In this document: in pieces, positions 1 through 64,000 of the stretch | Numbering within the stretch: the first letter of the stretch is position 1 | Layout of the letters: each line of letters starts with the position of its first letter | Assembly: GCA_019747905.1 (NCBI GenBank) | Contig: JAIEQG010000013.1 | Coordinates: 50,482-114,481 of the forward strand | Direction: 5' to 3' | DNA length: 64,000 nucleotides | Source of the DNA: Burkholderiales bacterium | GTDB taxonomy: Bacteria; Pseudomonadota; Gammaproteobacteria; Burkholderiales; Ga0077523 | The notes under the pieces: generated by a model | Told to the model about the DNA's origin: nothing | The model's database searches: none | What the model saw: the letters and a program-made list of their open reading frames with translations, nothing else | Translations under genes and position numbers: made by a program

Positions 1-2381
1 TCGATGCCCGTCTGCAACGCTTGGGCAAACAGGCGCGGCATCGTCCAGTCGCCGAAGCGAAGGTAGTAGCGGTTGTTGTTCGCTCGGGCCAGTGCCAGTG
101 CCTGTGCGAGTGCCGCGCGGGCGGCAGGGCCGTCTGCGCACAGTTCGGCGACACGGGCTTCGAGCAGTCTTACCACCGGACGATAGCAATGGAACATCGG
201 GGCCCGCTCGGCCAGCGCGCGAACGTGCGCGATCAGCGGCGCCGCCTCGTTCGGCAGCTCTAGCTCCAGCAGGATGTCGGCGCCGGACAGACCGAAGATG
301 ACTTCCTGCAAGCGCGAGCCCAGACGCACGGCCGTCTGATTGGCCCGCAGTGCCCGTTGCGCACCTTCGTCACGCTGGCCCCGGTGGGTGGCTTGCCGTG
401 CACGAAACAGATGAATCTGCGCTTCATGCATGACCTCCCGATACGGGGGTCTCGACATGGCTTCGGCCTGGGCGAGGGTCGCGTCCGCCACCGACCAGCG
501 CACAGCGCGCCATTCCACTGTGAACTTCCAGAGGGTCAGCGCAAGGCGAACGACGCGCAGCGCATTCGCTTCGGCGATCTCGAGGCCGCGCCCGATGCTG
601 TCGAGCGCTTCGTCATAGCGCGCCTCCTGGAAGCGCAGCCAGCCGACCTGCCCGTAGCACCAGGCTGCCTCGGACGGGCTGGCGGTACTGCGGGCCGCCA
701 GCGCCATTGCCATGTCGGCGAAGCGATCGCCCCGCTCGAAGTCGCCGGACAGACCGCTCACCACCAGAGCTCCGAGCGCGGCGCCGAGCGCCACGTCCGG
801 ATCGGTACAGAGTGGCAACAGCGCTTCGACACGCAGATATGCCGGCTCGAGCCGCTCGTGCCACGGGCGAGCGTGAAAGAGTGCCATGCACAGCGTGCCG
901 TAGACACGAAGTTCCGCCTCGACCGACGCGAACTGTGAAGTGTGTTCGATCTCCTCGAGGTATTCGTCGAGCCATCCATCCATGGCGTCGAGGGCATGGA
1001 AGCCAAGGAAGGCACCGCTCACCAGAGTGGTGAGGCATTCGAGCAGTCCAGCGCGATCGCCGGCAGCTCGATACAGTGCCGCGGCACGTTCGAGCACCCG
1101 GGTGCCGGCTTCCGGCTCGGTCTGGAGCACAGTGCGACCGTGCCAATGAACGAGCGCCGGATGCGACGTCCTGAGGGCCTCGGGCAATGCTTCGATCCAG
1201 CGGCGTAACGTTACGCGTCGGCCGCTTCTCAGGAGCCGGTCGGCCTGATCGACGATCAGCGCCTGCGCAGCGTCCCAACGGCCGTGCGCAAGGTTGAGAT
1301 CCATGGCCGCCTCTACGTTGCCCGCTTGCTGCAGGGCTGTCGCGCTGAGGGCGATACGTTCGGACAGAAGAGCTGGTGCGAAGATGGTGCGGGCGCGTGC
1401 CCGCAGAAAATCCAGGAACAGCGCGTGGAACTGGTACGACGGATCCGGTCCGGGACGACGATCCGTGAACAGGCGGCGACGATAGAGTTCGTCGAGCAAA
1501 AGAGGGGCCTCGGCGTCCCCGCTCAGTTGGACGGCAAGCTCGGCGCTGACACGCGGCAGGAATGCGACCGCCAACAGGATGGCGCGCCGTTGCGGAGATG
1601 TCTGATCGAAGATCAGGTCGGCGAAGTACGTGAACACCGATTCTCGAGTTTCCGACGGCAATTCGCGCGCATTCCCATCGGTGTGCTCGAGTCGCTCCAG
1701 CATCAGAGTGATGCCGGCTGCCCATCCCTGCGATTGCTGGTGCAGCGCCTGGACCAGCCAACCCTCGGTGACGCCGCGCTTGGCGCAGATGGCGTTCACT
1801 TCCTCCTGCGTGAGCTGCAGATGGTCCCAGCCGATCGTCGTCATGCTGCCGTTCGCGGTGAACGCCACGAACGACGGTGGCGCATCGGTGCGGCTCATCG
1901 CGACGATGGTGCCGCCGCGCGGCGCCTGGCGCGCGCACTCCTGCACGATCTCGTGCAACGGGGCACCTTCGGGCGCATCTTGATAGTTGTCCAACACCAG
2001 CGCGGCGCCGGGTGGCAGGCTCGCGAACAGGGCCCGGAAGTACAGCCGGGCGAACGCGTTAACCTCGCCCAGATGCTCTGCGGAGAATCGCGGGAGCACT
2101 GCGTCGGACTCCGGGGCGACCGAGCCCAGGCCGCGTGCGAGATGATCGAAAAGAGCCGCCGGGTCCGCGTCCTCGGCGTCGATCTGGTACCAGATCGACG
2201 GGATCGAGCGCGTTTCGAGCCACGTCGCGACGAGCGTCGTCTTGCCCGCGCCAGGCGGGCCCGCGATCCACAACAGGGGGCGGCCGCGGTTGTCGTCGAG
2301 CAGCGCGAACAGGCGTTCGCGCCGAACGACGTCGAACAGCCGCGGCGGACTGACTTTTGCTGGCAACACATTCTTGAGCAT
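1..2381 (-). CDS. MalT-like STAND/AAA ATPase, probable LuxR-family transcriptional regulator (3' end runs off the left window edge)
   Basis: Not in the supplied ORF track because there is no stop inside the window. Reverse-complement translation from the ATG at 2381-2379 (GGAGG 7 nt upstream) reads MLKNVLPAKVSPPRLFDVVRRERLFALLDDNRGRPLLWIAGPPGAGKTTLVATWLE (Walker A GPPGAGKTT). It later reads LHQQSQGWAAGITLMLE, continues into a helical-repeat-like region, and stays open to base 1 (ends ...RFGDWTMPRLFAQALQTGI). The other two minus frames hold only Arg-rich junk ORFs. Confidence 0.8.
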   Translation of the reverse strand, partial: MLKNVLPAKVSPPRLFDVVRRERLFALLDDNRGRPLLWIAGPPGAGKTTLVATWLETRSIPSIWYQIDAEDADPAALFDHLARGLGSVAPESDAVLPRFSAEHLGEVNAFARLYFRALFASLPPGAALVLDNYQDAPEGAPLHEIVQECARQAPRGGTIVAMSRTDAPPSFVAFTANGSMTTIGWDHLQLTQEEVNAICAKRGVTEGWLVQALHQQSQGWAAGITLMLERLEHTDGNARELPSETRESVFTYFADLIFDQTSPQRRAILLAVAFLPRVSAELAVQLSGDAEAPLLLDELYRRRLFTDRRPGPDPSYQFHALFLDFLRARARTIFAPALLSERIALSATALQQAGNVEAAMDLNLAHGRWDAAQALIVDQADRLLRSGRRVTLRRWIEALPEALRTSHPALVHWHGRTVLQTEPEAGTRVLERAAALYRAAGDRAGLLECLTTLVSGAFLGFHALDAMDGWLDEYLEEIEHTSQFASVEAELRVYGTLCMALFHARPWHERLEPAYLRVEALLPLCTDPDVALGAALGALVVSGLSGDFERGDRFADMAMALAARSTASPSEAAWCYGQVGWLRFQEARYDEALDSIGRGLEIAEANALRVVRLALTLWKFTVEWRAVRWSVADATLAQAEAMSRPPYREVMHEAQIHLFRARQATHRGQRDEGAQRALRANQTAVRLGSRLQEVIFGLSGADILLELELPNEAAPLIAHVRALAERAPMFHCYRPVVRLLEARVAELCADGPAARAALAQALALARANNNRYYLRFGDWTMPRLFAQALQTGI

Positions 2382-2464
2382 GTGCGTGCCTCCGAATCAC
2401 CTCAAACGGACCGCGATCGGCGTGCCGGTGCATGAGCTTGGTCGTGCACCGGTCCGGAATCAAC

Positions 2465-2965
2465 TCACTTCAGTTCGTAAGTGCCTTTGTTGCCGTTGCA
2501 GACCTGGAAGGCAGCGTCCTTCGACGTCGGCCAGAATTCGACCTTGTACTCGCCCTTGATGGTCATGCCATCGTACTTGCCTGTGCCCCAGGGTGAAGTG
2601 TAGATCCCGCCGCCGCCCTCTGGGCTGTCGGTGTATTCCAGCCACCACTTGTCACCGTCCAGGTCGATCATCTCGCACATGCCGAAGCCGCGCTGACGAC
2701 CATTGAGGTTCATGTAGGTGCCGTAGCACACGCCCGAAGTGCGGTCGAAGGCGCGTCCGGGTGGGTTCGTGAGAACGTTCGCGATGCCCTCGTAGTGGCT
2801 CACCATGTTCTTGTCGCCGCCGTTCAATGACTTGGCCTGGTCGACCACGCAGAAGGTGAACTCGTAGCTGCCTTTCTTGGGCATGTTTACCTTGCCTGCC
2901 GCCGCGCTGCCTGCCAGCACCATCGTGCCTACGCCGAGGGCCGCCACCATGCATGCCTTCATCAT
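2465..2965 (-). CDS. hypothetical exported protein (166 aa, four Cys), family not recognised
   Basis: Track ORF 2465..3037(-). The likely start is ATGATG at 2965, preceded by GAGGAGGA. The N-terminus MMKACMVAALGVGTMVLAGSAAAGK looks like a signal peptide. Codon usage is GC3-rich like the neighbours. Confidence 0.7.
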   Translation of the reverse strand: MMKACMVAALGVGTMVLAGSAAAGKVNMPKKGSYEFTFCVVDQAKSLNGGDKNMVSHYEGIANVLTNPPGRAFDRTSGVCYGTYMNLNGRQRGFGMCEMIDLDGDKWWLEYTDSPEGGGGIYTSPWGTGKYDGMTIKGEYKVEFWPTSKDAAFQVCNGNKGTYELK

Positions 2966-3156
2966 TCTTCCTCCTCGTCTGATGCGTTCGTCGGGAACCC
3001 GCGCGCGGCGGGGGGAAGAGCTCGAAGCGCCTGCCACAGGCCATCAGCCGATCGGAAGCGGGTCTGCGCGCCCGTTGCAACGTCCTCGACGATGCCGGCA
3101 ATCCCTTCCGGATCGCGGCGATACACCCGGACGACGTACAGCCCGAGTCCGCTCAT
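2962..3156 (-). CDS. small hypothetical protein (64 aa, acidic DEEEE tail)
   Basis: Track ORF 2962..3177(-). The second ATG at 3156 has GAAGGGGAAAGG just upstream. The stop TGA overlaps the ATGATG start of the next gene, which suggests translational coupling. Sequence: MSGLGLYVVRVYRRDPEGIAGIVEDVATGAQTRFRSADGLWQAL... Confidence 0.5.
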   Translation of the reverse strand: MSGLGLYVVRVYRRDPEGIAGIVEDVATGAQTRFRSADGLWQALRALPPAARGFPTNASDEEEE

Positions 3157-3271
3157 GAGCCTTTCCCCTTCGTACACGCCAGGTCACGATAGCGAGCGAC
3201 GGGGTACGTATCGACTTCGGATTCGAGAACTGCAGCAGTCCGAACGAATGCCGGGCGGTTCGATCAGGGAG

Positions 3272-3308
3272 TTGACATTAGATTGAGTTGATATAAACTC
3301 AAATCAAC
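3272..3308 (+). promoter_or_regulatory. sigma-70-like promoter with overlapping dyad operator upstream of the TetR gene
   Basis: TTGACA at 3272-3277 and TAAACT at 3294-3299, with a 16-nt spacer. Dyad TTGAGTT-gatata-AACTCAA at 3283-3302, plus an overlapping GTTGAT...ATCAAC dyad at 3287-3308. This is the only AT-rich patch in the 3157-3336 divergent intergenic region. Confidence 0.45.
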
Positions 3309-3336
3309 ACGACCTTCGTTCCCCCGACTTCCTGCC

Positions 3337-3966
3337 GTGGCTTCCCGTTCCTACAGCATCGAGCGCAGACGACTGCTCCAATCCGAGACGCGGTCACGCA
3401 TCGCTGCCGCCGCCGCCGAACTGCATGCTCTCAAAGGCGCGGTGGCGACCAGCTATGCCGACATCGCGCAGCGTGCCGGCGTCTCGCTGCCCACCGTCTA
3501 CAACCATTTCCCGAATCAGAAGGCGCTAATTGAGGCGTGCACCGGTCACGCCGCCGCGGCGGCTCCGATGCCACCCTTCGAGCAGATCCTCGCCGCGGCA
3601 GACTTGCCGCAAGCGGCGGAGCTGCTGGTTGCGGGCATGGACAAGGTCAACGCGTACTACGAGCCCTGGCTCGCCTGGCGCGAACAGCGGGTCATCCCGG
3701 TGCTCGCCGAAGTGGAAGCGCGAGCTCGCAAGCAGTTGACCGTGTTCCTGATCGATCTTCTTTCCCGGCACCGGGTCGCCGGCAACCCGCGCGAACTGGC
3801 GGCCGTCTGGGAAACGTTGCTGCACTTCGATGCATGGCACAGCCTGGTGCGCGAGCACAAGCTGCCGCGTACCGCCGTGCGCTCGATCCAATTGCACCTG
3901 TTGCTGGCTGCCGTCGGACCGCAGCCTGCCGTGACAGCCCACCCGCGTCCGAGGAGAAAGTCATGA
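3337..3966 (+). CDS. TetR/AcrR family transcriptional regulator
   Basis: GTG start. The N-terminal HTH reads RIAAAAAELHALKGAVATSYADIAQRAGVSLPTVYNHFPNQKALI, typical of TetR_N. Confidence 0.9.
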   Translation: MASRSYSIERRRLLQSETRSRIAAAAAELHALKGAVATSYADIAQRAGVSLPTVYNHFPNQKALIEACTGHAAAAAPMPPFEQILAAADLPQAAELLVAGMDKVNAYYEPWLAWREQRVIPVLAEVEARARKQLTVFLIDLLSRHRVAGNPRELAAVWETLLHFDAWHSLVREHKLPRTAVRSIQLHLLLAAVGPQPAVTAHPRPRRKS

Positions 3967-4685
3967 GCATGGCGCCCGCAGGATCGATTCACGAAATCGC
4001 CCCAGACACCTATCGCATCAGCATCGCGCTGCCCCCCGGCGCCTTCCCGGGCGGATTCTCGTTCAATCAGTACCTCGTCGTGGACGAGCAGCCGCTGCTG
4101 TTCCATACCGGTCCGAGAAAGATGTTCGGGCTGGTGCGCGAGCAGATCGAGAAGGTGCTGCCGGTCGCGGCGCTCCGCTACATCGCGTTCTCCCACGTGG
4201 AAGCCGACGAGTGCGGGAGCCTCCCCGATTTCCTGGCGGTCGCACCGCAAGCCCGCCCGGTCTGCAGCGCCATCGCGGCGATGGTCTCGATCGGCGACCT
4301 GGTCGACGTGGAGCCGATCGGTCTTGCCGATGGTCAGACGATCGAACTCGGCCGTCACCGGCTCACGTGGCAGTCGACGCCACATCTTCCGCATGGCTGG
4401 GAATGTGGGTACCTGTTCGACGCCACCACGCGCACGCTTTTTTGCGGGGACTTGCTCACCCAACCTGGCATGGGCGATCGCCCCCTGGTCAGCGACGACA
4501 TTCTCGGACCGAGCGAGGCGATGCGACACCAGATGGACTATTACTCACACGGTCGTGATTCTGCCGCGTTGATCGAGAAGCTGGCGCTGTTGCAGCCGGA
4601 ACGTCTCGCCTGCATGCACGGCAGCGCCTGGCAGGGTGATGGCGCCGGGTTGCTGCGGTCTCTCGGGCGCGCGCTCCTGCAGTGA
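3963..4685 (+). CDS. MBL-fold metallo-hydrolase (diiron/ODP-like HxExDxxG variant)
   Basis: The ATG at 3963 overlaps the TetR stop (ATGA). Sequence MSMAPAGSIHEIAPDTYRISIALP...FNQYLVVDEQPLLFHTG...IAFSHVEADECGSLPDF. The upstream part of track ORF 3537..4685 is an out-of-context extension. Confidence 0.85.
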   Translation: MSMAPAGSIHEIAPDTYRISIALPPGAFPGGFSFNQYLVVDEQPLLFHTGPRKMFGLVREQIEKVLPVAALRYIAFSHVEADECGSLPDFLAVAPQARPVCSAIAAMVSIGDLVDVEPIGLADGQTIELGRHRLTWQSTPHLPHGWECGYLFDATTRTLFCGDLLTQPGMGDRPLVSDDILGPSEAMRHQMDYYSHGRDSAALIEKLALLQPERLACMHGSAWQGDGAGLLRSLGRALLQ

Positions 4686-4727
4686 CGCGCGCTCGAGGCT
4701 TGGCAGTCCGGCGGCTGCGCGAGCGCT

Positions 4728-5426
4728 CTACGCCATGTCGAACACGATCACTTCCGCGTTCTTCGCGTTGGCGAGCTTGAGGCCGGTCTCGGCGACCACC
4801 TTCAGGCCGTCCCCCGTGCCGAGCTTGCGGCCGTTCACCTCGACTTCGCCGCGCGCGACGTGCAAGTAGGCACGATGCGACGGGTCGACGGGATGCTCGA
4901 CTGCATCGCCTTCGTTCAACAGCCCGGCGTACATCCAGGCGTCCTGGTGGATCTTCACTGAACCGTCGCGCCCGTCGGGCGAGGCGACCAGCCGCAACCG
5001 ACCCCGCTTGTCCTCGGCGGAGAAGTTCTTCTGCTCGTAGCTGGGCGCGATGCCGCGTTCCTTCGGTTCGATCCAGATCTGCAGAAAGTGGACGAGCTCC
5101 GCCGGCGAGTGGTTGTACTCGCTGTGGGTCACCCCCGTGCCGGCGCTCATGCGCTGCACGTCGCCCGGCTTGATGACTGACCCGGTGCCCATGCTGTCGC
5201 GGTGCTCCAGGGCGCCGTCGAGCACGTAGCTGATGATTTCCATGTCGCGATGCGGATGGGTACCGAAGCCCATGCCCGGCGCCACCCGGTCTTCATTGAT
5301 GACGCGTAGCGTGCCGAAGCCCATCTCGCTCGGGTTGTAATAGCTCGCGAAGGAAAACGTGTGATGGCTGTCGAGCCAGCCATGGTTGGCGTGGCCGCGG
5401 TCTTCGGCCTTGCGGACTGCGATCAT
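4728..5426 (-). CDS. pirin family protein
   Basis: RKAEDRGHANHGWLDSHHTFSFASYYNP...GFGTHPHRDMEIISYVLDGALEHRDSMG is the classic pirin N-terminal cupin signature. Confidence 0.9.
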   Translation of the reverse strand: MIAVRKAEDRGHANHGWLDSHHTFSFASYYNPSEMGFGTLRVINEDRVAPGMGFGTHPHRDMEIISYVLDGALEHRDSMGTGSVIKPGDVQRMSAGTGVTHSEYNHSPAELVHFLQIWIEPKERGIAPSYEQKNFSAEDKRGRLRLVASPDGRDGSVKIHQDAWMYAGLLNEGDAVEHPVDPSHRAYLHVARGEVEVNGRKLGTGDGLKVVAETGLKLANAKNAEVIVFDMA

Positions 5427-5571
5427 CGTTCCGTCCTTTCGAATGGATTGCTGATTAAACTGCTACAGGACGGTAGTTTGGGTACAAGTGCCCGGTTTCA
5501 ATGCGGAAAGTTTCGAAGCATTCGTTCGAATTCACTGAACCAAGCGATGGCCCGCTGATTTTGAAACCGGT

Positions 5572-6102
5572 TCAGCGCCGCGACACTGCCGACGATGCGT
5601 CCAGGTGGCGGCCAAGGATGGCGAGGTCGCGCGGCTGTCCGTCGAGCAATGCCACGCCCGGGAGCCAGCCCCAGGGCTCGAACTCGTAGCGGCTGAACAG
5701 CGCGACGCTGGCGACGTTGTGGCCGAACACGAACGCGAGCAGGGTCCGGATTCCGAGGGCGGGCGCCTGGGCCAGGGCTTCGCCCACCAGGAAGGCGCCG
5801 AGCCCCTGGCCTCGATTGCGTTCGTCCACGTACACGCTGACTTCCACGGTGCCGCCGTAGGCCGGCCGACCGTAGAACGACGACAGTGAAAGCCATCCGC
5901 GCACCTCGCCGTCGATGTCGACGACCCACAGGGGCCGGCGACCCGGTTCGTGTTCGCTGAACCATTCGATGCGGCTCTCGACGCTGACCGGTTCCAGGTC
6001 CGCCGTCGCCACGCGCGAGGGAATGGTCGCGTTGTAGATGTCTACGATGCGCGGCAAGTCACCGATCACTGCGTCGCGACGGAGAAAACGCTCGGCAGTC
6101 AC
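5572..6102 (-). CDS. GNAT family N-acetyltransferase (phosphinothricin-acetyltransferase-like)
   Basis: The GTG start at 6102 overlaps the stop of the upstream gene (GTGA). Sequence VTAERFLRRDAVIGDLPRIVDIYNATIPSRVATADLEPVSVESRIEWF...VDERNRGQGLGAFLVGEAL. The first roughly 130 codons of track ORF 5572..6492 are a spurious extension. Confidence 0.85.
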   Translation of the reverse strand: MTAERFLRRDAVIGDLPRIVDIYNATIPSRVATADLEPVSVESRIEWFSEHEPGRRPLWVVDIDGEVRGWLSLSSFYGRPAYGGTVEVSVYVDERNRGQGLGAFLVGEALAQAPALGIRTLLAFVFGHNVASVALFSRYEFEPWGWLPGVALLDGQPRDLAILGRHLDASSAVSRR

Positions 6103-6626
6103 GAGAACACCATGCAGGTGGTGGACCCGTGGGCGACGATGCGACCCTGCGCGTCGCGCAGCCAGCCTTCGGCGGTGGCCACCTGCTTGCCGGCATGGAT
6201 CACCTTGCCCTCGGCTTCGACGCGGCCGGTGCGGTCCGTCATGGCGCGCACGTAGTTGATCTTGATCTCGAGCGTCGTGTAGCCCTGGCCGGGCTCGAGC
6301 GTCGAGTGCACGGCGCACGCCATGCAGCTGTCCAGCAGCGTCGCGGCCCAGCCGCCGTGGACCGTGCCGATCGGGTTGTAGAAGCGGGCGTCCGGCGTGC
6401 CGGCGAACAGGACGCGCCCCTTCTCCACGGCCACAGCGTCGAAATCGAAGACCTGACCGATCGGCGGCGAGGGGAGCCTGCCATCGATCCATGCCTGCAG
6501 AAACACGACGCCGCTCATCGCACGCACTTCGTCGAGCGGCGTCACGCCGTAGTTGCGGTCCTGGCTCACTGCATTCACGGTTGTGCCTTCTCCAAAAGGA
6601 AACCCGGCGTTCAAGCCGGGTTTCAT
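6099..6626 (-). CDS. PaaI-family hotdog-fold thioesterase
   Basis: TPLDEVRAMSGVVFLQAWIDGRLPSPPIGQVFDF...NPIGTVHGGWAATLLDSCMACAV...GKVIHAGKQVATAEG. The exact start is uncertain and an internal start is possible. Confidence 0.85.
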   Translation of the reverse strand: MKPGLNAGFPFGEGTTVNAVSQDRNYGVTPLDEVRAMSGVVFLQAWIDGRLPSPPIGQVFDFDAVAVEKGRVLFAGTPDARFYNPIGTVHGGWAATLLDSCMACAVHSTLEPGQGYTTLEIKINYVRAMTDRTGRVEAEGKVIHAGKQVATAEGWLRDAQGRIVAHGSTTCMVFS

Positions 6627-6652
6627 CGGGGCGGGCGGGCCGCCGGTAATTG

Positions 6653-9600
6653 CTAGGCGTGCGTCGTCGCGGCGGCGAGTTCAGGACCTTCGTCCTGCCG
6701 CTTGTGGACCTTGCGCACCAGCACCGAGTAGATGGTGGGAATCACGAACAGCGTGAGCAGCGTTCCCAGCATCAGCCCGCCGACCACCACCCAGCCGATG
6801 GCCTGCCGCGACTCGGCACCGGCCCCGTGGGCCAGTGCCAACGGAACGGCACCCAGCACCATGGCGGCGGTCGTCATCAGGATCGGGCGCAACCGCAGCG
6901 TGGCGGCTTCCTTCACCGCCTCGACGCGATCCATGCCGCGCTCGCGCAACTGGTTGGCGAACTCGACGATGAGAATGCCGTGCTTGGTGATGAGGCCCAC
7001 CAGCATCACCAGGCCCACCTTGCTGTACACGTTGAGGGTGCCGCCGTTGCCAAGCTTGGTGTTGATGTACATCACCAGCAGCGCACCCGTCATGGCGAGC
7101 GGCACCGTGAACATGATGACCAGCGGACCGACGAAGCTCTCGAACTGCGCGGCGAGCACGAGGTAGATGACCAGCAGCGCCAAGCCGAAGGTGACGATGA
7201 GCTGCGCCCCCGACTCGCGGAACTCGCGCGAGATGTTGTCGAGGTCGGTGCGGGTCTCCGGTCCGAGTTCGGACTTCACCAGAGCGTCCATGTGATCGAG
7301 CACCTGGCCCAGCGTGTAACCGGGGGCCGGTTCACCGTTGATCACCGCTGCGCGCAGCTTGTTGAAGTGGTTGAGCTCCTTCGGACCGACCGACTCCGAG
7401 ATCGAGACGAGGTTCGACAACTGGTGCAGCGTGCCGTCGTTGCCGCGGACGTAGATGGACGTGAGGTCGCTCGGTTGCCGGCGCTTGTCGTCTTCCATCT
7501 GCACCACGACGTCGTACTGCTTGCCTTCGTGCTTGTAGCGAGTGACGTCGAAACCGCCCAGCAGCGTTTCCAGCGTGTGTCCGATGGTGCTCATCGACAC
7601 GCCGAGCGCCGAGGCCTTGTCGCGATCGATCTTCACCGAGAGCTGCGGCTTGTTGAGCTTGAGGTCCGTGTCGAGCGCGGTGATGCCCGGGTAATCGCGC
7701 AGCTTCGCCATCATCTTGTTGACCTTCACCTGCAGGTCTTCGTAGGTGTTGCCGTAGATGACGTACTCGACGCTCTTCGCGAACAGCGGCTGGCCGAGCG
7801 CGGGCAGCGCCTTGGTGAAGGACAGGGCGCCCGGCAGGCCGCCGAAGAGCTTCGGCCCCAGTTCCTTCGTGATCGCCTGCTGGCCGCGCTTGCGCTCGTG
7901 CCAGGGCTTCAGGACCGCGAAGGCCACGCCCAGGTTGACCGGGTTGGGCCGGTCCAGACCGGGGGCCACCACGGCAAACATCGTTTCGATCTCGGGTACG
8001 CCCTTGGTCATCTCCTCCACCGCGCGCATGTACCCATCGGTGTATTGCATGCTCGAGCCTTCCGGCGCGATCACGAAGGCGAGGAACATGCTCCGGTCTT
8101 CCTCGGGCGACAGTTCGTCCTTCAGCTGGCCGAGCAGCCAGACCATCGAGCCCAGCGTCGCGACCAGGACGATGGCGATGACCCAGCGGTGGCGCAGCGT
8201 CCAGCCGAGCATCGACCGGTAGACGTTCACCATGCCGGCGAAGAACGGCTCGGTCTTGTGATAGAGCCAACTGTGCTCGGCCCGCAGGAACTTCGAGCAC
8301 ATCATCGGCACCAGCGTCAGTGCGACGAAACCGGACACGATTACGGAGGTCGCCACGGTCAGCGCGAACTCCGTCATCAGCTTGCCGACGTTGCCTTCGG
8401 CGAAGGACAGCGGCGTGAACACGGCGGCGAGGGTGATGGTCATCGCGATGACCGCGAAGCCGATCTCCTTACTGCCGACCAGCGCCGCCTTGAAGGGCTT
8501 CATGCCCTCCTCGATGTGGCGGTGCACGTTCTCCAGCACGACGATGGCGTCGTCCACCACGAGACCGATCGAGAGCACCACGCCGAGCAGGGTCAGCGTG
8601 TTGATGGAGAACCCCAGCACCTTGAGGAACGTGAAGTGCCCGATGATGGACACGGGGATCGTCACGGCAGGGATGATCGTCGCGCGGAACTCGCGCAGGA
8701 AGAAGAAGATCACCAGCACCACGAGGGCCAGGGCGACGTAGATCGTTTCCATCACGGAATCGACCGAGGCCTGGATGAACTGCGAGGTGTCCACCGCAAC
8801 CCACATCTTCATGCCGGGCTGCAGCGAGGTTTCGAGGCGCGGCAGCAGTTCTTTCACTGCCTGGGCCACTTCCAGCGTGTTGGCCGTCGATTGCTTGACG
8901 ACACCCAGGCCAAGCGCCTCTTCGCCACGGACCCGCACGATCTTGCGGTTCTCGTACGGTCCCGGGGCTGCGCGGCCGACGTCGCGGAGGCGGATCGGAT
9001 ACCCGTTCACCTCCTTGATGATCATGTTGTTGAATTCTTCGGGCGACAGCAGATCGGTGCGCGCCTGGACGGTGAACTCGCGTTGCGTGCTCTCGATGCG
9101 ACCGCCGGGCGAATCGAGGTTCTGGCGCTTCAGCGCGTCCTCGACGTCCTGCGCGGTGAGGCCCTGGGCGGCGAGACGCTCGCGGTCGAGCCACACCCGC
9201 ATCGCATACTTGCGTTCCCCGCCGATGATGACCGAGGCCACCCCGGGAATCGCCTTGAGCGGGTCGGTGAGGTAGCGGTCGGCGAAGTCGGTCATCTCCA
9301 TCGGCGTGTGCTGGCCGCTGGTGAGTGCCACCCATACGATGGGCTGGGCGTCGGCTTCGATCTTCGACACCACCGGGTTGTCAGCGGCGGCCGGAATGTT
9401 CTTCCGCACGCGCGCGACCCGGTCGCGCACGTCGTTCGCGGCGCCGTCGATCTCGCGGCTGGTGACGAAGGTGACAGTGATCTGGCTCACCTCTTCACGG
9501 CTCTGCGACTTGATGGTCTTGATGCCCTCGATGCCCGACAGCGAATCTTCCAGCGGCTGGGTAATGGCACTTTCCATCACCTGCGCCGTCGCACCCTTGT

Positions 9601-9751
9601 AGACGGTGCGCACCGAGACCACCGGGGGGTCGATGTTCGGGTACTCGCGCACCGGCATTCGCGTGTACGACAGGAAGCCCATCAGGATGATGAGCAGGCT
9701 CATGACGGTGGCGAGCACCGGACGGCGGATGGAGACGTCGGAGAGCACCAT
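6653..9751 (-). CDS. RND efflux transporter permease (HAE1/AcrB-like)
   Basis: 1032 aa. Sequence MVLSDVSIRRPVLATVMSLLIILMGFLSYTRMPVREYPNIDPPVVSVRTVYKGA..., with a twelve-TM-type hydrophobic pattern. Confidence 0.95.
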   Translation of the reverse strand: MVLSDVSIRRPVLATVMSLLIILMGFLSYTRMPVREYPNIDPPVVSVRTVYKGATAQVMESAITQPLEDSLSGIEGIKTIKSQSREEVSQITVTFVTSREIDGAANDVRDRVARVRKNIPAAADNPVVSKIEADAQPIVWVALTSGQHTPMEMTDFADRYLTDPLKAIPGVASVIIGGERKYAMRVWLDRERLAAQGLTAQDVEDALKRQNLDSPGGRIESTQREFTVQARTDLLSPEEFNNMIIKEVNGYPIRLRDVGRAAPGPYENRKIVRVRGEEALGLGVVKQSTANTLEVAQAVKELLPRLETSLQPGMKMWVAVDTSQFIQASVDSVMETIYVALALVVLVIFFFLREFRATIIPAVTIPVSIIGHFTFLKVLGFSINTLTLLGVVLSIGLVVDDAIVVLENVHRHIEEGMKPFKAALVGSKEIGFAVIAMTITLAAVFTPLSFAEGNVGKLMTEFALTVATSVIVSGFVALTLVPMMCSKFLRAEHSWLYHKTEPFFAGMVNVYRSMLGWTLRHRWVIAIVLVATLGSMVWLLGQLKDELSPEEDRSMFLAFVIAPEGSSMQYTDGYMRAVEEMTKGVPEIETMFAVVAPGLDRPNPVNLGVAFAVLKPWHERKRGQQAITKELGPKLFGGLPGALSFTKALPALGQPLFAKSVEYVIYGNTYEDLQVKVNKMMAKLRDYPGITALDTDLKLNKPQLSVKIDRDKASALGVSMSTIGHTLETLLGGFDVTRYKHEGKQYDVVVQMEDDKRRQPSDLTSIYVRGNDGTLHQLSNLVSISESVGPKELNHFNKLRAAVINGEPAPGYTLGQVLDHMDALVKSELGPETRTDLDNISREFRESGAQLIVTFGLALLVIYLVLAAQFESFVGPLVIMFTVPLAMTGALLVMYINTKLGNGGTLNVYSKVGLVMLVGLITKHGILIVEFANQLRERGMDRVEAVKEAATLRLRPILMTTAAMVLGAVPLALAHGAGAESRQAIGWVVVGGLMLGTLLTLFVIPTIYSVLVRKVHKRQDEGPELAAATTHA

Positions 9752-9756
9752 GGCGA

Positions 9757-10929
9757 TCAGCCCCCCGTCTTCGTGCCGGCGGCGGGCGCGCCCGCGGTGG
9801 CCGGCGGAGCCGACGGCAGCACCATCACCGGTGCGCCGTCGCGCATCTTCATCTGGCCGTCGGTCATGACGATGTCGTGATCCTTCAGGCCTTCGAGCAC
9901 TTCGACCTCACCCGGACGCCGCACGCCTAGCACCACCTTGGTGAGCACGGCCTTGCCGTCCACGATCTTGTAGACGAACGAATCGCGGCCCTGCGGCCAG
10001 ATGGCCTCTTCCGGGATGATGATGGCGTTGGGGCGCGACTCGAGCAAGATGCTCACGCGGCCGAACATGCCCGGCTTCAGCTTGACCTGGCTGTTCGGGA
10101 CCTGGGCCCGCGCCAGCACGGTGCGGCTCTTTTCGTCGACGGTGGGTTCGATCGCGTAGATGCGGCCCACGAACACGTCGTTCGGGAAGGCATCGGTGCG
10201 GATGCTGACCGTGAGCCCGGGCTTCAATTTGGAGACGTAGACTTCCGGCACGCGAAAATCGAGCTTGAGCGAACTCACGTTCTCGAGGCGCACGATGTCG
10301 TCGCCGGCCTTCACGTACGCACCGGGGCTGATCAGTCGCAGGCCCACGATGCCGCTGAAGGGGGCCTCGACCGTGGATTTGGCGAGTGCCACTTCATCCT
10401 GCTGCTGCTTGGCGAGGGCAACATCCATGCTGCCCTTGGCGACGTCCACGGCATCCTGGCTCACGAACTTCTGCGCGAGCAGTTCCTTGGCGCGCTCGTA
10501 GCGCTGGCGCTCCTTGGTTGCGTCGGCGGTCGAACCGGCCAGCCTCGCCTGGTACTCGGACGGGTCGAGGGTTACCAGCTTGGCGCCCTTCTGGACCGCC
10601 TGACCTTCCTGGAAGTTGAGCGCCATGACGCGGCCCGGAATTTCCGAGCGGATCACCACGGACTCTGCGGGGAGCAGCGTGCCGACCGCGGTGATGTCGT
10701 TCTCGACCTTGCCTACGCGCACCGGCTCGGCCTTCACGGGGAGTCCCATGGGCTTGGCTGGGCCGCCGGCGGCCGGACCGCCTGGCTTCGGCGCATCGCC
10801 GGCCTTGGTCTCGGCCGGCTTTGCTGCTCCGGGCGAGGGCGGCTTCGATTCGGAGTTGCTCCCGCAGCCGACCATCATCAAAGCGGCCAGTGCGGCCGGC
10901 AGGAGTGAAACGGACAACGGACGGCGCAT
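9757..10929 (-). CDS. RND efflux periplasmic adaptor (membrane fusion protein), lipoprotein
   Basis: Start at ATG 10929. MRRPLSVSLLPAALAALMMVGCGS is a lipobox. The remainder has coiled-coil and beta-barrel MFP regions. There is a 5-nt gap to the RND permease. Confidence 0.9.
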   Translation of the reverse strand: MRRPLSVSLLPAALAALMMVGCGSNSESKPPSPGAAKPAETKAGDAPKPGGPAAGGPAKPMGLPVKAEPVRVGKVENDITAVGTLLPAESVVIRSEIPGRVMALNFQEGQAVQKGAKLVTLDPSEYQARLAGSTADATKERQRYERAKELLAQKFVSQDAVDVAKGSMDVALAKQQQDEVALAKSTVEAPFSGIVGLRLISPGAYVKAGDDIVRLENVSSLKLDFRVPEVYVSKLKPGLTVSIRTDAFPNDVFVGRIYAIEPTVDEKSRTVLARAQVPNSQVKLKPGMFGRVSILLESRPNAIIIPEEAIWPQGRDSFVYKIVDGKAVLTKVVLGVRRPGEVEVLEGLKDHDIVMTDGQMKMRDGAPVMVLPSAPPATAGAPAAGTKTGG

Positions 10930-11139
10930 GATTTTCACTGGAGAAGCCTCGAATGATGCGTGCAGCGGTGAAAAAACCCCCGGCGCCATCTTCTCTCTCG
11001 AGAATGAGGCGCCGCGGACACTGAGGTTGGTCGCCGCTGGGATGCATTCCTACCCCTACGTCTTCCAGGCGGCGGTCTGGTGCTGACCAAAGGGTCAGTA
11101 ATTGCTCCTTATCATAGCGGAGTTTACTCGCCCTTCGCC

Positions 11140-12042
11140 ATGCGCTTATCCCTCGAAGCCCTCGCGACTCTCGATGCCATCGCCCGCCGCGGCAGCTTCG
11201 CCGCGGCCGCCGAGGAGTTGAATCGCGTGCCCTCGGCCGTGACCTACACCGTCCAGAAACTCGAGCAGGATCTCGGCGTGCCGCTGTTCGATCGCAGCGG
11301 CCACCGCGCGAAACTGACCCCCGCCGGCGCCGAACTGCTGCGCGAAGGCCGCCACCTCCTGCGCTCGGCTGCGGAGATCGAGCGCCGGGTCCAGCGCCTC
11401 GCCGAGGGTTGGGAGTCCGAGCTTGCCATTGCGGTGGACGACATCATCGCGCTCGAGCGCATCTATCCGCTGATGGCGCGGTTCTACGCCCTTAATCCGG
11501 GGACGCGGTTGCGTGTAGGCGCGGAAGTGCTGGCCGGTTCGTGGGATGCCCTGCAGTCCGGCCGGGCCGACCTCGTGATCGGCGCCTCCGGCGACCCACC
11601 GCCCGAGGGCGGTTGTTCGCTGCAGCCCATGGGCGTGGTGGCGTTCGATTTCGTGGTCGCGCCGAACCATCCGCTCGCGGCTGCGCCGGAACCGCTGGCG
11701 CCGGACGCCATCCTCGAATACCGCGCCATCCTGGTCGCGGACAGTTCCCGTACCCTGCCGGCGCGCACCACCGGCCTCATCTCGGGCCAGGATTGCCTGA
11801 CGGTGCCAAGCATGCGCGCGAAGATCGACGCCCATGTGGCGGGCCTGGGGGTAGGCTATCTGCCGGCGCATCGGGCGCGCCCGCTCGTCGCCGCAGGCTC
11901 TCTGGTGACCAAGTCCGTACTGGAATCCAAGCCGACCGCGCAGCTCTACGTTGCCTCGCGACCGCGGGGATCGGGCAAAGCGCTGAAGTGGTTCCTCACC
12001 CAGCTCGAAGATCCGGCAACGCTCGGATCCTTTCTTGCCTGA
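11140..12042 (+). CDS. LysR family transcriptional regulator
   Basis: MRLSLEALATLDAIARRGSFAAAAEELNRVPSAVTYTVQKLEQDLGVPLFDRSGHRAKLTPAG. Divergent from the efflux operon. Confidence 0.9.
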   Translation: MRLSLEALATLDAIARRGSFAAAAEELNRVPSAVTYTVQKLEQDLGVPLFDRSGHRAKLTPAGAELLREGRHLLRSAAEIERRVQRLAEGWESELAIAVDDIIALERIYPLMARFYALNPGTRLRVGAEVLAGSWDALQSGRADLVIGASGDPPPEGGCSLQPMGVVAFDFVVAPNHPLAAAPEPLAPDAILEYRAILVADSSRTLPARTTGLISGQDCLTVPSMRAKIDAHVAGLGVGYLPAHRARPLVAAGSLVTKSVLESKPTAQLYVASRPRGSGKALKWFLTQLEDPATLGSFLA

Positions 12043-12060
12043 AGAGACGTTTCCCCGGTA

Positions 12061-12117
12061 GCCCCTGCGGTCTCTGCCCCCAGGGGCTCAGCCCTCTTTG
12101 GGCCGAGGAGGGGTTGG
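12061..12117. repeat. intergenic GC-rich hairpin repeat, family 2 (copy 1 of 2)
   Basis: TCTCTGCCCCCAGGGGCTCAGCCCTCTTTGGGCC is roughly 80 percent identical to 30902-30936. Hairpin GCCCCTG...CAGGGGC at 12061-12087. It lies between convergent gene ends. Confidence 0.45.
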
Positions 12118-12119
12118 CG

Positions 12120-12542
12120 TCAGGTCAGATTGCCGCGGCGTCCCGCGGGACAGGCCCGGCGCATGGCGATCATGGACTCGGCCTCGCGGTCGCGGCGCAT
12201 TTCCTCGCGGACCTGATCGATGTCGAGGTTCTGCGCGCGCCGCAGGAGTGCTTCCAACTGGGGCGCCGAGAACGCGGCCGGGCCGCAGTACAGCCCGACA
12301 CCCTTTCGGAACAGCACCAGTGCCGGTGCCGCCTCGATGCCGAACAGCCCGGCCAGCGCATTTGAATCCGTCCAGGGGACGCGCCGGAAGGCCACTTCGG
12401 GCATGCGCTGCATCACATCCTCGAAGGCCGCGCGGAAGCCCCGGCCTGCTTCACTGCCCTCGTCGTCGAACACGATCGCGAGGGTCGCGTGGGCCGCGAT
12501 CAGCGCGTCGAGAGTGTCCTGGTCGGGGAGCGTGGCGACCAT
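12120..12542 (-). CDS. thioredoxin-fold protein lacking the CxxC active site, with a basic C-terminal extension
   Basis: 140 aa. The pattern LAIVFDDEG...FRRVPWTDSNALAGLFGIEAAPALVLFRKGVGL looks like a Trx fold, but no CxxC is present. It starts 10 nt after the thioredoxin gene on the same strand. Confidence 0.7.
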   Translation of the reverse strand: MVATLPDQDTLDALIAAHATLAIVFDDEGSEAGRGFRAAFEDVMQRMPEVAFRRVPWTDSNALAGLFGIEAAPALVLFRKGVGLYCGPAAFSAPQLEALLRRAQNLDIDQVREEMRRDREAESMIAMRRACPAGRRGNLT

Positions 12543-12552
12543 AGGCAGGCCC

Positions 12553-12936
12553 TCAGGACTGGGCGGCGGGCTCTGCCGCGTCGCGGGCCGCGATTTCGCT
12601 GTGGACTTTTGCCATGTCGATCCCCTTCACCTCTTCGATCAGCTTTTCGAAGGCGCCGCCCATCATAGCGCCGGGCTGGGAGAAGAGGATGATCTGCTCG
12701 CGAAACACCATCAGGGTCGGAATCGCGCGGATGCTGAACTGCTGGGCGATCTCCGGCACGTCCTCGGTGTTGAGCTTGGCGAAGACGACGTCGGGATGCT
12801 GTTCCGACGTGGCCTCGAACACCGGGGCGAAGGCGCGACAGGGGCCGCACCACGGCGCCCAGAAATCGATGATCACGATGTCGTTGCCCTCGATCGTGGA
12901 CTCGAAGTTGTCCAGGGTCAGTTCGACGGTTGCCAT
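12553..12936 (-). CDS. thioredoxin (WCGPC active site)
   Basis: IVIIDFWAPWCGPCRAFAPVFE...IRAIPTLMVFRE. 127 aa with a short C-terminal tail. Confidence 0.9.
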   Translation of the reverse strand: MATVELTLDNFESTIEGNDIVIIDFWAPWCGPCRAFAPVFEATSEQHPDVVFAKLNTEDVPEIAQQFSIRAIPTLMVFREQIILFSQPGAMMGGAFEKLIEEVKGIDMAKVHSEIAARDAAEPAAQS

Positions 12937-13158
12937 GAAAAAACACTCCTGCAGGTAGGGGTGACGGGGCCGCTCGAATGCCGCGGATCGGTTGTCGCCA
13001 AGATAGGGGCGGCAGGGACGGAACGCAACCGCCCGCCACCCTGAAAATTCCTATGGCGCCGATAAGAACAATTCATCATCGGATGCGGGGGCAATCCCTA
13101 TACTCGAGGCGTGTGCGCACCTGGCGCAGATCCGATCAACCAGTACTGGAGCTCGAAC

Positions 13159-13632
13159 ATGAAACCGAACATCGGCCTGAGCGATGCCCAACGCAAGGGT
13201 GTCGTGGAGATCCTGAACCGCCTGCTCGCAGACGAGGTGGTGCTGTACATCAAGACCCGCAACTACCATTGGAATGTGGAAGGTCCCGACTTCAGCGAGA
13301 CACACAAGTTCTTCGAGGCGCAGTACGAAGAGCTCGACGAGATCATGGACGACGTCGCGGAGCGCGCGCGGGCCCTGGGCGGGCGCGCCGCAGGTTCGCT
13401 CGCGGCGTATCTCAAGCTCACCAAGCTGAAGGAAGACGACGGCAAGACCGTGGGGGAGAAAGCGATGATCAAGGACTTGCTGATCAGCCACGAAACCATC
13501 ATCCAGCGCCTGCGCAAGGAAGTGGAGATCGTCGGCGACAAGTTGGGCGATGTCGGCACCAACGACTTCATCACCGGCTTGATCGAGGCGCACGAGAAGA
13601 TGGCGTGGATGCTGCGCTCGTACTTGGCGTGA
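13159..13632 (+). CDS. dps: Dps family DNA-protection/ferroxidase protein
   Basis: ATG at 13159 with GGAG 7 nt upstream. Sequence MKPNIGLSDAQRKGVVEILNRLLADEVVLYIKTRNYHWNVEGPDFSETHKFFEAQYEELDEIMDDVAERARALGG. Confidence 0.9.
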   Translation: MKPNIGLSDAQRKGVVEILNRLLADEVVLYIKTRNYHWNVEGPDFSETHKFFEAQYEELDEIMDDVAERARALGGRAAGSLAAYLKLTKLKEDDGKTVGEKAMIKDLLISHETIIQRLRKEVEIVGDKLGDVGTNDFITGLIEAHEKMAWMLRSYLA

Positions 13633-13659
13633 GGTCGGTGGTGCCGACCCCACGCCAAG
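13623..13659 (+). terminator. long hairpin spanning the dps stop codon (no U-tract)
   Basis: CTTGGCGTG-a-GGTCGG-tggtg-CCGACC-c-CACGCCAAG gives 15 paired positions. The dps TGA lies at 13630-13632. Confidence 0.45.
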
Positions 13660-13691
13660 TGCAGTCCAATGGTGGCCCCCCACTTCCCCGT

Positions 13692-13714
13692 CCCTTCTCC
13701 CCGGGGGAGAAGGG
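13692..13714. repeat. GC hairpin related to the C5/G5 repeat units
   Basis: CCCTTCTCCCC-g-GGGGAGAAGGG is a perfect 11-bp dyad between dps and the response-regulator gene. Confidence 0.35.
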
Positions 13715-13742
13715 GGGATTCCACGAATGAATGGGGTAACCA

Positions 13743-15437
13743 ATGCCTGACGCGCGTCCCGTCATTCTCGCCGTCGACGACGAACCGGAGGTCTCGCGCG
13801 CCGTGGCGCGCGATCTGCGCGAAGCCTACGGCGAGCACTACCGGATCCTCCGTGCCGAGTCGCCGCTCACGGCCATGGAGACCCTGACCGAACTCCGGTT
13901 GCGCAGCGATACCGTCGCCTTGCTGTTGTCGGACCAGCGCATGCCCGAGATGAGCGGCGTCGAGTTTCTCGAGCAGGCCTCCAAGCTGTTCCCCACCGCC
14001 CGCCGGGTTCTGCTCACGGCGTACACCGATACCGAAGCAGCGATCCGCGCGATCAATCGCGTGCGCCTCGACTACTACCTGATGAAACCGTGGCATCCGC
14101 CGGAGCACAACCTCTATCCGGTGCTCGGCGACCTCCTGGAAGATTGGCGCTCCACGCAGAAGCCGCAGTTCCGCGGCGTGCAGCTCATCGATCATCGCTG
14201 GTCGCCGCTGGGCCACGAGCTGCGTGAATTTCTCTCGGGCAATCACGTGCCCTACCGGCGGCTCGATGTCGAGCATGATCCGGAAGCGCAGCGCATCATC
14301 GAACTGCTCACGCCCGAAGAGAAGACAGCGTGCAATGCCCCCAAACTGAAGGGCCTGCCGCTGGTGGTGCTGCCGGACGGCACGCGCCTGCAGCGGCCCA
14401 GCCCGACCGTGCTGGCAGAGCGTCTCGGAATCTCGACCCACAGCGCGACACAGGTGTACGACCTCGTGATCGTGGGCGGCGGACCGGCGGGCCTCGCGGC
14501 CGCGGTTTACGGTGCCTCCGAAGGGCTCAAGAGCGCGATCGTCGAGCGCGAAGCCCCGGGCGGCCAGGCCGGCACCAGTTCCCGCATCGAGAACTACCTC
14601 GGTTTCCCTTCGGGCTTGAGCGGCGCCGACCTGTCGCGCCGCGCCGTTGCGCAGGCGCGGCGTTTCGGTGCCGATCTGATTCTCACGCAGGCTGTCACGG
14701 GTTTGCGCGTGCAGGCGCCCTACAAGTTCGTGCAGTTGTCGGATGGCTCCGAAGTCGGCTGCCGCGCGCTGGTGATCGCGAGCGGCGTGCAGTACCGCAA
14801 GTTGCCGGCACCCGGCCTCGAGGAACTGGCCGGCGTCGGTGTGTTCTATGGGGCTGCGACCACCGAGACCGCCGTCTGCCAGGGCCAGGACGTGGTGATC
14901 GTCGGCGGCGGCAATTCGGCAGGGCAGGGCGCGATCTTCCTGGCGGACTACGCGCGGAGCGTCACCATCATCGTGCGCGGCGAAGGGCTCGCGGCGACGA
15001 TGTCGCGTTATCTCATCGACCGCATCGAAGGGACCGCCAACATCACGGTGTTGCCTTTCACGCAGGTGGCGCGAGTGAGTGGCACCGATCACCTGGAAAC
15101 CGTGACACTCGGCAACGTGCGCACCGGCGAAGAGGAAACCCGCGACGTCGCGGCGCTGTTCATCTTCATCGGTGCCGAGCCGCGCACCGATTGGCTGGGC
15201 GATTCCGCGCTGCGCGACGATCATGGCTTCATCCTGACCGGCCGTGACCTGCTGGTCGACGGCAAATGGCCCCCGGTGTGGACCCTCGAGCGCGACCCGT
15301 TCCTGCTAGAGACCTGCATCCCCGGCGTGTTCGCGGCCGGCGACGTGCGCCACGGTTCGATGAAACGGGTCGCCGCAGCCGTGGGCGAAGGGTCCATGGC
15401 CGTGTCGTTCGTCCACCAGTTTCTCGCCGACCTGTGA
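13743..15437 (+). CDS. fused response regulator / thioredoxin-reductase-like FAD oxidoreductase (no CxxC redox motif)
   Basis: The N-terminal REC domain reads VILAVDDEPEV...LLLSDQRMPEMSGVEFL...YLMKPW. A roughly 110-aa linker domain follows, then YDLVIVGGGPAGLAAAVYGASEGL and VVIVGGGNSAGQGAIFLA dinucleotide-binding motifs. Where TrxR has CATC, this sequence reads YGAATTETAVCQG. Confidence 0.9.
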   Translation: MPDARPVILAVDDEPEVSRAVARDLREAYGEHYRILRAESPLTAMETLTELRLRSDTVALLLSDQRMPEMSGVEFLEQASKLFPTARRVLLTAYTDTEAAIRAINRVRLDYYLMKPWHPPEHNLYPVLGDLLEDWRSTQKPQFRGVQLIDHRWSPLGHELREFLSGNHVPYRRLDVEHDPEAQRIIELLTPEEKTACNAPKLKGLPLVVLPDGTRLQRPSPTVLAERLGISTHSATQVYDLVIVGGGPAGLAAAVYGASEGLKSAIVEREAPGGQAGTSSRIENYLGFPSGLSGADLSRRAVAQARRFGADLILTQAVTGLRVQAPYKFVQLSDGSEVGCRALVIASGVQYRKLPAPGLEELAGVGVFYGAATTETAVCQGQDVVIVGGGNSAGQGAIFLADYARSVTIIVRGEGLAATMSRYLIDRIEGTANITVLPFTQVARVSGTDHLETVTLGNVRTGEEETRDVAALFIFIGAEPRTDWLGDSALRDDHGFILTGRDLLVDGKWPPVWTLERDPFLLETCIPGVFAAGDVRHGSMKRVAAAVGEGSMAVSFVHQFLADL

Positions 15438-16822
15438 TCGGGCTCGAACTCCTCCGCGCCATGCCGTTGTTCAGCGGCCTGTCGGACGAACGTCTCGATT
15501 GGGTCTGCCACCGGCTCACCGACTTCGAACTTGCGCCCGGTGAGGCACTGATCCACGAAGGCGACGAGGGCGCGAGCTTCGTGGTCCTGATCGAAGGCTC
15601 GTTGCTCATTACCAAGCGCTCCAACAGCGTCGAACTGCCGGCCGGTCGCCAGGATGCACCGGCCTTCATGGGCGAGATTCCGCTGCTCTCCGGTACGCCG
15701 GCCCAGGTCACGGTGCGCTCCGCCGGGCACAGCCGCCTGCTGCGCCTGGACGAGGATACCTTTCGCGAACTGATCGCGACCGACGTCACCTTCAGCCGCA
15801 CCATCTTCCAGACGCTCTCGAGGCGCGTTTCGGGCCTCGAATCCTTCGTGCGCCAGCGCGAGAAGCTGGCCTCCCTCGGAACGCTGACTGCCGGCCTCGC
15901 CCACGAGCTCAACAACCCCGCGGCGGCCGTGGCACGTTCCACCGACCGCATGCGGGCGATCGCGCGCGATCTCGATTCCATCACGTGCGAACTGCACGAC
16001 TCCGATCTTCCGCAGGAGGCGATGTACGCTCTGAAGGCGCTGAGCGACACGGCCATCAGCGGGCCCGTGCCGGCGCGCACCCCGATCGAAGAGAGCGATC
16101 GCGAAGAAGCCTTCGGCGAGTGGCTGGACGGCCGCAAGGTGCACGATGCATGGAAGATCGCTGCCGTGTTCGCTGCATCGAAGCTCGAGTTGCCGGCCGT
16201 GCAATCACTGCTCGGCAGCGCGGGCGATGCCGTCTCGCCGGCGGCCCGCTGGCTCGCGGCCACCGTCGAACTCGCGGCGCTGGTCGACGAAGCCAACCAC
16301 GGTGCCTCGCGCATCGCCGATCTGGTGAAGGCGATGAAGTCCTATTCGTACATGGACCAGGCGCCGAAGCAGGAGGTGGACATTCACGAAGGCATCGAAG
16401 CCACGCTCACCATCATGCGCCACAAGCTGAAGCACGGCGTCGAAGTGGTGCGCGAATACGATCGGTCGTTGCCGAAACTGTCGGTGTACGGCTCGGAGCT
16501 CAATCAGGTGTGGACCAACCTGATCGACAACGCGTTGGACGCGATGGACTGCAAGGGCACACTTACTATCCGCACGCGGCGCGACGGCGGCGCCGCCGTC
16601 GTCGAAGTGGGTGATTCAGGTCCCGGCATCCCGCCGGACGTGCAGACGCGGCTGTTCGAACCGTTCTTCACCACGAAGCCCGTCGGCAAGGGCACCGGTC
16701 TCGGGCTCGATATCACCTGGCGTATCGTCGTGAATCGCCACGGCGGTACCATCAAGGTCCATTCGAAGCCGGGCGACACGAAATTCCTGGTGGTGCTGCC
16801 GATCGATTCCGAGGTTCACTGA
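15434..16822 (+). CDS. cyclic-nucleotide-binding-domain sensor histidine kinase
   Basis: The GTG at 15434 overlaps the upstream stop (GTGA). The cNMP-binding-like N-terminus reads LRAMPLFSGLSDERLDWV...GEALIHEGDEGASFVVLIEGSL...FMGEIPLL. The HisKA H-box is LAHELNNPAAA. The HATPase motifs are NLIDNALDAM, DSGPGIP and GTGLGL. Confidence 0.9.
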   Translation: MIGLELLRAMPLFSGLSDERLDWVCHRLTDFELAPGEALIHEGDEGASFVVLIEGSLLITKRSNSVELPAGRQDAPAFMGEIPLLSGTPAQVTVRSAGHSRLLRLDEDTFRELIATDVTFSRTIFQTLSRRVSGLESFVRQREKLASLGTLTAGLAHELNNPAAAVARSTDRMRAIARDLDSITCELHDSDLPQEAMYALKALSDTAISGPVPARTPIEESDREEAFGEWLDGRKVHDAWKIAAVFAASKLELPAVQSLLGSAGDAVSPAARWLAATVELAALVDEANHGASRIADLVKAMKSYSYMDQAPKQEVDIHEGIEATLTIMRHKLKHGVEVVREYDRSLPKLSVYGSELNQVWTNLIDNALDAMDCKGTLTIRTRRDGGAAVVEVGDSGPGIPPDVQTRLFEPFFTTKPVGKGTGLGLDITWRIVVNRHGGTIKVHSKPGDTKFLVVLPIDSEVH

Positions 16823-16837
16823 CCCCCGAGGTACGCG

Positions 16838-17095
16838 ATGACCTGCACCCATCTCGACACCATTCAGGAAGTCACCCCGAGCGGCCGCGGCTGCAAGGAG
16901 TGCCTGGAGACGGGCGACACCTGGGTGCACCTGCGCCTGTGCCTCACCTGCGGCCACGTCGGATGCTGCGATTCGTCGAAGAACCGGCATGCGACGAAGC
17001 ACTTCCATGTGACGCAGCACCCGATCGTGCGGTCATTCGAACCCGGGGAAGACTGGGCTTGGTGCTTTGTCGACAGCGAATTCCTCGAAGTCTGA
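16838..17095 (+). CDS. UBP-type zinc-finger domain protein (stand-alone zf-UBP)
   Basis: 85 aa: CTHLDTI...GCKECLETGDTWVHLRLCLTCGHVGCCDSSKNRHATKHFHVTQHPIVRS. The Cys/His pattern matches zf-UBP. It starts 15 nt after the kinase stop. Confidence 0.85.
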   Translation: MTCTHLDTIQEVTPSGRGCKECLETGDTWVHLRLCLTCGHVGCCDSSKNRHATKHFHVTQHPIVRSFEPGEDWAWCFVDSEFLEV

Positions 17096-17168
17096 CCTCG
17101 AGCTTGCGGGCAGAGCCCGACGATCATATGCATTGCGCGGTAGGAACAACCTTGGTGTGGAGGCAAGG

Positions 17169-19199
17169 ATGACGAAGAAAAGCCCTGTCGGGACGAACAG
17201 ATGTTCGAACCTACTCAGGCGCGCGCTGGTTCACCATCTCGCCGCCGGATGCTCCTTCATGGCAGCGGCGTTCCCGGTGACAGCGATGGACGCAAGGGAC
17301 TTCGGTGCCGTTCGTTCACCTTTCCTCCCGCGGTTGGTCGCAGACGACGACCCTGAACTTTGTTCGATTGTATTGGCGTTGGCGCGGCGTACCTTTCTCT
17401 CCGGAGACTCTGACATGTGGGTCAATCGAGTCGATGGGAACGGTATTCGATGGGTCCCGTGGGAGGATCAGACGGCCTCTGAGGACTCGGCGCGCGGTCC
17501 CATACGTTCGATCGAACTTGATCTTGACGGCACCGGAACCAAACAGACTCTCGCCCTGCGCCACTACTTTCACACGTGGCGAGGTGAGAACTATTACGCC
17601 TTTGTCTTTCCGTCAAAGGGCAGTCTTGAATCGGTGATCAAGGATCCAAAGGCGGATTCCGACAATGGGGATACCGCAGAATCTCGATTGCCCGCCGATC
17701 CGGGGAGTCTGGATCCGGGTATTCGCTACTACCCGGATGGAGAGACGACGACTGGCGAAGCGGCAGAGGGAAGTGAATGGGAGGACCACCAACTCTTCGA
17801 GTTTCGGGGGCGCTACTACTTCTACGGATATCAGCATTGGCTGCACGGTCCACTGCAGAGGAGCCTTCCTGTCTATCGCCTGCAGGGGAACGGTCGATTG
17901 AAACCCGCTTGCAGGGTACAGATGTGGCCCATGGAGGACCGGGTCGCCGCCGCTGATTCCGTCGAGGGTGTTGCTGGTTACTTTGGAGTGCTTCGCCGCA
18001 TCGGTACTGGAGGTGTCGGCGACTGCGGAACGATGCATGCCAACGATATTCACGATTGGGGCGCCGAATTTGCGATGATGAATGCCATCATCCGCCCGTG
18101 GACCCTGTCCGAGCGGCGTCGCGAGGGCTCTGCGAAGTTGGAGCGAACGTTGATGGCGGATTGGAGTTTCGCTGGTGTCTGGAACCGCCGCGAGTATCAG
18201 ACCCTGCTGGAACATGAACCCTCGGCTTTGCAAGGCCTCGAGCGGCACTTCCAGAAGGCATTCGGGCTAAAGACAGACAACGCGCGGCGACAGGCGAAAC
18301 TCGCACTTGATCAGATAGTCGCAGCCTGGATCATGGTACCTGGCAGCTATGGAGACTTCCAAACGGTTGATCCGTTCCGGCAACGGATCATTCAAGGGAC
18401 CCTTACGAAAAGCGACATAGTCGAGTCGGGCAGTCCGAAGGAAGAAGGACGCGATGATCAATTGATTTTTCCCGTGTCGCCCTACCTCCACGACGCCGTG
18501 GAGTCCTCAAGTATTGCAAAGAGCTTGCTCGACGCCGGCTTCAGAGTTGATGCCAGGAACGACTTTGGCAAGACAGCCTTGATGATGGCTGCGCACATGA
18601 ATCGACCGGACGTGGTGGCACTGCTGCTTCGGCGCAAGGCCGCTGTTGATGCAAGGACCAAGGAGGTGAATCAGTGCGGCATGCAGATAAACCGAAGCGG
18701 TCGAACTGCGTTGATGTACGCAGCCGAGAATGCTGGCATCGAAGTGCTTCGATTGCTGGTCGAAGCGGGTGCGGACAGGAAGGCGGTGGACAGCCGCGGC
18801 GATGGCGTCGCTTACTATCTTGCCAAGAATCCCTACCTGACCGACGCGCAGAAACAGATGGATGTGGGCGCTCTCGTCAATAGCGTGCGACCGGTCCAGG
18901 GACCGAGCTTCAAATGCGGACCTGCATTGAGCGCCATAGATCGCCTGGTGTGCTCGGATGGCGTGCTTGCAATGCAAGATCGGTATCTCGCCGATGCCTA
19001 CGCCCGGTGGCTATCCCGCAAGGGCGAAGAAGCACGCAGGGACCAACGCACATGGCTCGCGCGCAGAAACAAGACCTGCGGCGCATTGACGAAGGACGAA
19101 AGTTTATCGTGCCTGCAGCAGTCCACACGTACGCGAATCCGCTACCTCCAGAATCGCTTGGCTGAGCAGGGAACAGACGCAGCCGGCGCGCGCCGCTGA
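17169..19199 (+). CDS. exported protein: unknown ~440-aa N-terminal domain + ankyrin repeats + DUF1311/LprI-like C-terminal domain
   Basis: ATG at 17169 with GGAGG upstream. The hydrophobic leader is HHLAAGCSFMAAAFPVTAMDA. Ankyrin repeats include GKTALMMAAHMNRPDVVALLLRRKAAVDA and GRTALMYAAENAGIEVLRLLVEAGADR. The C-terminus reads FKCGPALSAIDRLVCSDGVLAMQDRYLADAYARWL...QRTWLARRNKTCG...LSCLQQSTRTRIRYLQNRL. GC content is visibly lower than the flanks. Confidence 0.8.
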   Translation: MTKKSPVGTNRCSNLLRRALVHHLAAGCSFMAAAFPVTAMDARDFGAVRSPFLPRLVADDDPELCSIVLALARRTFLSGDSDMWVNRVDGNGIRWVPWEDQTASEDSARGPIRSIELDLDGTGTKQTLALRHYFHTWRGENYYAFVFPSKGSLESVIKDPKADSDNGDTAESRLPADPGSLDPGIRYYPDGETTTGEAAEGSEWEDHQLFEFRGRYYFYGYQHWLHGPLQRSLPVYRLQGNGRLKPACRVQMWPMEDRVAAADSVEGVAGYFGVLRRIGTGGVGDCGTMHANDIHDWGAEFAMMNAIIRPWTLSERRREGSAKLERTLMADWSFAGVWNRREYQTLLEHEPSALQGLERHFQKAFGLKTDNARRQAKLALDQIVAAWIMVPGSYGDFQTVDPFRQRIIQGTLTKSDIVESGSPKEEGRDDQLIFPVSPYLHDAVESSSIAKSLLDAGFRVDARNDFGKTALMMAAHMNRPDVVALLLRRKAAVDARTKEVNQCGMQINRSGRTALMYAAENAGIEVLRLLVEAGADRKAVDSRGDGVAYYLAKNPYLTDAQKQMDVGALVNSVRPVQGPSFKCGPALSAIDRLVCSDGVLAMQDRYLADAYARWLSRKGEEARRDQRTWLARRNKTCGALTKDESLSCLQQSTRTRIRYLQNRLAEQGTDAAGARR

Positions 19200-19277
19200 G
19201 GCGGACGTCACGGCAGCGCTTGTGTGACCCACCGTTTCGTCCATTTCCAGGGCAGCCGGTGCCCGGCAGAAACCGCT

Positions 19278-19544
19278 TCACCCCCTGCTGCGCTCCCGCC
19301 GATTCGTCAGGGTCGCCCGAACGGACTCCACCAATCCGGAAGTCAGTGGTGGAGTAGCGGCATGCGGTTCGGCCACCAGAAAGCGGCCTGTCTTGATCAG
19401 CTCTACGGGCAGGGGCTCCGCGCAGATCTCCACGATGCCGTCGGAAAGACGTATCGACAGAGGTGTCCCAGGGGTCAGCCCCGCCCCTTCCCTGATGTCC
19501 TTGGGGATCAAGACTCTTCCAGCCCTATCGATGGCAGTGTTCAT
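19278..19544 (-). CDS. AbrB/MazE/SpoVT-domain protein, VapB-like antitoxin (no adjacent toxin gene)
   Basis: 88 aa: MNTAIDRAGRVLIPKDIREGAGLTPGTPLSIRLSDGIVEICAEP...GRFLVAEPHAATPPLTSGLVESVRATL. The rest of track ORF 19278..20168 is a spurious extension. Confidence 0.7.
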   Translation of the reverse strand: MNTAIDRAGRVLIPKDIREGAGLTPGTPLSIRLSDGIVEICAEPLPVELIKTGRFLVAEPHAATPPLTSGLVESVRATLTNRRERSRG

Positions 19545-19726
19545 GGCGTTGATACTACCGTGGAGACTGCCATGATCGGGACGCTTCGTGCCAGCACGGA
19601 GCGCACCGCTCCCGAGCCTTGGTAGCGCCGCGCGGGTCATTGCCGAAGCAACAACCGCCACTCGGCATCGCACGCTGATGCGAAACCGAGCGGTGCGGCG
19701 ACATCGGAGCGGTACTCGGTGTCGAG

Positions 19727-20068
19727 CTATCGAACGCCAAGCAACTCCACCTCGAACACCAGCGTCGCATTCGGCGGTATCACCCCACCGGCCCCACGCG
19801 CGCCGTAGCCGAGTTCCGGCGGGATCGTGAGCTTGCGCTTGCCGCCCACCTTCATGCCCTGCACGCCCTCGTCCCAGCCGGCGATCACCTGCCGCTGGCC
19901 GAGTCCGAAGACGAACGGATCGTGGCGATCCTTGCTCGAGTCGAATTTCGAGCCGTCGGTCAGCCAGCCGGTGTAGTGCACGGTGACCTGGCGGCCGGCG
20001 GTGGCTTCGTCGCCGTCGCCGACGGTGAGTTCGTCGATGATGAGGCCGGTTGCGGTGGTGTTGGGCAT
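19727..20068 (-). CDS. FKBP-type peptidyl-prolyl cis-trans isomerase
   Basis: [89 protein letters not shown]. Confidence 0.9.
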
Positions 20069-20169
20069 GGCAGTCTCGCTGTCGTGAGGAAGTCGCGCAT
20101 TGTAGACGGGCGCGCGGTCCCGTATCGTCGCGGCGAACGCCAATAAGACGCGTGCACGGAGGCAACACG

Positions 20170-21018
20170 ATGAGCGCCAGCTTGAGCGCGGCCGAACTCG
20201 ATCACTATCGCGAACACGGCTACGTATTTCCCCGGTATCGGTTGCCGGACGATTTGCTGCAGCGGCTGCGCGCCGCCACCGACGGGTTGCTCGCCACCTA
20301 TACCGACGTGGCGCAGGAAGATCTTGCCAACCCGCACATGATTCCGCCCACCACCGGGCCGGACCTGAATCCCTTCATGGCCGCGGCCCAGGATCCCGGT
20401 GTGCTCGATCTGGTGGAGCAGGTGCTCGGGCCGGACCTGATCCTGTGGATCACGCGCGTGCTGTGCAAGCCGCCGACCATCGGCCGGGAGGTCCCCTGGC
20501 ACCAGGATGGCGAGTACTGGCCCATGCGGCCGTTGGCGACCGCCTCGGTGTGGATCGCGATCGATCCGGTATCGCCCGCGAACGGCTGCATGCGGTTCAT
20601 CCCCGGCTCTCATCGCCGTCAGGAGCTCTATCGCCACCACGTGAGCGAACGCAAGAACCTGGTCCTCAACCTGGAGCTCGATGCCGACCAGTTCGACGAA
20701 GCCACCGCGGTCAACGTGGAACTGGAGCCCGGTGAGATGTCGATCCACGACGTGCGGCTGATCCACGGATCGCTCGCCAACACCTCGGGCCAGCGGCGCG
20801 CGGCGCTGATCATGCGCTACATGCCGGCGACGTCGCACTACGACCGTTCGCTGGTGCGCCAGCGCAAGGACAACAGCCCGTTCAACATCTACGACCAGCC
20901 GCTGTGGCTGTTGCGGGGGGGTGATCGCAGCGGGCACAACGATCTCACGCACGGTCACGAGCTCTGGAAGCAGCGTTACGCCGGCGGCGTCGGCGTGGCC
21001 TCGGGCAGCGCGGGCTGA
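20170..21018 (+). CDS. phytanoyl-CoA dioxygenase family (Fe/2OG) protein
   Basis: ATG at 20170 with GGAGG upstream. Sequence [17 protein letters not shown]...[12 protein letters not shown]...[21 protein letters not shown]...[13 protein letters not shown]. Confidence 0.85.
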
Positions 21019-21029
21019 AGGTTGCAAGG

Positions 21030-21497
21030 TTGATGGAACGTTCCGACGGCGTCTGCCGCCTGGTGCTCGACACGAACGTCTGGCTCGACTGGCTGGTATT
21101 CGCGGACGCTTCGGTTCAGGCGATTCGCACTGGGGTCCAGGCGCGGCGAATCGAGATAGTGATGAACCCGCCTTGTCGCGACGAACTCGAGCGCGCACTA
21201 GGCTACCCCTTTCGGGGGGAAGTGGCGCCCGCCGACGTCCAGGCGCTCTGGATGGTGGAAGCCCTCGGCATGGTCCGGCAGATCAAGTTGAACGGGGCCT
21301 CCGTGGTGGGTCGGCTGCCGCGATGTCACGACCCCGACGACCAGAAGTTTCTCGAGCTTGCCCTCGATGCCAGTGCGGACTTTCTGGTGACGCGCGACAA
21401 GGCGCTGCTCGTGTTCGCCCGCCGCCGCTTCCAGCCGCTGCCGTTTCGCGTCATGACGCCGCTGCAGTTCAGTGAGGTAAACGCACTGTCGGCTTGA
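21030..21497 (+). CDS. PIN-domain protein (stand-alone putative toxin/RNase type)
   Basis: RLVLDTNVWLDWLVF...DPDDQKFLELALDASADFLVTRDKALL gives the conserved acidic PIN residues. It starts 11 nt after the dioxygenase gene. No small antitoxin ORF lies adjacent. Confidence 0.75.
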   Translation: MMERSDGVCRLVLDTNVWLDWLVFADASVQAIRTGVQARRIEIVMNPPCRDELERALGYPFRGEVAPADVQALWMVEALGMVRQIKLNGASVVGRLPRCHDPDDQKFLELALDASADFLVTRDKALLVFARRRFQPLPFRVMTPLQFSEVNALSA

Positions 21498-21650
21498 AAC
21501 GCGCCGCGCTCGCACCAACCTTCGCCGGGAATGCTCGATTTCGGGCCACCCACCTACCTCGCTGCTTGGCAATGGAAGCCCGTGCGCCCCAGGTTCCCTG
21601 GGCGCGGGGCCCAATGCGGTAACGAGGGCAACACAAGAAAGGCGAATGCG

Positions 21651-24071
21651 ATGAATCAGTGGTTTACGCCTCAGTCTGTCCTCTCCGACGACGATGCGCG
21701 GTCGGCGCCTGGTGGCGAACCGCGCCGTCGCGGTGCGCCGCTTCGCCCCTTGCCGCCGGATGCGCTGATCCTCATCCCGGCGCGCAACGTCGTCCTGTAT
21801 CCCGGTGTCGTCTCGCCTGTGACCATCGGTCGCGCCACTTCGGTTGCCGCTGCACAAGCAGCTGTCCAATCGGAGCAACGCGTCGGTTTTCTGCTCCAGC
21901 GCGATGCCGAGCAGAATGATGTCCGTCCCAACGACCTGCACTGGGTCGGCACGGCAGGTCGCATCGTACGTTACGTGACAGGCCAGGACGGCTCGCATCA
22001 TCTCGTCGTGCAAGGCGAGGAACGCTTCCGTGTGCTCGAGTTCCTCGAGGGCTGGCCGTTCCTGGTGGGCCGCGTCGCACTCATCGCGCCGGCGGATGAA
22101 ACCGGACCCGAGATCGAAGCGCGCTTTCTCCAGTTGAAGGAAAAGGCAGTCGAGGCGATCCGTCTGCTGCCCAATGCGCCCGACGAGTTCATTCCGGTCG
22201 TGCAAGGCATGGAATCGGCCGGCGCGCTCGCGGACACAGTCGCGAACCTGATCGACGTCAAGCGCGAGGACAAGCAGGACATCCTCGAGACGTTCGATCT
22301 CACGCGCCGTCTCGATCGGGTGCTGGCATTGCTCGCCGCGCGTGTCGAGGTGCTGCGCCTTTCCAAGGAGATCGGCGACAAGACCAGGAAGGAATTCGAC
22401 GATCGCCAACGCGAGCATGTGCTGCGTGAACAGATGCGCCAGATCCAGAAGGAACTCGGCGATGGCGAAGATACGGCCGCGGAGATCGAAGGGCTGAAGA
22501 CGGCAGTCGAGTCTGCCGGGATGCCCGACGAAACGTTGAAGCACGCGCGCAAGGAACTGAAGCGCCTGGAACGCATGGGCGAGAGTTCGGGCGAGGCGTC
22601 GATGGTGCGCACGTATCTCGAGTGGCTGACCGAGTTGCCCTGGAAGGCCGACGACATCAAGTCGATCGACATCGCCGAGGCCCGCAGGGTGCTCGACGAG
22701 GATCACTTCGGTCTCGACAAGATCAAGCGGCGCATCCTCGAGTTCCTCGCAGTTCGCAAGCTCAATCCGGAAGGCAAGAGCCCGATCCTGTGCTTCGTCG
22801 GCCCGCCCGGCGTGGGCAAGACGTCGCTCGGCCAGTCGATCGCGAAGGCCACCGGCCGGACGTTCCAGCGCGTGGCGCTGGGCGGCGTGCACGACGAAGC
22901 GGAGATTCGTGGTCACCGGCGTACCTACATCGGTTCGCTGCCCGGCAACATCGTCCAGGCATTGAAGCGCGCCGGGTCACGCACGGGCGTGCTGCTGTTC
23001 GACGAGGTCGACAAGCTCGGCGCAGGCGGATTCCATGGCGATCCGTCGTCGGCGCTGCTCGAGGTGCTCGATCCGGAGCAGAACTCCAAGTTCCGCGATA
23101 ACTACCTCGGCGTCGACTTCGATCTGTCGAAGGTGATGTTCATCGCCACCGCGAACCAGCTCGACACCATTCCGGGGCCGTTGCGCGACCGCATGGAAAT
23201 CATCCAGCTTCCCGGTTACACGGAAGAGGAAAAGCTAGAGATCGCGCGCCGTTACCTCGTGAAGCGCCAGCTTGAAGCCAATGGCCTCTCCGCGGAGCAG
23301 GTGGCGGTCACCGATGCGGCGCTACGCAGGATCATCGGCGAGTACACGCGCGAAGCGGGTGTGCGCAATCTCGAACGCGAAGTCGGTTCGGTCCTGCGCC
23401 GGGTGGCGATGCGTATCGCGGAAGGCGAAGCCGGACCGATCACGGTGGACGGCAACGACCTGCACGCGATTCTTGGTGCGGCGCGGTTCGAGAACGAAGT
23501 GGCGCAGCGTGCCGGCTTGCCGGGCGTGGCGACGGGTCTTGCCTGGACGCCCGTGGGCGGTGACATCCTCTTCATCGAATCCGCGAAGGTGCAGGGCTCG
23601 GGCAAGTTGATCCTGACCGGGCAACTCGGTGATGTGATGAAGGAGTCAGCGCAAGCCGCACTCACGCTTGCCAAGACCTGGACCGGTCGCAAGCTCGACG
23701 ACGTCGATATCCACGTGCATGTGCCCGCGGGCGCGACACCGAAGGATGGTCCGAGTGCGGGTGTGGCGATGTTCCTGTCGCTCGTCTCGTTGCTCACCGA
23801 CAAGCCGGTGCGCGCTGACGTGGCGATGACCGGCGAGATCTCGCTGCGCGGGCTGGTCCTGCCCATCGGTGGCGTCAAGGAAAAGACCCTGGCCGCACTG
23901 CGCGCCGGTGTCACCACCGTGATGCTGCCGCGGCGCAACGCGAAGGATCTCGACGACGTGCCGGCCGAAGCGCGCGAGAAGCTGCAGTTCGTGCTGCTCG
24001 ATCGGGTCGAGGATGCGGTGCGTACGGCGATCGACGGGGTGCCGCCGGTGACGGAGCAGGCGGCGGCCTGA
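21651..24071 (+). CDS. lon: ATP-dependent Lon protease (endopeptidase La)
   Basis: Start at MNQWF (21651). Walker A reads FVGPPGVGKTSLGQSIA, followed by LFDEVDKL. The protease motif PKDGPSAGVAMFLSLVS is followed by MTGEISLRG. Confidence 0.95.
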   Translation: MNQWFTPQSVLSDDDARSAPGGEPRRRGAPLRPLPPDALILIPARNVVLYPGVVSPVTIGRATSVAAAQAAVQSEQRVGFLLQRDAEQNDVRPNDLHWVGTAGRIVRYVTGQDGSHHLVVQGEERFRVLEFLEGWPFLVGRVALIAPADETGPEIEARFLQLKEKAVEAIRLLPNAPDEFIPVVQGMESAGALADTVANLIDVKREDKQDILETFDLTRRLDRVLALLAARVEVLRLSKEIGDKTRKEFDDRQREHVLREQMRQIQKELGDGEDTAAEIEGLKTAVESAGMPDETLKHARKELKRLERMGESSGEASMVRTYLEWLTELPWKADDIKSIDIAEARRVLDEDHFGLDKIKRRILEFLAVRKLNPEGKSPILCFVGPPGVGKTSLGQSIAKATGRTFQRVALGGVHDEAEIRGHRRTYIGSLPGNIVQALKRAGSRTGVLLFDEVDKLGAGGFHGDPSSALLEVLDPEQNSKFRDNYLGVDFDLSKVMFIATANQLDTIPGPLRDRMEIIQLPGYTEEEKLEIARRYLVKRQLEANGLSAEQVAVTDAALRRIIGEYTREAGVRNLEREVGSVLRRVAMRIAEGEAGPITVDGNDLHAILGAARFENEVAQRAGLPGVATGLAWTPVGGDILFIESAKVQGSGKLILTGQLGDVMKESAQAALTLAKTWTGRKLDDVDIHVHVPAGATPKDGPSAGVAMFLSLVSLLTDKPVRADVAMTGEISLRGLVLPIGGVKEKTLAALRAGVTTVMLPRRNAKDLDDVPAEAREKLQFVLLDRVEDAVRTAIDGVPPVTEQAAA

Positions 24072-24121
24072 GGTTGTTGTCCACCCGGTTCGGCGGACAG
24101 CATCTCCACGCGCGGGTGCGC

Positions 24122-24252
24122 GGCCCCCATCCCAACCTTCCCCCGGCGAAGCCGGGGGAAGGGGTGTAAAGCTCTCTCCCCCGACGAAGTCGGGGGAAAG
24201 GGTGTAAAGCTCCCTCCCCCGACGGAGTCGGGGGAGGGCTGGGGTGGGGGCC
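24122..24252 (+). repeat. nested-hairpin intergenic repeat, family 1, expanded copy (three internal hairpins)
   Basis: Outer arms GGCCCCCATCCCAACC / GGCTGGGGTGGGGGCC enclose three hairpins. These are CCTTCCCCCGGC-gaa-GCCGGGGGAAGG, CTCTCCCCCGAC-gaa-GTCGGGGGAAAG and CCCTCCCCCGAC-gga-GTCGGGGGAGGG, separated by GGTGTAAAGCT. The copy lies between the convergent lon and uvrA-like ends. Confidence 0.8.
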
Positions 24253-24265
24253 AGACGCCGAATAC

Positions 24266-27200
24266 CTAGGCGCCGCTGCCACGCTCCGCCAGAAACTCCC
24301 CGAGCACCTTCGCCGTATGCGACCGCGTCGCCTTCGCGACGATCGTCTCAGGTGCTCCCTGCGCGACGATCTCGCCACCGGCATCCCCACCCTCGGGTCC
24401 GAGATCGATGATCCAGTCGGCCTCTGCCATCACATCGAGGTTGTGCTCGATCACCACCACGGAATTGCCGGCGTCCACCAGTCGATGCAGCACGCGGATC
24501 AGTTTCTCCACATCCGCCATGTGCAGCCCGACAGTCGGTTCGTCCAGCACGTAGAGCGTGTGCTGCTGCGCGCCGGCGCGACCCGGTCTGGCGCCGGCGT
24601 CGGACTGATCGGTGCGCACCTTGGACAGCTCCGTCACCAGCTTGATCCGCTGTGCTTCGCCGCCCGAGAGCGTCGGACTCTGCTGCCCGAGCGTGAGATA
24701 GCCCAGTCCCACGTCCTGCAGCAAGCGCAGCGCGTGATGGATCGAGTTGTGTGCCGAGAAGAACTCGACCGCGTCGTCCACGCTCATCGCCAGCACATCG
24801 CCGATGGACTTGCCCTTGAACTGCACCGAGAGTGTTTCGGGATTGAAACGTTTGCCGCCGCACACATCGCAGGTCACCTTCACGTCCGGCAGGAAGCTCA
24901 TCTCGATCTTCTGCAAACCCTGGCCTTCGCAGGCATCGCAGCGGCCGCTGCCGGTGTTGAAGGAAAACCGCGTGGCCTCGAAACCGCGCATGCGCGCTTC
25001 GGTGGTGCCGGCGAACAGTCGGCGGATCGAATCCCAGAAGCCGACGTAGGTCGCCGGGCAGGAGCGCGGTGTCTTGCCGATGGGCGTCTGGTCCACTTCG
25101 AGCACCCGACCCACCGCTTCCGCACCCTTGACGTCGCGACACCCGAGGAAGACTTCACCCGGCCCGCGGCGCTTGCGCCCTTCGGAGACGATGTGCACGA
25201 GATTCGCGTGCAGCACGTCGCGCGCGATCGTGGATTTGCCGGAGCCGGATACGCCTGTGATCACCGTCAGCCGACCGAGCGGCACGCGCGCGTTCACCTG
25301 CTTCAGGTTGTGCAGGTCCGCGCCCACGAGCTCGATCGAAGGCGCGGATGCGGCCACGGCACGCCGCGGCGCCAGCGGATGCCGCAATGGCTCGCGCAGG
25401 AAACGGCCGGTGAGCGAATCGGGCGAGGCCATCAGATCCTCTGCCGTGCCTTGCCCCACCACGTGACCGCCACGCGTGCCTGCGCCCGGACCCAGGTCGA
25501 GCACGTGGTCGGCGCGCCGGATGGTGTCTTCGTCATGCTCGACCACCACCAGCGTGTTGCCCTTCGCTTCCAGCCGGGCGAGTGTGTCCAGGAGAATGCG
25601 GTTGTCACGCGGGTGCAGGCCGATGGTGGGTTCGTCGAGGATGTAGCAAACACCTTGCAGGTTCGAACCCAGTTGCGAGGCGAGGCGGATGCGCTGGGCC
25701 TCGCCACCCGACAGCGTCGGAGCCGAACGATCCAGCGCGAGATAGCCGAGCCCCACGTCCTGCAGGAAGCCGAGCCGTGACTTGAGCTCCGCCAGGATGT
25801 CGCGGGCGATCTCGAGTTCGCGCCCTTCGAGCGCGAGCAGATGGAAGAAGTCGTCGATCTTGCCCACCGACAGTGCCGCGAGGTCGGCGATGGAGAGGTC
25901 GCGAAACAGCACGTTCAGTGCGATCGGATTGAGGCGCTTGCCCTCGCAGGTCGGGCACGGGTGCGCATCGCCTTCGAACCAGTCGTTCCACCAGATCTCT
26001 TCGCCGGTCTGTTCCTCGTCGAACCCCTGGATCGCGAGGCCGGTGCCGTAACACGTCTCGCACCAGCCGTGCTTCGAGTTGTAGGAGAAGAGGCGTGGGT
26101 CGAGTTCCGGATAGCTGGTACCGCAGGTCGGGCAGGCGCGCTTGGTGGAGAACACCTGGTCGGTCGCCTCGGCCTTGCCCTCCAGCAGACCATCGAGCGG
26201 CGCGATGACGTGCACCACGCCCTTGCCGTGTTCCAGCGCGGTCGCCAGCGCGGTGCGCAGCGCGGTCTCGGCTTCCGGCGTGATCACAAGATCCGCCACC
26301 GGCAGCTCCAGAGTGTGCTCCTTGAACCGGTCGAGGCGCGGCCATTTCGCCGTGCCGATGAACTCGCCGTCCACACGCAGGTGCGTGTAGCCCTTGCCGG
26401 ACGCCCACTTCGCGAGATCGGTGTAGTACCCCTTCCGCGCGACCACCAGAGGCGCCAGAAGACCGATGTGCTGGCCTCGATAGTCGCGCAGGATGCGCGC
26501 GACGATGCTGTCGACGCTTTGCGGTTCGATCGGTGTGCCGTCGTTCGGGCAATGCTGCGTGCCCAGCTTCATGAACAGCAGCCGCAGGAAGTGATACACC
26601 TCGGTGAGAGTGGCCACCGTGCTCTTGCGCCCGCCGCGGCTGGTGCGCTGCTCGATCGCGACCGTGGGCGGAATGCCGAAGATCGCGTCCACGTCGGGGC
26701 GTGAGGCCGGCTGCACGAACTGGCGCGCATAGGCGTTGAGTGACTCGAGGTAACGGCGCTGGCCTTCGTTGAACAGGATGTCGAAGGCGAGCGTGGACTT
26801 GCCGGAGCCGGACACGCCGGTGATCACGTTGAAGCCGTGGCGCGGAATGTCGACGTTGACGCTCTTCAAGTTGTGTTCGCGGGCGTTGCGCACGCTGATC
26901 GAAGTTCCTCCCCGGGCCGCGCGCGGTACCGGTCGGTAGCTCACCGCGGACTCGGCGACGCGCGGCGTGTTGCCCGACAGCGCCGTGGCGTAGTCCCGCA
27001 GGGCCTTGCCGGTATGCGATGTCGGATGGGCCATCACGTCGGTCGGGGTGCCTGCGCAGACGAGCGCACCGCCGGCATCGCCGCCTTCGGGTCCCAGGTC
27101 GATCAGCCAGTCCGACGCACCGATCACGTCGAGGTTGTGCTCGATCACGATCAGAGAATGACCGGCGGCGAGCAGCTTGCGGAAGGCCCGGAGCAGCTTC

Positions 27201-30031
27201 GCGGTGTCGTCGAAATGCAGTCCGGTCGTCGGCTCGTCGAACAGGAACAACGATTTCGACGCCGTGCCGAGGTTGGCTTCGGCGAGATGACCGGCCAGCT
27301 TGAGCCGCTGTGCTTCGCCGCCCGACAAGGTCGGCACCGGCTGACCCAGGCGCAGGTACTCGAGGCCCACGTCTGCGAGCGGCTGCAGGCGCGCTAGCGT
27401 CTCCTTCGAATCGGCAAAGAAATGCACGGCCTCCGACACCGTCAATTCGAGTACCTCCGCCATGTTCCTGCCGGCCACAGTGATCTCGAGCACTTCCGGG
27501 CGATAGCGCTTGCCGTCGCAGTCCGGGCAGCGCAGATACACGTCGGAGAGGAACTGCATCTCCACGTGCTCGAAGCCGTTGCCGCCGCAGGTCGGGCAGC
27601 GGCCGTCGCCGGAGTTGAAGCTGAAGGTGCCGGGGGTATAGGCGCGCTGCTTCGCAGCCGGCGTGTCCGCGAACAGCTTGCGGATCGCGTCGAAGGCCCC
27701 GACGTAGCTCGCGGGGTTGGACCGGGTGGTCTTGCCGATCGGTGTCTGGTCCACCATCACGACCTCGGCGACGTGCTGATGGCCGCGCAGCTCACGGAAC
27801 GCGCCTGGCGTTTCGGTCGGCTTGCCTTTCTGCTTGAGCAGCGCGGCGTAGAGCACGTCCTGGACGAGGGTCGACTTGCCCGAGCCGGAAACGCCGGTGA
27901 TGGTGACCAGCCGCTCCAGCGGAATCGTCACATCCACGTTCTTCAGGTTGTGCTCGGTCGCACCGAGCAACTCCAGTTTCGGTCCGCGCGCATCGGGCGC
28001 TCGCGGCGCGAGACCGCTGTCGGCACGCTTGCGCCCCGACAGATACGAGGCGGTGAGCGAATCCGGTGTGCGCATCATCTCCTCCGGCGTGCCGAAGAAG
28101 ACGATCTCGCCGCCGCGTTCGCCGGGTCCGGGGCCCATGTCGAGCAGCCGGTCGGCGGCGAACATGATCTGCGGATCGTGCTCCACCACCACCAGCGAGT
28201 TGCCGGCATCGCGCAGCTTCTGCATCACCGCGATCACGCGCAGCATGTCGCGCGGATGCAGGCCGATGGAAGGTTCGTCGAGCACGAAGAGGGTGTTGAC
28301 GAGCGACGTGCCGAGCGCGGTGGTGAGGTTGATGCGCTGCACTTCGCCGCCCGAGAGCGTGCGCGATTGGCGGTCGAGTGTGAGATAGCCGAGCCCCACT
28401 TCGTTGACGAAACCGAGGCGGCTTCGGATCTCCGCGAGCAGCAGGTCGGTGGCTTCGTCGAGAGCGCCTTCGAGGCGCAGGCTCTCGAAGAACGTGCGGG
28501 TGCGTTCCGTGGGCAACAGCATCAGGTCGTGGATCGACAGACCCGGCAGGTGCTCGAGGACCTCGCGCGACCAGTCAACGCCCCGAGGCAGAAAGCGCTG
28601 GTTCGACGGGAGCACGGCATCGGCATCTGCGCTCGTACCGACTCGCCACAGCAGGGATTCCGGCTTCAGGCGCGCGCCGCCGCACGACTCGCACGGGGTG
28701 TAGGCGCGGTACTTCGACAGCAGCACCCGGATGTGCATCTTGTACGCCTTGGTCTCGAGCCAGGCGAAGAAGCGCCGCACGCCGTACCACGTGCCCGGCC
28801 AGGACTTGCTCCAGCTCTTCCATTCCGGTTCGCCCTCCAGCACCCAATGGCGCTGGGCATCGGTGAGGTCGCGCCAGGGCACATCGAGCGGGACGTCGCG
28901 CTTTCTTGCGTACTTCACCAGATCGTCCTGGCATTCGCTGAAACTCGGCGTCTGCCAAGGTTTGATCGCGCCGCCGCCGAGCGTCTTCGCAGAGTCCGGC
29001 ACGATCAGCCCGAAATCGATGCCGATCACGCGGCCGAAACCGCGACAGGTCTCGCAGGCCCCGATGGGCGAATTGAACGAGAAGCGGCTCGGATTCGGCT
29101 CGCTGTAGTGGATGTCGCAGTCGGGGCAGTGCAGGTCGGTGCTGTAACGCCACACTGCGGACGCCACGGGCACTCCTTTCCCCACCGGAACGGTGGGGGA
29201 AGGTTGGGAGCGAGACGGGGAATTCGAGCCGCATGCGGCGAGCCCGTCGAGCGGCGCCGGCATGCAGGCCGGCGCGCACTCCGCAGGAGGGGGCATTCCA
29301 CCGCCCGCAGCATCGTCGCCCACCGGATACACATTCACCCGCCCTTGCCCCACCCGCAGCGCCGCTTCGAGCGCCTCCACGATCCGCGCCCGTTCCGCGT
29401 TGCCCGCCCGGAACCGATCCTGGATGACCTCGACCGCATCCTTCGATCGCGCGTGGATCCGCGAATACCCCTGCACCTCCAGCAACTTCAGGACTTCCTC
29501 TTCCTTGAAATTCTTCGGCACCGGGACCGGGAAGGTCACGATCAGCCGTGGATCGCCCGTCGTCCTGGCCCGTTCCGTAAGGTCGTCGAAGATGGTCTGC
29601 GGCGAGTCGCGGCGCACCGCGCGCCCGCAATGGCGGCAGTGCAGATGGGCTGCCCGCGCGAACAGCAGCTTCAGGTGGTCGTTCAGCTCCGTCATCGTGC
29701 CGACGGTGGAGCGCGAGGTGCGCACCGGGTTGGTCTGGTCGATGGCAATGGCGGGCGGTATGCCCTCGACCCGATCCACCTGCGGCTTGTCCATGCGGTC
29801 CAGGAACTGGCGCGCGTAGGGCGAGAACGTCTCCACGTAGCGCCGCTGGCCTTCGGCGTAAAGCGTGTCGAACACCAGGGAGGACTTGCCGGAGCCGGAC
29901 ACGCCGGTCACCACCACCAGTTCGTTGGTGGGGATCGAGAGGGTCAGGTTCTTGAGGTTGTTCTGGCGCGCGCCGTGAATGACGATTGCTTCGCCGACAC
30001 GGTCGGAAAGAGGGGAATCGGGGGTTTTCAT
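24266..30031 (-). CDS. uvrA: tandem-duplicated UvrA-family ABC ATPase (two UvrA modules in one 1921-aa polypeptide)
   Basis: Start at MKTPDSPL (ATG 30031). There are four Walker A sites: GVSGSGKSSLVFDTLYAEGQRRY, GVSGSGKSTLVQDVLY, GVSGSGKSTLAFDILFNEGQRRY and GVSGSGKSTIARDVLH. There are four LSGGEAQR signature motifs. Zn-module CxxC pairs occur in both halves. Confidence 0.9.
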   Translation of the reverse strand: MKTPDSPLSDRVGEAIVIHGARQNNLKNLTLSIPTNELVVVTGVSGSGKSSLVFDTLYAEGQRRYVETFSPYARQFLDRMDKPQVDRVEGIPPAIAIDQTNPVRTSRSTVGTMTELNDHLKLLFARAAHLHCRHCGRAVRRDSPQTIFDDLTERARTTGDPRLIVTFPVPVPKNFKEEEVLKLLEVQGYSRIHARSKDAVEVIQDRFRAGNAERARIVEALEAALRVGQGRVNVYPVGDDAAGGGMPPPAECAPACMPAPLDGLAACGSNSPSRSQPSPTVPVGKGVPVASAVWRYSTDLHCPDCDIHYSEPNPSRFSFNSPIGACETCRGFGRVIGIDFGLIVPDSAKTLGGGAIKPWQTPSFSECQDDLVKYARKRDVPLDVPWRDLTDAQRHWVLEGEPEWKSWSKSWPGTWYGVRRFFAWLETKAYKMHIRVLLSKYRAYTPCESCGGARLKPESLLWRVGTSADADAVLPSNQRFLPRGVDWSREVLEHLPGLSIHDLMLLPTERTRTFFESLRLEGALDEATDLLLAEIRSRLGFVNEVGLGYLTLDRQSRTLSGGEVQRINLTTALGTSLVNTLFVLDEPSIGLHPRDMLRVIAVMQKLRDAGNSLVVVEHDPQIMFAADRLLDMGPGPGERGGEIVFFGTPEEMMRTPDSLTASYLSGRKRADSGLAPRAPDARGPKLELLGATEHNLKNVDVTIPLERLVTITGVSGSGKSTLVQDVLYAALLKQKGKPTETPGAFRELRGHQHVAEVVMVDQTPIGKTTRSNPASYVGAFDAIRKLFADTPAAKQRAYTPGTFSFNSGDGRCPTCGGNGFEHVEMQFLSDVYLRCPDCDGKRYRPEVLEITVAGRNMAEVLELTVSEAVHFFADSKETLARLQPLADVGLEYLRLGQPVPTLSGGEAQRLKLAGHLAEANLGTASKSLFLFDEPTTGLHFDDTAKLLRAFRKLLAAGHSLIVIEHNLDVIGASDWLIDLGPEGGDAGGALVCAGTPTDVMAHPTSHTGKALRDYATALSGNTPRVAESAVSYRPVPRAARGGTSISVRNAREHNLKSVNVDIPRHGFNVITGVSGSGKSTLAFDILFNEGQRRYLESLNAYARQFVQPASRPDVDAIFGIPPTVAIEQRTSRGGRKSTVATLTEVYHFLRLLFMKLGTQHCPNDGTPIEPQSVDSIVARILRDYRGQHIGLLAPLVVARKGYYTDLAKWASGKGYTHLRVDGEFIGTAKWPRLDRFKEHTLELPVADLVITPEAETALRTALATALEHGKGVVHVIAPLDGLLEGKAEATDQVFSTKRACPTCGTSYPELDPRLFSYNSKHGWCETCYGTGLAIQGFDEEQTGEEIWWNDWFEGDAHPCPTCEGKRLNPIALNVLFRDLSIADLAALSVGKIDDFFHLLALEGRELEIARDILAELKSRLGFLQDVGLGYLALDRSAPTLSGGEAQRIRLASQLGSNLQGVCYILDEPTIGLHPRDNRILLDTLARLEAKGNTLVVVEHDEDTIRRADHVLDLGPGAGTRGGHVVGQGTAEDLMASPDSLTGRFLREPLRHPLAPRRAVAASAPSIELVGADLHNLKQVNARVPLGRLTVITGVSGSGKSTIARDVLHANLVHIVSEGRKRRGPGEVFLGCRDVKGAEAVGRVLEVDQTPIGKTPRSCPATYVGFWDSIRRLFAGTTEARMRGFEATRFSFNTGSGRCDACEGQGLQKIEMSFLPDVKVTCDVCGGKRFNPETLSVQFKGKSIGDVLAMSVDDAVEFFSAHNSIHHALRLLQDVGLGYLTLGQQSPTLSGGEAQRIKLVTELSKVRTDQSDAGARPGRAGAQQHTLYVLDEPTVGLHMADVEKLIRVLHRLVDAGNSVVVIEHNLDVMAEADWIIDLGPEGGDAGGEIVAQGAPETIVAKATRSHTAKVLGEFLAERGSGA
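29175..29210 (-). repeat. family-1 hairpin unit embedded in-frame inside the uvrA-like CDS
   Basis: The plus strand reads CCTTTCCCCACCG-gaa-CGGTGGGGGAAGG-TTGGGAG. On the coding strand this is CTCCCAACCTTCCCCC..., the same left end as the intergenic copies. It translates as SQPSPTVPVGKG. Confidence 0.6.
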
Positions 30032-30369
30032 GTCAGTGGGGTGTTCGTTATCGCGATGGGCCAGCGGCCGGCGCAGCCGGGTTGCACGGGCCCTCCCGTA
30101 CAAGGCCTTGAGATGGGTGTCGCAGGGCCGCCCCAAGACACTGATGCGCCCCCTCGGGGGGCAGCGATCGCAGTGAGCGTGGGGGCCGTTTTGTCAGACT
30201 TTGGAGGGGTCGCGAGGGTCGACCCGGAAGCCCTCGATTGTAGTCTTGCCGCAGTGCAAACAAACGATCGCGTGCCGCGCGGGGAGTCTTTCCCTTGACC
30301 TCCCGGGTCGACAGTCGCACCATGTTCAGCCAACAAAAACTTACAGCAGCATTGGGGAGGAAAGAGCGC

Positions 30370-30516
30370 ATGGGACCGATCGGCCGGGCTTGCTCGGCGT
30401 TTTCGCTCGTGGTGACTGCCGGTATCGCACCGGCCTCGGGGGCGGCCGAAGGTTGGCCTTCAGGAACAGCGCTCTCGCATGGGCAGATCGCACGGAAGAT
30501 CGAGGCCCGCGCATGA
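30370..30516 (+). CDS. possible small leader ORF (48 aa) coupled to the cytochrome c gene
   Basis: ATG at 30370, preceded by GGGGAGGAAAG. Its stop overlaps the cytochrome c start (ATGA at 30513-30516). The hydrophobic N-terminus reads MGPIGRACSAFSLVVTAGIAPASGAA. No family was recognised. Confidence 0.35.
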   Translation: MGPIGRACSAFSLVVTAGIAPASGAAEGWPSGTALSHGQIARKIEARA

Positions 30517-30872
30517 AATTCTCGATCGCGATCATTGCGATGCTGTCGCTCGTCCTGTCGATGGCGGCCACGGCTGAAACCAGTCCCCAGGAAGCCAAGC
30601 AGATCTACGATCAGATGTGTGCCGGCTGCCACGGTTTCCAGGGCGACGGCGGCGAAGGGCACCGCGGCGGATTCAGCCCGCACATCGGCACGCTGGCCAA
30701 CAAGGCCTACATGGCCTCGGTGCCCGACGAGTACCTCGCCATGATCATCAAGAAGGGCGGCGCCGCCATGGGCAAGATTGCCACCATGCCGGCCTGGGAG
30801 CACAAGTTCAACGAGGAGCAGGTGAATGCCCTCGTAAAGCACATTCGATCATTTGCGCCCGCCGATCATTAG
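30513..30872 (+). CDS. c-type cytochrome (mono-haem, CxxCH)
   Basis: The signal peptide is MKFSIAIIAMLSLVLSMAATAE. The haem site is IYDQMCAGCHGFQGDG, with a distal Met region ATMPAW. Confidence 0.85.
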   Translation: MKFSIAIIAMLSLVLSMAATAETSPQEAKQIYDQMCAGCHGFQGDGGEGHRGGFSPHIGTLANKAYMASVPDEYLAMIIKKGGAAMGKIATMPAWEHKFNEEQVNALVKHIRSFAPADH

Positions 30873-30900
30873 ACGTGACCTCCCCCCCGATAGGCATTGT

Positions 30901-30952
30901 GGCCTCTCCCCCCAGGGGGCCAGCCCTCTTGGGGCGGCCCGGCGAGGGCTGG
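30901..30952. repeat. intergenic GC-rich hairpin repeat, family 2 (copy 2 of 2)
   Basis: CCTCTCCCCCCAGGGGGCCAGCCCTCTTGGGGCG is similar to 12072-12105. Hairpin CAGCCCTC-15nt-GAGGGCTG at 30921-30951. Confidence 0.45.
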
Positions 30953-31058
30953 TTCGCGCGGCCAGCGATTCAGGGAGATCAGTAAGTCTCGAATAGAAAG
31001 GGCAACGCCCGAGTAGCACGGTAGCTGAAGTCGAACTTCAACCGAGGAGGAGGCGAGA

Positions 31059-32723
31059 ATGAGAATACCAATCTACGCAGCAGTGCTCGCATTGGCTGTG
31101 GGGGCCACGGCGGGATCTGCTTTCGCGGCGGATGACCGCGCGAAGGCGGAGCCGGGTGGTCCGGCCGGGAAGTGGTCCACGCGCACGCCGGTTACGCCGG
31201 ATCCGAGCAAGATCAAGATCGCGAAGGGCTACAAGGTGCAGGTGTTCGCCGCCGGCCTCGACACGATCACGTCCATCGCGGTCGACAAGGACGACAACGT
31301 CTGGGTTGCCATTTCCGGCAACACCTTCGGCTTTCCACCCGAGGGCATCGACAAGCCGCACGTGAAGATCTTCGACAAGAACGGCAAGCTCATCAAGGAC
31401 AAGGTCGGCCTGGGGACGTTCAAGTCGTTCGCCCTGAACGAGATCGGCTATTGCCCGGAGAACGGTCGCATGTACGTCGGCGACTACAGCTACGGCATCT
31501 GGGAAGTCGACGGCGTGAACGGCACGCCCAAGCTGATCATGAACGAGGTCCCGATCGGCGACCACGCGCTCGGCGGCATCACCTGCCGCGACGGCTGGCT
31601 CTACTACGCCGTGGGCGCACCTTCCAACTCCGGTTTTTCCGATCCCAACATCCACGGCTGGACCGATGCGATCGACCCGTACTGGGAAAAGCGCACCACG
31701 GACGGCATGCCGGCGCTGCCGCGTGACCCGCCCTGCCGCGACATCGTGCTGACGGGCCTGAACATCCGCGACACCGAAGGCAACCTCACGGGCGCTTACC
31801 TGCCCAAGGGCACGCCGTCGAAGCCCGGGCAGGTCATCAAGGCACAGAAGCCCTGCGGCGGCGCCATCCATCGCGCCAAGTTGAAGGCCGACAGCAGCTA
31901 CACGCGGGATGACTGGGAAGTCTACGCGATGGGCCTGCGCAATTCGTCGGGTGTCGCGTTCGGACCGAAGGGTTCGCGCTTCGAGAAGGCCCTGGCGGTG
32001 AGCGACAACGGTCACAACGACAAGGGCAACCGCCGCGTGGCCAATGCTGCAGAGCGTCTGTTCGTCTTCACCGAGAAGGGCCAGGACGCGGGCTTCCCGG
32101 ACAAGGACGGCGACAACTTCGTCAACATCAAGCGCTCCGGCCCGGATACCTACCGTGGCAACAAGTTCGACCCGACCCGGCCCAATCCCCAGCTCTACAT
32201 CGGGGACAAGCCCTTCGTGCCTAGCCTGCCGCCCTATCGTTTCATCGATCACTCGATCGGTGTGCGCGGTACGCCGCTGATCGTGGCCAACCCCAACCCG
32301 AACGGCTACATCAACCCGGTGCTGGAGTGGGACACGAACAACCCCATGGACGGTCTGGCATGGTCGAACCCCGGATTCGAAGGCAGGCCGGGTGACGTGC
32401 TCTACACCGCGGTGTTCGGCATCATCGACAACGGCCCGGAAAGCCTGCGTCCGATGTGGCCGGCCGTGGTCCGTGTCGAGTTCCTCAACCCGACCGGCGT
32501 GAAGTGGTCCATCTTCGCGGAGAACATCGATCCGGGCCCCAACGCCTATCAGAAGAAGGAAAACCGGGGTGGGTTCGAGCGCACCAACGACGTCGAGTTC
32601 AGCATGGACGGCAAGACCATGTACGTCGCCGACTACGGCGAGCTGTACGTGAACTACCAGATGGAATCGCCGTTCTACACCACGCCGAAGTCGGCGGTCG
32701 TGTGGAAGATCACCAAGGAGTGA
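31059..32723 (+). CDS. exported beta-propeller protein, glucose/sorbosone-dehydrogenase-like (possibly PQQ-dependent)
   Basis: The signal peptide is MRIPIYAAVLALAVGATAGSAFA. The stretch DHALGGITCRDGWLYYAVGAPSNSG resembles the GSDH-family motif. The family assignment rests on motif recall only. Confidence 0.7.
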   Translation: MRIPIYAAVLALAVGATAGSAFAADDRAKAEPGGPAGKWSTRTPVTPDPSKIKIAKGYKVQVFAAGLDTITSIAVDKDDNVWVAISGNTFGFPPEGIDKPHVKIFDKNGKLIKDKVGLGTFKSFALNEIGYCPENGRMYVGDYSYGIWEVDGVNGTPKLIMNEVPIGDHALGGITCRDGWLYYAVGAPSNSGFSDPNIHGWTDAIDPYWEKRTTDGMPALPRDPPCRDIVLTGLNIRDTEGNLTGAYLPKGTPSKPGQVIKAQKPCGGAIHRAKLKADSSYTRDDWEVYAMGLRNSSGVAFGPKGSRFEKALAVSDNGHNDKGNRRVANAAERLFVFTEKGQDAGFPDKDGDNFVNIKRSGPDTYRGNKFDPTRPNPQLYIGDKPFVPSLPPYRFIDHSIGVRGTPLIVANPNPNGYINPVLEWDTNNPMDGLAWSNPGFEGRPGDVLYTAVFGIIDNGPESLRPMWPAVVRVEFLNPTGVKWSIFAENIDPGPNAYQKKENRGGFERTNDVEFSMDGKTMYVADYGELYVNYQMESPFYTTPKSAVVWKITKE

Positions 32724-32744
32724 TCCTTACGGTGTGATGGTATC

Positions 32745-32768
32745 CCCGGCGGTCTTCGGACCGCCGGG
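32745..32768 (+). terminator. stem-loop downstream of the propeller-protein gene (no U-tract)
   Basis: CCCGGCGGTC-ttcg-GACCGCCGGG is a perfect 10-bp stem, 22 nt after the stop. Confidence 0.5.
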
Positions 32769-32783
32769 TGCAGCAAAGCGCTC

Positions 32784-32869
32784 AACGCGGAGGACGCGGA
32801 GGACGCGGGGGAAAACCGGGAGCAGACCTTGGTTTTGACTTACCCCGCGTCCTCCGCGTCTTCCGCGTT
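32784..32869. repeat. 27-bp inverted repeat with nested AAAACC/GGTTTT dyad
   Basis: The left arm is AACGCGGAGGACGCGGAGGACGCGGGG (32784-32810). The right arm is CCCCGCGTCCTCCGCGTCTTCCGCGTT (32843-32869). The arms match at 26 of 27 positions. Each arm contains a short tandem GCGGAGGAC motif. Confidence 0.7.
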
Positions 32870-32888
32870 TGGCGCTTGTCTTTCCGGA

Positions 32889-33278
32889 TTAGTTCGACAA
32901 CTGGGGATCCGCTGCAACGTCCGCACCGTTGACGATCACGGTGGCGGCGAACGTGCCGTCGTTCAATGTCCGCAGCGACTCGAGCCGGATCTGCTTGTGC
33001 TGATGGATCATGCTGGCCAGCAGGGCATTGAGCCGGTCGCGCTTCGCAGCAGCGCCAGCCCCTGCGAAGCCGGTCACGCCGTCGGGCCGGACTCGAATCA
33101 GCGACTCTTCACCCGGAAGCGACGGTTCGACCCGGAACCGGCACCATCCGCCGGAGTCGCAGCCGCGGAACTGTGCCTCCGTCGGCTCGGACGCATGGGT
33201 CGCCGGGGTCAGCAGGACGCCGAGAGTCGCGATGTGCACTGCAAGCCGCTTGAGCGGCACTTCTGGTACGAATGGCAT
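32889..33278 (-). CDS. hypothetical exported protein (129 aa)
   Basis: This is the C-terminal part of track ORF 32889..34238(-). ATG at 33278. Sequence MPFVPEVPLKRLAVHIATLGVLLTPATHASEP...; the upstream roughly 320 codons are Arg-rich antisense junk. Confidence 0.6.
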   Translation of the reverse strand: MPFVPEVPLKRLAVHIATLGVLLTPATHASEPTEAQFRGCDSGGWCRFRVEPSLPGEESLIRVRPDGVTGFAGAGAAAKRDRLNALLASMIHQHKQIRLESLRTLNDGTFAATVIVNGADVAADPQLSN

Positions 33279-33332
33279 GGTGGCATTTTTACCACAGGCC
33301 TGACGTAGCGTCGCTCGCCGTACACTCTCGCG

Positions 33333-34985
33333 ATGAGGAGCATGAGGGAGGACCGTATGGACGAGACCAAGAGACGGGCGCTGGAGCCCGCGACGAGTCT
33401 GGGCAGTTCGGTGCGCGCATCCGTGCACGCATTTCTGCGAGCACAGGGCATGACGACCGTGTTCGGCAATCCGGGTTCCACCGAACTCCGGTTCTTCCGC
33501 GATTGGCCGGCGGACTTCCGCTATGTGCTGGGTCTGCAGGAGTCCTGCTGCGTGGCGATGGCGGACGGCTACGCGCAGGCGACGCGCCGTGCGGCCTTCG
33601 TCAATCTGCATTCGGCCGCTGGTGTCGGGCATGCGCTGGGCAGCGTGTTCACCGCATTCCGCAACCAGACCCCGCTGGTGATCACGGCCGGCCAGCAGAC
33701 GCGCGCCATGTTTCCTACCGATCCATACCTGTATGCGTCGCGTGCGGCGGAGTTTCCCCAGCCCTACGTGAAGTTCAGCGTCGAGCCCGCCCGGGCCGCG
33801 GATGTTCCTGCCGCCATTGCGCGCGCGTACTACCTCGCCATGCAGAAACCCTGCGGGCCGACGTTCGTGTCGATTCCCGAGGACGACTGGGATGCGGTCA
33901 CCGACCCCTTGCCCGAACGTCGCGTGGCTTTCGATATCGCGCCCGATCCGGACGCGCTCGCGGCGCTTGCGGCGGCCTTGGACGCGAGCCGCAAGCCGGT
34001 GATCGTTGCCGGGGCCGCGGTCGATCAGGACGACGCGTGGGGACTTGCCGTGCAGTTGGCCGAACGCCTCGAGGCGCCGGTGTGGTCCAGCCCCATGTCG
34101 GGGCGTGCGAGTTTTCCCGAGGACCACCGCCTGTTCGCGGGACACCTGCCGCCCGTACGCGCGCAACTCGCCGCAAGACTGGCAGGACACGATCTGATCC
34201 TGGTGCTCGGCGCCCCGGTGTTCACCTATCACGTGCACACGCCGGGCGACTTCGTGCCCGACGGTGCGGCCCTGTGGCAGCTAACGGACGATGCCGAGAT
34301 CGCCGCGCGCTCCCCCGTGGGGGCGAGCGTGCGCTGTTCGCTGCGCGTGGGTCTGACCCAGCTGTTCGGTTCGCTCGACACCGCGCAGCAGCGGCCCCGA
34401 GCCCAGGGGCGAACGCCGCTGGCACCGCCCGCTGCGTGCGATCGCCCCTCCGGCGCCTGGTTGATGCACGCCGTCGGACGGCTGATGCCGCCCGATGCGG
34501 CGATCGTCGAAGAGGCACCCACCCATCGCGGCGCACTGCGCGATTACCTGCCGATTCGGCGCAGCGGCGGCTTCTACGCGGCCGCAAGCGGCGGCCTCGG
34601 CTGGGCAGTGCCGGCGGCCGTGGGCGTGGCACTGGCCCAGCCCGGCCGCAAGGTGATCTGCCTCGTGGGAGACGGATCGAGCCTGTATTCGATCCAGTCG
34701 CTCTGGACCGCGATGGAGTGCAAGTTGCCGATCGCCTTCGTGATCTTCAACAACGGCGGCTACGGCGCGTTGCGGTCCTTCGGATCGATGCTGGGTATTC
34801 CCGGTGCGCCGGGTCACGACGTGGCGGGTGTCGACTTCGTCGCCCTCGCCCGTGGGTTCGGCTGCGCGGCCGAATGTGTCGATCGAACCGCCGATGCCGA
34901 GCGGGCGCTGCGCAAGGCGTTCGCTTCGAGTGCGCCGTGCCTGATCGACGTGCGCCTCGATGATGCCGTGAAGAAACTCTACTGA
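33333..34985 (+). CDS. mdlC: thiamine-diphosphate enzyme, benzoylformate decarboxylase-like
   Basis: TVFGNPGSTELRFFRDWPADFRYVLGLQESCCVAMADGYAQATRRAAFVNLHSAAGVGHALGSVFTAFRNQTPLVITAGQQTRAM closely parallels the Pseudomonas putida MdlC N-terminus from memory. The start may be at 33357. Confidence 0.85.
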   Translation: MRSMREDRMDETKRRALEPATSLGSSVRASVHAFLRAQGMTTVFGNPGSTELRFFRDWPADFRYVLGLQESCCVAMADGYAQATRRAAFVNLHSAAGVGHALGSVFTAFRNQTPLVITAGQQTRAMFPTDPYLYASRAAEFPQPYVKFSVEPARAADVPAAIARAYYLAMQKPCGPTFVSIPEDDWDAVTDPLPERRVAFDIAPDPDALAALAAALDASRKPVIVAGAAVDQDDAWGLAVQLAERLEAPVWSSPMSGRASFPEDHRLFAGHLPPVRAQLAARLAGHDLILVLGAPVFTYHVHTPGDFVPDGAALWQLTDDAEIAARSPVGASVRCSLRVGLTQLFGSLDTAQQRPRAQGRTPLAPPAACDRPSGAWLMHAVGRLMPPDAAIVEEAPTHRGALRDYLPIRRSGGFYAAASGGLGWAVPAAVGVALAQPGRKVICLVGDGSSLYSIQSLWTAMECKLPIAFVIFNNGGYGALRSFGSMLGIPGAPGHDVAGVDFVALARGFGCAAECVDRTADAERALRKAFASSAPCLIDVRLDDAVKKLY

Positions 34986-35299
34986 CGCGGAGTCTCTGTA
35001 TTCTCAGGAGAGGGCGCGAGTCGTCGATCGACGCACCGCTGGATCATGACCCAGCCGCCAGCCTTCATGCGCTTGGTGCACGCCTCGATGAGGGGTGCGG
35101 CTTCGGGCGGATAGTTGCGCAACGCCTTCTCGGCTGCCTGATCCTGCTTCACGCAGATGTCGATAGCGTCGGCGCCGAATTCGCCTATCTCGTAGATGCA
35201 GCGCTCGACGATCTCGGCCGAATCTGCGGCGTGGCATGAAGCTGCGTGCAGCAACGCGACAGCGCAGCCGAGCCGCAGCCAACGCTGGATCGTCGTCAT
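34979..35299 (-). CDS. hypothetical exported Cys-containing protein (106 aa)
   Basis: MTTIQRWLRLGCAVALLHAASCHAADSAEIVERCIYEIGEFG... It starts 36 nt downstream of recQ on the same strand. Confidence 0.55.
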   Translation of the reverse strand: MTTIQRWLRLGCAVALLHAASCHAADSAEIVERCIYEIGEFGADAIDICVKQDQAAEKALRNYPPEAAPLIEACTKRMKAGGWVMIQRCVDRRLAPSPENTETPRQ

Positions 35300-35335
35300 G
35301 GTCCCGCTCGCAGTTTCGTGCACGGCATGTTCCGT

Positions 35336-37144
35336 TCAGGCCGAACCCAGCAACGCCAGCAGCTCGTCGCCGTAGCGCTCCAGCTTCTTCGTCCCGACGC
35401 CACCGATATCGCCGAGCGCGTTGAGATCGCGTGGCCGCACTCTCGCGATCTCGGCGAGCGTCTTGTCGTGGAAGATCACGTACGGCGGCACCGACTGGGA
35501 CCGCGCGAGATCCAGTCGCCATGCGCGCAGGCGGTCCATCAGCGCCATGTCCGCGGGCGGGAGACTGCTCGGCGCGACGCGCCGGCTCCGGCGTGTCCCC
35601 GTCGTTGCGCGCACGCGGCGCAGTTCCACGCGCTGTTCGCCCTTGAGAACGGAGCGGCTCGCCTCGGTCAGTTTGAGCGCGCCGTGGGCCTCGTGATCGA
35701 CGTGGACCAGGTCGAGTGCTGCGAGCTGCCGGAACACGCTGCGCCAGACGGGCTCGTCCACATCGGCGCCGACGCCGAATACGCCGAGCTGATCGTGGCC
35801 CCAGCGGGCAATCCGCTCGCCGGGTTTGCCGCGCAGCACGTCGATGAGGTGCACGGCGCCGAAGCGTTGGCCCGTGCGATAGATGGCGGACAGGGCCTTG
35901 CGGGCGGCGTCCGTCGCATCCCAGGTCTCCGGGGGTTCCAGGCACGTGTCGCAGTTGCCGCACGGTTCGGACGACTCGCCGAAATAGGACAGCAGACGGA
36001 CGCGCCGGCATCCCGCGGTTTCGCACAATCCGAGCAGCGCGTCGAGCTTTGCCGTGGCGACGCGCTTGAACTCGGCATTGGCTTCGGACAGATCGATGAG
36101 GCGGCGCTGTTGCACCAGGTCGGCCAGGCCGTAGGTCATCCAGGTATCGGCCGGCAAGCCGTCGCGGCCGGCACGACCGGTTTCCTGGTAGTAGCCTTCG
36201 ATGCTCTTAGGCAGATCGAGATGGGCGACGAAACGCACGTCGGGCTTGTCGATGCCCATGCCGAACGCAATGGTGGCGACCATCACGATGCCTTCGTCGC
36301 GTTGGAAACGGGCCTGGTGTTCCGCACGCGTGGCGGCATCCATCCCCGCGTGGTAGGGCAAGGCATCGACACCTTGAGCGACCAGCCACGCCGCCGTTTC
36401 GTCCACCTTGCGGCGCGACAGGCAATACACGATGCCCGATTCGCCGGCGTGTTCTTCGCGGATGAAGCGCAACAACTGCGACCGCGGATCGGTCTTGTCG
36501 ACGATGGTGTAGCGGATATTGGGCCGATCGAAGCTCGAGACGAACACGTGCGCGTCGCCGAGCGCCAGGCGGTCCATGATCTCGGTGCGCGTCTGCGGGT
36601 CTGCCGTGGCGGTGAGGGCGATGCGCGGAACATTCGGGAAGCGCTCGTGCAGCACCGAAAGCTGCAGGTACTCGGGACGGAAGTCGTGACCCCACTGCGA
36701 TACGCAGTGGGCCTCGTCGATCGCGAACAGTGCGAGCGGTGTGCGCGCCAGCAGATCGAGGGTGCGCGGCATCGCCAGGCGCTCGGGCGCGAAGTAGACG
36801 AGATCGAGTTCACCCGCTGCCAATGCCTGCTCGACGGCGCGAGCCTCGGCTGCATCGAGAGTCGAATTGAGGAATGCCGCGCGCACGCCGGCTTGCCGGA
36901 GGGCCGCCACCTGATCCTGCATGAGCGCGATCAGCGGCGAGATCACGACCCCCACGCCGGGCCGCAACAGCGACGGAATCTGGTAGCAAAGCGACTTGCC
37001 GCCGCCCGTGGGCATCAACACCAGTGCGTCGCCGCCTTCGACGACCGCTTGCACGACTTCGGCCTGGAGACCGCGAAACGCCGGATAGCCGAATACGTCG
37101 CGCAGGATTCCGCTGGCTCGGTCGAGGGTCGTCGGGTCAGGCAT
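35336..37144 (-). CDS. recQ: ATP-dependent DNA helicase RecQ
   Basis: Start at MPDPTTLD (ATG 37144). Sequence VFGYPAFRGLQAEVVQAVVEGGDALVLMPTGGGKSLCYQIPSL...FAIDEAHCVSQWGHDFRPEY...ATIAFGMGIDKPDVRFV. The C-terminal HRDC domain reads LRAWRLDLARSQSVPPYVIFHDKTLAEIA. Confidence 0.95.
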   Translation of the reverse strand: MPDPTTLDRASGILRDVFGYPAFRGLQAEVVQAVVEGGDALVLMPTGGGKSLCYQIPSLLRPGVGVVISPLIALMQDQVAALRQAGVRAAFLNSTLDAAEARAVEQALAAGELDLVYFAPERLAMPRTLDLLARTPLALFAIDEAHCVSQWGHDFRPEYLQLSVLHERFPNVPRIALTATADPQTRTEIMDRLALGDAHVFVSSFDRPNIRYTIVDKTDPRSQLLRFIREEHAGESGIVYCLSRRKVDETAAWLVAQGVDALPYHAGMDAATRAEHQARFQRDEGIVMVATIAFGMGIDKPDVRFVAHLDLPKSIEGYYQETGRAGRDGLPADTWMTYGLADLVQQRRLIDLSEANAEFKRVATAKLDALLGLCETAGCRRVRLLSYFGESSEPCGNCDTCLEPPETWDATDAARKALSAIYRTGQRFGAVHLIDVLRGKPGERIARWGHDQLGVFGVGADVDEPVWRSVFRQLAALDLVHVDHEAHGALKLTEASRSVLKGEQRVELRRVRATTGTRRSRRVAPSSLPPADMALMDRLRAWRLDLARSQSVPPYVIFHDKTLAEIARVRPRDLNALGDIGGVGTKKLERYGDELLALLGSA

Positions 37145-37299
37145 GGTGGCGGGAGTATGACCGCTCGCCGCCGGCGCCCGCAATGCGTCGAATAGGGGCT
37201 GCACTCCGGGCCGACGGTGCGGGAAAGGTTGTATAGTCGCCGCCCCGGAGCCCGCACATCCTGGACCAGGCAGGCCCTGAATCGACCCGCGCCATCGCC

Positions 37300-38004
37300 G
37301 TGAATCCGAACCCTCGCAACATTCCGCTGACCGAAGCCGAACTCGACCGCCTGGAGGCACTGCTCGCGAGCGACGTCTTCGGCGAGCACGCCATGCCGCT
37401 CGATGCCATGCAAGGTTTCCTTGCTGCGGTGGTGAGTGCGCCGGAGGCGATCCTGCCGAGCCGGTGGTTGCCGGTCGTGTTCGGTGCCGAGCGCGAATGG
37501 GAGACCGTTGTTGAAGCACGCGAGGTGCTCGATCTGCTGATGCGCTTCTACAACGAGATCGCGCTCGATCTGCTGGACGGCCACGGCGTGGACCCGCTGC
37601 TCTATCCGGTCAGCGACGACAGCGATGAACACGACTACGCCATGTGGGCGCTCGGCTATCTCGAGGGAGTGGAACTCGCGGATCCGGCGTGGGAAGCCTC
37701 GAGCGACCAGGACGAAGTGGAGGACCTGCTGTTTCCGTTCCTCATCCTCGCCGGTGGGCTCGAGCACGATCCCGTGTTGCGGGAGTCGCTCGGTCTGGAT
37801 GCCGAGGAGCAGGCCGAGTTGATCGCGAGCTGTCGCGAAGAGCTGCCGATCGCGGTACAGGATGCGTACGACTACTGGCTCGAGAAGCGCCGGCCGCAGA
37901 CCGTGAAGCGCGAAACGCCGAAGATCGGTCGCAACGATCCGTGCATCTGCGGCAGCGGGAAGAAGTACAAGCACTGCTGCGGGGCGCCGCATACGGAACA
38001 CTGA
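37300..38004 (+). CDS. UPF0149/YecA-family protein with C-terminal SEC-C metal-binding motif
   Basis: GTG start. The C-terminus reads [21 protein letters not shown]. Confidence 0.85.
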
Positions 38005-38156
38005 TCCGCTCAGCGCGCATCCGATTCCGGAATGCGTGCGTATCAACTCTTTCGCCGTGCGATGGCGCGCGCGAAACGCGCAAATCCGATTGCAGACATG
38101 TGTCGTATCTGGGGCGGGCACTTGCCCTCACCCGAACAACTCGACGGAGTAAAACC

Positions 38157-38750
38157 ATGTCCAAGATCATCGTCGCGCAACCGGCGCCGCTTGCGCGCCG
38201 CAACTTCCTCGGCCAGGCCGGGGGTGTTCTGCTGTCCGCCACCGCGATCTCGCTGATGGCTGGCTGTGAAACCATGGCCCAGAGCAGCAACAAGAGCGAA
38301 TCGCAGGACGTCGCCATCCTCAACACCGCGCTCGGTCTCGAACACGAGGCGATCAACGCCTATCAGCTTGGTGCCGAGAGCGGATTGCTCGACAAGGGCG
38401 TGCTCGACGTGGCGGTGAAATTCCAGGGCGACCACAAGGCGCACCGCGATGCGCTGATCGCGACCATTCAGAAGCTGGGCGGCAAACCGGTGATGGAAAT
38501 GAAGCTTGGCGACTATGCGAAGGCGCTGAAGGCCGATACGCTCAAATCCCAGACGGATGTACTGGCGCTCGCCGCGAAGCTCGAGATGGGCGCGATCAAC
38601 GCGTACCTGGGTGTTATTCCCGCGTTCAAGAGCGGCGATCTCGCGAAGGTCTCGGGCCGCCTCGCCGCCGACGAGACGCTGCACTGGACGGTGCTGTCGC
38701 AGGCGCTCGGCCGGCCGCTGCCGGGCAAGGCACTGTCGTTCGGGGCCTGA
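38157..38750 (+). CDS. Tat-signal ferritin-like domain protein
   Basis: ATG at 38157 with GGAG upstream. The twin-arginine motif is LARRNFLGQAGG. DVAILNTALGLEHEAINAYQLG is typical of the ferritin-like (Ferritin_2-type) family. Confidence 0.75.
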   Translation: MSKIIVAQPAPLARRNFLGQAGGVLLSATAISLMAGCETMAQSSNKSESQDVAILNTALGLEHEAINAYQLGAESGLLDKGVLDVAVKFQGDHKAHRDALIATIQKLGGKPVMEMKLGDYAKALKADTLKSQTDVLALAAKLEMGAINAYLGVIPAFKSGDLAKVSGRLAADETLHWTVLSQALGRPLPGKALSFGA

Positions 38751-38811
38751 TTTGTAACCGGTTTCCGCACGCACCGGTGCAATGGTGCGTGCGGCACTCG
38801 GAGGAGACGAG

Positions 38812-39180
38812 ATGAACATCCGTTGCGTGGCGGCGATGCTGCTTACCCTGTCCGGCGTGCCCGTGTACGCCGCAGGCGATGCTGGCAGGGGCGCCGAACT
38901 CTACGAAGCCCGTTGCACCGGTTGCCATTCACTTGATGCCAATCGCGTCGGACCACTGCACCGTGGCGTCGTCGGACGGCGTGCCGGCAGCGTCACGGAC
39001 TTTGCGTACTCGCCGGCGTTGCGCAAGTCGAAGCTCACGTGGACCGAAGCCAATCTCGATCGGTGGCTTGCCAACCCGGAAGCCCTGGTGCCGGGCCAGA
39101 AGATGGGCTATTCGGTCGCCGAAGCGGTCGACCGCGCCGACCTCATCGCCTACTTGCGCCGCGAGACCAGCACGCCCTGA
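38812..39180 (+). CDS. c-type cytochrome (class I, CxxCH)
   Basis: ATG at 38812 after GGAGGAGA. The signal peptide is MNIRCVAAMLLTLSGVPVYAAG. The haem site is LYEARCTGCHSLD, with a distal Met in PGQKMGY. Confidence 0.85.
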   Translation: MNIRCVAAMLLTLSGVPVYAAGDAGRGAELYEARCTGCHSLDANRVGPLHRGVVGRRAGSVTDFAYSPALRKSKLTWTEANLDRWLANPEALVPGQKMGYSVAEAVDRADLIAYLRRETSTP

Positions 39181-39944
39181 GATCTCGGCGGCGTGGCGGG
39201 CTCAGGCGGTTTCGGCCGGCGCAGCTCGCGGAACTCGTCCAGTTCCCAGGGCCGCATGGCGAGCAGCAGGGTGATGGGACGCCGATCGCCCAGCGGCAGG
39301 TGTTTTTCGTCTTCGTGCTGTTCGCCGAACTCGTTCGCCATGCGCTTCAGCTTCGAGACCAGCGTCGACTGCGTGCCGGCCGAGAGCAGGCCGTTCACCA
39401 GCAGCATCACCTCGTTCTCGCGATCGAAGCGGGCCCGGAAGAACTCGTTCTGGGCGCGCGCCTTGAAGTACTGCTGGATCGGTCCGTTCGGCAACCAGGA
39501 GAACGTGTGGGTGACCAGTAGCCGGATGCGGTTCTCGGGCAGCAGTTCGAGAAAGCGGATCTTTTCCAACCGAAGGAGCAGCTTGATGCCCTCGGCCTTG
39601 GTGATTTCGTAGCCGCGGACGATGTCGTCCAGCGTGAGGTGATTGAGCACGCAGACGGCCATCAGCAACAGCTTGCGGTCGCTCATGATGGCCCGCTCCT
39701 GCTCGGGCTCGAGCTGGGAGACGACGTCGTTGCCCCGGACGGTCTCGCGGGCCAGGCCGCCCAGCGTGGTGCCGGCCAGGGCACACACCTGCTCGAACCG
39801 CTCCAGGGTGAATCCCCCCTTGGAAAACAGGCGCTTGACGCTCGCCTGGCTCAGGCCGAGCTCCTTGGCCACGTGCTCGTAGTTGAGGCGGCGCTGTTTC
39901 AGCGCCCGCTTGAGCGCTTCGGTCAGGACGGCGACTTCGGCCAT
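39150..39944 (-). CDS. XRE-family helix-turn-helix transcriptional regulator with ~190-aa C-terminal domain
   Basis: MAEVAVLTEALKRALKQRRLNYEHVAKELGLSQASVKRLFSKGGFTLERFEQVCALAG. Its 3' end overlaps the convergent cytochrome c gene by 31 nt. Confidence 0.8.
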   Translation of the reverse strand: MAEVAVLTEALKRALKQRRLNYEHVAKELGLSQASVKRLFSKGGFTLERFEQVCALAGTTLGGLARETVRGNDVVSQLEPEQERAIMSDRKLLLMAVCVLNHLTLDDIVRGYEITKAEGIKLLLRLEKIRFLELLPENRIRLLVTHTFSWLPNGPIQQYFKARAQNEFFRARFDRENEVMLLVNGLLSAGTQSTLVSKLKRMANEFGEQHEDEKHLPLGDRRPITLLLAMRPWELDEFRELRRPKPPEPATPPRSQGVLVSRRK

Positions 39945-40099
39945 GGATCCCCCCGTTGTTGGAGTCGGTATCGCTGGATGGTACCAAGAGCTATGCATTC
40001 GGCAACCCGTCCGCGGGGCCGCGCGACCTCGGCGGGCACGCGCGCAGGATCGCCTCGCGTGCCCGATCCGGAGCACCTCCACTCAAGGAGAGGAACATC

Positions 40100-40294
40100 A
40101 TGATGGCAAGGCAGACGTTGGAAAGAGCGTTCTCCGTCGCGCTGGCGCAGCGCAGCCGCATCCTCGGCGACGAAGGCGCCGAGCACTGGTCCTTCGAGGA
40201 CGACGACGTGCTCCCCGAACTGGACGGCGACTACGATCCGGACGTGCAGCTCGCGGTCACGGCGGCCGGGCAGGAGTTGATCGAAGAGGACTAG
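40100..40294 (+). CDS. small acidic hypothetical protein (64 aa)
   Basis: ATGATG at 40100, preceded by AAGGAGAGGAA. Sequence MMARQTLERAFSVALAQRSRILGDEGAEHWSFEDDDVLPELDGDYDPDVQLAV... It is divergent from the XRE regulator. Confidence 0.5.
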   Translation: MMARQTLERAFSVALAQRSRILGDEGAEHWSFEDDDVLPELDGDYDPDVQLAVTAAGQELIEED

Positions 40295-40509
40295 CGGCGT
40301 GAGCCGCCCGGCGAGGGGATCGCTGGAGCGCGGAGGAGGGGCCCCATCGCAAGATTGGGATCCGACCGCGGAAGCGATCGTCGGGGCGGCGATCCCCTGC
40401 GCGTCGGAACGCGGGTCGCATCCGCACTGCGTGGGGCCCCTGCTCTGCCGCGTTCGCCGCCCCGGCCGCAGGCTGGGGTTCGACGGCCAGGCGGTCGGGG
40501 GAACAAGGC

Positions 40510-41478
40510 TCAGCTCCTCCGCCTCCGCCCGGCCGGACGTGCGGGCTGTGGCTGGCTCAAACTGTTCGCCCCCGCTTCCGCCAGTATCCACTCGGCGAAC
40601 ATCTCGACCTCCGGCCGCTGGCGCGCGGTCGGGGCGATGAGCAGCCAGTAGGACCGCTGCGAGGCAACGCGGGCATCGAAGGGCGCGATGACGCTGCCCT
40701 CGTCGAGAAACTCCTGGATCAGCGGCACCCGCCCCAGAGCGACTCCATGACCGGCCAGCGCGGCGCGCATGAGCTGGTCGAAGTAGTTGAAGGCGATCGA
40801 GCCCGCCGGTTTGACGCGCCGCACGCCGGCTGCCTCGAACCACCGGTCCCAGGACAGCCACAGCGCCGGATTCGCAGGATCCTCGAGGCGCAGCAGGACG
40901 TGATGACGCAGATCCTCCGGGCACTTCAAGGGCTTCCTGGTCCGCTCCAGCAGCCCGGGCGAACAGATCGGCATGAACTCTTCACGGAACAGCCAGTGTG
41001 CGTCCGGGGGCGGATCGGCATCGGGCGCATAGCGCACCGATACGTCGATATGCTCCCGGTCGAGGTCGAGCACACGATCGTTGGCCGCCACGCGCACGTC
41101 GACTTCGGGGTGCATCTGCTGGAACTTGCCCAGCCGTGGGATCAGCCACAAGGACGAGTAGGCCATCGTCGAGGTGATGGTGATGCCGCGGGGGACGTTG
41201 CGGGGCGAAAGGCTCTCGATTGCCTCGCGCACCTGTCCGAGCGCAGCCTGGACCGCCTCGCGCAAGCGGACGCCTTCCAGGGTCAAGGCGAGCCCGCGCC
41301 GCTGGCGCACGAAGAGCTTCACGCCAATCTGGTCCTCGAGCGTCTGGATCTGCCGGCTCACGGCGGACTGCGTGAGATAGAGCTCGTCCGCGGCGTGGGT
41401 GAAGTTGAGATGCCTCGCGGCCGATTCGAAGCCCTTCAGCAGGTCCAGCGAAGGCAGGCGGCGGATCGGTTCAGCCAT
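40510..41478 (-). CDS. LysR family transcriptional regulator (GcvA-like)
   Basis: LPSLDLLKGFESAARHLNFTHAADELYLTQSAVSRQIQTLEDQIGVKLFVRQRRGLALTLEG. Confidence 0.9.
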   Translation of the reverse strand: MAEPIRRLPSLDLLKGFESAARHLNFTHAADELYLTQSAVSRQIQTLEDQIGVKLFVRQRRGLALTLEGVRLREAVQAALGQVREAIESLSPRNVPRGITITSTMAYSSLWLIPRLGKFQQMHPEVDVRVAANDRVLDLDREHIDVSVRYAPDADPPPDAHWLFREEFMPICSPGLLERTRKPLKCPEDLRHHVLLRLEDPANPALWLSWDRWFEAAGVRRVKPAGSIAFNYFDQLMRAALAGHGVALGRVPLIQEFLDEGSVIAPFDARVASQRSYWLLIAPTARQRPEVEMFAEWILAEAGANSLSQPQPARPAGRRRRS

Positions 41479-41615
41479 GCATCACACTCATGGCATGCAT
41501 TCCCATTTCTCGTTTGTCCCTGGAGGCAGTGCCGTGGAGAATCCAGGCTGCAATGATTCTCGCGAATACCGCTACGGTCAACCGGACCGCGCGGCGAGCG
41601 GGTCAAGGAGATGCC

Positions 41616-41930
41616 ATGAACATCGAACTGCAGGCTTCCAATATCGTCCTGGCGCGCGACGGCATGATCGCCATCCGCGCGGCGCGGGGTGTGCGCATCA
41701 GCTGTCTCAAGGGTGCACTCTGGATCACACAGGACAACTACGTGCAGGACTTCATCGTCGGCCCGGGCGAGACGCACACCATCGACTATTCCGGGCTGAC
41801 GCTGGTCACCGCGCTCGAGCCGACCACCTTGTCGGTGGGTGAGCCCAAGCCGAGCCTGACCGCGCGGATCATGGGTTCGATCGCGCGCCGGCTGGGTTCG
41901 GGGATGCAGGTGCGGCCCGCGCCGCTCTGA
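41616..41930 (+). CDS. DUF2917-like small protein
   Basis: ATG at 41616 after AAGGAG. Sequence MNIELQASNIVLARDGMIAIRAARGVRISCLKGALWITQDNYVQDFIVGPGETH. The divergent pairing with a LysR gene is typical for this family (from memory). Confidence 0.65.
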   Translation: MNIELQASNIVLARDGMIAIRAARGVRISCLKGALWITQDNYVQDFIVGPGETHTIDYSGLTLVTALEPTTLSVGEPKPSLTARIMGSIARRLGSGMQVRPAPL

Positions 41931-41937
41931 CGCCCGC

Positions 41938-42342
41938 TCAGGCTCCGGTCGCGTCCAACCGCGAGCGCACGTCTTCGACGCGCTTGCGGTTGACGCCGAA
42001 GTCGCTGTGACCCACGCGCGAAGCCGAACGCACGTGCACGATCTTCTGGCCGCTCGGCAGCCAGAACTCCACGTCGTCGACGAAACCCAGCAACGCGGAT
42101 TGGTACTCGGCGTAGAGGTAGTCGTTGGTCTGGGAAACGATCTGCGTACGCGGGGTGGCGCGAACGATCTCGGCGATTGCCTCGAGCGCGGCTTCCGGCG
42201 TGGTCTTGTAAGTGAGCGGCGGAATCGAGTGGGTCGAATCCGGCGCCTGGCTGCTGACGCCGTTGGGTGAACTCGGCGCGGGCTTCAACTTGCCGTCGCG
42301 CACGCCGAGGTCGGTGGGGCGTTTGCCGCTGAGCAGGCCCAT
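41938..42342 (-). CDS. DUF1499-like protein
   Basis: ATG at 42342. Sequence ...YAEYQSALLGFVDDVEFWLPSGQKIVHVRSASRVGHSDFGVNRKRVEDVRSRL. It starts 5 nt after the GST gene. Confidence 0.7.
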   Translation of the reverse strand: MGLLSGKRPTDLGVRDGKLKPAPSSPNGVSSQAPDSTHSIPPLTYKTTPEAALEAIAEIVRATPRTQIVSQTNDYLYAEYQSALLGFVDDVEFWLPSGQKIVHVRSASRVGHSDFGVNRKRVEDVRSRLDATGA

Positions 42343-42347
42343 GACGA

Positions 42348-42968
42348 TCAACTCGCCGAGGGGTTCATGCCGCGCTGCACCGCAGGCCGCGCGGCCATGG
42401 TAGCAGCCCAACGCTGCAGGTTGGCGAGGCCTCCAGCCGAGTCCAGCAGCGCCTTGCGCGCCACGAAACCTGGATAGAGCATCACGTCCGCGACGCTGAT
42501 CTCGCCCGCGAGGAAATCGCGCCCTTCGAGCTGCCGATCGCAGTCGCGGAAGAAGTTCACCAGCCGCTTCTGGAAGTACTCCGAATTGCCTGGCGTCTTG
42601 TCGGGAATCGAGTTGTCGATGCGGAACAACGCACCGCTGGTGCCAGCGACGTCGCTCGTCGCCTGCATCAGCCATTGCAGGGCGATGCATCGGGTGAGCG
42701 GGTCCTTGGGCACGAGGCGCCCGGTCTTCTCGGCGGCGTACAGGATGATCGCGGCCGATTGGGTCAGCGTGAACGGCTTGCCGCCGGGGCCGTCGGAATC
42801 GACGATCGCCGGAATCATTCCCGCCGGATTCACCTTGAGATACTCGGGCGTGCGACTCTCGCCCTTCGCGAGGTCGAGCTTGTGCAGACGGTAGGGCAGG
42901 CCGCACTCTTCCATCGCCAGCGTGGCTCGATAGCCGTTGGCAGTCGGCCCAAAGTACAAGTCGATCAT
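42348..42968 (-). CDS. glutathione S-transferase
   Basis: MIDLYFGPTANGYRATLAMEECGLPYRLHKLDLAKGESRTPEYLKVNPAGMIPAIVD...LTQSAAIILYAAEK. Confidence 0.9.
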   Translation of the reverse strand: MIDLYFGPTANGYRATLAMEECGLPYRLHKLDLAKGESRTPEYLKVNPAGMIPAIVDSDGPGGKPFTLTQSAAIILYAAEKTGRLVPKDPLTRCIALQWLMQATSDVAGTSGALFRIDNSIPDKTPGNSEYFQKRLVNFFRDCDRQLEGRDFLAGEISVADVMLYPGFVARKALLDSAGGLANLQRWAATMAARPAVQRGMNPSAS

Positions 42969-43012
42969 CTTCGCTCCTGCGTCTTTGACGTGAGTCTACA
43001 GCGCGCCCGAGG

Positions 43013-44260
43013 TCACGGATACGCGAACGGCATCGGATAGGGTCGGCCGAACGGGCGTCCGGCGCGTATCGCCTGGATCGGCTTCAGCCAGCGGTTCCCT
43101 TGGCGACGATTGCCGCGCGTGTCGACGAACGTGACCGGTTCTTCGACGAGCAGCAGGATCGACACGTCCGCGGGTGCGCCGACTTCGAGCGTGCCGAGCT
43201 TTTCCACGCGACCGATCACGCGGGCGGGATTGACGGTGGCCATGGCGATGACCTGTTCGAGAGCGACGCCCAGGTTGAGGAACTTGCTCATCACCCACGG
43301 CAGGTAAGGCTGCCCCGGGGTATTGCCGCTGACCGCGTGGATGTCGCTGCTGATCGTGTCGGGAACGAGCCCCTGGGCCATGGCCGGTTCGGCCACCGTG
43401 TAGTCGAAGCTGCCGCCACCGTGTCCGACATCGATGATGACGCCGCGCTGCTTCGCGGCAAGTGCAGCGGGCACCACCCTGTCGCCTTGAACGACATTGT
43501 TCCCGGCACCGCTGTAGGCGTGGGTGAGGATGTCGCCGGGGCGCAGCAGATCGAGCACGGCCGGGAGCTCGCCCGGCGCATCGCCGATGTGGCATTGCAC
43601 GCGGAAGCCGGGCCCTGCGCGCTCTGCTGCGGCGATGGCGCGAACGAGAGGCTCGAGGCCGTGGGTGCCCACGACGTTCTTCGACATCCGCACTTTCACG
43701 CCCAGGGCCACGTCGGCATTCTCGGCGACCGTCTTCGCCGTCGCGTCCACGTCGGCGTAGTCGATGTTGAGCGTTTCCCCCACCGGAAACCCGGCGAGGC
43801 CGATGCGCGAGATGTGCACGAACGCGAAGATGCGCGAGCGCGCCTGCGCGATGATGTAGTGCCGCAGCGCGGAGAAGTTGCCTGCCCCGGCGTCACCGGC
43901 AGACACGTAGGTGGTCGTCGCGGTGAACGGCGCCAGCTCGTCGGCCGGCAGACCCAGGGCCGAGCCTTGCGCGTACACGTGGGCGTGCAGATCCACCAGG
44001 CCAGGGACAACCAGATGCCCGCTCGCGTCGATGGCCTGCAGCGCGCGGCTGGCGTCGATCGACGGCTCGACCGCGGCGACGCGACCCCAGCGGATGCCGA
44101 CGTCGCGATGGCCACGCAAGGATTGCGAGGGGTCGACCACCTCGCCGCCGCGGATTACCAGGTCGAACTTCTCGTCGGCGAACGCGGTCAAGCTCGCTGC
44201 CGCCAGCACGCTGCCTCGGCGCAGGAATGCGCGCCGTTCCGGTCGGGTCGGTTGGTTCAT
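43013..44260 (-). CDS. Tat-signal amidohydrolase/deacetylase-family metallohydrolase
   Basis: The Tat motif is RRAFLRRGSVLAAA. Sequence FDLVIRGGEVVDPSQ...GHLVVPGLVDLHAHVY. Confidence 0.85.
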   Translation of the reverse strand: MNQPTRPERRAFLRRGSVLAAASLTAFADEKFDLVIRGGEVVDPSQSLRGHRDVGIRWGRVAAVEPSIDASRALQAIDASGHLVVPGLVDLHAHVYAQGSALGLPADELAPFTATTTYVSAGDAGAGNFSALRHYIIAQARSRIFAFVHISRIGLAGFPVGETLNIDYADVDATAKTVAENADVALGVKVRMSKNVVGTHGLEPLVRAIAAAERAGPGFRVQCHIGDAPGELPAVLDLLRPGDILTHAYSGAGNNVVQGDRVVPAALAAKQRGVIIDVGHGGGSFDYTVAEPAMAQGLVPDTISSDIHAVSGNTPGQPYLPWVMSKFLNLGVALEQVIAMATVNPARVIGRVEKLGTLEVGAPADVSILLLVEEPVTFVDTRGNRRQGNRWLKPIQAIRAGRPFGRPYPMPFAYP

Positions 44261-44408
44261 GGGCGTGAGCGTGCCACTGCCTGGGACGGCGGTCCAGCGG
44301 TGCCGGGTATCATCGGCCCCTCGCCTTGAATTCGATGGATTCGCTCACCACCTGCACGTGGTCAAGTCCGACCCGTCACGCTTCGCTCCCGTCTTCGAAG
44401 GAATCGTA

Positions 44409-45011
44409 GTGCCACCCGTTACCCAGGCCCTGCTCGGGCTCAACATCATCGCCTTTGCGTTGCAGGGCATGTTCGGCTTTGGTCTCGAAGCCAATTTCGC
44501 CCTGTGGCCGCCGGCCCAGATCAACCATCCGCAGATTCCGCATTTCGAGCTGTGGCAGGTGCTGACCTACGGCTTCCTGCACGGCAATTTCTGGCACCTC
44601 GCTTTCAACATGCTGGGGCTCTGGATGCTCGGCCGCGACGTGGAGCGTGCGCTGGGTTCGCGTCGCTATCTCCAGTACTACCTCTCGTGTGTCATCACTG
44701 CGGCGCTCGCGCAGCTGGCGGTGATGAGCCTCACGAATGCGCCGCCGTATCCGACGGTCGGTGCCTCCGGTGGCGTTTTCGGCGTGCTGCTCGCTTATGG
44801 CCTGTTGTTCCCGCGCCGCATCGTGATGCTGCTCATCCCACCGATTCCGCTGCCGGCGCGCTGGTTCGTGATCATCTATGGGCTGATCGAACTGTTTCTC
44901 GGCGTCACCGGTACGCAATCCGGCGTCGCGCATTTCGCGCACCTCGGCGGACTGGCGGGTGGCTTCTTCCTGCTGCAGTACTGGCGACGGCGGTGGCCGT
45001 TCTCGCGGTGA
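44409..45011 (+). CDS. rhomboid-family intramembrane serine protease
   Basis: The probable GTG start at 44409 has AAGGAA upstream; an alternative GTG lies at 44358. Sequence WQVLTYGFLHGNFWHLAFNMLGLW...GASGGVFGVLLAYG...AHFAHLGGLAGG gives the Ser and His catalytic motifs. Confidence 0.85.
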   Translation: MPPVTQALLGLNIIAFALQGMFGFGLEANFALWPPAQINHPQIPHFELWQVLTYGFLHGNFWHLAFNMLGLWMLGRDVERALGSRRYLQYYLSCVITAALAQLAVMSLTNAPPYPTVGASGGVFGVLLAYGLLFPRRIVMLLIPPIPLPARWFVIIYGLIELFLGVTGTQSGVAHFAHLGGLAGGFFLLQYWRRRWPFSR

Positions 45012-45021
45012 CGGCTTTGCC

Positions 45022-46518
45022 TCAACCGCCCACAAATGCGATTCCGTTCGGTTTCGTCCGGATTCCAGGCGCCAATCGCTTCCACGGAAAGTCCGACGGA
45101 TCGGCCAGCATCGGCCCCGGTGCCTTGCACACCAGGATCTCCTCGGCGATGGGCGTGAAGTCGGCGCGGAAATGCACCGAGCTCTTGTTGACGAGGATAC
45201 CCTCGCGCGTTGGTTCGATGCCGACGAAGCGATACATCTCCTGATCGGCCATCTGCGGCTTCTCGCACGCCACCACGACGCGCACGCCGCCGATGCGCAG
45301 GCAGGCGGAGGGCCCCAGCGTCATGCGCGCGCCGCGATAGAACGGCCCGGTGCAGGTGAAGCGACCGTCGGACAAGTTCTCCACGGTGAAGCGTGCCTGG
45401 AACGGCGCATCGCCGGGGATGCGCGACTTGCCGCCGAGCGCGATGTCCAGGCTGGCCCCGACGCCCACGGCGTGCGCAGCCCGTGCCGCTTCGGGGTCGA
45501 CGATGAGTCCCATCGCCGCCCGCTGCGCATTGGCGCCCACGAGCGCCCGCAGCATGCCGGTCGTGTCCGAGTTTCCACCGGCACCCGGATTGTCCTGCGT
45601 GTCGGCGATGACGACCGGCCGGGCCGCGCGCCCGGCCACCGCGATCGCGCGGCGCACACCTTCCTCCGGCGACAGCACTTCGAGAGCGAAATCGGATTCA
45701 CGGGCCTCGACCGCTTCGCACAGCCGCTGGGCGGCACAGGCGACGCCGCCGGGATCGTCGCCGTAGGCAAAGACGACCGGCCCGCACTCGGGGAAATCCG
45801 CTGCCGGAAAGCCGGGCGTGAACGATGCGGAAGCGACCCCGCTGCCTTCGAAACGCGGCAGCTCGCGATACAGCGACTGCGTCGGTTCGAGCATCGTGCA
45901 TTGGGAGCCGAGCGGGATGAGGAACGGCACACGCTTCACCGCGACGTGCGGCTTCGAGGCGCCATCGAAACGGCGCTGCAGCAGCGCGGCAGCCCGCGCG
46001 CCGGTTTCGGCCATGTCCACGTGCGGGTAGGTACGGTACGCCACCAGGGCTTCGGCGTTTTCCACCATGCGCTGCGTGACATTCGCGTGCAGGTCGAGGC
46101 TGGCGACCACCGGCACGTTCGGGCCCACGACCTTGCGGATGCGGGCCAGGAGTTCGCCTTCACCATCGTCCAGGTGTTCGGTGACCATAGCGCCGTGCAG
46201 ATCGAGGTAGACCGCATCCACCCCCTGCGCCCGCTTGATGCCGCCGACGATCAGGTCGGCGAAGCGTTCGAACGCGTCCTCCGTCACGTGGGCCGAGGGG
46301 CTGGCGGCGGCCCAGGCAGTCGGCATCAGGTGATGCCTGGCCTTCATCGCGTCGATGAAGCCAGCGATCGGCAGGTTGATGCCGGCAACGCCGTCGAACA
46401 GGTCACCGCCCGTCAGCAAGGGCGGCCAGCCGCCGCCGCGCGCGAACGCGTCGAAGTCGGCCTTGCTGGGGGCGAATGTGTTGGTCTCGTGCTGGAAGCC
46501 GCCGATCGCGATGCGCAT
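45022..46518 (-). CDS. M81-family metallopeptidase (MlrC/microcystinase C-like)
   Basis: The start is MRIAIGGFQHETNTFAPSKADFDAF (ATG 46518). 498 aa. Confidence 0.85.
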   Translation of the reverse strand: MRIAIGGFQHETNTFAPSKADFDAFARGGGWPPLLTGGDLFDGVAGINLPIAGFIDAMKARHHLMPTAWAAASPSAHVTEDAFERFADLIVGGIKRAQGVDAVYLDLHGAMVTEHLDDGEGELLARIRKVVGPNVPVVASLDLHANVTQRMVENAEALVAYRTYPHVDMAETGARAAALLQRRFDGASKPHVAVKRVPFLIPLGSQCTMLEPTQSLYRELPRFEGSGVASASFTPGFPAADFPECGPVVFAYGDDPGGVACAAQRLCEAVEARESDFALEVLSPEEGVRRAIAVAGRAARPVVIADTQDNPGAGGNSDTTGMLRALVGANAQRAAMGLIVDPEAARAAHAVGVGASLDIALGGKSRIPGDAPFQARFTVENLSDGRFTCTGPFYRGARMTLGPSACLRIGGVRVVVACEKPQMADQEMYRFVGIEPTREGILVNKSSVHFRADFTPIAEEILVCKAPGPMLADPSDFPWKRLAPGIRTKPNGIAFVGG

Positions 46519-46678
46519 GCTGGTAACCGGTGAACGATGTCGAAGAGCACGCATTGTGGCGGTGGCGACGCGGAGCGCGCAACGCCGCCATGGCGGAAGG
46601 ATGGCTGTGGCCGGCAGGGCCCGCGACCGGGCTGCGCCCGATGCGGCATCATGGCGGCCTTCGGACCGGGAGGAGCTC

Positions 46679-47671
46679 ATGAAGATCTGCATGATCGGCG
46701 CCGGCGCCATGGGTGGTGTCTACGGTGGCCTGCTGCTGCGCGCCGGATTCGACGTCACGCTGGTGGACGTGCGCAAGGACCATCTCGAGGCGATTCGCCG
46801 CGACGGGTTGAAGGTGGAGGGCGTGCGCGGCGAACACGTCATCGCGATCGACGCCCACGAGAGCGCCGACAACCTGGCGTCGTTCGACCTCGCCATCGTG
46901 TTCACGGACGCCAACGCAACGCAGGATGCCGCTGCCTTCGCGGCGCGAATCCTGAAGCCCGACGGCTTTGCGATGACCTTGCAGAACGGCATCGGCAACG
47001 TCGAAGCGCTGATCGGTGCCCTCGGGCGCGAGCGCGTGGTCGCGGGCGTCAGCATGAACAGTGCGGCGAATCCGGCGCCCGGCCGCTCGGCGTACACGAA
47101 CGCCGGCATGACCTCGATCGGCGAACTCGACGGCCGCGACACACCGCGGATTCGCGAAGTGGCGCGGATGCTGAACGCCGCCGGCATCGAAACCGAGATC
47201 GTTTCCGATCCGATGAGCTACATCTGGAGCAAGTTCGTGCTGAACTGCGGCATCAATGCATTGACCGCGGTGACCGGACTGCGCAGCGGCGAGATGTATC
47301 GCACGCCGGAAGTCAATGCGCTGCAGGACCGCGTCATCGACGAGATCCTGCTGGTGATCGAACGCAAGGGCGTCAAGCTGGCCGAGCCCGATCCGCGCAA
47401 GAAGATCAAGGAACACTGCCGCATCCGCTACAACAAGCCGTCGATGATGCAGCACATCGAGCAGGGCCGCCGCACCGAGATCGACGCGATCAACGGCGCG
47501 CTGGTGCGTGAGGCGCGTGCACTGGGGTTGTCGGTGCCCTACAACGAAGCCGTCGTCGCCATCGTGAAGGGCCTCGAGAAGAGCCGGCGCCAGACGCTGC
47601 ACGAACCGCCTATCGACTACAAGCAGCGCGAGGCGGAAGCGGAGGCGGAGGTCGCGGCGGGGAAGAAGTAG
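46679..47671 (+). CDS. ketopantoate reductase family (2-dehydropantoate 2-reductase-like)
   Basis: ATG at 46679 after GGAGGAG. Sequence MKICMIGAGAMGGVYGGLLLRAGFDVTLV...KPSMMQHIEQGRRTEIDAINGALV. Confidence 0.85.
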   Translation: MKICMIGAGAMGGVYGGLLLRAGFDVTLVDVRKDHLEAIRRDGLKVEGVRGEHVIAIDAHESADNLASFDLAIVFTDANATQDAAAFAARILKPDGFAMTLQNGIGNVEALIGALGRERVVAGVSMNSAANPAPGRSAYTNAGMTSIGELDGRDTPRIREVARMLNAAGIETEIVSDPMSYIWSKFVLNCGINALTAVTGLRSGEMYRTPEVNALQDRVIDEILLVIERKGVKLAEPDPRKKIKEHCRIRYNKPSMMQHIEQGRRTEIDAINGALVREARALGLSVPYNEAVVAIVKGLEKSRRQTLHEPPIDYKQREAEAEAEVAAGKK

Positions 47672-47715
47672 GCGTCTTCGACGGGCTTGACCGTCCTCGG
47701 CTTGCCGAGGTTGGT

Positions 47716-47806
47716 GGCCCCATCCCAACCTTCCCCCAGCGCAGCTGGGGGAAGGGGCGGTACATCCCCTCCCCCACTGAAAGTGGGGGAGGGTCAGGGT
47801 GGGGGC
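47716..47806 (+). repeat. nested-hairpin intergenic repeat, family 1 (two internal hairpins)
   Basis: GGCCCCATCCCAACC, then CCTTCCCCCAGC-gca-GCTGGGGGAAGG, then CCCTCCCCCACT-gaa-AGTGGGGGAGGG, then GGTCAGGGTGGGGGC. It lies between convergent gene ends (47671 and 47819). Confidence 0.8.
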
Positions 47807-47818
47807 AATCCGACAGGC

Positions 47819-48772
47819 CTATGCGGAACTCCGTGCACGCCGTGGTGCCTGCGCCAATTTGCCCGGCTGCCGAGCCTCGTCCAGCAGCCACTGCTCCAAC
47901 GCCCGCACTGCACGTCTGTTGCGTGCGGCGGCATCGATCACCAGGTAATAGGCGCGGGGTGACGCGAGGCGGCTCGTGAACGGTGCGACCAGTCGGCGCT
48001 CGGCGAGGAGATGGTCGACCAGTGGGGAACGCCCCAGCGCCACGCCTTGGCCGGCGACCGCCGCGAGGATCACCTCGTCGTAGTTGGTGAAGCTCAGCGT
48101 GGTGGCCGGCTGCAGGTCCGTGAGGTGGATCGCTTTCAACCACGGGTCCCAGTCGGTCGGCATGCCTGCATCCGCCGGCAGCAGCATCTGCAGCAACGGG
48201 AAGTGCCGTAGGTCCTCCGGCGTGTGCAAGCCGTGCCTCGTGCGTTTCAACAGGGCCGGCGAGCACACCGGTTGCACCGTTTCCGCGAACAGCTGCGTGC
48301 CGTCGATCGATCCGACCGGCGCGTAGCGGATCGCCACGTCGATATCGTCGCCGCGCAGGTCGCGGCGGCGGAAGCTCGCGTCGATGCGCACGTCGATGCC
48401 GGGGTGGGCCTGCGTGAATGCAGCCAGCCGCGGAATCAGCCAGAGCGAGGCGAGCCCTGGCGTCGTCGTGAGGGCGAGCACCTGACGCTGATTCGGCTGC
48501 CGAATGCGGGCCACGGTCGTTCTGAGCTCCGCGAGCAGGCCGGTGCAGGTTTCGAACAGGCGCTGCCCTTCGTCGGTCAACGCGAGGGCGCGGTGACGGC
48601 GCCGGAACAGGGGCACGCCCAGGTCGTCTTCCAGAGCCTTGATGCGCCGGCTCATGGCGGACTGCGTCACGAAGCGCTCGACGGCCGCCTTGGTGAACGA
48701 CAGGTGTCGCGCGGCCGCCTCGAACTCCACGAGCAGTTCCAGCGGGGGCAGGCGGGTGGCGGCCTTTCGCAT
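47819..48772 (-). CDS. LysR family transcriptional regulator (GcvA-like)
   Basis: LPPLELLVEFEAAARHLSFTKAAVERFVTQSAMSRRIKALEDDLGVPLFRRRHRALALTDEG. Confidence 0.9.
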   Translation of the reverse strand: MRKAATRLPPLELLVEFEAAARHLSFTKAAVERFVTQSAMSRRIKALEDDLGVPLFRRRHRALALTDEGQRLFETCTGLLAELRTTVARIRQPNQRQVLALTTTPGLASLWLIPRLAAFTQAHPGIDVRIDASFRRRDLRGDDIDVAIRYAPVGSIDGTQLFAETVQPVCSPALLKRTRHGLHTPEDLRHFPLLQMLLPADAGMPTDWDPWLKAIHLTDLQPATTLSFTNYDEVILAAVAGQGVALGRSPLVDHLLAERRLVAPFTSRLASPRAYYLVIDAAARNRRAVRALEQWLLDEARQPGKLAQAPRRARSSA

Positions 48773-48902
48773 GCGGTTACGGAATGGCAGGCATTCGGAG
48801 AATTCGTTTGAGACGGTATTTCTGTAGGGAGAGTATTCGATCTCCGATCGATCAAGGTCAAGACCTTCTCATGCTGCAAAAGCATGCAAGCCGGAGATTC
48901 GC

Positions 48903-49469
48903 ATGAACTGGTTCCACTCGCTCCCCGTTCGCACCCGCGGTGTCCGCGGCTCCCCGTCCAGCCTGGTCGACAGCGTCCTGCTTGCGGATGGACGAAGCGT
49001 GACCGTGCGGCCGGTGTTGCCGACGGACCTGGAGGCCGAGCGCCGCTTCGTCGTCGACTTGTCGCCGCAGTCGCGCTGGCAGCGCTTCCATCTGGGCATT
49101 GCGTCCCTGTCCGACGAGATGCTCCAGGCCTTCACTTGCATCGACTACCGCACCCACGTGGCGCTGATCGCCGCGCGCGATGACGATGCCGGGCCCGTCA
49201 TGGTCGCGGACGCCCGCTACGCAGTGCTCGCCGACACGGGCCATGCGGAGTTCGCCATTGCAGTGGCGGACGACTGGCAAGGGATCGGACTCGGGCGGGA
49301 GATGCTGGTCCGGCTCGGCATGCATGCGCGGCGCAGCGGACTCAGGAGGCTGTGCGGGGACATCGTGCGCGGCAATGCCGCGATGATCGGGCTCGCGCGC
49401 AACCTTGGCGGCCGCGTGTACTCGCATCCGGACGACATGCTGCTGATGCGCGTCAGTTTCGATTTCTAG
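48903..49469 (+). CDS. GNAT family N-acetyltransferase
   Basis: AEFAIAVADDWQGIGLGREMLVRLGMHARRSGLRRLCGDIVRGNAAMIGLARNLG is acetyl-CoA-binding motif A-like. Confidence 0.8.
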   Translation: MNWFHSLPVRTRGVRGSPSSLVDSVLLADGRSVTVRPVLPTDLEAERRFVVDLSPQSRWQRFHLGIASLSDEMLQAFTCIDYRTHVALIAARDDDAGPVMVADARYAVLADTGHAEFAIAVADDWQGIGLGREMLVRLGMHARRSGLRRLCGDIVRGNAAMIGLARNLGGRVYSHPDDMLLMRVSFDF

Positions 49470-49505
49470 ACACAATGCTCCCGTTGTTCCGGGAGGGATC
49501 GCACC

Positions 49506-49988
49506 ATGGTTGCACCGATGAGGAACCGCGCGGTGGTTGCATTCGAAGTCCCATTGCGCGCCAAGGCGTCGAACTATCCGGCGGAACTCGCCGCGTGCCT
49601 CGAGGGTCGTGAGAAGCGCCCGCTCGGCGACCTGTTCGGGTTGAAGAACTTCGGCGTCAACCTGACGCGCCTCGCCCCGGGCGCGCGCTCATCGTTACGG
49701 CATGCGCACAGCCTGCAGGACGAATTCGTCTACGTACTTGCCGGACGTCCGGTGCTGATCATGAACGATGGCGAGACGCCGCTGGCGCCGGGCATGTGCG
49801 CCGGATTTCCGGCCGGGACCGGCGATGCCCATCATCTGATCAATCGCAGCGACGAGGAGGTCTGGTATCTCGAAGTCGGTGACCGCACCGTGGGCGATGC
49901 GGCCAGCTATCCGGACGACGATCTGCAGGCGGTGAAGCTGAGCGACGGCGGCTGGGAGTTCCGGCACAAGGATGGGACGGCGTACTGA
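49506..49988 (+). CDS. cupin domain protein
   Basis: LRHAHSLQDEFVYVLAGRPVLIMNDGETPLAPGMCAGFPAGTGDAHHLIN. Confidence 0.8.
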   Translation: MVAPMRNRAVVAFEVPLRAKASNYPAELAACLEGREKRPLGDLFGLKNFGVNLTRLAPGARSSLRHAHSLQDEFVYVLAGRPVLIMNDGETPLAPGMCAGFPAGTGDAHHLINRSDEEVWYLEVGDRTVGDAASYPDDDLQAVKLSDGGWEFRHKDGTAY

Positions 49989-50006
49989 CGAGCGCGCCGG
50001 TCGCTT

Positions 50007-50098
50007 GCCCCCATCCCAACCTTCCCCCAGCGCAGCTGGGGGAAGGGGTGTACATCCCCTCCCCCACCATCAGTGGGGGAGGGTTAGGGTGGGGGGCC
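50007..50098 (+). repeat. nested-hairpin intergenic repeat, family 1 (two internal hairpins)
   Basis: Near-identical to 47716-47806. GCCCCCATCCCAACC, then CCTTCCCCCAGC-gca-GCTGGGGGAAGG, then CCCTCCCCCAC-catca-GTGGGGGAGGG, then GGTTAGGGTGGGGGGCC. It lies between convergent gene ends (49988 and 50120). Confidence 0.8.
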
Positions 50099-50119
50099 AG
50101 CGCTTGCCGGAGTCCCCCT

Positions 50120-51586
50120 CTAGGCGCCACCCCCGACGAAGATGTTCTTCTTCACGATCGCGTGCACCCCCCAATTGCCGTCGACCACCTGGGTGACGCC
50201 GAAGTCGACCGCCACCGACATCAGCGAGACCGCTTCGTCTTCGGTCAATCCCTGCGTCGTCATCAGGAAGTGGCGCATCTTGCGAAACGCGTCCTTGAGT
50301 GCGAGATCCACCGACGATTTTCCGTAGATCTCGGACTGCGCCTTCGCGCCGAGGTCGGCCAGGTAGTTGGGATAGCTGAACCCGTGCACCAGAAAATCGG
50401 TCTGCGTCTCGAGCAGCGGGAAGCCGAGCTTCTCGAGCGGCGTGCCGGCCAGCGTCGCTTTCTTGTGCAGGATCAGCTGGAACGTGCCGGTGAGCGAGCA
50501 TTCGATCGCGGTGCCGCACAGTTCCGAGTCGCCTTGGGAAGCGTGCGGATCGCCCACCGACAGCAAGGCACCGGGCACCGACACCGGGTAGTACAGCGTC
50601 GCTCCCTTGCCGATGCGCCAGTTGTCGATGTTGCCGCCGGTGTAGCTCGGCGGGATCGAGTCCACCATGTCGGCTTCCTTCGGGGCGAGACCCATCACAC
50701 CGAAGTGCGGCCGGATCGGCACGCGCACGTTCTTGAGCACCCCCCAGTTCTCCTTGATGGTGCTGTGGTCGACCGGTACACCCGGGTAGTCGATGATCTT
50801 GTGCACCACGCCGAACGGGTCGGTCTGAGGCGTCCAGCGGAAGTTGTAGAGCGCCTTGGCCCAGTCGCGCTCACCGCTCGCGTCGATTTCGTAGATGGTG
50901 ATCACTTCGCGCTTCTTCGGTTCCTCGATGAGGTCGTTGAAATGGAAGCCCCACCACGCGGCGGCGTTGCTGCCGAAGCTCTTGCCCTTGAACTCGGGAT
51001 TGGCGCTCGGGCGCGGCTTCACGTCGAGGATGCGCACCTCCAGGATGTCGCCCTCCTCGGCGCCCGCCACGGCGATCGGTCCGGTGCAGATGTGCACGCC
51101 GAGGCCTTCGCCTGCGCCGCGTCCGAACAGCGATGCGTCCATGGGACCGGCGCCGCGCCGGTCCACGCCCTTCTTCTTCTTGTCCCAGAAGTAGACGCTC
51201 TCGGCACCCGGGTCGCCCTTCACCATGCGCGCGTTGTCGTCGTTCGCGTGGTGCGTGAGAGTCTCGATGGTGACGAAGTCGCCGGACTGCACTTCCACCA
51301 GCGGCTTGAGAGACTTGCTGAAGTAGCCCCAGTGCACCGTGTCCGCGGTGGCCGGAATGGCGAAATGCGAGATGGTGCTGCGCTTCATCTCGGTCTTGGC
51401 GAGCGCGAGTGACGAGGTGCCGAGCCCGCCGAGCGCGGCTGCCGCGGCGCCGCTCGTCAGCGCGCCCTGCAGGAAACTGCGGCGCGAGGCGTCCGCGGGC
51501 TTCGGCAGATCCAGCGAGGACGTATCCAGCGGAACGTCGTGGTGGTGGTTCGGGTCACTGCAGCAGCCGTCGTGATGCTCGCTCAT
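50120..51586 (-). CDS. Tat-signal acetamidase/formamidase-family amidohydrolase with His/Cys-rich N-terminus
   Basis: ATG at 51586 with GGGGAGAC upstream. The N-terminus MSEHHDGCCSDPNHHHDVPLD is followed by SRRSFLQGALTSGAAAAALGG (twin-arginine). The family-like core includes GNIDNWRIGKGATLYYPV...GDPHASQGDSELCGTAIE. Confidence 0.85.
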   Translation of the reverse strand: MSEHHDGCCSDPNHHHDVPLDTSSLDLPKPADASRRSFLQGALTSGAAAAALGGLGTSSLALAKTEMKRSTISHFAIPATADTVHWGYFSKSLKPLVEVQSGDFVTIETLTHHANDDNARMVKGDPGAESVYFWDKKKKGVDRRGAGPMDASLFGRGAGEGLGVHICTGPIAVAGAEEGDILEVRILDVKPRPSANPEFKGKSFGSNAAAWWGFHFNDLIEEPKKREVITIYEIDASGERDWAKALYNFRWTPQTDPFGVVHKIIDYPGVPVDHSTIKENWGVLKNVRVPIRPHFGVMGLAPKEADMVDSIPPSYTGGNIDNWRIGKGATLYYPVSVPGALLSVGDPHASQGDSELCGTAIECSLTGTFQLILHKKATLAGTPLEKLGFPLLETQTDFLVHGFSYPNYLADLGAKAQSEIYGKSSVDLALKDAFRKMRHFLMTTQGLTEDEAVSLMSVAVDFGVTQVVDGNWGVHAIVKKNIFVGGGA

Positions 51587-51806
51587 GAATGGTGTCTCCC
51601 CGGTAGGCGAATGCATGCGTTGGGAATGCGAATTCCCGACGCGCCTTTTTGCAAGAGCGGGACCATGTGCGATGCACCGCGCACCGCACGCGGTTCTCGC
51701 TACCGATTCAGGGAGTTGTCTGCGTCGCAGCGCGAGCGGGTCAGGCCGTGGACGCACCGGCGCAGTGCGGCAGGCGCCGCACCGGCCTCACGGAAGCGCA
51801 CGAACC

Positions 51807-52736
51807 TTACGCGGTTCCCAGCAGCCGCAGGACGGCGTCGGGCTTCGGCAGCGGTGCCACCGCGCCATACCCCGTACAAGTGAGCGCAGCTGCCGCGTTG
51901 GCGTAGCGCACGGCGCGGAAGAAGTCGTCGCCCGCGCTGAGGCGGGCGAGAAAGCTGCCTGCGAAGCAGTCCCCGGCGCCCGTGGCATCGACCGCCTGAA
52001 CGCGATGGGGCGCGACGCGTTCGCGTTTGCGACCGTCCGAGGCGATCACGCCTTCCGCACCGAGCTTGAGTGCGACGAATTTCGCGCCGAGGGCGTGTGC
52101 CCAGTCGACGATCGCCTCAGGATCGTCTCGACCCGACAGCACGCGTACATCGTCGAGGCTGGGCAGGAAGTAGTCGGCGAGACCGATGGTGGCGTTGATC
52201 ACGGCGCGCGCCCGCGCCAGCGGCCACAGCTTGAGCCGCAGGTTGGAGTCGTACGCGATCTTCGCGCCCGCCACCCGGGCAGCGTCGATGGCCGTGAACG
52301 CCGCATCGCAGGCGCTCGCACTGATGCCCTGGGTGATGCCGGAAGTGTGCAGATACCGCGCACGCCGCACCACGTCGAGCGGCAGGTTGGCGGGCGCGAG
52401 CCGGCTCGCCGCCGAACCTGCCCGACGGTAGCTGAACGCATGACCGTTCGGCCCGTGAGTGACGAAATACACGGCCGTGGGTGCGTCGGGATCGATCGCG
52501 ACCCCCGAGATGTCCAGGCCTTCGTTCCGCCACAGGTCGAGGAACAGCTTGCCGAAGTCGTCGTCGCCCAGGCGCGTCACGTAGCCGGCCCGAGCGCCCT
52601 GACGGACGGCTGCGATCATCGCGTTCATGGTGTCGCCGCCGAAACCCTGCAGGTAGCGGCGCGGATCGCCGGGCACCTGGTTGAATTCCACCATCGGCTC
52701 GCCGACCGAAACGATGTCGAGCGTGGCAGAGCTCAT
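51807..52736 (-). CDS. kdgK: PfkB-family sugar kinase, 2-dehydro-3-deoxygluconokinase-like
   Basis: LDIVSVGEPMVEFNQ...GGDTMNAMIAAVRQG...VDATGAGDCFAGSFLARL. Confidence 0.85.
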   Translation of the reverse strand: MSSATLDIVSVGEPMVEFNQVPGDPRRYLQGFGGDTMNAMIAAVRQGARAGYVTRLGDDDFGKLFLDLWRNEGLDISGVAIDPDAPTAVYFVTHGPNGHAFSYRRAGSAASRLAPANLPLDVVRRARYLHTSGITQGISASACDAAFTAIDAARVAGAKIAYDSNLRLKLWPLARARAVINATIGLADYFLPSLDDVRVLSGRDDPEAIVDWAHALGAKFVALKLGAEGVIASDGRKRERVAPHRVQAVDATGAGDCFAGSFLARLSAGDDFFRAVRYANAAAALTCTGYGAVAPLPKPDAVLRLLGTA

Positions 52737-52758
52737 CGGATGATGTCTGCGTGCTCCG

Positions 52759-53403
52759 TCATGCCTGCACTCGGCCGAGAAAGCGTCCGGCGTGCTCTAT
52801 CACGCGAGCGCGATCGCCGGTCTCGAGTGCGGGCAGGTCCACGATGTTGTTGCCCACGCCCACCACCACGGCGCCGGCGCGACGATAGGCCTCCATGTTG
52901 TCGAGCGACACGCCGCCGGTGGGACAGAGCGGCACGTCGGGGAACACCGCGTGCAGCGCTCCGAGGTGCGACGGTCCGCCGCTGCCGGCGGGAAACACTT
53001 TCACGATGTCCGACCCCTGGCGCCAGGCGGCGAGCACCTCGCCCGGCGTGAACCCGCCCATGAGGCAGGCGCGACCGTGCTCGTGGGCGAGGACGCCCAT
53101 GCCCGGGACGAGGCACGGCGACACGAGATAGTCGGCCCCGGCGTCGACGCAGGCGCGCGCCGTGTCGAGATCGAGCACGGTGCCGGCGCCGACGAGAAAC
53201 TCGGGGGCCATGCGGCTGCGCAGGTCGCGGATCAAAGTGATCGCGTCCGGGGTGGTGAGCGTGAGCTCGACGGTTCCGAAACCGGCAGCCACGAGACAGT
53301 CGATGGCCTGCGCCGCCAGCGCGGCGGTCTTGAGGCGCAGCACGGGGATGACCGAAGTCGTGAGCAGCCGGGCTGCCACCGGGTGCATGGGTTCGCGTTG
53401 CAT
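52759..53403 (-). CDS. eda: KDPG / 4-hydroxy-2-oxoglutarate aldolase
   Basis: Start at MQREPM (53403). Sequence VIPVLRLKTAALAAQAIDCLVAAGFGTVELTLTTPDAITLI...VKVFPAGSGGPSHLGAL...PTGGVSLDN. It lies 22 nt upstream of kdgK. Confidence 0.85.
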   Translation of the reverse strand: MQREPMHPVAARLLTTSVIPVLRLKTAALAAQAIDCLVAAGFGTVELTLTTPDAITLIRDLRSRMAPEFLVGAGTVLDLDTARACVDAGADYLVSPCLVPGMGVLAHEHGRACLMGGFTPGEVLAAWRQGSDIVKVFPAGSGGPSHLGALHAVFPDVPLCPTGGVSLDNMEAYRRAGAVVVGVGNNIVDLPALETGDRARVIEHAGRFLGRVQA

Positions 53404-53700
53404 GGGCCAATTCTCGTTGTCCCATGCGTGCTGGTGCAAGCGAGAAAAGAGGGCGGCACGCGTTAGGAGACCCGAGTGCGCGCCGCCCTTGAAGTTGCAG
53501 CGGGAGATGGTGAAGCAGTGCTCGAACGCCGCGCCGGCCCGGCAGCAGGTTGTGCACAGCGGCGCGGCGTCGGTTAGCACTGTGCCCGACACCCCCTTAC
53601 CGATGGGTTACGTATTGGTTTCGCAGTTCGGTAGGCGCTCCGGACCCGCGGGTGCTTCTGATAGACTTGCTGCAACGCAACAAGAAAGACGGGTGATGGC

Positions 53701-54483
53701 ATGTTGAAGGGCAGATCGGCGATCGTCACCGGCAGCACCAGTGGCATCGGTCTGGGAATCGCGCAGGCGCTCGCGGCGCAAGGCGCGAACGTCCTCCTGA
53801 ACGGGTTCGGCAACGTGCCGGAGATCAAGAAGCTCGCGGCCCGCATGGAGTCCGAGCACGGCGTCAAGGTGATCTACTCGGGAGCCGACATGAGCCGGCC
53901 GGCCGAGATCCAGACCATGGTGGCCGAGGCCGCGAGCCAACTGGGCAGCGTCGACATCCTGGTCAACAACGCCGGCATCCAGCACGTGGCGCCGGTGGAC
54001 GAATTCCCTCTCGACAAGTGGGACCAGATCATCGCCATCAACCTGACCGCTTCGTTCCACACCATCCGTGCGGCGCTGCCGCACATGAAGAAGCACGGCT
54101 GGGGGCGCATCGTGAACATCGCCTCCGCGCACGGACTGGTCGCTTCGCCGTTCAAGTCGGCCTACATCGCGGCCAAGCACGGCGTGGTCGGGCTCACCAA
54201 GACCGTCGCGCTGGAAACGGCGAAGCTCCCCATCACGTGCAACGCGATCTGCCCTGGCTACGTGCGCACGCCGCTGGTGGAAAAGCAGATCGACGACCAG
54301 GCCAAGGCGCACAACATCCCGCGCGACGAAGTCATCGAACGCATCCTCCTCGAGCGTCAGCCATCGAAGCGTTTCGTCGCAGTCGACGAGGTCGCCGCGC
54401 TGGCGCTCTTCCTGTGCAGCGAGGGCGCCGCAGGGATCACCGGCGCGGCTCTCCCGATCGACGGGGGTTGGGTCGCGCAGTAA
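53701..54483 (+). CDS. bdhA: 3-hydroxybutyrate dehydrogenase (SDR family)
   Basis: LKGRSAIVTGSTSGIGLGIAQALAAQGANV...NNAGIQHVAPVDEFPLDKWD...SAYIAAKHGVVGLTK...CPGYVRTPLVEKQI. Confidence 0.85.
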   Translation: MLKGRSAIVTGSTSGIGLGIAQALAAQGANVLLNGFGNVPEIKKLAARMESEHGVKVIYSGADMSRPAEIQTMVAEAASQLGSVDILVNNAGIQHVAPVDEFPLDKWDQIIAINLTASFHTIRAALPHMKKHGWGRIVNIASAHGLVASPFKSAYIAAKHGVVGLTKTVALETAKLPITCNAICPGYVRTPLVEKQIDDQAKAHNIPRDEVIERILLERQPSKRFVAVDEVAALALFLCSEGAAGITGAALPIDGGWVAQ

Positions 54484-55911
54484 CTACGTGGTATCGCGCC
54501 GCGGGCGGTTCAGGTGCGCGATTGCATTGGCGTAGTAGGCAAGCAGTCCGGTCTCGTCGGGGTTGGCGCGCACCAGGCCGTCCTCCTCAAGCACGAGGTG
54601 GCGCAGCACCAGCATGCGCAGCCCCACTTCGATGGCGTAGTCGCGGTCCTTGCGTGGCACGTAGATGCGGGCACCGCGCCGTTCCAGCTCCTCGTTGCGC
54701 GCCAGGGCGCGCGCCTTCAGTTCCAGCACGCTCAAGGCTTGTCCGCCCGCCTCGAGCATGATCGAGGCGACGAGGGAAACGGGCAGCACGGGAATGACGT
54801 CCTCAAGCCGGTCCATGAGTTCGCGGCCGAGAGTCTCCACGGCTGCGTGGCGTTCGGATTCCGGCATAGACCGGAACACGGTGCCGTGATCGCGACACCA
54901 CGCCCGCATCGACAGCGGGGTGCCGAAGTTGACGCAGGCGTAGCCGTAGCGATACCAGCGACCGGTCAGGAACTGCAGTACGTTGCGTCCCATGAAGCCC
55001 GCGGTCGTGAGACCGGCACCGGCAATGCCGCGCCGCCGAGCCTCGGGGTCGAGCTTGCGTTGCAGGGTCCGATCCTCCAGCACCCGGTCGTAGTTGATGC
55101 CTACAGGGATGAACACGAGATCCCGTGCGCCTTCCGCATCGAAGCCGCGCACCATGTAGTCGATCAGGCCGAGCTTGGGGCTGCGCAGTTTTCCGTCGAT
55201 GCTCAAGCCGCCCTCGGGGAACACCGCCTGGGTGACCCCTGCCTCGGTCGCCATCCGCACATAGCGCTGCAGCACCGTCCGGTACAGCGGGTCGCCGGAG
55301 TTGCGGCGCACGAAGTAGGCGCCCATCGCCTTCACCAAGGCCTGCAGGGGCCACACCCGCGCCCATTCGCCGACCGCGTAGGACAGCGCAGCGCGCTCCG
55401 CGGCCAGGAAGGCCACCAGGATGTAGTCGAAATTCGACCGATGATTGATGACGAACACCACCGTCGATTGGCGCTGCACGCCGGCGAGGCCCGCTTCGTC
55501 GACGTAGCCCAGGCGCACGCGATACAGCGAGCGCGCGATCGCTTTCGCCAGCCAGTACCCGATCCGGAAATACAGATACGCGTTGAACGAAGGCACGATC
55601 TCGCGCGCATACCGCTCCACCCGCCGGCGCACCGCCAGCAGCGATTCGCCGTTGTCCCGTGACTGCCGCTCCGCTGCCGCCTGCACCACGTCGTCGTGGA
55701 ACAGGCGGTCGATCAGGACCTGGCGTCGCGTGATCTTGAACGGCGGAATCTCGACCTGCAGTTTCGAGCCGAGATCCTGCAGCACGCGGTTGACCTTGCG
55801 CTGCACGTACCAGCGTGCCGTGGGGCGCACCAGAAGGTCGAGCGCGGCGAGTGCGGCCAGGATGCACAGCACGAGGAAGAACCACAGCGGAACGCTGATG
55901 CTGCCGCTCAA
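54484..55911 (-). CDS. membrane-anchored glycerol-3-phosphate / lysophospholipid acyltransferase family protein
   Basis: TTG start. An N-terminal TM helix is present. The acyltransferase HX4D motif is VFVINHRSNFDYIL, and a second family motif is AVFPEGGLS. The stop abuts the bdhA stop with a 0-nt gap. Confidence 0.85.
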   Translation of the reverse strand: MSGSISVPLWFFLVLCILAALAALDLLVRPTARWYVQRKVNRVLQDLGSKLQVEIPPFKITRRQVLIDRLFHDDVVQAAAERQSRDNGESLLAVRRRVERYAREIVPSFNAYLYFRIGYWLAKAIARSLYRVRLGYVDEAGLAGVQRQSTVVFVINHRSNFDYILVAFLAAERAALSYAVGEWARVWPLQALVKAMGAYFVRRNSGDPLYRTVLQRYVRMATEAGVTQAVFPEGGLSIDGKLRSPKLGLIDYMVRGFDAEGARDLVFIPVGINYDRVLEDRTLQRKLDPEARRRGIAGAGLTTAGFMGRNVLQFLTGRWYRYGYACVNFGTPLSMRAWCRDHGTVFRSMPESERHAAVETLGRELMDRLEDVIPVLPVSLVASIMLEAGGQALSVLELKARALARNEELERRGARIYVPRKDRDYAIEVGLRMLVLRHLVLEEDGLVRANPDETGLLAYYANAIAHLNRPRRDTT

Positions 55912-56028
55912 GGTTCGCGTCGACTACCGGGAAAGGGTCGGGCCGCATGGTAACGCGGAGCGCGTCGGACCAAAGCACGCCGGCCGCCGCGGTGTCACCC
56001 GCGGCGGCCGGGGCTCGGGAGGCGTGGC

Positions 56029-56313
56029 TTACAGGTGCGAGGCGAGAATCGACTGCGCGCTGCGCGGCTCGATGGCCGGATGCGTGTGGATGGTCACCAC
56101 GGCCGGCTCGGCGCCGGTCGCATCGCGGCGGAACACGATCACGGCGGGGTGATCGCCGTTGTTGTTCACGTCACGCGAGAAGCCGTGGGCCGGATGCAGG
56201 TAGAAGCGCATCGTCTGCTCGTACGTGCCGGCCTGATTGATCGTGTCGGACGCCTGAGCGGTCGAGGCTGCGAAGGCCGAAACAAGAGCGGCTGCAAGAA
56301 GCAAGCGGTTCAT
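56029..56313 (-). CDS. small exported hypothetical protein (94 aa)
   Basis: ATG at 56313 with AGGAG 7 nt upstream. The signal peptide is MNRLLLAAALVSAFAASTAQA. The upstream part of track ORF 56029..56499 is a non-coding extension. Confidence 0.6.
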   Translation of the reverse strand: MNRLLLAAALVSAFAASTAQASDTINQAGTYEQTMRFYLHPAHGFSRDVNNNGDHPAVIVFRRDATGAEPAVVTIHTHPAIEPRSAQSILASHL

Positions 56314-56384
56314 GGTGATCTCCTGTGGTCGATACGTGGTTGGAAATGTTCTCGAGGGCGGTTCGCCGTCGGTGCGCTGCCTGT

Positions 56385-56400
56385 CGCACCACGCGTGCCA
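56385..56400 (-). promoter_or_regulatory. sigma-54 (-24/-12) promoter candidate for the small exported protein gene
   Basis: The minus strand reads TGGCACGCGTGGTGCG. GG and GC have the canonical spacing of TGGCACG-N4-TTGC, with a single departure (GTGC for TTGC). It lies about 70 nt upstream of the ATG at 56313 and directly downstream of a sigma-54 activator gene. Confidence 0.55.
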
Positions 56401-56417
56401 GTCGAGAATCTTGAAAT

Positions 56418-56551
56418 CGATCAACAAGTTGATCGGAATCGCCGAGAACGACCCCGCGGCGATTCGTTGGGCCTGCCCAACACGCCATGCCGGGGGCATG
56501 GGCTAAGTCATTGTCGGTGCGCGATACCCGCTTGTTGGGCGCACCCAACAA
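56418..56551. promoter_or_regulatory. cluster of four dyad-symmetric sites upstream of the -24/-12 element (candidate enhancer/UAS)
   Basis: The four dyads are CGATCAAC-aa-GTTGATCG (56418-56435), GTTGGGC-ct-GCCCAAC (56465-56480), CCATGCC-ggg-GGCATGG (56484-56500) and CTTGTTGGG-cgca-CCCAACAAG (56530-56551). Two of them share the half-site GTTGGG. Confidence 0.35.
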
Positions 56552-56557
56552 GTCGAT

Positions 56558-57915
<1,358 letters not shown>

Positions 57916-57919
<4 letters not shown>

Positions 57920-58296
57920 GTCGGTGCGCCGTCGGTGCCCAGCTGTCGGGCGATCGCATCGAGCAGCACCTTGAACTCGATCGGCTTCACGAGATAGTCA
58001 TTCGCACCTTGCGCGAGGCGCGCGGCACGCTCCGAATGGTCGGCGCTCGCCGTCATGAAGATGAACGGCATGCGTACGGTGCGTGGGTCGGCCCGCAAGG
58101 CGGCGAGCACGGCGTCGCCGTCCATCTCCGGCATGCGCAGGTCGCACAGGATGAGGTCCGGTTCGCGCGTCCGGGCGAGCCGCAGTCCGTCCAGGCCGTT
58201 GATGGCGGTCAACACCTCGAACCCCTCGAGTGTCAGCACGCGGGCGTAGTTCGCCAGGATCGACGAGTCGTTCTCGATCAGCAGGATCTTATGCAC
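57916..58296 (-). CDS. single-domain (CheY-like) response regulator
   Basis: The GTG start overlaps the kinase stop by 8 nt. Sequence [13 protein letters not shown]...[14 protein letters not shown]...FIFMTASAD...DYLVKP. Confidence 0.9.
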
Positions 58297-60379
58297 GGGA
58301 CCCGCCGCCGATTTCGGGAATGACGACGGTGAACTTGGAGCCCTCGCGCGGCGCGCTGCTCACCGCGATGCGGCCACCGTGCAGTTCCACCGATTTGCGC
58401 ACGATCGCGAGTCCGAGCCCGGCGCCGGCAATGTGGTTGACGTTGCGCCCGCGATGGAAGGTCTCGAAGAGCCGCGCCTGGTCCTCGATCGGAATGCCGA
58501 TGCCGCGATCCTCCACTTCGAGCAGGATCTCGCGGCCGTCGCAGACCACCCGCACGTCGACGGTCGACTCGGTGGGCGAATACTTGATGGCGTTGGTGAG
58601 CAGATTGCCGAGAATGTGCCGGAGCAGTTCTTCATCGACGACGTGCTCGGCACCCACGTTCTCGAACCGCAGGAGCACTTGCTGCTCGGCGTGAGCTGCG
58701 GCTCGCGTTTCATCGACGATGCGCTGGCACAGCGCTCGCAGATCGAGCCGTCGTGGACGAAACTCCAGCCGCCCGGCTTCGGAGCGACCGATCAGGAGAA
58801 TGTCCTCGAGCATGCGGGTCATGCGTTGGACCGCACCCTTGATGCCACCGATGAGATCGGCCCGCTCGCGTTCCGTGAGGCGTTCGCCGTAGTCGGCCAG
58901 CAGTTCGGTCGACGACAGGATGGTCGCGAGCGGGGTGCGGAACTCATGCGAGGTCATCGACACGAAACGCGACTTGAGCTCGTTCAACTCCTTCTCGCGC
59001 GCCAGCGCATCCACCAGTTCCGCCTCCGCGGCCTTGCGCCGCGACAGATCCACCACGGTCCAGATGGTCCCCACGTTGAGGTCGCGCCGATCGATCGCGC
59101 AGCCGCTCACCAGGCACCAGAACGTGGATCCATCCTTGCGCCGCACCCGGCCTTCGGTGGTGAACAAGCCCTTGTCCACGAGCTGGCGGTTGATGACCGG
59201 GCCGAGTTCGTCGTAAGCCTCCGGGGAGCCATAGGTGTGGCGCACGGACTGGCCCACCAGCTCCCCTGCCCGATAGCCCAGCATGTCGCACTCGAAGTGC
59301 TGGTTGACCCAGACGTACTCCCGATTGCGCACCAGGGCGATCCCGATCACCGACGACTGCAGGATGGCCTCGCGCTCCGACAGCGTGCGGCGCAGATCCT
59401 CTTCGAGCTTGCGGCGGGAGGTGATGTCCATCAGCACCCAGATGCTGCCCAAGGCCGGATCGTCGGACTGGATCGCCCGGCCGCTGATCAGGCACCAGAA
59501 CAGGGAGCCGTCGCTCCGCTTCATGCGTGCGCGTGTCTCGTAGATGCGGCCCTGCGCGAGCAGCGGATAGGCTTCGGCGCCGAGGCGCTCGTAGTCCTCG
59601 CGCGACGGATAGAGCATCGCGGTGTTCTTGCCGGTCAGCGAACCCCGGGGGTAGCCGAAGAGGTGCTCCTCCAGCATGCGGTTGCACCACTCCAGGCGGC
59701 GGTTGCGCAGCAGGCCGATGCCGACCACGGAGTGCTCCAGGATGGCGGTCTTCTCGGCGAGTGCCACCTGAAGGCGTTCCTCGCTGTGCCGCAGCGCATC
59801 GTCGGCCGCCGTCAACTCGGCGAGCTTCTGCGTGAGCTCGGCGGTGCGCTCCGCGATGCGTTGCTCGAGGTCGCGGTTGAGTGCCTCGATCTCGGCCTTG
59901 CTGCGTCGGCTTTCGCTGATGTCCGAAAAGGTCACGACCGCGAACTTGCGGCCGTCGGCCCGCGTGATCGGTCGGAAGCTCACCAGCGAATCGAAGACGC
60001 TGCCGTCGCTGCGGCGAATACCCCATTCGAGCGGAATCTTCGGCGAATCCGCGAACAGGGCCGCGAGGAACTTCTCCTTCACCGCCACGACGCTGGGCGG
60101 GGCGCTCATCGAATAGTGCTGGCCGATGAGGTCTTCCGGTCGATGCCGGACCAGTTCGCAGAAGAACGGGTTGACGCGCACGAACCGGCCCTGCTCGTCG
60201 ATCACGCAGATGCCGATTCGAGCGACGTCGAACACGGTCGCGTACAAATCGAGATCGAGTTGATCGAGGTCCACGGCGGGCTGCGGGCGCTGGTGACGGC
60301 TGTCCGGTCGGCGAGGAGCCGCATTATCCTCCCGTCGCGCCGGGCCCGCGGCCGATCGATGCGGGCCGCCGGCGCCCAC
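58289..60379 (-). CDS. cytoplasmic multi-PAS sensor histidine kinase (start uncertain)
   Basis: There are three PAS-like segments and a coiled-coil linker. The H-box is SRFVSMTSHEFRTPL. The HATPase motifs are LLTNAIKYS, DRGIGIP and GAGLGLAI. No TM segments were seen. The candidate GTG at 60379 has GGAG 7 nt upstream. The track start at 60550 would overlap the divergent hydrolase gene. Confidence 0.85.
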   Translation of the reverse strand: MGAGGPHRSAAGPARREDNAAPRRPDSRHQRPQPAVDLDQLDLDLYATVFDVARIGICVIDEQGRFVRVNPFFCELVRHRPEDLIGQHYSMSAPPSVVAVKEKFLAALFADSPKIPLEWGIRRSDGSVFDSLVSFRPITRADGRKFAVVTFSDISESRRSKAEIEALNRDLEQRIAERTAELTQKLAELTAADDALRHSEERLQVALAEKTAILEHSVVGIGLLRNRRLEWCNRMLEEHLFGYPRGSLTGKNTAMLYPSREDYERLGAEAYPLLAQGRIYETRARMKRSDGSLFWCLISGRAIQSDDPALGSIWVLMDITSRRKLEEDLRRTLSEREAILQSSVIGIALVRNREYVWVNQHFECDMLGYRAGELVGQSVRHTYGSPEAYDELGPVINRQLVDKGLFTTEGRVRRKDGSTFWCLVSGCAIDRRDLNVGTIWTVVDLSRRKAAEAELVDALAREKELNELKSRFVSMTSHEFRTPLATILSSTELLADYGERLTERERADLIGGIKGAVQRMTRMLEDILLIGRSEAGRLEFRPRRLDLRALCQRIVDETRAAAHAEQQVLLRFENVGAEHVVDEELLRHILGNLLTNAIKYSPTESTVDVRVVCDGREILLEVEDRGIGIPIEDQARLFETFHRGRNVNHIAGAGLGLAIVRKSVELHGGRIAVSSAPREGSKFTVVIPEIGGGSRA

Positions 60380-60403
60380 GACCAGACTCCGGGACTCCTT
60401 CGA

Positions 60404-61381
60404 ATGACGATCCACTGGCTGGCGGCCCGAGGGCGGGCGCTGCTGTTTGCGATGTTGCTTCCCATGGGCAATCCCGCCGGCGTCGCCGCGGAAGAGTCGA
60501 CTGTGTCCGCGGCGACGCATTGGGTGCCGCGCGGCGACTACCGCTTGCACGTCTGGGAGAAGTACGTGGGTTCACCCGCGGGCAAACCGGTCGTGGTGCT
60601 TGCTCACGGTTCCGCCACGGCCGGCAAGGAAAGTTTCGATCTGGCGGTGCCGGGGCGGAAGGACTACAGCCTGATGGACCGCTTTGCGCGCGCGGGCTTC
60701 GACGTGTTCGCACTGGACGTACATGGCTTCGGCCGCTCGACCCACCCCGAAGGCTACGTCACCACCGAAGGTGCCGCCGAGGATCTCGACGCCGTCGTCG
60801 ATGCCGTGCGACGCGAGCGCGGCGTGGCCCGCGTCCACGTGATCGCCTGGTCCTGGGCCACGCAGTACGCAGGGCTCTTCGTTTCAGCTCACGGCGACAA
60901 GGTCGACCGCTATGTGAGCTACGCGCAGATGCATGCCGATAGCCCCGACATCGTGCGGCGTCGCGCGGATCTCGAGCTGTATCGGAGCCGGCCGTGGATC
61001 GTCGTGCCGCGCGACGGCTGGAAAGCACGGTTCCGCTCGCTGACCCCCACCGAGGTTACCGAACCGGACGCGATGGAAGCGTTTGCCGATGCCGCCGCGG
61101 CCATCGAGACGCGCACTTCCACCGGCCCGCAACTGGATATGGTGACCCGCCTGCCCATGGTGGATCCGACCCGCATCGCGGTACCGACGCTGATGATCCA
61201 TGGGCAGTACGACGACGTCGCCGATACGGCCGGGCTGCTGCCGTTCTTCGTGCGCCTGCCGAACCCCGACAAACGCTACGTCGTCATTCCGCGTGCCGGG
61301 CACATGATGCATCTGCAGGTCGGGCGGCGGGCGTTCTTCGATGCCGTGATGGATTTCCTGATGGCAGACGCGCCGCGTTAG
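60404..61381 (+). CDS. alpha/beta-fold hydrolase (exported)
   Basis: This is the C-terminal third of track ORF 58379..61381. ATG at 60404. The leader is MTIHWLAARGRALLFAMLLPMGNPAGVAAEE. Sequence VVVLAHGSAT...VHVIAWSWATQY (nucleophile-elbow-like)...IHGQYDDV...AGHMMHL. Confidence 0.8.
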   Translation: MTIHWLAARGRALLFAMLLPMGNPAGVAAEESTVSAATHWVPRGDYRLHVWEKYVGSPAGKPVVVLAHGSATAGKESFDLAVPGRKDYSLMDRFARAGFDVFALDVHGFGRSTHPEGYVTTEGAAEDLDAVVDAVRRERGVARVHVIAWSWATQYAGLFVSAHGDKVDRYVSYAQMHADSPDIVRRRADLELYRSRPWIVVPRDGWKARFRSLTPTEVTEPDAMEAFADAAAAIETRTSTGPQLDMVTRLPMVDPTRIAVPTLMIHGQYDDVADTAGLLPFFVRLPNPDKRYVVIPRAGHMMHLQVGRRAFFDAVMDFLMADAPR

Positions 61382-61408
61382 CGCCGCTTCAGGCTCCCCT
61401 CGTTTGCG

Positions 61409-62110
61409 TCAGGTGCGGCCGATGTCTCGCGATCGCCGTAGCCCGATGCCGGCCAGAAGCACCAGACCGCCGGACAGCAGCGCCCAGGTGCCGGGTTCGG
61501 GGATCGGCGCCGCAGCCCACGTCAGGTCGACCCGTACATGCGGGTCCCCGGTGCGGGCACACACGGCGCGACCGCAATCCGCAGCGCCGCTGACGCTCAG
61601 GACGAGGTCGGCGCTGAAGAACAGCGTCGGAGAGGGCAGTCCGACGGTGGCGGGTGGGAAAGCACCTTCGGTATTCTGGTTCCACGTGATATTGAATATG
61701 GTGGGAAAAGTGCCGCTCGCATCGGCGGCTGGCCCGGGGGTTAGGGCGACCCAGGTGCCTCCCACGCTGTAGCCGCCCTCCCAGGCCTCCGAGGGGGCGG
61801 CGCCGCTGACCGTCATGCCCGTAAGGGTGTAGCCGGGCTTGGCATCGAACCGTGCACTGGTGTGTAGGGTGACGGAATTGCTCTGCGAGGCCCCGACTTC
61901 CAGGAGGAACGGCGTTGCCGTCGAGAACCTGGTTGTCTGAGCGTTGTTGAGCACGATTCCGAAATCCGAATCCGGCTGGGACACCGTTACCGTGTAGAAC
62001 GGCGTCTCCGAGAACAGCACGATGGCGTGAGTGGAGGGCGACGCAGCGAGTACGAAGCAGCCAGCCGCAAGGGCGGCGCAAGCGGAGCGGGTGTGGCGAG
62101 CAGGACGCAT
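61409..62110 (-). CDS. PEP-CTERM sorting-domain protein
   Basis: ATG at 62110 after AAGAGGA. The signal peptide is ACAALAAGCFVLAASPSTHA. The C-terminus IPEPGTWALLSGGLVLLAGIGLRRSR has the PEP motif, a TM helix and a basic tail. Confidence 0.8.
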   Translation of the reverse strand: MRPARHTRSACAALAAGCFVLAASPSTHAIVLFSETPFYTVTVSQPDSDFGIVLNNAQTTRFSTATPFLLEVGASQSNSVTLHTSARFDAKPGYTLTGMTVSGAAPSEAWEGGYSVGGTWVALTPGPAADASGTFPTIFNITWNQNTEGAFPPATVGLPSPTLFFSADLVLSVSGAADCGRAVCARTGDPHVRVDLTWAAAPIPEPGTWALLSGGLVLLAGIGLRRSRDIGRT

Positions 62111-62269
62111 GACGATCCTCTTGGGGTCGAACCACAGCCGGGCGGTGGATGCCAATGGATTCCCATGACAATGGAATCGCATTCGCTACCGTGCGGCGAC
62201 TATAACAAGGAATCGTCGACGGGCAACCGGATCTTGGCGATTCGGGAGAATTTCGGCCCGGCGCGGCTC

Positions 62270-64000
62270 TCAGCCGTTGTGCGCCGCGGCGAGCACCGCC
62301 TGCTGGGCCGGCTGGTCCTCGTGGGCTGCAGCCATGCGCTCCAACACATGGCGCGTCATGCTGAGCGCCAGTTCGTGTTCCCCGATGAACACCATACCCG
62401 CCTGTTCCTTCCGCAGCAATTCGGCTTCCTCATCGCTGTGAGTACGCACTAGTGTCTCCACGTCAGGCTTCAGCGTGCGGGCAATGTCGATCATCTTGCG
62501 AGCCCGGAAGGCGTCGGGCGTGGCGATGACGAGCAGGCGGGCGCGATGCACGTGCGCCTGGATCAACACGGCAGGATCGGATGCGTCTCCGGACACCGCC
62601 GGGATGCCGCGACCGCGCAGTTGTTCGACGACCTCGCGGTTCTGTTCCGCCACGACGATCGGCACGCCGCGCTCGATGAGTGCCTCGCCGATGCGACGCC
62701 CGACGCGGCCATAGCCTACGATCAGCACATGCTGCGTGAGTTGGCTCTGGTCCACGCTCATGGGCAGTTCCGCGAGCGGGTCGTCCGATCGCTCCATGGC
62801 GCGCGCGAGTTTCGAACGCGATCGTATCCAGCGCTGCAGCGGTTCCACGGCATTGAACAGCAGCGGATTGACCGCGATCGAGATCAGCGCGCCCGCGAGG
62901 ACCAGGCTCTGGCCCTCGGTTGGCAGCAGTTTCATCGCCACGCCGAGGCCCACCAGGATGAACGAGAACTCGCCGATCTGCGCGAGGCTCGCCGACACGG
63001 TGAGTGCCGTGTTGAGCGGGTAGCGGAATACCAGGACGATCAGGAAGGCGGCAAGAGTCTTGCCGATCACGATGATGGCCACTACGGCGAGGACCTTGAG
63101 GGGTTCCTGCAACAGCATCGCCGGGTCGAACAGCATGCCGACCGAGACAAAGAAGAGCACCGCGAACGCATCGCGCAGCGGCAACGATTCGTCGGCCGCC
63201 CGATGGCTCAAGGCCGATTCGCGCATCACCATGCCCGCGAAGAAGGCGCCGAGCGCGAACGAAACGCCGAACAGCTTGCCGGAGCCGAATGCGATGCCCA
63301 CGGCGGCGGAGATCACGCACAGCGTGAAGAGCTCGCGCGAGCCGGTGCGCGCCACCTGCCACAGGATCCACGGAAACACCCGCCGGCCGACCACCAGCAT
63401 GAGCGCGATGAACGCGGCGACCTGGCCGAGCGTGATGAGCAGCATGGTGGTGAGGCCGCGCTCCGGCGCAACGGGTTGGCCACTGTCGCCACCCAGCCAT
63501 CCCGCGAGCGGCGGCAGCAGCACCAGGACCAGCACCATGGCGAGGTCCTCGACCACCAGCCAACCCACCGCAATGCGCCCGTTGATCGAGTCGAGCACAC
63601 CACGGCTTTCCAGCGCCCGCAGCAGCACCACGGTACTCGCCACCGACAGCGCCAGGCCGAACACCAGGCTCGCGCCCAGGCTCCAGCCCCAGAAGTATGC
63701 GACGGCCCCGCCCATCAAGGTCGCCACAGCAATCTGCACGATGGCGCCAGGCACTGCGATCTTGCGTACGGCGAGCAGATCGTTCAGCGAAAAATGCAGC
63801 CCGACGCCGAACATGAGCAGCATGACGCCGATCTCGGCGAGCTGAGTCGCCAGTTCCACGTCGGCCACGAAGCCCGGCGTGGCCGGCCCGATCATGATGC
63901 CGGCGACCAGGTAGCCGACGAGTGCCGGCAGCTTGAGGCGGACGGCGATGAAGCCAAGGACGAGCGCGAGACCGAGTGCGGCCGCGATTGTGGTGATGAG
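62270..64000 (-). CDS. ybaL: CPA2 cation:proton antiporter with C-terminal RCK/TrkA-N domain (YbaL/Kef type); 5' end beyond the right window edge
   Basis: The frame stays open past track start 63895 to base 64000 (...ITTIAAALGLALVLGFIAVRLKLPALVGYLVAGIMIGPATPGFVADVELATQLAEIGVMLLMFGVGLHFS). This closely parallels the E. coli YbaL N-terminus from memory. The RCK domain reads HVLIVGYGRVGRRIGEAL. Confidence 0.9.
   Translation of the reverse strand, partial: LITTIAAALGLALVLGFIAVRLKLPALVGYLVAGIMIGPATPGFVADVELATQLAEIGVMLLMFGVGLHFSLNDLLAVRKIAVPGAIVQIAVATLMGGAVAYFWGWSLGASLVFGLALSVASTVVLLRALESRGVLDSINGRIAVGWLVVEDLAMVLVLVLLPPLAGWLGGDSGQPVAPERGLTTMLLITLGQVAAFIALMLVVGRRVFPWILWQVARTGSRELFTLCVISAAVGIAFGSGKLFGVSFALGAFFAGMVMRESALSHRAADESLPLRDAFAVLFFVSVGMLFDPAMLLQEPLKVLAVVAIIVIGKTLAAFLIVLVFRYPLNTALTVSASLAQIGEFSFILVGLGVAMKLLPTEGQSLVLAGALISIAVNPLLFNAVEPLQRWIRSRSKLARAMERSDDPLAELPMSVDQSQLTQHVLIVGYGRVGRRIGEALIERGVPIVVAEQNREVVEQLRGRGIPAVSGDASDPAVLIQAHVHRARLLVIATPDAFRARKMIDIARTLKPDVETLVRTHSDEEAELLRKEQAGMVFIGEHELALSMTRHVLERMAAAHEDQPAQQAVLAAAHNG

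Follow-up and report, generated by a model that had tools for sequence, protein, structure and literature searches.

A two-component response regulator with a fused glutaredoxin-like and thioredoxin-reductase-like flavoprotein output lacking both redox cysteine pairs

Introduction

What does a receiver domain control when the output fused to it resembles a thioredoxin reductase (TrxR) whose redox cysteines have disappeared? The question is raised by a gene at 13743..15437 (+ strand) of a 64,000-nucleotide stretch of DNA from a Burkholderiales bacterium, hereafter the window. An initial annotation had placed an ORF at exactly this position and divided its product into a receiver, a middle domain of Trx/Grx fold and a TrxR-like module. 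Domain matches and homologues recovered both the ORF, which opens with ATG and encodes 564 aa plus a stop codon, and all three parts. The gene product is a two-component response regulator (RR) with a fused glutaredoxin-like and thioredoxin-reductase-like flavoprotein output.

Such an output had been called unusual, but the architecture is not rare and has already been catalogued. The RR class “TrxB” of P2CS/P2RP comprises REC plus a pyridine-nucleotide-disulfide oxidoreductase (PMC9739842, PMC9953108), and a REC-TrxB-type architecture was also mentioned by Galperin 2018 (PMC5847659). The window protein falls into this class by its REC and Pyr_redox_2 domains and its pairing with a kinase. Unmentioned in the sources consulted on this class are the loss of both Cys pairs, a CAP-domain kinase as partner and a small zf-UBP protein as a further partner. 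Our literature search returned only census mentions (PMC5847659, PMC9739842, PMC9953108) and expression data on one Streptomyces gene (PMC9952706, PMC2631018). In a full-text search thin on subscription journals, we found no study that examines the function or structure of any REC-TrxR-like or cNMP-TrxR-like protein, in agreement with the earlier impression that the mechanism of such fusions is uncharacterized.

Results

The receiver and its alpha5/linker helix span residues 1-140 (13743..14162, +), and Pfam Response_reg (PF00072) matches residues 8-120 with E 2e-13 (50.8 bits against a 30.2-bit cut-off). The acidic pair D12 and D13 (nt 13776-13781), the phospho-acceptor D64 within LLLSDQRMPEMSG (nt 13932-13934), T92 (nt 14016-14018) and K115 (nt 14085-14087), all on the + strand, are conserved in 88/88 relatives, figures that come from the 88-sequence set, since the mixed alignment (A3) gives unreliable statistics for REC residues. 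The full Asp/Asp/Asp/Thr/Lys set is therefore present and the domain, read from the start as a receiver, is a genuine one and not a pseudo-receiver. In the same set, position 112, the aromatic switch, is occupied by Y or F. The nearest solved receivers belong to an HD-domain regulator (2rjn) and to HupR (2jk1), and the domain is most like RpfG/HupR-type receivers. Its placement ahead of a fused enzyme domain is that of the enzymatic-output RRs in which a receiver controls such a domain (CheB, PleD/WspR, RpfG and RsbU-type).

At the other end of the protein, residues 237-564 (14451..15434, +) form a two-dinucleotide flavoprotein module of TrxR fold, matched by Pfam Pyr_redox_2 over residues 239-550 with E 1e-36. 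The FAD motif GGGPAG, within LVIVGGGPAGLAA (nt 14463-14501, +), and the NAD(P)H motif GGGNSAGQ, within VVIVGGGNSAGQG (nt 14892-14930, +), are both in place, and translation of the ORF confirmed the motif positions quoted here. The TrxR-like identity proposed earlier is borne out by HMMER and Foldseek, whose best matches are TrxRs; true TrxRs in the PDB range from E 5e-49 (7jyp, the best) to 1e-41. Identity to low-Mr TrxRs is 31-34%, and 31% by BLASTP to E. coli TrxB. The full AF2 model (pLDDT 84.9) has TM scores of 0.87-0.91 to TrxRs in the FR state (5mh4, “FR conformation”; 1f6m, TrxR-Trx complex) and of about 0.6 to the majority of the remaining TrxR entries, 5mjk (“FO conformation”) among them. 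In alignments, the C-terminus of the protein coincides with that of TrxR. Overall, the module shares with low-Mr TrxB (E. coli 1TDE/1F6M, Thermosipho 7JYP) the FAD and NAD(P)H fold, the length, the C-terminus and the GGGPAG, GD, GGQ, ENYxGF and GGGNSA motifs. The glycines of GGGPAG are invariant in a 76-sequence alignment (A2), and N391 and Q395 of GGGNSAGQ, D534 of GD, R412 and R542 are 100% conserved in the 88 sequences. Such strict conservation of cofactor motifs argues for a working flavoprotein, and we infer from it FAD binding, a nucleotide preference and catalysis in the family.

The former redox loop, Y369-GAATT-E375-TAV-C379-QG (YGAATTETAVCQG; 14847..14885, +), has no CxxC: the CxxC of 7jyp, 5uth and 4gcm falls over G370/A371...T373/T374 in HMMER alignments, BLASTP with E. 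coli TrxB places it over the GAATT columns too, and the catalytic Asp of TrxRs is aligned with E375. The lost CxxC inferred by the initial annotation is thus located in the GAATT column, with Cys379 as the lone Cys and no CxxC conserved elsewhere in the loop; the HMM matches to Response_reg (E 2e-13) and Pyr_redox_2 that it had recommended seeking were both obtained. The product has four cysteines altogether (197, 340, 379 and 525), and CxxC occurs nowhere in it. Nor is CxxC present at the TrxR site in any of 88 close relatives (0/88) or in any of about 150 (149-150) module representatives, with 7/88 relatives having an incidental CxxC at other, non-conserved positions. The rest of the loop is well kept among the 88: Y369 and E375 100%, G370 99%, C379 91%, with G-A-A-x-T as the pattern in place of CxxC. 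Without CxxC, the canonical dithiol relay to thioredoxin is impossible. We considered Cys379 as a family-wide monothiol catalyst (CoADR/Npx-style) and rejected it: in spite of its frequency in close relatives, it is found in only 7/62 divergent REC-type representatives and cannot be a universal catalytic residue. A monothiol role limited to the sub-clade of the window is possible.

Two further departures from TrxB concern the nucleotide and the FAD domain. The segment HRRDGFR of E. coli TrxB aligns with VRGEGLA, so that only the invariant R412 is kept and R412-G413 (nt 14976-14981, +) stand in place of the HRR motif, which reads (V/I)RG across the family; with the HRRxxxR motif for the NADPH 2'-phosphate down to one Arg, nucleotide use is uncertain. 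The FAD domain also contains a family-specific insertion, VDGKWPPVWTLERDPFLLE (15255..15311, +), seen as a 19-residue gap in the TrxRs 7jyp and 4gcm and as a 14-residue gap in E. coli TrxB. Its W513, R517 and E523 are conserved in 88/88 relatives and P519 in 87/88, and the first three are the majority residues across the wider superfamily too.

The middle domain (residues 141-236; 14163..14450, +) tells the same story in another fold. The earlier view of a Trx/Grx fold with no Cys pair holds and can be narrowed to a mycoredoxin/glutaredoxin-like domain, confirmed at the level of profile and predicted structure. The best match of its profile (A4) is M. tuberculosis mycoredoxin-1 (Rv3198.1, 2LQO; E 3.8e-10), AlphaFold models predict the topology beta-alpha-beta-alpha-(alpha)-beta-beta-alpha, with a pLDDT of 87.6 in the AF2 model of the domain, and the folds matched by Foldseek are those of Mrx1, glutaredoxins, ArsD and GST N-domains, as well as the Grx domain of human TrxR3. 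As in mycoredoxin-1/NrdH-like glutaredoxins (2LQO), the topology, the Trp before the site, the proline of TVP and an NPS motif align. Unlike them, the window family has S-P-x-(S/G) for CGYC. In detail, WCGYC of 2LQO lies over W-S-P-x-x, i.e., over the ex-active site W153-S154-P-L-G (WS at nt 14199-14204, +), and TVP lies over L205-P206 (P206 at nt 14358-14360, +). Position 154 is Ser in 81/88 relatives and Cys in none of the 88, which makes thiol-disulfide chemistry impossible at this site. Since the active-site Cys of this domain is Ser, two redox centers were lost together. From these alignments, both redox cysteine pairs are lost from the output module, and the loss is family-wide and not a local lesion.

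A redoxin-fold domain fused to a TrxR-type reductase is also found in AhpF (N-terminal Trx-fold domains plus a TrxR-like core), NTRC and thioredoxin-glutathione reductase, and Foldseek aligns our whole model to intact AhpF over ~575 columns (E 3e-30). These enzymes, however, keep their two Cys pairs and relay electrons through them, whereas the window family has lost both, and the window protein has a receiver ahead of the redoxin-reductase order. An N-terminal fusion of REC and a Grx-like domain likewise sets it apart from low-Mr TrxB.

Full-length homologues fill more than 8000 90%-identity clusters, with over 599 species hits, in at least nine phyla, with members in Burkholderiales, Cyanobacteria, Chloroflexota, Acidobacteriota, Bacteroidota, Actinomycetota, Planctomycetota, Gemmatimonadota and Deinococcota. 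Full-length identity between phyla is 50-64%, which implies strong purifying selection. A look-up by exact sequence did not find the window protein itself in the assembly collection. We took the 150 best representatives of the Grx-like/TrxR-like module at 50% identity and sorted their N-termini by phmmer: 63 carried REC and 47 a CAP/cNMP-type domain; the other 40 had no detected N-terminal domain or were fragments. The CAP/cNMP-type proteins form a sister clade in which this domain is fused straight onto the module, and the Cys loss is common to it. REC and cNMP domains are classic input domains, and the same module found behind either one behaves as an output. Where the module follows REC, it is the partner kinase, and not the flavoprotein, that bears the CAP-type domain.

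S. coelicolor SCO7298, an RR of class TrxB with SCO7297 as its kinase (PMC9739842), is probably a member of the family. Its expression rises in response to polysulfide and on acid shock (PMC9952706, PMC2631018). A Streptomyces plasmid homologue carries identical Cys-less motifs.

The RR gene is the first of a conserved three-gene module, followed by a CAP/cNMP-sensor kinase and a zf-UBP gene. The cognate histidine kinase (15461..16822, +; Pfam cNMP_binding and HATPase_c) consists of a CAP/cNMP-type sensor, a DHp domain with the H-box AGLAHELNNP and an insertion of ~110 aa, and a catalytic ATPase domain; homologues keep the H, N, G1, F and G2 boxes. If translation of the kinase began instead at a GTG at 15434, its start codon would overlap the stop codon of the RR gene. 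Of 80 genomic loci, 70 have a full-length homologue of this kinase <600 bp away, and 69 have it on the same strand. Canonical cAMP/cGMP sensing was discarded, given that the Arg of the phosphate-binding cassette is absent from the window kinase and most homologues.

The third gene (16838..17095, +) encodes a zf-UBP zinc-finger protein of 85 aa (Pfam PF02148, E 5e-15) with conserved Cys/His ligands. Its homologues adjoin the flavoprotein gene in 17/80 REC-type loci and in 27/80 CAP/cNMP-fused loci; the latter have no kinase, so zf-UBP tracks the flavoprotein and not the kinase. In Streptomyces fungicidicus (PGAP), the same RR/kinase/zf-UBP trio occurs with overlapping stop and start codons. The CGR(Y) motif of eukaryotic zf-UBP domains contacts the C-terminus of ubiquitin. 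An equivalent role as a binder of C-terminal Gly-Gly gets no support here: the CGR(Y) site reads CCDSS and no protein of the module ends in GG. A reading as anti-phage defense was rejected: PADLOC was blank for the RR and zf-UBP, and for the kinase gave only a weak match of the cNMP-type domain to Pycsar-type effectors.

Directly upstream, and for context only, lies a ferritin-like Dps gene (13159..13632, +; Pfam Ferritin E 3e-30) for which the top-ranking NCBIfam models are those of Dps, with scores under their cut-offs. Dps adjoins the flavoprotein gene also in two further loci (L007 and L078) and in 6/80 CAP/cNMP-fused loci. Next comes a divergent Trx pair (12120..12936, - strand), made up of a thioredoxin with WCGPC (12553-12936, -; TIGR01068 100 bits, above the 96.8-bit cut-off) and a thioredoxin-like protein of 140 aa (12120-12542, -) with a weak Trx match, no CxxC and DDEGSEAG in place of WCGPC. 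In 5/80 CAP/cNMP-fused loci, a trx gene occurs no more than ~0.5 kb from the flavoprotein gene, and in four of them it lies directly upstream of zf-UBP. The ergothioneine genes egtB/egtD adjoin 8/80 REC-type and 2/80 CAP/cNMP-fused loci, across three phyla and two EgtB types; the window has no egt genes. Each of the zf-UBP, egtBD, dps and trx associations is found in a minority of loci, and these neighbors suggest a role in oxidative stress or thiol redox. The LysR regulator beside trx and dps is PunR/AllS-like, and the RND efflux genes next to it are its more likely targets; we dropped the idea of an OxyR island. Between dps and the RR gene, no promoter-like site was found and hairpins fold no more stably than shuffled controls do (z = -0.67).

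Discussion

On balance, we favor the reading that this protein is a phosphorylation-gated NAD(P)H flavoenzyme and not a thioredoxin reductase, with an output that would be enzymatic redox chemistry and not transcription. Motif conservation is what points in this direction. By analogy with TrxR and AhpF, and from a single AF2 model, we propose a mechanism of docking and rotation. The CAP-type domain of the kinase would bind a ligand, in most members with no canonical Arg for a cyclic phosphate, and the kinase would then phosphorylate D64 of the receiver. From alpha5 of the receiver, a short linker would lead to the Grx-like domain, which may be a fossil redoxin once fed electrons by the fused reductase and may still dock close to the ex-CxxC loop (residues 369-379) of that reductase's NAD(P)H domain. 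Phosphorylation would change this docking, probably through receiver dimerization on the obligate TrxR-type dimer, and with it how the NAD(P)H domain is rotated (FO/FR); the passage of hydride from NAD(P)H to FAD would thereby be turned on or off. Electrons would leave the flavin directly, with no dithiol, for an acceptor other than thioredoxin. Our preferred candidate is a low-molecular-weight oxidized thiol/thione or a small oxidant (quinone, Fe(III), O2), and the second choice is the co-encoded zf-UBP protein. TrxR-type ferredoxin-NAD(P)+ reductases (FNRs) and YpdA/Bdr are precedents, as CxxC-less TrxR folds that are still NAD(P)H-dependent reductases; both are far more distant from the window family than true TrxRs are and, unlike it, have neither sensor nor Grx-like fusions.

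It is also conceivable, though rather unlikely, that the protein turns over no substrate but senses redox state or NAD(P)H, or is a pseudoenzyme; it would then report flavin or pyridine-nucleotide status, or act as a scaffold, through contacts with zf-UBP or the kinase while the receiver integrates a second signal. The disappearance of both catalytic dithiols, TrxR-like and Grx-like, would fit such a role, as would the degenerate NADPH-specificity motif and a recurrent small zinc-finger partner suited to an output by protein interaction; moreover, no substrate gene is universally linked to the family and only the kinase is near-universal. However, retained dinucleotide motifs together with newly invariant Y369, E375, W513, R517 and E523 are more typical of a catalytic site, and a module placed behind two classes of input domain (REC and CAP/cNMP-type) follows the usual pattern of an effector enzyme.

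Within the flavoenzyme reading that we favor, the acceptor might be narrowed further. YpdA/Bdr reduces bacillithiol disulfide directly at its flavin. We speculate that the module could be a signal-controlled reductase of an oxidized low-molecular-weight thiol/thione, most specifically ergothioneine disulfide or other oxidized ergothioneine, and regard this as quite unlikely in so specific a form. The Cys-less mycoredoxin-like domain would have turned into a binding site for the thiol/thione, the TrxR-like flavin would reduce the substrate directly in the YpdA/Bdr style, zf-UBP would be an obligatory partner, and the signal of the CAP domain would act via kinase and receiver or via direct fusion. 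We know of no bacterial ergothioneine-recycling enzyme, nor of one under two-component control.

The initial annotation suggested an FNR-like enzyme, which in its fullest form would be a TrxR-type ferredoxin/flavodoxin-NAD(P)+ reductase (as Bacillus YumC or Chlorobaculum FNR) with single-electron transfer controlled by phosphorylation. Among TrxR-fold enzymes that lack CxxC, these are the best known; those in the PDB (2zbw, 3ab1 and 3lzw) are detectable homologues with E 1e-18 to 1e-21, and the occasional adjacency of iron-storage dps is pertinent because iron release needs a reductase. We nevertheless consider it improbable, and the weaker option, since genuine TrxRs are much nearer to the module than FNRs are. 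In TrxR-type FNRs, an additional sub-domain at the C-terminus stacks on the flavin, but the window protein has no extension past the TrxR end; no recurrent ferredoxin or flavodoxin gene appears among the neighbors, and FNRs have nothing that corresponds to the fused Grx-like domain. The profile for YpdA/Bdr itself (TIGR04018) scores 54 bits, far under its 339.9-bit cut-off.

That the protein is a genuine thioredoxin or redoxin reductase, with cysteines supplied from elsewhere or by a partner, is scarcely credible: the TrxR names, the 31% identity to TrxB and the real thioredoxin gene nearby (with trx in a few CAP/cNMP-fused loci) speak for it, but CxxC is missing throughout the relatives and representatives, the fused redoxin-like domain has lost its active-site Cys as well, the sole conserved Cys (C379) is absent from most distant REC-type members, PRK10262 scores 117 bits vs 644, and TIGR01292 (thioredoxin-disulfide reductase), although full-length, scores 229 bits, under its 343-bit equivalog cut-off.

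Conclusions

The family shows a receiver wired to a flavoprotein that was stripped of both ancestral redox centers while all else was kept, which implies a conserved chemistry other than thioredoxin reduction. Databases name such fusions generically, as had been anticipated (“FAD-dependent oxidoreductase”), or as TrxRs, a usage followed by JGI, PGAP and some papers. The names “thioredoxin reductase (NADPH)”, “trxB3” (the Streptomyces label) and [quoted passage not shown] almost certainly misdescribe the family, and its members should not be counted in the thioredoxin system of an organism. The trio of CAP-domain kinase, receiver-flavoprotein and zf-UBP protein would make a compact system for a non-transcriptional redox output of two-component signaling, and the recurrent ergothioneine-synthesis, dps and trx neighbors give concrete hypotheses for its substrate. 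Bacterial zf-UBP proteins, in turn, gain their first consistent genomic partner.

The oxidoreductase module and the loss of both redox centres

The response regulator gene (13743..15437, + strand, start ATG) is an open reading frame encoding 564 aa, and the profile searches matched both of its expected Pfam domains, Response_reg at residues 8-120 and Pyr_redox_2 at residues 239-550 (E 1e-36). The sequence strings quoted in the initial annotation were all found where it had placed them. Both dinucleotide motifs of the thioredoxin reductase (TrxR)-like module are present. NCBIfam TIGR01292, the thioredoxin-disulfide reductase equivalog, matches end to end with 229 bits, under its 343-bit cut-off. 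The nearest solved structures to the C-terminal 330 residues are genuine low-Mr TrxRs (best 7jyp, E 5e-49), and the E. coli TrxR structure is matched at E about 1e-32.

We examined the CxxC column in four alignments, three by HMMER (to 7jyp, 5uth and 4gcm) and one by BLASTP to E. coli TrxB (31% identity, E 2e-38). In all four, the catalytic cysteines of TrxR fall on G370/A371 and T373/T374, E375 occupies the column of the acid catalyst Asp, and V-R412-G-E-G-L-A that of the HRRxxxR NADPH-phosphate motif. Where low-Mr TrxR carries CxxC, the acid Asp and HRRxxxR, the window protein thus has G/A and T/T, E375 and a single-Arg VRGEGLA, together with an insertion of 14-19 residues relative to TrxR (VDGKWPPVWTLERDPFLLE). 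CxxC is absent from the entire protein, which has only four cysteines (197, 340, 379 and 525); the loss proposed from the sequence is borne out, and there is no functional CxxC elsewhere.

The middle domain, described at first as Trx/Grx-like without a Cys pair, is indeed a cysteine-less redoxin. AlphaFold2 models of the full protein (pLDDT 84.9) and of residues 138-238 alone (pLDDT 87.6) both give the thioredoxin-fold topology beta-alpha-beta-alpha-(alpha)-beta-beta-alpha. A 50-sequence profile of the domain matched M. tuberculosis mycoredoxin-1 (2LQO) at E 3.8e-10 and other glutaredoxins at 1e-4 to 1e-3; in the profile alignment, WCGYC of mycoredoxin-1 aligns to W153-S154-P-x-x and its TVP cis-proline motif to L205-P206. 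Foldseek matched the domain to Mrx1, glutaredoxins, ArsD, GST N-domains and the Grx domain of human TrxR3, and aligned intact AhpF to the full model across about 575 columns. The protein looks like a redoxin-reductase fusion in the style of AhpF or thioredoxin-glutathione reductase, from which it differs in that both redox-active cysteine pairs are gone. The Grx-like domain is a fused redoxin fossil.

Size, conservation and architectures of the family

A word-indexed search placed all 8000 scored candidates at E below 1e-10, so the family has at least 8000 homologues. The best 120 are full-length receiver-plus-oxidoreductase proteins of 546-585 aa, 58-93% identical to the window protein; named sources among the matches listed include Burkholderiales, Paraburkholderia, cyanobacteria, Chloroflexota, Gemmatimonadaceae, Blastocatellia and Alphaproteobacteria. 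Scanning one genome per species confirmed at least 599 loci. The 80 retained for comparison all share 49-61% identity with the window protein and represent, among other groups, Burkholderiales, Chloroflexota, Cyanobacteria, Bacteroidota, Acidobacteriota, Actinomycetota, Planctomycetota and Dormibacterota. Further hosts, among them Deinococcus, Streptomyces and Nocardia, are known from plasmid records.

None of 88 aligned sequences has CxxC at the TrxR site. Y369, E375, N391, Q395, R412, L416, W513, R517, E523, D534 and R542 are invariant in the same set, G370 is conserved in 99% and C379 in 91%. The site, though no longer a dithiol, is under strong purifying selection.

A receiver-less query (residues 125-564) against 1.84 billion representatives at 50% identity returned 3379 clusters below 1e-30. 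Among the best 150 of these, 63 carry an N-terminal receiver and 47 an N-terminal CAP/cNMP-type domain; for the other 40 no N-terminal domain was detected, some being fragments and others proteins of 411-433 aa with the Grx-like and TrxR-like parts only. The TrxR CxxC occurs in none of the 150. Their active-site consensus is YYGAxxxEAxxx in the receiver-fused (REC) type and YYAATxxEAxLC in the fused CAP/cNMP type, and the majority residue in every group is the same at Y369, E375, R412, W513, R517, E523, R536 and R542. C379 is not a majority residue everywhere, being present in 7 of 62 distant REC-type sequences versus 33 of the 47 fused CAP/cNMP type. Receivers and cNMP-type domains alike serve as regulatory inputs, which makes a regulated effector the best interpretation of the Grx-like/TrxR-like unit. 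The cysteine loss is a family-wide trait, and the window gene is an ordinary member with nothing peculiar to it.

Receiver, partner kinase and gene neighbourhood

The receiver is genuine, as first proposed (Pfam E 2e-13). Its Asp/Lys set is complete, D12, D13, D64, T92 and K115 being kept in 88/88 sequences (the window and 87 loci), and all 88 have Tyr or Phe at position 112. Among receivers of known structure, it is nearest to that of an HD-domain regulator (2rjn) and that of HupR.

At 70 of the 80 genomic loci, the regulator gene has a full-length homologue of the window kinase no more than 600 bp away (52 downstream and 18 upstream, the latter mostly in Bacteroidota), encoded on the same strand in 69 cases. 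The window kinase (15461-16822, + strand) may start at ATG 15461 or at GTG 15434; the latter overlaps the regulator stop codon (15434-15437, ctGTGA), would add nine residues (VIGLELLRA-MPLF...) and, if used, would imply translational coupling of regulator and kinase. Stops and starts overlap or abut in the homologous operons of Streptomyces and Gemmatimonadaceae. The H-box AGLAHELNNP is conserved, as are the N, G1, F and G2 boxes, and a conserved insertion of about 110 residues separates the H-box helix from the second DHp helix. The CAP-type sensor domain of the window kinase and most homologues lacks the canonical Arg of the phosphate-binding cassette, which binds the cyclic phosphate; the cassette reads GEIPLLSGTPAQV in the window and GxLPFSRM in acidobacterial homologues. 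This kind of domain, borne by the partner kinase in the REC type, is fused directly to the flavoprotein in the sister clade, a Rosetta-stone-like relation from which one type of signal would reach the module by two routes.

The third gene of the trio encodes an 85-aa zf-UBP zinc finger (16838-17095, + strand; Pfam E 5e-15) with strongly conserved Cys/His ligands. Homologues adjoin 17 of 80 REC-type loci and 27 of 80 metagenomic loci of the fused CAP/cNMP type. Kinase and receiver are absent from the latter loci, and the zinc finger therefore follows the flavoprotein rather than the phosphorelay. Streptomyces fungicidicus carries the same trio with overlapping stops and starts, named 'FAD-dependent oxidoreductase', 'ATP-binding protein' and 'UBP-type zinc finger domain-containing protein' by PGAP. 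Eukaryotic zf-UBP domains have a CGR motif that contacts the ubiquitin C-terminus; the same position here reads CCD. To our knowledge, bacterial zf-UBP proteins have no described function.

When the ORFs neighbouring REC-type loci were clustered without bias, only one further recurrent set emerged, the ergothioneine biosynthesis genes, with egtB in 8 and egtD in 7 of the 80 loci. These eight loci span three phyla (four Acidobacteriota, two Dyadobacter, one Saprospiraceae and one Burkholderiales; L041, L055, L059, L064, L067, L068, L075 and L078). The egt genes directly flank the module on the same strand, zf-UBP usually separating them from the flavoprotein gene, in at least three gene orders and with two non-orthologous EgtB types. 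Their identity is confirmed by NCBIfam, EgtB of L059 scoring 519 bits against a 360-bit cut-off and EgtD of L064 scoring 297 against 291. Two metagenomic loci of the fused CAP/cNMP type (L111 and L153) also have egt genes; the window itself has none.

Directly upstream of the regulator gene lies dps (13159-13632, + strand), which recurs in a close, syntenic relative (L007), at L078 and at six fused CAP/cNMP-type loci (L088, L089, L127, L128, L132 and L149); its recurrence beside the flavoprotein in distant members of both clades may reflect a connection with iron or peroxide stress. The dps-regulator intergenic region (13633-13742) is GC-rich and holds two short hairpins, GGTCGGTGGTGCCGACC straight after the dps stop and CCCTTCTCCC/GGGAGAAGGG at 13692-13714. 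The predicted folding energy does not improve on that of shuffled sequence (z = -0.67), and the region showed no sign of a sigma-70-like promoter.

A bona fide thioredoxin with WCGPC (12553-12936, - strand) lies divergently upstream of the regulator gene. In five fused CAP/cNMP-type loci a trx gene is about 0.5 kb or less from the flavoprotein gene, in four of them directly upstream of zf-UBP (L122, L126, L136 and L140). Beside the window thioredoxin, a 140-aa thioredoxin-like ORF (12120-12542, - strand) reads DDEGSEAG at the WCGPC position and is a second cysteine-less redoxin relative; the pair is also kept in L007. Taken together, these genes suggest a setting in oxidative-stress, thiol or metal physiology, with none of the associations universal.

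Other genes of the window lie around this module. The segment 6653-10989 (- strand) encodes an RND efflux pump of 1032 aa and, upstream of it, a product of 410 aa; the latter is a periplasmic adaptor, from its position and the Pfam matches of its L007 counterpart. The divergent LysR regulator (11080-12042, + strand) was considered as OxyR and rejected, being PunR/AllS-like. The RND/LysR cluster seems unrelated to the flavoprotein module. Directly after zf-UBP, an ORF of up to 710 aa (17067-19199, + strand) combines ankyrin repeats with an LprI (lysozyme-inhibitor-like) domain at the C-terminus. As annotated, it begins before zf-UBP has ended, so translation probably starts further downstream. 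This ORF is missing from L007.

Possible mechanism of the output

On balance, we favour a phospho-gated NAD(P)H flavoenzyme that is not a TrxR. We infer FAD and NAD(P)H binding and catalytic activity for the module, since its cofactor motifs are invariant, as are new residues at the former active site and within the insertion. D64 phosphorylation would act through the alpha5 helix on the Grx-like domain and alter its packing on the NAD(P)H domain; this would change the rotation of the latter between its FO and FR states, the gate of hydride transfer in the TrxR fold. In this docking model, W153/S154 of the Grx-like domain would touch the 369-379 loop, and the insert with W513, R517 and E523 would border a pocket close to the flavin. 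Electrons would then exit the flavin without a dithiol, as they do in TrxR-type ferredoxin-NADP reductases (FNRs) and in the bacillithiol-disulfide reductase YpdA/Bdr. The AlphaFold2 model superposes on FR-state TrxRs with TM 0.87-0.91 (5mh4, 'FR conformation'; 1f6m, the TrxR-Trx complex), versus about 0.6 for most other TrxR entries, including 5mjk ('FO conformation'), a predicted fit that is compatible with the rotation mechanism.

With both cysteine pairs gone, the module might instead lack catalysis and serve as a sensor of redox state or NAD(P)H, or as a scaffold; we consider this unlikely, given the invariant residues from which activity is argued. It is quite improbable that the module is an FNR-type ferredoxin or flavodoxin reductase. 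The 'FNR-like' character suggested initially is the less favoured one, TrxR-type FNRs being much more distant from the module (E 1e-18 to 1e-21) than TrxR. A genuine TrxR, for all the similarity of fold, is scarcely credible without the CxxC.

Prior descriptions and implications

The analysis confirms the initial observation and supports its interpretation, with refinements: the middle domain is a cysteine-less redoxin, the loss is family-wide, the architecture is already catalogued, and the module is nearer TrxR than FNR. Surveys based on P2CS/P2RP recognize a 'TrxB' response-regulator class, with S. coelicolor SCO7298 and its kinase SCO7297 (PMC9739842), and count one such regulator in a thermophilic cyanobacterium (PMC9953108). 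SCO7298, called 'trxB3' or 'putative thioredoxin reductase', is reportedly induced by polysulfide and by acid shock (PMC9952706, PMC2631018). Both TrxR-fold flavoenzymes and response regulators with enzymatic outputs are known kinds, and the finding is not categorically new. The literature searched, which included only a minority of subscription-journal papers, contained no report of the double redox-centre loss, no description of the CAP-domain kinase or zf-UBP partners and no activity for any family member; as the initial annotation had said, no mechanistic characterisation was found there.

In an orthologue from a Streptomyces plasmid the W-S and GSALTE...C motifs recur, and CxxC is again absent. 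PGAP calls the sister clade 'cyclic nucleotide-binding domain-containing thioredoxin-disulfide reductase'; its member on Deinococcus aquaticus plasmid pDATS01 (3527-5251) has GVWYGAARTEAPG (WYGAARTEAPG) at the active site, also without CxxC. Read from these residues, that functional name is probably over-specific, and the same worry extends to 'trxB3', as SCO7298 is called in work on Streptomyces. The family is a large and strongly conserved 'known unknown' with clear consequences for mis-annotation, and its compact three-gene system is amenable to testing.

Follow-up and report, generated by a model that had tools for sequence, protein, structure and literature searches.

We describe a soluble histidine kinase with a cyclic-nucleotide-binding (CNB) fold and the REC-flavoprotein encoded directly upstream of it: the pair is a real, widely conserved and unstudied two-gene signalling module, a variant two-component system. 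Our full explanation, which we hold to be reasonably probable, is an operon-encoded cytoplasmic system in which a CNB-fold kinase not tuned to cyclic nucleotides would command an enzyme-type REC-flavoprotein, and not a transcription factor, as its output. The features of the locus are collected in Table 1.

Table 1 Features of the kinase–flavoprotein locus. Positions are those of the window, the whole 64-kb stretch of DNA that was analysed.
Feature	Position	Strand	Basis
Response regulator gene, 564 aa: REC, glutaredoxin-like and thioredoxin-reductase-like flavoprotein domains	13743..15437	+	ORF, Pfam
REC receiver domain, aa 1-130	13743..14132	+	Pfam match aa 8-120
Glutaredoxin/mycoredoxin-like thioredoxin-fold domain, aa 131-236	14133..14450	+	Family profile vs PDB 2LQO
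TrxR-like FAD/NAD(P)H domain, aa 237-564	14451..15434	+	Alignment to solved TrxRs
GTGA, kinase GTG start overlapping regulator TGA stop	15434..15437	+	Sequence
Soluble sensor histidine kinase, 462 aa from GTG	15434..16822	+	ORF, Pfam, AlphaFold2, Foldseek
CNB-fold sensor domain, aa 1-117	15434..15784	+	PF00027, PKA R-subunit matches, modelled β-barrel
Degenerate phosphate-binding cassette FMGEIPLLSGTPAQVTVRS, aa 78-96	15665..15721	+	Gly80-Glu81 kept, Arg replaced by Ala90
Continuous helix, sensor to DHp helix 1, aa 118-189	15785..16000	+	Model
Four-helix insert at the tip of the DHp hairpin, aa 190-263	16001..16222	+	Model, conservation
DHp helix 2, aa 264-306	16223..16351	+	Model; second matched stretch of NCBIfam kinase models from ~aa 279
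Catalytic ATP-binding domain with N/G1/F/G2 boxes, aa 313-457	16370..16804	+	HATPase_c
Small zf-UBP zinc-finger protein, 85 aa	16838..17095	+	Pfam zf-UBP, E 5e-15

The start/stop overlap of the two genes, already part of the original prediction, is confirmed and present also in the closest relative (L081); the stoichiometric co-expression that had been read from it is more than a 4-nt overlap alone is sufficient to infer. An in-frame ATG at 15461 offers a possible alternative start for the kinase. It is less likely to be the true one: residues L7 and R8, encoded upstream of it, are conserved in homologues, several of these are called at 462 aa, and the GTG/TGA overlap is retained in L081. The zf-UBP gene begins 15 nt past the kinase stop, with a ribosome-binding site GAGG. 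A scan of positions 12900-17400 revealed neither a sigma-70-like promoter nor a convincing terminator, nor any Rfam element. Regulator and kinase probably constitute a single operon, with the zf-UBP gene as a further member. Elsewhere in the window no other receiver resembles the REC domain of the regulator, and a single other kinase-like ATPase match occurs, 41 kb off.

We surveyed 80 kinase loci from Pseudomonadota, Cyanobacteriota, Chloroflexota, Verrucomicrobiota, Acidobacteriota, Actinomycetota, Nitrospirota, Binatia and Deinococcota. In 46 of these loci, which are drawn from at least 10 phyla, a same-strand regulator gene (REC-Grx-like-TrxR-like) directly precedes the kinase; a further 14 have it within 7 kb. 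A start overlapping by 4 nt or 1 nt is possible in 24 of the 46 adjacent loci, and 4-nt regulator/kinase overlaps are annotated in Streptomyces and Deinococcus. The genes also occur fused, once as regulator and sensor (REC-Grx-TrxR-CNB, P0281) and once in reverse order (HATPase-REC-Grx, P0344). The pairing first proposed from this one locus is thus borne out across many phyla by adjacency, recurring overlaps and fusions, and kinase and REC-flavoprotein are very probably cognate partners. At 14 of the 80 loci, mostly cyanobacterial, the kinase has no regulator within 7 kb; either the two can thus occur unpaired, or the kinases there use distant partners.

The zf-UBP gene is present at about 7 of the 80 loci. 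It lies directly 3' of the kinase in L003, L009, L038 and L081 and 0.8 kb downstream in L078, and in Streptomyces it overlaps the kinase gene by 4 nt. Two kinases carry a zf-UBP domain at their own C-terminus (CNB-kinase-zfUBP, P0089 and P0119), and at L075 a Kef-type exchanger adjoining the kinase bears a fused zf-UBP domain. Direct CNB-Grx-TrxR fusions were sought with a profile of the middle domain of the regulator against 1.84 billion representatives. None without REC was found among the odd-length matches scanned out of the best 150, most of the others being fragments, and the only co-occurrence with a CNB domain in the matches scanned was a read-through fusion of both genes. Membership in an oxidative-stress regulon was considered and rejected as a clue for the family: the LysR-type neighbour is PunR/AllS-like, not OxyR, and synteny of the Dps and thioredoxin genes is confined to the closest relative and does not extend to the 80 distant loci.

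The N-terminal domain of the kinase is a genuine homologue of cyclic-nucleotide-binding domains. The cNMP_binding profile (PF00027) matches aa 32-117 at 51.3 bits, well over its threshold of 27.5 (E 1.2e-13), and PKA RI-alpha regulatory subunits head the sequence matches of the region to solved structures (E 7.5e-20). In the AlphaFold2 model the strands span residues 29-105 and the helices residues 81-86 and 107-116 (pLDDT ~80-93), fitting the PF00027 fold: a helix-flanked β-barrel with the cassette helix between strands 6 and 7. As originally predicted, this is the sole recognisable sensor, no further one being identified by Pfam in the kinase, and transmembrane segments are absent (highest 19-residue Kyte-Doolittle mean, 1.36).

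In canonical CNB domains the arginine of the phosphate-binding cassette, R209 in PKA RI-alpha and R82 in CRP, binds the cyclic phosphate. When FMGEIPLLSGTPAQVTVRS of the window kinase is aligned to SFGELALIYGTPRAATVKA of PKA RI-alpha, Gly80-Glu81 fall opposite the equivalent Gly-Glu, and Ala90 is placed opposite R209. The sensor shares with the domains of the PKA R subunit, CRP, Epac, HCN/CNG and SthK/MloK1 its fold, Pfam family, cassette length, the Gly-Glu at the start of the cassette and the Pro-x-x-x-Thr of its second half (Pro89 and Thr93), whereas the phosphate Arg is Ala here and missing in ~93% of relatives. Column 90 holds Arg in 13 of 189 relatives, Lys in one and neither in 175. The residue after the arginine, which in PKA contacts the phosphate through its backbone amide, is Gln in the window kinase and Pro in 76 of the 189. 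Since the cassette Arg is replaced by Ala90, sensing of cAMP or cGMP by the window kinase appears unlikely, and the cyclic-nucleotide input of the original prediction is not supported by the cassette. The missing Arg speaks strongly, though indirectly, against cNMP binding; binding by a non-canonical mode is conceivable.

All 13 holders of Arg at column 90 (12 Chloroflexota and one Rubrobacter) have the canonical PR[TS]A[ST] cassette, and they mostly lie beside the same REC-Grx-like-TrxR-like regulator gene. The Chloroflexota orthologues may thus still sense cyclic nucleotides, which makes this input plausible for some family members and perhaps for their ancestor. Extended to the window kinase, this would couple the level of a second messenger to phosphorylation of a redox flavoenzyme. 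The Pfam match above threshold, the kinship with PKA regulatory subunits, the canonical orthologues and the retained Gly80-Glu81, Pro89 and Thr93 all accord with that scheme. We nevertheless find it quite improbable, given Ala90 followed by Gln, the prevalence of Arg-less relatives with their frequent Pro, and the trypanosomatid PKAR, which gained a cyclic nucleotide response when its Arg was restored (PMC10959531).

The residues surrounding the pocket remain strongly conserved (W23, E42-G43, G55, F78, G80-E81, L85, T93 and R95), Gly80 being kept in 184 of the 189 relatives and Glu81 in 164; in cAMP/cGMP receptors this Gly-Glu pair contacts the ribose. A pocket so conserved without its arginine argues for a retained binding function, possibly re-tuned to another small molecule: a nucleoside, a redox-related metabolite or a cofactor. 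CRP/FNR-family sensors offer one precedent. Another is found in trypanosomatid PKAR, whose Arg-less CNB domains bind purine nucleosides at nanomolar affinity and resemble the window sensor in keeping Gly-Glu while Arg and the following Ala are replaced (PMC10959531). The kinetoplastid ribose-binding cassette is, however, defined by a Glu aligned with PKA A202 (E311/E435 of TbPKAR; PMC10959531), where the window kinase has Pro83 and the family column reads P 77, S 18, Q 11 (n = 110); nucleoside binding is therefore not implied. Similarly, His73, Cys100 and Cys117 are common in relatives but are Gln, Ser and Asp here, and the nearby thioredoxin and Dps genes, which would suit a re-tuned ligand, are not kept at distant loci. 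A re-tuned pocket thus seems possible, if somewhat unlikely.

The long helical region noted behind the sensor is indeed helical, but the AlphaFold2 model (mean pLDDT 85.9) resolves it into a DHp hairpin that carries an inserted four-helix module. The phospho-acceptor His157 (codon 15902-15904), invariant across 189 sequences, is placed on DHp helix 1 within the H-box GLAHELNNP, and Foldseek matches the kinase core to HK853, ZraS and CckA. The H-box and the complete N/G1/F/G2 ATPase domain are those of the HisKA kinases of the NtrB/AtoS/ZraS/CckA group; HATPase_c matches aa 355-457 at E 1.4e-23, and residues N362, N366, D394, G396, G398, F411, F412, G420, G422 and G424 are invariant in homologues. 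The difference from that group lies in the hairpin loop, here a conserved module of ~75 residues (74 by model boundaries) that parts helices 118-189 and 264-306. Because the DHp domain is split by it, the Pfam HisKA match is weak and below threshold (E 0.0021, profile positions 2-21 only), and the NCBI name remains 'ATP-binding protein'.

The insert is modelled with a pLDDT of ~88-96 in the full-length protein and of 87 alone. Its conservation equals that of the catalytic core, with the motif DPLxxSDRExELxDWLxxxGVxxxWxLAP and residues E224, W230 and W240, and it has no match in Pfam, by sequence in the PDB or by fold in the PDB (best E 2.9). Located near the receiver-docking site of other kinases, it may, speculatively, provide an extra docking or specificity surface; from its position in the monomer model, its partner could be the large regulator or the zf-UBP protein.

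A module so conserved and without known relative also invites the reading that the CNB fold binds no free ligand at all, as in the CNB-homology domains of KCNH channels, and acts in dimerisation or partner binding, the signal entering via the DHp insert, via zf-UBP or via the redox state of the partner flavoprotein. The repeated adjacency and fusion of zf-UBP, including its fusion to the Kef exchanger beside the kinase, point the same way. With only ~7 of 80 loci, however, zf-UBP is not a general input, and the conservation of Gly80-Glu81 would be hard to account for without a ligand; we judge a ligand-free sensor to be distinctly unlikely.

The upstream protein is matched by Response_reg (E 2.1e-13) and Pyr_redox_2 (E 1.1e-36). 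Its receiver has a complete phospho-acceptor set (D12, D13, D64, T92 and K115), and the consensus VDDDPeV / DQRMP / LLTAY / KPW is at least 90% conserved over 121 aligned sequences. Like CheB, PleD/WspR and RpfG, the regulator thus joins an intact receiver to an enzyme-type domain. The middle domain has no Pfam match; its family profile matches Rv3198.1 of M. tuberculosis (PDB 2LQO) at E 2e-9. At the WCGYC site it reads RWSPLGH (family RWSPxxH, with W26 and S27 of the alignment invariant), which is neither CxxC nor CxxS and contains no Cys.

The C-terminal domain belongs to a family with 48-65% internal identity. It has the two-domain FAD/NAD(P)H fold of TrxR, AhpF and NTRC (E 1e-49 to solved TrxRs), and its attachment to a thioredoxin-fold domain recalls AhpF and NTRC. 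The dinucleotide-binding motifs GGGPAG, GGGNSAG and GDVR are kept. In contrast to those enzymes, the window regulator has GAATTE for CAxC and WSP for WCGYC, the NADPH 2'-phosphate motif HRRxxxR is degenerate (VRGEGLA), and an insert of ~19 residues precedes the final GD. Against solved TrxRs, YGAATTETAVC falls opposite YCAAC-DGYLF, so that the CxxC is gone; the family consensus is YYGAAxTEAxxC, and the only conserved cysteines are C379 (116 of 120) and C340 (99 of 120).

Reading this 'TrxR-like' output as a disulfide reductase fails on the replaced CxxC and on TIGR01292, which scores 228.9 bits, under its cut-off of 343.45; with such a sequence the regulator cannot be a classical enzyme of that kind. 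Databases label the homologues 'FAD-dependent oxidoreductase' or 'thioredoxin reductase (NADPH)'. The latter label is suspect because both dithiol motifs are absent, and is very likely wrong for the regulator, whose protein has no identical database record by exact look-up. The flavoprotein probably works as an NAD(P)H-dependent flavoenzyme that passes electrons to another acceptor; a scaffold without catalytic activity is also conceivable. 'REC + thioredoxin reductase' is already an architecture in Galperin's censuses, the sole mention of REC-TrxR in the literature searched (PMC5847659). The window regulator departs from that entry in lacking the CxxC, in its additional cysteine-less Grx-like domain and in its association with a CNB-fold-sensor kinase.

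We now propose how the module may work. The kinase would be a soluble dimeric enzyme of HisKA type. Since the Gly-Glu of the cassette is kept but the phosphate Arg lost, its likeliest input is not cAMP or cGMP but another small molecule, if the sensor binds any free ligand at all. Unlike canonical CNB domains, the sensor would drive a histidine kinase via a continuous helix: as a single modelled helix joins it to the helix of His157, a conformational change could be relayed directly to autophosphorylation at this residue. Conserved adjacency, overlaps and fusions suggest that the kinase then phosphorylates Asp64 of the adjacent REC domain, which would switch the activity or the assembly of the flavoprotein.

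A full-text literature search found no functional study of the kinase, of the REC-TrxR-like regulator or of bacterial zf-UBP partners, and public annotations of the pair are generic. To our knowledge, almost all two-component systems studied so far have a DNA-binding or a cyclic-di-GMP output; no study of a receiver that switches a flavoenzyme was found in the literature searched. The analysis corrects the database name 'thioredoxin reductase (NADPH)' of the regulator and accounts for the generic 'ATP-binding protein' of the kinase.

Orthologues with canonical and with degenerate cassettes adjoin the same regulator gene and constitute a natural comparison, by which sensing in Arg-less bacterial CNB domains becomes directly testable. 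In its widest form, which we advance tentatively as a possibility, the module would extend over at least ~600 species and at least 10 phyla, its kinase controlling, through phosphorylation, a flavoprotein that no longer uses disulfide chemistry; the sensor would have switched from the canonical cNMP site of Chloroflexota and Rubrobacter to a new ligand, and the insert would be a new docking domain for the regulator or the zf-UBP protein.

The kinase carries an N-terminal cyclic-nucleotide-binding (CNB) domain, as the original prediction had it: residues 32-117 match Pfam cNMP_binding well above threshold (51.3 against 27.5 bits, E 1.2e-13), and HATPase_c is recognized as well (E 1.4e-23). The expected absence of transmembrane segments also held, as no hydrophobic segment is present in the protein (maximal 19-residue Kyte-Doolittle mean, 1.36). 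We modelled the chain with AlphaFold2, using 32 homologues (mean pLDDT 85.9); Foldseek matches of the core are HK853, ZraS and CckA. In this model, the CNB-fold sensor is rigidly coupled to the acceptor helix. His157 and residues of the N, G1, F and G2 boxes are invariant in homologues, so the kinase should be an active enzyme with a soluble core.

Features of the kinase-regulator module and its neighbours, in window coordinates unless a locus or residues are named
Feature	Position	Strand	Remarks
Regulator ORF	13743-15437	+	564 aa
Mycoredoxin-like middle domain of the regulator	14133-14450	+	between receiver and flavoprotein domain
Kinase ORF	15434-16822	+	462 aa counted from GTG
Four-helix insert, tip of DHp hairpin	16001-16222	+	conserved
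Kinase beta-barrel domain	aa 1-117		AlphaFold2 model
Kinase unbroken helix	aa 118-189		AlphaFold2 model; H-box GLAHELNNP, His157
Kinase four short helices	aa 194-260		AlphaFold2 model
Kinase long helix	aa 264-306		AlphaFold2 model
Kinase ATPase domain	aa 313-456		AlphaFold2 model
zf-UBP gene	16838-17095	+	85 aa; Pfam zf-UBP, E 5e-15
zf-UBP site, locus L083	5416-5769		
zf-UBP site, locus L075	8377-10716		
Ankyrin-repeat and LprI-domain ORF	17067-19199	+	710 aa
Canonical-cassette orthologues	L037, L042, L045-L048, L050-L052, L057, L070, L071, L076		GEM[AS]LL..PR[TFMS]A[ST]V

The sequence GTGA at 15434-15437 combines the kinase start with the stop of the upstream REC-flavoprotein gene, bearing out the overlap first noted there. 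An in-frame ATG at 15461 offers an alternative start; it is disfavoured by the stretch from GTG to ATG, which homologues conserve (consensus MxxxxxLRxxPLF), by the called length of close homologues, 462 aa, and by the nearest relative, L081, which retains the GTG/TGA overlap although the gene caller picked ATG there. GTG is thus the better supported start. Neither codon is preceded by a Shine-Dalgarno sequence, which fits re-initiation at the overlap without proving it. Further upstream, in the 110-nt spacer that separates a Dps-like gene from the regulator gene (13633-13742), a strong inverted repeat rich in G+C, CCCTTCTCCCCGGGGGAGAAGGGG, sits at about 13693-13716. It has no Rfam match and no T-run, and could act as a terminator of dps or as an operator.

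The gene pair recurs widely. Scanning one genome per species gave at least 595 kinase relatives; we looked at 80 loci. A gene for a receiver (REC), a Grx-like and a TrxR-like domain lies directly upstream on the same strand in 46 of them, and within 7 kb in 14 others (8 upstream, 3 divergent, 3 downstream). It is absent despite sufficient room in 14 of the 80, mostly cyanobacterial copies with unrelated neighbours; the remaining 6 lie on contigs too short for a verdict. In over half of the adjacent loci (24/46), an in-frame start codon shares 4 nt or 1 nt with the stop of the preceding gene, and 4-nt overlaps are found in the RefSeq annotation of Streptomyces fungicidicus and Deinococcus aetherius. 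Fusions exist in both gene orders: REC-Grx-TrxR-CNB (protein P0281) and HATPase-REC-Grx (P0344). The window has no second receiver resembling that of the regulator; its only other kinase-like ATPase match lies 41 kb away (58316-58624, minus strand, 41% identity over 104 aa). Adjacency, overlaps, fusions and the lack of a similar receiver in the window together provide strong comparative evidence that kinase and regulator would form a cognate pair.

Tandem CNB-kinase genes occur in Scytonema (locus L018, 7001-8356 and 8404-9861), and in several metagenomic proteins (P0016, P0035, P0036, P0041 and P0058) a kinase ATPase domain is followed by a full second CNB-kinase. Both arrangements suggest tandem duplication or fusion.

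A cyclic-nucleotide input had been proposed for the sensor. When its phosphate-binding cassette, SFGELALIYGTPRAATVKA, is aligned to that of PKA RI-alpha, FMGEIPLLSGTPAQVTVRS, the Gly-Glu pair is kept, but the phosphate-binding arginine is not: Ala90 stands in place of R209, which in PKA RI-alpha neutralises and hydrogen-bonds the cyclic phosphate (PMC10959531). Among 110 full-length homologues, the three most frequent residues at this column are V, A and Y, without Arg. Across a broader collection of 189 sequences, the 80 genome loci included, Arg appears 13 times and Lys once, with the next residue being Pro in 76. All 13 arginines belong to Chloroflexota (12) and Rubrobacter (one); the residue is lost in every other lineage examined. 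The Arg-bearing kinases have a textbook cassette, for instance IGEMSLLESAPRFATVRA, and most adjoin the same type of regulator gene. One family therefore comprises orthologues with both canonical and degenerate sensors. The degenerate type prevails in Pseudomonadota, Cyanobacteriota, Verrucomicrobiota, Acidobacteriota and most Actinomycetota; the copies of Streptomyces and Deinococcus diverge even further. Judged by its cassette sequence, the window kinase is a member of the degenerate majority, and with Ala90 replacing R209, we infer that the ligand in its lineage is neither cAMP nor cGMP, contrary to the initial proposal as far as these two are concerned.

Among Arg-less CNB domains, those of trypanosomatid PKA have been studied best. 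They bind purine nucleosides and require a Glu where PKA has A202 (PMC10959531). In the window kinase this position is occupied by Pro83, so the trypanosomatid solution does not apply.

The long helical region described behind the sensor proved to be a split phospho-acceptor (DHp) hairpin with an unrecognised insert. Pfam HisKA covers profile positions 2-21 only (E 0.0021) and NCBIfam kinase models hit the protein in two separate stretches, because the hairpin loop is replaced by a module of about 75 residues with the conserved motif DPLxxSDRExELxDWLxxxGVxxxWxLAP. A model of the module in isolation reproduces the four-helix unit with confidence (pLDDT 87). Searches of Pfam, PDB sequences and PDB folds (best fold hit, E 2.9) gave no relatives; it may be an undescribed domain. 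Receivers dock near the DHp hairpin tip in HK853-RR468-type complexes. Speculatively, the insert, adjacent to this docking surface, could give extra docking or insulation for the large regulator or the zf-UBP protein.

In the regulator, Pfam recognizes Response_reg and Pyr_redox_2. The receiver has the full acceptor-site set (D12, D13, D64, T92 and K115) and is predicted to be phosphorylatable. Over their full length, the last 330 residues can be aligned to thioredoxin reductases of solved structure (E 1.8e-49), but their TIGR01292 score of 228.9 stays below the cut-off of 343.45. The glycine motifs for FAD and NAD(P)H are preserved; HRRxxxR is not. The CxxC is replaced, YGAATTETAVC standing against YCAAC-DGYLF of solved enzymes, with a family consensus of YYGAAxTEAxxC; the only commonly conserved cysteines are C379, a Val in Deinococcus, and C340. 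The preceding 106 residues have no Pfam match, but their family profile, which matches 3384 clusters of a 50%-identity library, finds mycoredoxin-1 of M. tuberculosis (Rv3198.1, PDB 2LQO; E 2e-9), with an invariant RWSP aligned to WCGYC. The layout is thus that of AhpF and NTRC, a thioredoxin-fold domain with a thioredoxin reductase, from which it differs in the deletion of both dithiols. The regulator is probably either a flavoenzyme with some other acceptor or a regulatory protein that binds flavin; both the database name 'thioredoxin reductase' and the initial label 'TrxR-like' overstate its capability.

Of two neighbouring minus-strand genes, 12553-12936 encodes a genuine thioredoxin (TIGR01068, above cut-off); it is followed by 12120-12542, for a 140-aa protein whose thioredoxin-like match is only weak and which has no NCBIfam hit. 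They are syntenic with the kinase-regulator pair in the closest relative, not in distant genomes.

The zf-UBP gene begins 15 nt beyond the kinase stop, behind a GAGG ribosome-binding site. In proteins P0089 and P0119, the kinase C-terminus continues into a fused zf-UBP domain, and a zf-UBP gene lies directly 3' of the kinase at loci L003, L009, L038 and L081 and 0.8 kb downstream at L078. In Streptomyces the two genes overlap by 4 nt; in a Chloroflexi genome (L075), a Kef-type Na+/H+ exchanger carries a fused zf-UBP domain, and its gene overlaps that of the kinase. As only some 7 of the 80 loci have it, zf-UBP is, on gene content, an accessory rather than a core member of the module. The third-position GC of the ankyrin/LprI ORF is far below that of neighbouring genes (0.65, against about 0.84). 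As the ORF is absent from the otherwise syntenic L081, it looks like a recent insertion; its listed start, overlapping the zf-UBP gene, is probably too far upstream.

The REC-TrxR architecture is recorded in Galperin's census as 'Mycobacterium-like' (PMC5847659), and we found no functional work on the module in the library that was searched: it is known as an architecture, not as a system. Within that library, four of its traits seem to be undescribed, namely the degenerate cassette of most orthologues beside the canonical one of others, the loss of both regulator dithiols, the insert in the kinase DHp and the link of zf-UBP to the module. The kinase would phosphorylate D64 of the neighbouring regulator and thereby control the flavoprotein, a predicted output without dithiols.

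Follow-up and report, generated by a model that had tools for sequence, protein, structure and literature searches.

ZnF-UBP domains belong to textbook eukaryotic ubiquitin biology, and the locus described here raises the question of what such a domain does as a stand-alone protein in a bacterium, encoded directly behind a two-component pair. The gene lies in the window, i.e. the whole stretch of DNA that was analysed, 64,000 nt of a Burkholderiales genome. An earlier note on this stretch had taken it for the last gene of a redox two-component operon and proposed its product, an 85-aa UBP-type zinc finger (zf-UBP), as a functional third component of that system. The features concerned are as follows.

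11140..12042, + strand: LysR regulator (Pfam)
12120..12542, − strand: Trx-like protein (Pfam)
12553..12936, − strand: thioredoxin (Pfam)
13159..13632, + strand: Dps/ferritin-like protein, 110 nt upstream of the response regulator (Pfam)
13743..15437, + strand: response regulator, 564 aa, consisting of REC, a linker of ~100 aa and a low-Mr TrxR-like FAD/NAD(P)H flavoprotein domain (Pfam, PDB alignments)
15461..16822, + strand: cytoplasmic histidine kinase, 453 aa (start from the sequence and from 453-aa gene calls in relatives)
16828..16831, + strand: Shine-Dalgarno-like tetramer GAGG, 6 nt before the zf-UBP ATG (read from the sequence)
16838..17095, + strand: zf-UBP gene, stand-alone bacterial UBP-type zinc finger, ATG start, 85 aa plus stop (ORF, Pfam, PDB match)
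17169..19199, + strand: ankyrin/LprI gene, 676 aa, 73 nt downstream of zf-UBP

Translation of 16838..17095 (+) gave MTCTHLDTIQEVTPSGRGCKECLETGDTWVHLRLCLTCGHVGCCDSSKNRHATKHFHVTQHPIVRSFEPGEDWAWCFVDSEFLEV, in which all motifs quoted in the earlier note are present, and the ORF occupies exactly these coordinates. The Cys/His pattern was matched by the Pfam model zf-UBP (PF02148) well over threshold (E 5e-15, residues 19–83, 55.9 bits at a cut-off of 22.7), and residues 1–82 matched PDB 2IDA, a bacterial "hypothetical protein", with E 2e-34. Competing ORFs over the gene (16864..17166 −, 16616..17020 −, 16900..17172 +) were without comparable support. The fold was assigned from Pfam and from sequence identity to 2IDA; the AlphaFold2 model of the protein, calculated from a 30-sequence alignment, was of low confidence (mean pLDDT 47, pTM 0.31). 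At least 8000 homologue clusters were retrieved, with E ≤ 1e-3 for all 8000 scored; identity to the window protein was 70–88% in the best 120 of these, and clustering of the family at 50% left 260 representatives with E ≤ 1e-30 and 2103 with E ≤ 1e-10. An exact copy of the window protein occurred only on a contig of 3 kb. The name "UBP-type zinc finger domain-containing protein" is already in use at NCBI and JGI. Judged from its sequence, the protein is a genuine UBP-type finger, with three predicted zinc sites, of the widespread bacterial family to which 2IDA belongs. The 2IDA protein, which we take to be RPA1320 of Rhodopseudomonas palustris, is of the same length class and has all invariant Cys, His, Trp, Arg and Asp positions in common with the window protein; its entry is a structural-genomics NMR structure with no function attached, for which neither the operon context nor the kinase and transporter fusions described below are recorded. 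It is a protein tractable for NMR.

The kinase stop (TGA, 16820–16822) and the zf-UBP ATG at 16838 are separated by the 15 nt that had been reported, and this gap together with the GAGG inside it is consistent with co-transcription and coupled translation with the kinase. The description as last gene of the operon held for the two closest relatives (L162 and L163, 88% and 79% identity), in which a convergent FKBP gene comes after zf-UBP, and failed in the window itself, where the ankyrin/LprI gene follows on the same strand; this gene, absent from both relatives, is a recent insertion. No convincing terminator was found between zf-UBP and the ankyrin gene, nor a sigma-70-like promoter at the operon, and Rfam families numbered zero across the whole window. 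Upstream, L162 and L163 have LysR, Trx-like, Trx, Dps, REC-flavoprotein, kinase and zf-UBP in identical order. Dps and Trx, considered as partners of the module, were rejected, conservation being confined to these closest relatives: neither gave a match in 80 zf-UBP-centred loci, and 80 response-regulator-centred loci contained one weak thioredoxin (Trx1) match. The local Trx proteins, which the earlier note had named as candidate partners, are therefore dropped, and the LysR/Trx/Dps genes are a local oxidative-stress context outside the widely conserved module. A role in anti-phage defence was likewise discarded; PADLOC models did not match the zinc finger or the response regulator, and matched the kinase only weakly, through its cNMP-like domain.

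The two genes in front of zf-UBP are as previously described, a REC protein with a pyridine-nucleotide-disulphide-oxidoreductase domain followed by a kinase with cNMP_binding and HATPase_c domains that ends at 16822. In the response regulator (Response_reg 2.1e-13, with Pyr_redox_2), the REC motifs VDDEP, LLLSDQRMP, LLTAY and LMKPW supply the acidic pocket, the phospho-acceptor Asp, Thr and Lys, matching the H-box His and HATPase_c domain of the kinase in a two-component pair. The linker had no Pfam match at E 0.1, and a weak Thioredoxin_6 match in a homologue raises only a suspicion of a thioredoxin-like fold. Assignment of the flavoprotein as a thioredoxin reductase was rejected: in PDB alignments AATT/GAAT stands opposite the CATC/CAAC of solved TrxRs, i.e. 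both redox-active cysteines are gone, and the TIGR01292 score (228.9 bits) is under the equivalog cut-off of 343.45. The same CxxC replacement was found in flavoprotein homologues at other loci. Retention of one catalytic cysteine was also considered and dismissed, since both are lost and the conserved Cys in these alignments lies five residues further on. The 2′-phosphate-binding motif is altered as well, with VRGEGLAA opposite the HRRDEFRA of solved TrxRs. "TrxB-type" response regulators form a class in two-component censuses, exemplified by SCO7297/SCO7298 of Streptomyces coelicolor in P2CS/P2RP (PMC9739842, PMC9953108). These have the same build of REC and pyridine-nucleotide-disulphide oxidoreductase, paired with a kinase, as the window response regulator; the censuses list the class only, and report neither a function, nor a third gene, nor the loss of CxxC (PMC9739842, PMC9953108).

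For the kinase, an alternative in-frame GTG start at 15434 would overlap the upstream stop. Its layout is an N-terminal CAP/cNMP-binding-like domain (cNMP_binding 1.5e-13, 51 bits at a cut-off of 27.5), an H-box (LAHELNNP) and a HATPase_c domain (1.7e-23), with NLIDNALDA and GTGLGL as further motifs in the translation. The earlier label of a cNMP kinase needs a correction: both Pfam domains are present, but the arginine that binds the cyclic phosphate is absent, the phosphate-binding cassette reading FMGEIPLLSGTPAQVTV where …GE…PR[ST]A… is expected. The Arg is missing from the cassette in 68/72 kinases of the family and was kept only in Chloroflexia fusions, as PRTATV or PRMASV. The CAP-like domain of the window kinase does not carry the cassette of a cNMP receptor, although PF00027 matches.

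Whether zf-UBP belongs to this pair was assessed from its neighbours across genomes. Of 80 zf-UBP-centred loci in species-representative genomes, 17 contained a REC-flavoprotein as well as a kinase, two more had the kinase right at the end of a contig, and in one there was only a REC-flavoprotein gene, in convergent orientation. Roughly one zf-UBP locus in four in this set adjoins a REC-flavoprotein and a CAP-like kinase. Linked loci came from Acidobacteriota, Chloroflexota, Bacillota, Actinomycetota and Cyanobacteriota, to which the window, placed in Burkholderiales by a response regulator 93% identical to its own, adds Pseudomonadota as a sixth phylum. The genes were permuted, with five orders in all (RR-HK-zf, RR-zf-HK, zf-RR-HK, zf-HK-RR and also an HK-RR-zf class). 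In the cyanobacterium Hassallia byssoidea VB512170, zf-UBP directly follows a kinase, with other genes between kinase and response regulator. When, in turn, 80 metagenome loci centred on the REC-flavoprotein were examined, zf-UBP was present in 18/57 of those with 400 bp or more to either side and in 14/39 when 1500 bp or more was required, and in 16 of the 18 it lay on the same strand, 18–170 nt after the last gene. Random placement of a one- or two-copy gene at this position would be expected in well under 1% of genomes, which corresponds to an enrichment of more than 50-fold, calculated on loci sets that are best-scoring matches, phylogenetically non-independent and with many Acidobacteriota. 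The zinc finger itself also varied with the operon. The G[VA]TL type was located only downstream of a response regulator (17/17; 15 HK-RR-zf and 2 truncated RR-zf with the kinase off the contig), and the GHVG type only in RR-HK-zf and its permutations (22/22), i.e. the subtype tracks operon order in 39/39 loci. A point against the kinase as partner is that, in loci of HK-RR-zf order, it is the response regulator and not the kinase that adjoins the zinc finger.

Fusion proteins connect the zinc finger to the kinase covalently. At locus L034 (9992..11689), a single ORF of 565 aa encodes zf-UBP, the CAP-like domain and the kinase. Among the best 120 database homologues, PF02148, PF00027 and PF02518 occurred together in 49, which are 50–100% identical and stem from NCBI, ENA, JGI and Logan, and an N-terminal zf-UBP was detected by hmmsearch in 51 of the same 120; at least about 50 Chloroflexota protein clusters among these encode the zf-UBP, CAP-like and kinase fusion. 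A corresponding fusion of response regulator and zf-UBP was not seen, none of the best 120 matches of a chimeric query carrying PF02148. With the three-gene linkage recurring both in the closest relatives and in at least five other phyla, and together with subtype tracking and the kinase fusions, the proposal of zf-UBP as functional third component is supported. Neither of the two findings that the earlier note had named as refuting it, a poor fit to zf-UBP models and a lack of synteny with the pair in related genomes, was obtained.

Roughly two thirds of REC-flavoprotein/kinase loci were without zf-UBP within the available flanking sequence, and the zinc finger is thus not essential for the module. 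Conversely, ~60% of zf-UBP genes were located elsewhere, DUF5996 being the gene directly after zf-UBP in 20/80 loci and no recurrent neighbour being seen in 33/80, from which it follows that zf-UBP is not dedicated to the two-component system. A one-component version was found at 7 loci, where zf-UBP accompanies a single CAP-like/TrxR-like protein and no kinase, tightly adjacent in 5/7 and in either gene order; because the kinase is missing there, the CAP-like domain emerges as the common neighbour of the zinc finger. Such diverse contexts, including the 33/80 loci without a recurrent neighbour, would also fit a general housekeeping zinc protein (buffer or chaperone) that rides with various operons and has no direct signalling role. 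The identity of 70–88% across phyla among the best 120 does not track context, and the window zf-UBP resembles copies next to DUF5996 more than it does many of those linked to a kinase. We nevertheless regard this explanation as very improbable, given the covalent kinase fusion in at least about 50 clusters (among the best 120), the perfect co-divergence of zinc-finger subtype and operon type, the short same-strand spacing of 15–170 nt and an occurrence more than 50-fold above that of random placement.

A different role could follow from the flavoprotein. As it has no disulphide of its own, an external acceptor is plausible, and the zinc finger might be its redox partner or substrate, the flavin passing electrons to the Cys/His metalloprotein or reducing its cysteines, with kinase and REC only switching this reaction on. 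TrxR-like ferredoxin-NADP reductases serve ferredoxin and rubredoxin reductase serves rubredoxin, which would be analogous cases. TrxR-family flavoproteins adjoin zf-UBP in ~30/80 loci, including the kinase-less CAP-like/TrxR single proteins, and some of the neighbours are canonical CATC thioredoxin reductases beside proline dehydrogenase. The flavoprotein is the gene immediately before zf-UBP in the HK-RR-zf class, one representative is a fusion of flavin-binding PNPOx with zf-UBP, and the vicinal pair C43-C44 of the zinc finger is invariant. On the other hand, every fusion found within the module places the zinc finger on the kinase, never on the flavoprotein, the 2′-phosphate-binding motif of the flavoprotein is altered, and none of the metal sites predicted from the alignment is the Cys4 site needed for a rubredoxin-type iron centre. 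The further fusions of the family speak against an electron carrier too. As a C-terminal domain, zf-UBP was found on CPA2 Na+/H+ exchangers with RCK domains, on a CDF transporter, on MFS transporters, on LtrA and on PNPOx, and as an N-terminal domain on a diadenylate cyclase (c-di-AMP); on ion transporters and a diadenylate cyclase, electron transfer makes little sense. Overall, a redox-partner role was judged unlikely. The fusions to kinase, c-di-AMP cyclase and ion transporters suggest that zf-UBP is a bacterial sensor domain.

Alignment gave three putative zinc ligand sets, C3/H5/C76/D79, C19/C22/C43 (or C44)/H51 and C35/C38/H55/H61. By HMM alignment with HDAC6 and USP16, an invariant Cys or His occupies 11 of the 12 ligand positions (C3, H5, C19, C22, C35, C38, C43, H51, H55, H61, C76), and the twelfth is the invariant Asp79. 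Further family-invariant residues are W29, H31, L32, R33, G39, C44, D45, S47, P62, S66, E71, W73 and W75, and position 77 is aromatic (Phe in the window, Tyr in most members). Over all fusion and operon contexts, 22 positions were invariant (C3, C19, C22, G26, W29, L32, R33, C35, C38, G39, G42, C43, C44, S47, H51, A52, H55, H61, W73, W75, C76, D79), which favours one conserved sensing chemistry over a partner-specific surface.

The eukaryotic relatives USP5, HDAC6, USP16 and USP49 belong to the same Pfam family and, by alignment, appear to share the three-zinc, cross-braced ligand pattern (11/12 positions) with the bacterial protein. They are domains of deubiquitinases or deacetylases, whereas the bacterial zf-UBP occurs as a protein of its own or as part of kinases, cyclases and transporters; compared with HDAC6, it has an extra insert, (H)LRx, which contains R33, CCD-SS in place of CG-RY, and Asp79 for the fourth Cys of one zinc site. 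The cage residues of HDAC6 (the first pocket Trp, W1182 and Y1184) have W29, W75 and Y/F77 as their putative counterparts in the alignment, the pocket roles being those in the HDAC6 and USP5 structures. In sequence alignments W29 is invariant, W75 is conserved at 97% and position 77 is Tyr or Phe. Conservation of all three aromatic positions is what could be expected of a pocket that reads a free protein or peptide C-terminus, as in USP5 and HDAC6, for instance a ThiS/MoaD-type Gly-Gly tail, and brings this ligand to the two-component pair. The Arg that in HDAC6 (R1155) and USP5 (R221) holds the C-terminal carboxylate of ubiquitin Gly76 is missing at its position: the HDAC6 motif CG-RY aligns opposite the bacterial CCD-SS, and no family member has an Arg at that position. 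R33, invariant and situated in the bacteria-specific four-residue insert directly after W29, might compensate for it. Gly-Gly C-termini were found in none of the partners (100+ flavoproteins, ~90 kinases), and the tails of kinases and response regulators are alike in loci with and without zf-UBP, for which reason a zinc finger reading the tails of its own partners was rejected. Neither does a ubiquitin-like gene recur among the zf-UBP neighbours, and several eukaryotic ZnF-UBP domains, e.g. that of USP33, are not known to bind ubiquitin. Reading of a protein tail is hence considered improbable, more so than the redox-partner role.

The explanation that we favour, with somewhat better than even confidence, is that zf-UBP would serve the CAP-like kinase as a detachable subunit with a sensing or regulatory function, and would be a facultative third subunit of the module. 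As a detachable input module it may read a cellular cue by its invariant surface of zinc ligands, cysteines and aromatic residues. Thiol oxidation, electrophile stress or zinc occupancy would be our preferred guess for this cue, and a small ligand with a free carboxylate the alternative. Binding of the zinc finger to the kinase, most probably on or beside the CAP-like domain at its N-terminus, would alter autophosphorylation; the kinase in turn would phosphorylate REC and so switch the attached CxxC-less flavoprotein. In RsrA-type ZAS anti-sigma factors and in Hsp33, oxidation releases Cys-bound zinc and changes partner binding, and Sda, KipI, PmrD, SafA and MzrA are small accessory proteins of two-component systems. 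All of these are small modulators of signalling partners, as is proposed here for zf-UBP; the likeness is one of analogy, zinc release as in RsrA and Hsp33 matching the mechanism favoured for zf-UBP, with no kinship in sequence or fold.

A wider reading, held tentatively and with clearly less confidence than the kinase partnership, takes the bacterial zf-UBP for a widespread, so far overlooked cytoplasmic sensor domain with one conserved ligand or redox chemistry. Its partners, joined to it covalently or encoded separately, would be histidine kinases, diadenylate cyclases, Kef-like K+/H+ antiporters and transporters of the CDF and MFS families. The signal passed on to them would be stress from thiol oxidation or electrophiles, the zinc status, or a small molecule that carries a free glycine-like carboxylate, e.g. 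glutathione, and the eukaryotic reader of ubiquitin tails in USP5 and HDAC6 would be a later re-use of its pocket.

In the literature searched, no published function was found for bacterial zf-UBP, RPA1320/2IDA or DUF5996, nor any link between ZnF-UBP and a kinase, and the fused response regulator/thioredoxin reductase appeared there only in census listings of the "TrxB" class, with no function. For the biology of these bacteria, two annotations change with the present analysis: the "thioredoxin reductase" response regulator is mis-annotated, as it cannot reduce disulphides by the TrxR mechanism, and so are most "cNMP" domains of the associated kinases, which are without the cNMP-binding arginine. 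The two-component module concerned occurs in many soil and freshwater phyla. If the proposed role is true, the kinase partnership, together with the fusions to the c-di-AMP cyclase and to K+/H+ and metal transporters, would give the family its first testable function and would provide a tangible starting point for tracing how the pocket that reads ubiquitin tails arose in evolution.

The earlier note had described an ORF encoding a stand-alone UBP-type zinc finger 15 nt after the stop of a histidine kinase. This ORF proved to be a genuine gene with an ATG start and a zf-UBP match, and the gap was borne out (kinase stop TGA at 16820-16822, zinc-finger ATG at 16838); GAGG is found six bases 5′ of the ATG in the window sequence. 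The operon region contains the following features:

13743..15437, + strand: response regulator with REC domain, linker of ∼100 aa and low-Mr TrxR-like flavoprotein domain (Pfam)
15461..16822, + strand: kinase with cNMP_binding-type domain, H-box and HATPase_c (Pfam)
15461..15900, + strand: cNMP_binding-type domain of the kinase, phosphate-binding cassette FMGEIPLLSGTPAQVTV, without Arg
16838..17095, + strand: zf-UBP gene, ATG start, 85 aa
17169..19199, + strand: ankyrin protein with C-terminal LprI (lysozyme-inhibitor-like) domain, 676 aa (Pfam), 73 nt 3′ of the zf-UBP gene

Using PF02148, the 85-aa protein was matched to Pfam zf-UBP over residues 19-83 (55.9 bits, cut-off 22.7, E = 5e-15); none of the NCBIfam models matched it. 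The best solved-structure match was PDB 2IDA (E = 2e-34, residues 1-82), a 102-residue bacterial entry titled ‘hypothetical protein’, followed by the ZnF-UBP domains of USP16, USP49, HDAC6, USP20, USP5 and USP33 (E 1e-5 to 1e-2). Homologues fill at least 8000 database clusters, every scored cluster being homologous; the matches listed are 70-88% identical to the window protein and belong to many phyla, and NCBI and JGI call them ‘UBP-type zinc finger domain-containing protein’. HMMER against 1.84 billion representatives returned 3472 matches at E ≤ 1e-3, 2103 at 1e-10 and 260 at 1e-30. The stand-alone bacterial zf-UBP is an annotated and structurally solved family that is functionally blank.

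The response regulator is labelled ‘thioredoxin reductase (NADPH)’ or ‘FAD-dependent oxidoreductase’ in databases. A role as TrxR-type disulphide reductase was ruled out by alignment to solved thioredoxin reductases, in which the catalytic CATC/CAAC stands opposite AATT/GAAT and both catalytic cysteines are gone, and by a TIGR01292 score under the cut-off. The NADPH 2′-phosphate motif HRRDEFRA aligns to VRGEGLAA and is thus partly lost, and another Cys, five residues downstream of the lost catalytic site, is mostly conserved in the family. No Pfam match was obtained for the linker between REC and FAD domains. The nearest response regulator, from a Burkholderiales MAG, is 93% identical, for which reason the window probably belongs to Burkholderiales. 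Two-component censuses list ‘TrxB-type’ response regulators, e.g. SCO7297/SCO7298, without any function (PMC9739842, PMC9953108).

For the kinase, gene calls of relatives place the start at ATG 15461 (453 aa); the response regulator stop is overlapped by a GTG at 15434 that is in frame with the kinase. Its description as a cNMP kinase stood with regard to domain type, combined with H-box and HATPase_c, but not with regard to the phosphate-binding Arg, which is missing in 68 of 72 related kinases (loci L001-L161), the window kinase included. Only the Chloroflexia zf-UBP-kinase fusions retain it (PRTATV or PRMASV). Most of these domains probably have a ligand other than a cyclic nucleotide. Many proteins of ∼955-990 aa (P0173-P0240, e.g. 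from Terrimicrobiaceae), ∼40% identical to the kinase and with cNMP_binding, HisKA and several HATPase-type Pfam matches, appear to be its double-length relatives. A second HATPase-type kinase segment, at 58316..58624 (−), shares 41% identity with the C-terminus of the operon kinase along 104 aa.

Synteny with the two-component pair, on which the proposal of a functional third component hinged, was compared across genomes and is kept in close relatives and in distant phyla; as PF02148 matches too, neither of the two findings that would speak against the proposal (lost synteny, or a Cys/His pattern foreign to zf-UBP models) was made. In the closest relatives (88% and 79% zinc-finger identity; one on a 5.29-Mb contig) the order is RND, LysR, Trx-like, Trx, Dps, REC-flavoprotein, kinase, zf-UBP. 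Two sets of best-scoring, phylogenetically non-independent matches, in which many contigs end within the locus, were evaluated by tblastn and ORF clustering of neighbours: 80 zf-UBP-centred loci of species-representative genomes, with partners sought by tblastn with the window proteins, and, in reverse, 80 REC-flavoprotein-centred metagenome loci. A full-length REC-flavoprotein (54-58% identical) plus kinase was present in 17 of the 80 best-scoring zf-UBP-centred loci, with a kinase at the contig edge in two further loci and a convergent REC-flavoprotein in one. Partner-bearing loci come from Acidobacteriota, Chloroflexota, Bacillota (Heliomicrobium), Actinomycetota (Rubrobacteraceae) and Cyanobacteriota, in the orders RR-HK-zf, RR-zf-HK, zf-RR-HK and zf-HK-RR (RR, response regulator; HK, kinase; zf, zinc finger).

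In the reverse set, a kinase of the operon type adjoins the response regulator in almost all 80 loci, and a zf-UBP is encoded in 18 of the 57 loci flanked by 400 bp or more on each side (14 of 39 if 1500 bp or more is required). It lies 18-170 nt past the last gene in 16 of these 18, mostly in a fifth order, HK-RR-zf, whose zinc fingers share only 49-55% identity with the window protein and have G[VA]TL in place of its GHVG. Zinc-finger subtype and operon order diverge together without exception (17/17 for G[VA]TL, 22/22 for GHVG), a correlation of sequences which speaks for long co-inheritance of zinc finger and operon in two lineages. Two paralogous CAP-like kinases per REC-flavoprotein, e.g. 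HK-RR-HK, were seen in L164/L165 (Paraburkholderia), L166 (Hassallia byssoidea), L057, L064, L084, L089 and L092; in L166, the module is interrupted by a PhdYeFM/PIN toxin-antitoxin pair and by a GNAT acetyltransferase, with the zf-UBP still directly after the last kinase.

In a Chloroflexia MAG (locus L034, 1-Mb contig), zinc finger and kinase form a single 565-aa ORF (9992..11689) directly after the REC-flavoprotein gene. With this fusion as query, 49 of the best 120 clusters carried PF02148, PF00027 and PF02518 (50-100% identical, four independent sources), and hmmsearch located an N-terminal zf-UBP in 51 of the best 120 homologues; owing to this recurrence, an assembly artefact was excluded. 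A chimeric query of response regulator and zinc finger gave no such fusion among its best 120 matches. At seven loci without a kinase, the zf-UBP is paired with a single protein that combines a CAP-like domain with the same linker and CxxC-less flavoprotein domain as in the response regulator, five pairs being tightly adjacent in either order (Bryobacterales, Nitrospiria, Spirochaetia, a betaproteobacterium and an unclassified bacterium). The module therefore exists in two versions, a one-component version with CAP-like input and flavoprotein output, and a two-component version with kinase and REC added between. The zinc finger accompanies both, with the CAP-like domain as its constant neighbour.

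Of the readings considered, the best supported makes the 85-aa protein a detachable subunit of the kinase with a sensor or regulatory role: the zinc finger would act in trans as the fused domain acts in cis in Chloroflexia. Linkage, co-divergence and fusion are shown by the data above, and from them we infer binding in trans, the sign of the effect and the cue. The main rival, a redox partner of the CxxC-less flavoprotein, fits the adjacency to the latter and a fusion of zf-UBP to a PNPOx flavin-binding domain, but does not fit the fusions to kinase, cyclase and transporters. Fusions other than those to the kinase were collected from the best 150 of the 2103 representatives, 25 of which exceed 170 aa; 20 of those were scanned against Pfam. 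The zf-UBP was C-terminal to a CPA2 Na+/H+ exchanger and/or TrkA_N/TrkA_C (RCK) in ten, to MFS transporters in two, and to a CDF cation-efflux protein, LtrA and the PNPOx domain in one each; one had it N-terminal to a diadenylate cyclase domain, and in four only zf-UBP was detected. In the transporter-type fusions (CPA2/RCK, CDF, MFS: P0284, P0294, P0301, P0302, P0321, P0335, P0350, P0376, P0288, P0341, P0342, P0366, P0357) it is the C-terminal cytoplasmic domain, which accounts for the JGI name ‘monovalent cation:H+ antiporter-2’ on a 92-aa zf-UBP fragment (P0047). The cyclase fusion (∼325-331 aa) was found in two independent cases (L056, 1348..2343; P0285, L168, 716..1690).

In all these contexts, kinase fusions included, 22 positions never vary, among them W29, R33, C44, S47, W73, W75, D79 and nearly all zinc ligands predicted (one fusion has another residue in place of H5). 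Such a partner-independent surface is more easily explained by one common sensed cue than by a single-partner docking site. Thiol/electrophile stress or zinc status is our favoured guess for the cue of the putative sensor, because the protein has three zinc sites of Cys/His type and an invariant pair of vicinal Cys, occurs in contexts with flavoproteins, Kef-like and CDF proteins, and lies near the local Dps and Trx genes (Dps, thioredoxin, a Trx-like protein and a LysR regulator lie 5′ of the response regulator; Pfam).

A eukaryote-like reader of C-termini is less likely. In a profile alignment with HDAC6 (5G0F), W29, W75 and Y/F77 fall on the aromatic positions that form the cage of the Gly-Gly tail. 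In contrast to HDAC6, the bacterial proteins have a four-residue insert, (H)LRx, after W29, carrying the invariant R33, and Asp79 in place of the fourth Cys of one zinc site. CCD-SS stands opposite CG-RY of HDAC6, and thus the Arg that in HDAC6 and USP5 holds the carboxylate of ubiquitin has no counterpart at this position. Neither the kinase nor the response regulator ends in Gly-Gly.

Among the stand-alone genes, a DUF5996 gene lies directly downstream in 20 of the 80 loci (including L002, L005, L006, L008, L012, L015, L020, L042 and L068). It encodes ∼315 aa (PF19459, E = 3e-138) and starts 4-55 nt 3′ of zf-UBP genes whose products are 75-80% identical to the window protein. DUF5996 is a second conserved partnership of the family; it had no relative in the PDB and no paper in a literature search. 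MFS transporter genes recur in 7/80 loci, and a canonical CATC thioredoxin reductase with proline dehydrogenase in 4/80 (related Acidobacteria). No recurrent neighbour was seen in 33/80. That the zinc finger is a housekeeping protein without pathway function is a less likely reading.

As to the claim that the zinc finger is the last gene of the operon, it is the last conserved one, since the ankyrin/LprI gene following on the same strand in the window does not occur in the two closest relatives, whose zf-UBP is followed by a convergent FKBP gene. The ankyrin/LprI gene also deviates in G+C (57-60% vs 65-69% in the flanks) and is probably a recent, horizontal insertion at the operon 3′ end. The ankyrin/LprI protein matches PDC-M72A weakly in PADLOC, via its ankyrin repeats. 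Between FKBP/PhyH and Lon (19278..21497), an AbrB/SpoVT-like C-terminal segment (ORF 19278..20168, −; judged from translation alone) and a PIN-domain protein (21030..21497, +; named after the Pfam match of its counterpart in the close relative L162 to PIN_3) are possible toxin-antitoxin remnants.

The zf-UBP family name, one structure, and ‘TrxB-type’ response regulators as a census class are already public. A literature search found no paper on bacterial zf-UBP function or on a link of zf-UBP to this two-component system, and the combination therefore amounts to a new form of a familiar arrangement: a two-component system with a small accessory protein, whose fold was so far known only from ubiquitin biology.
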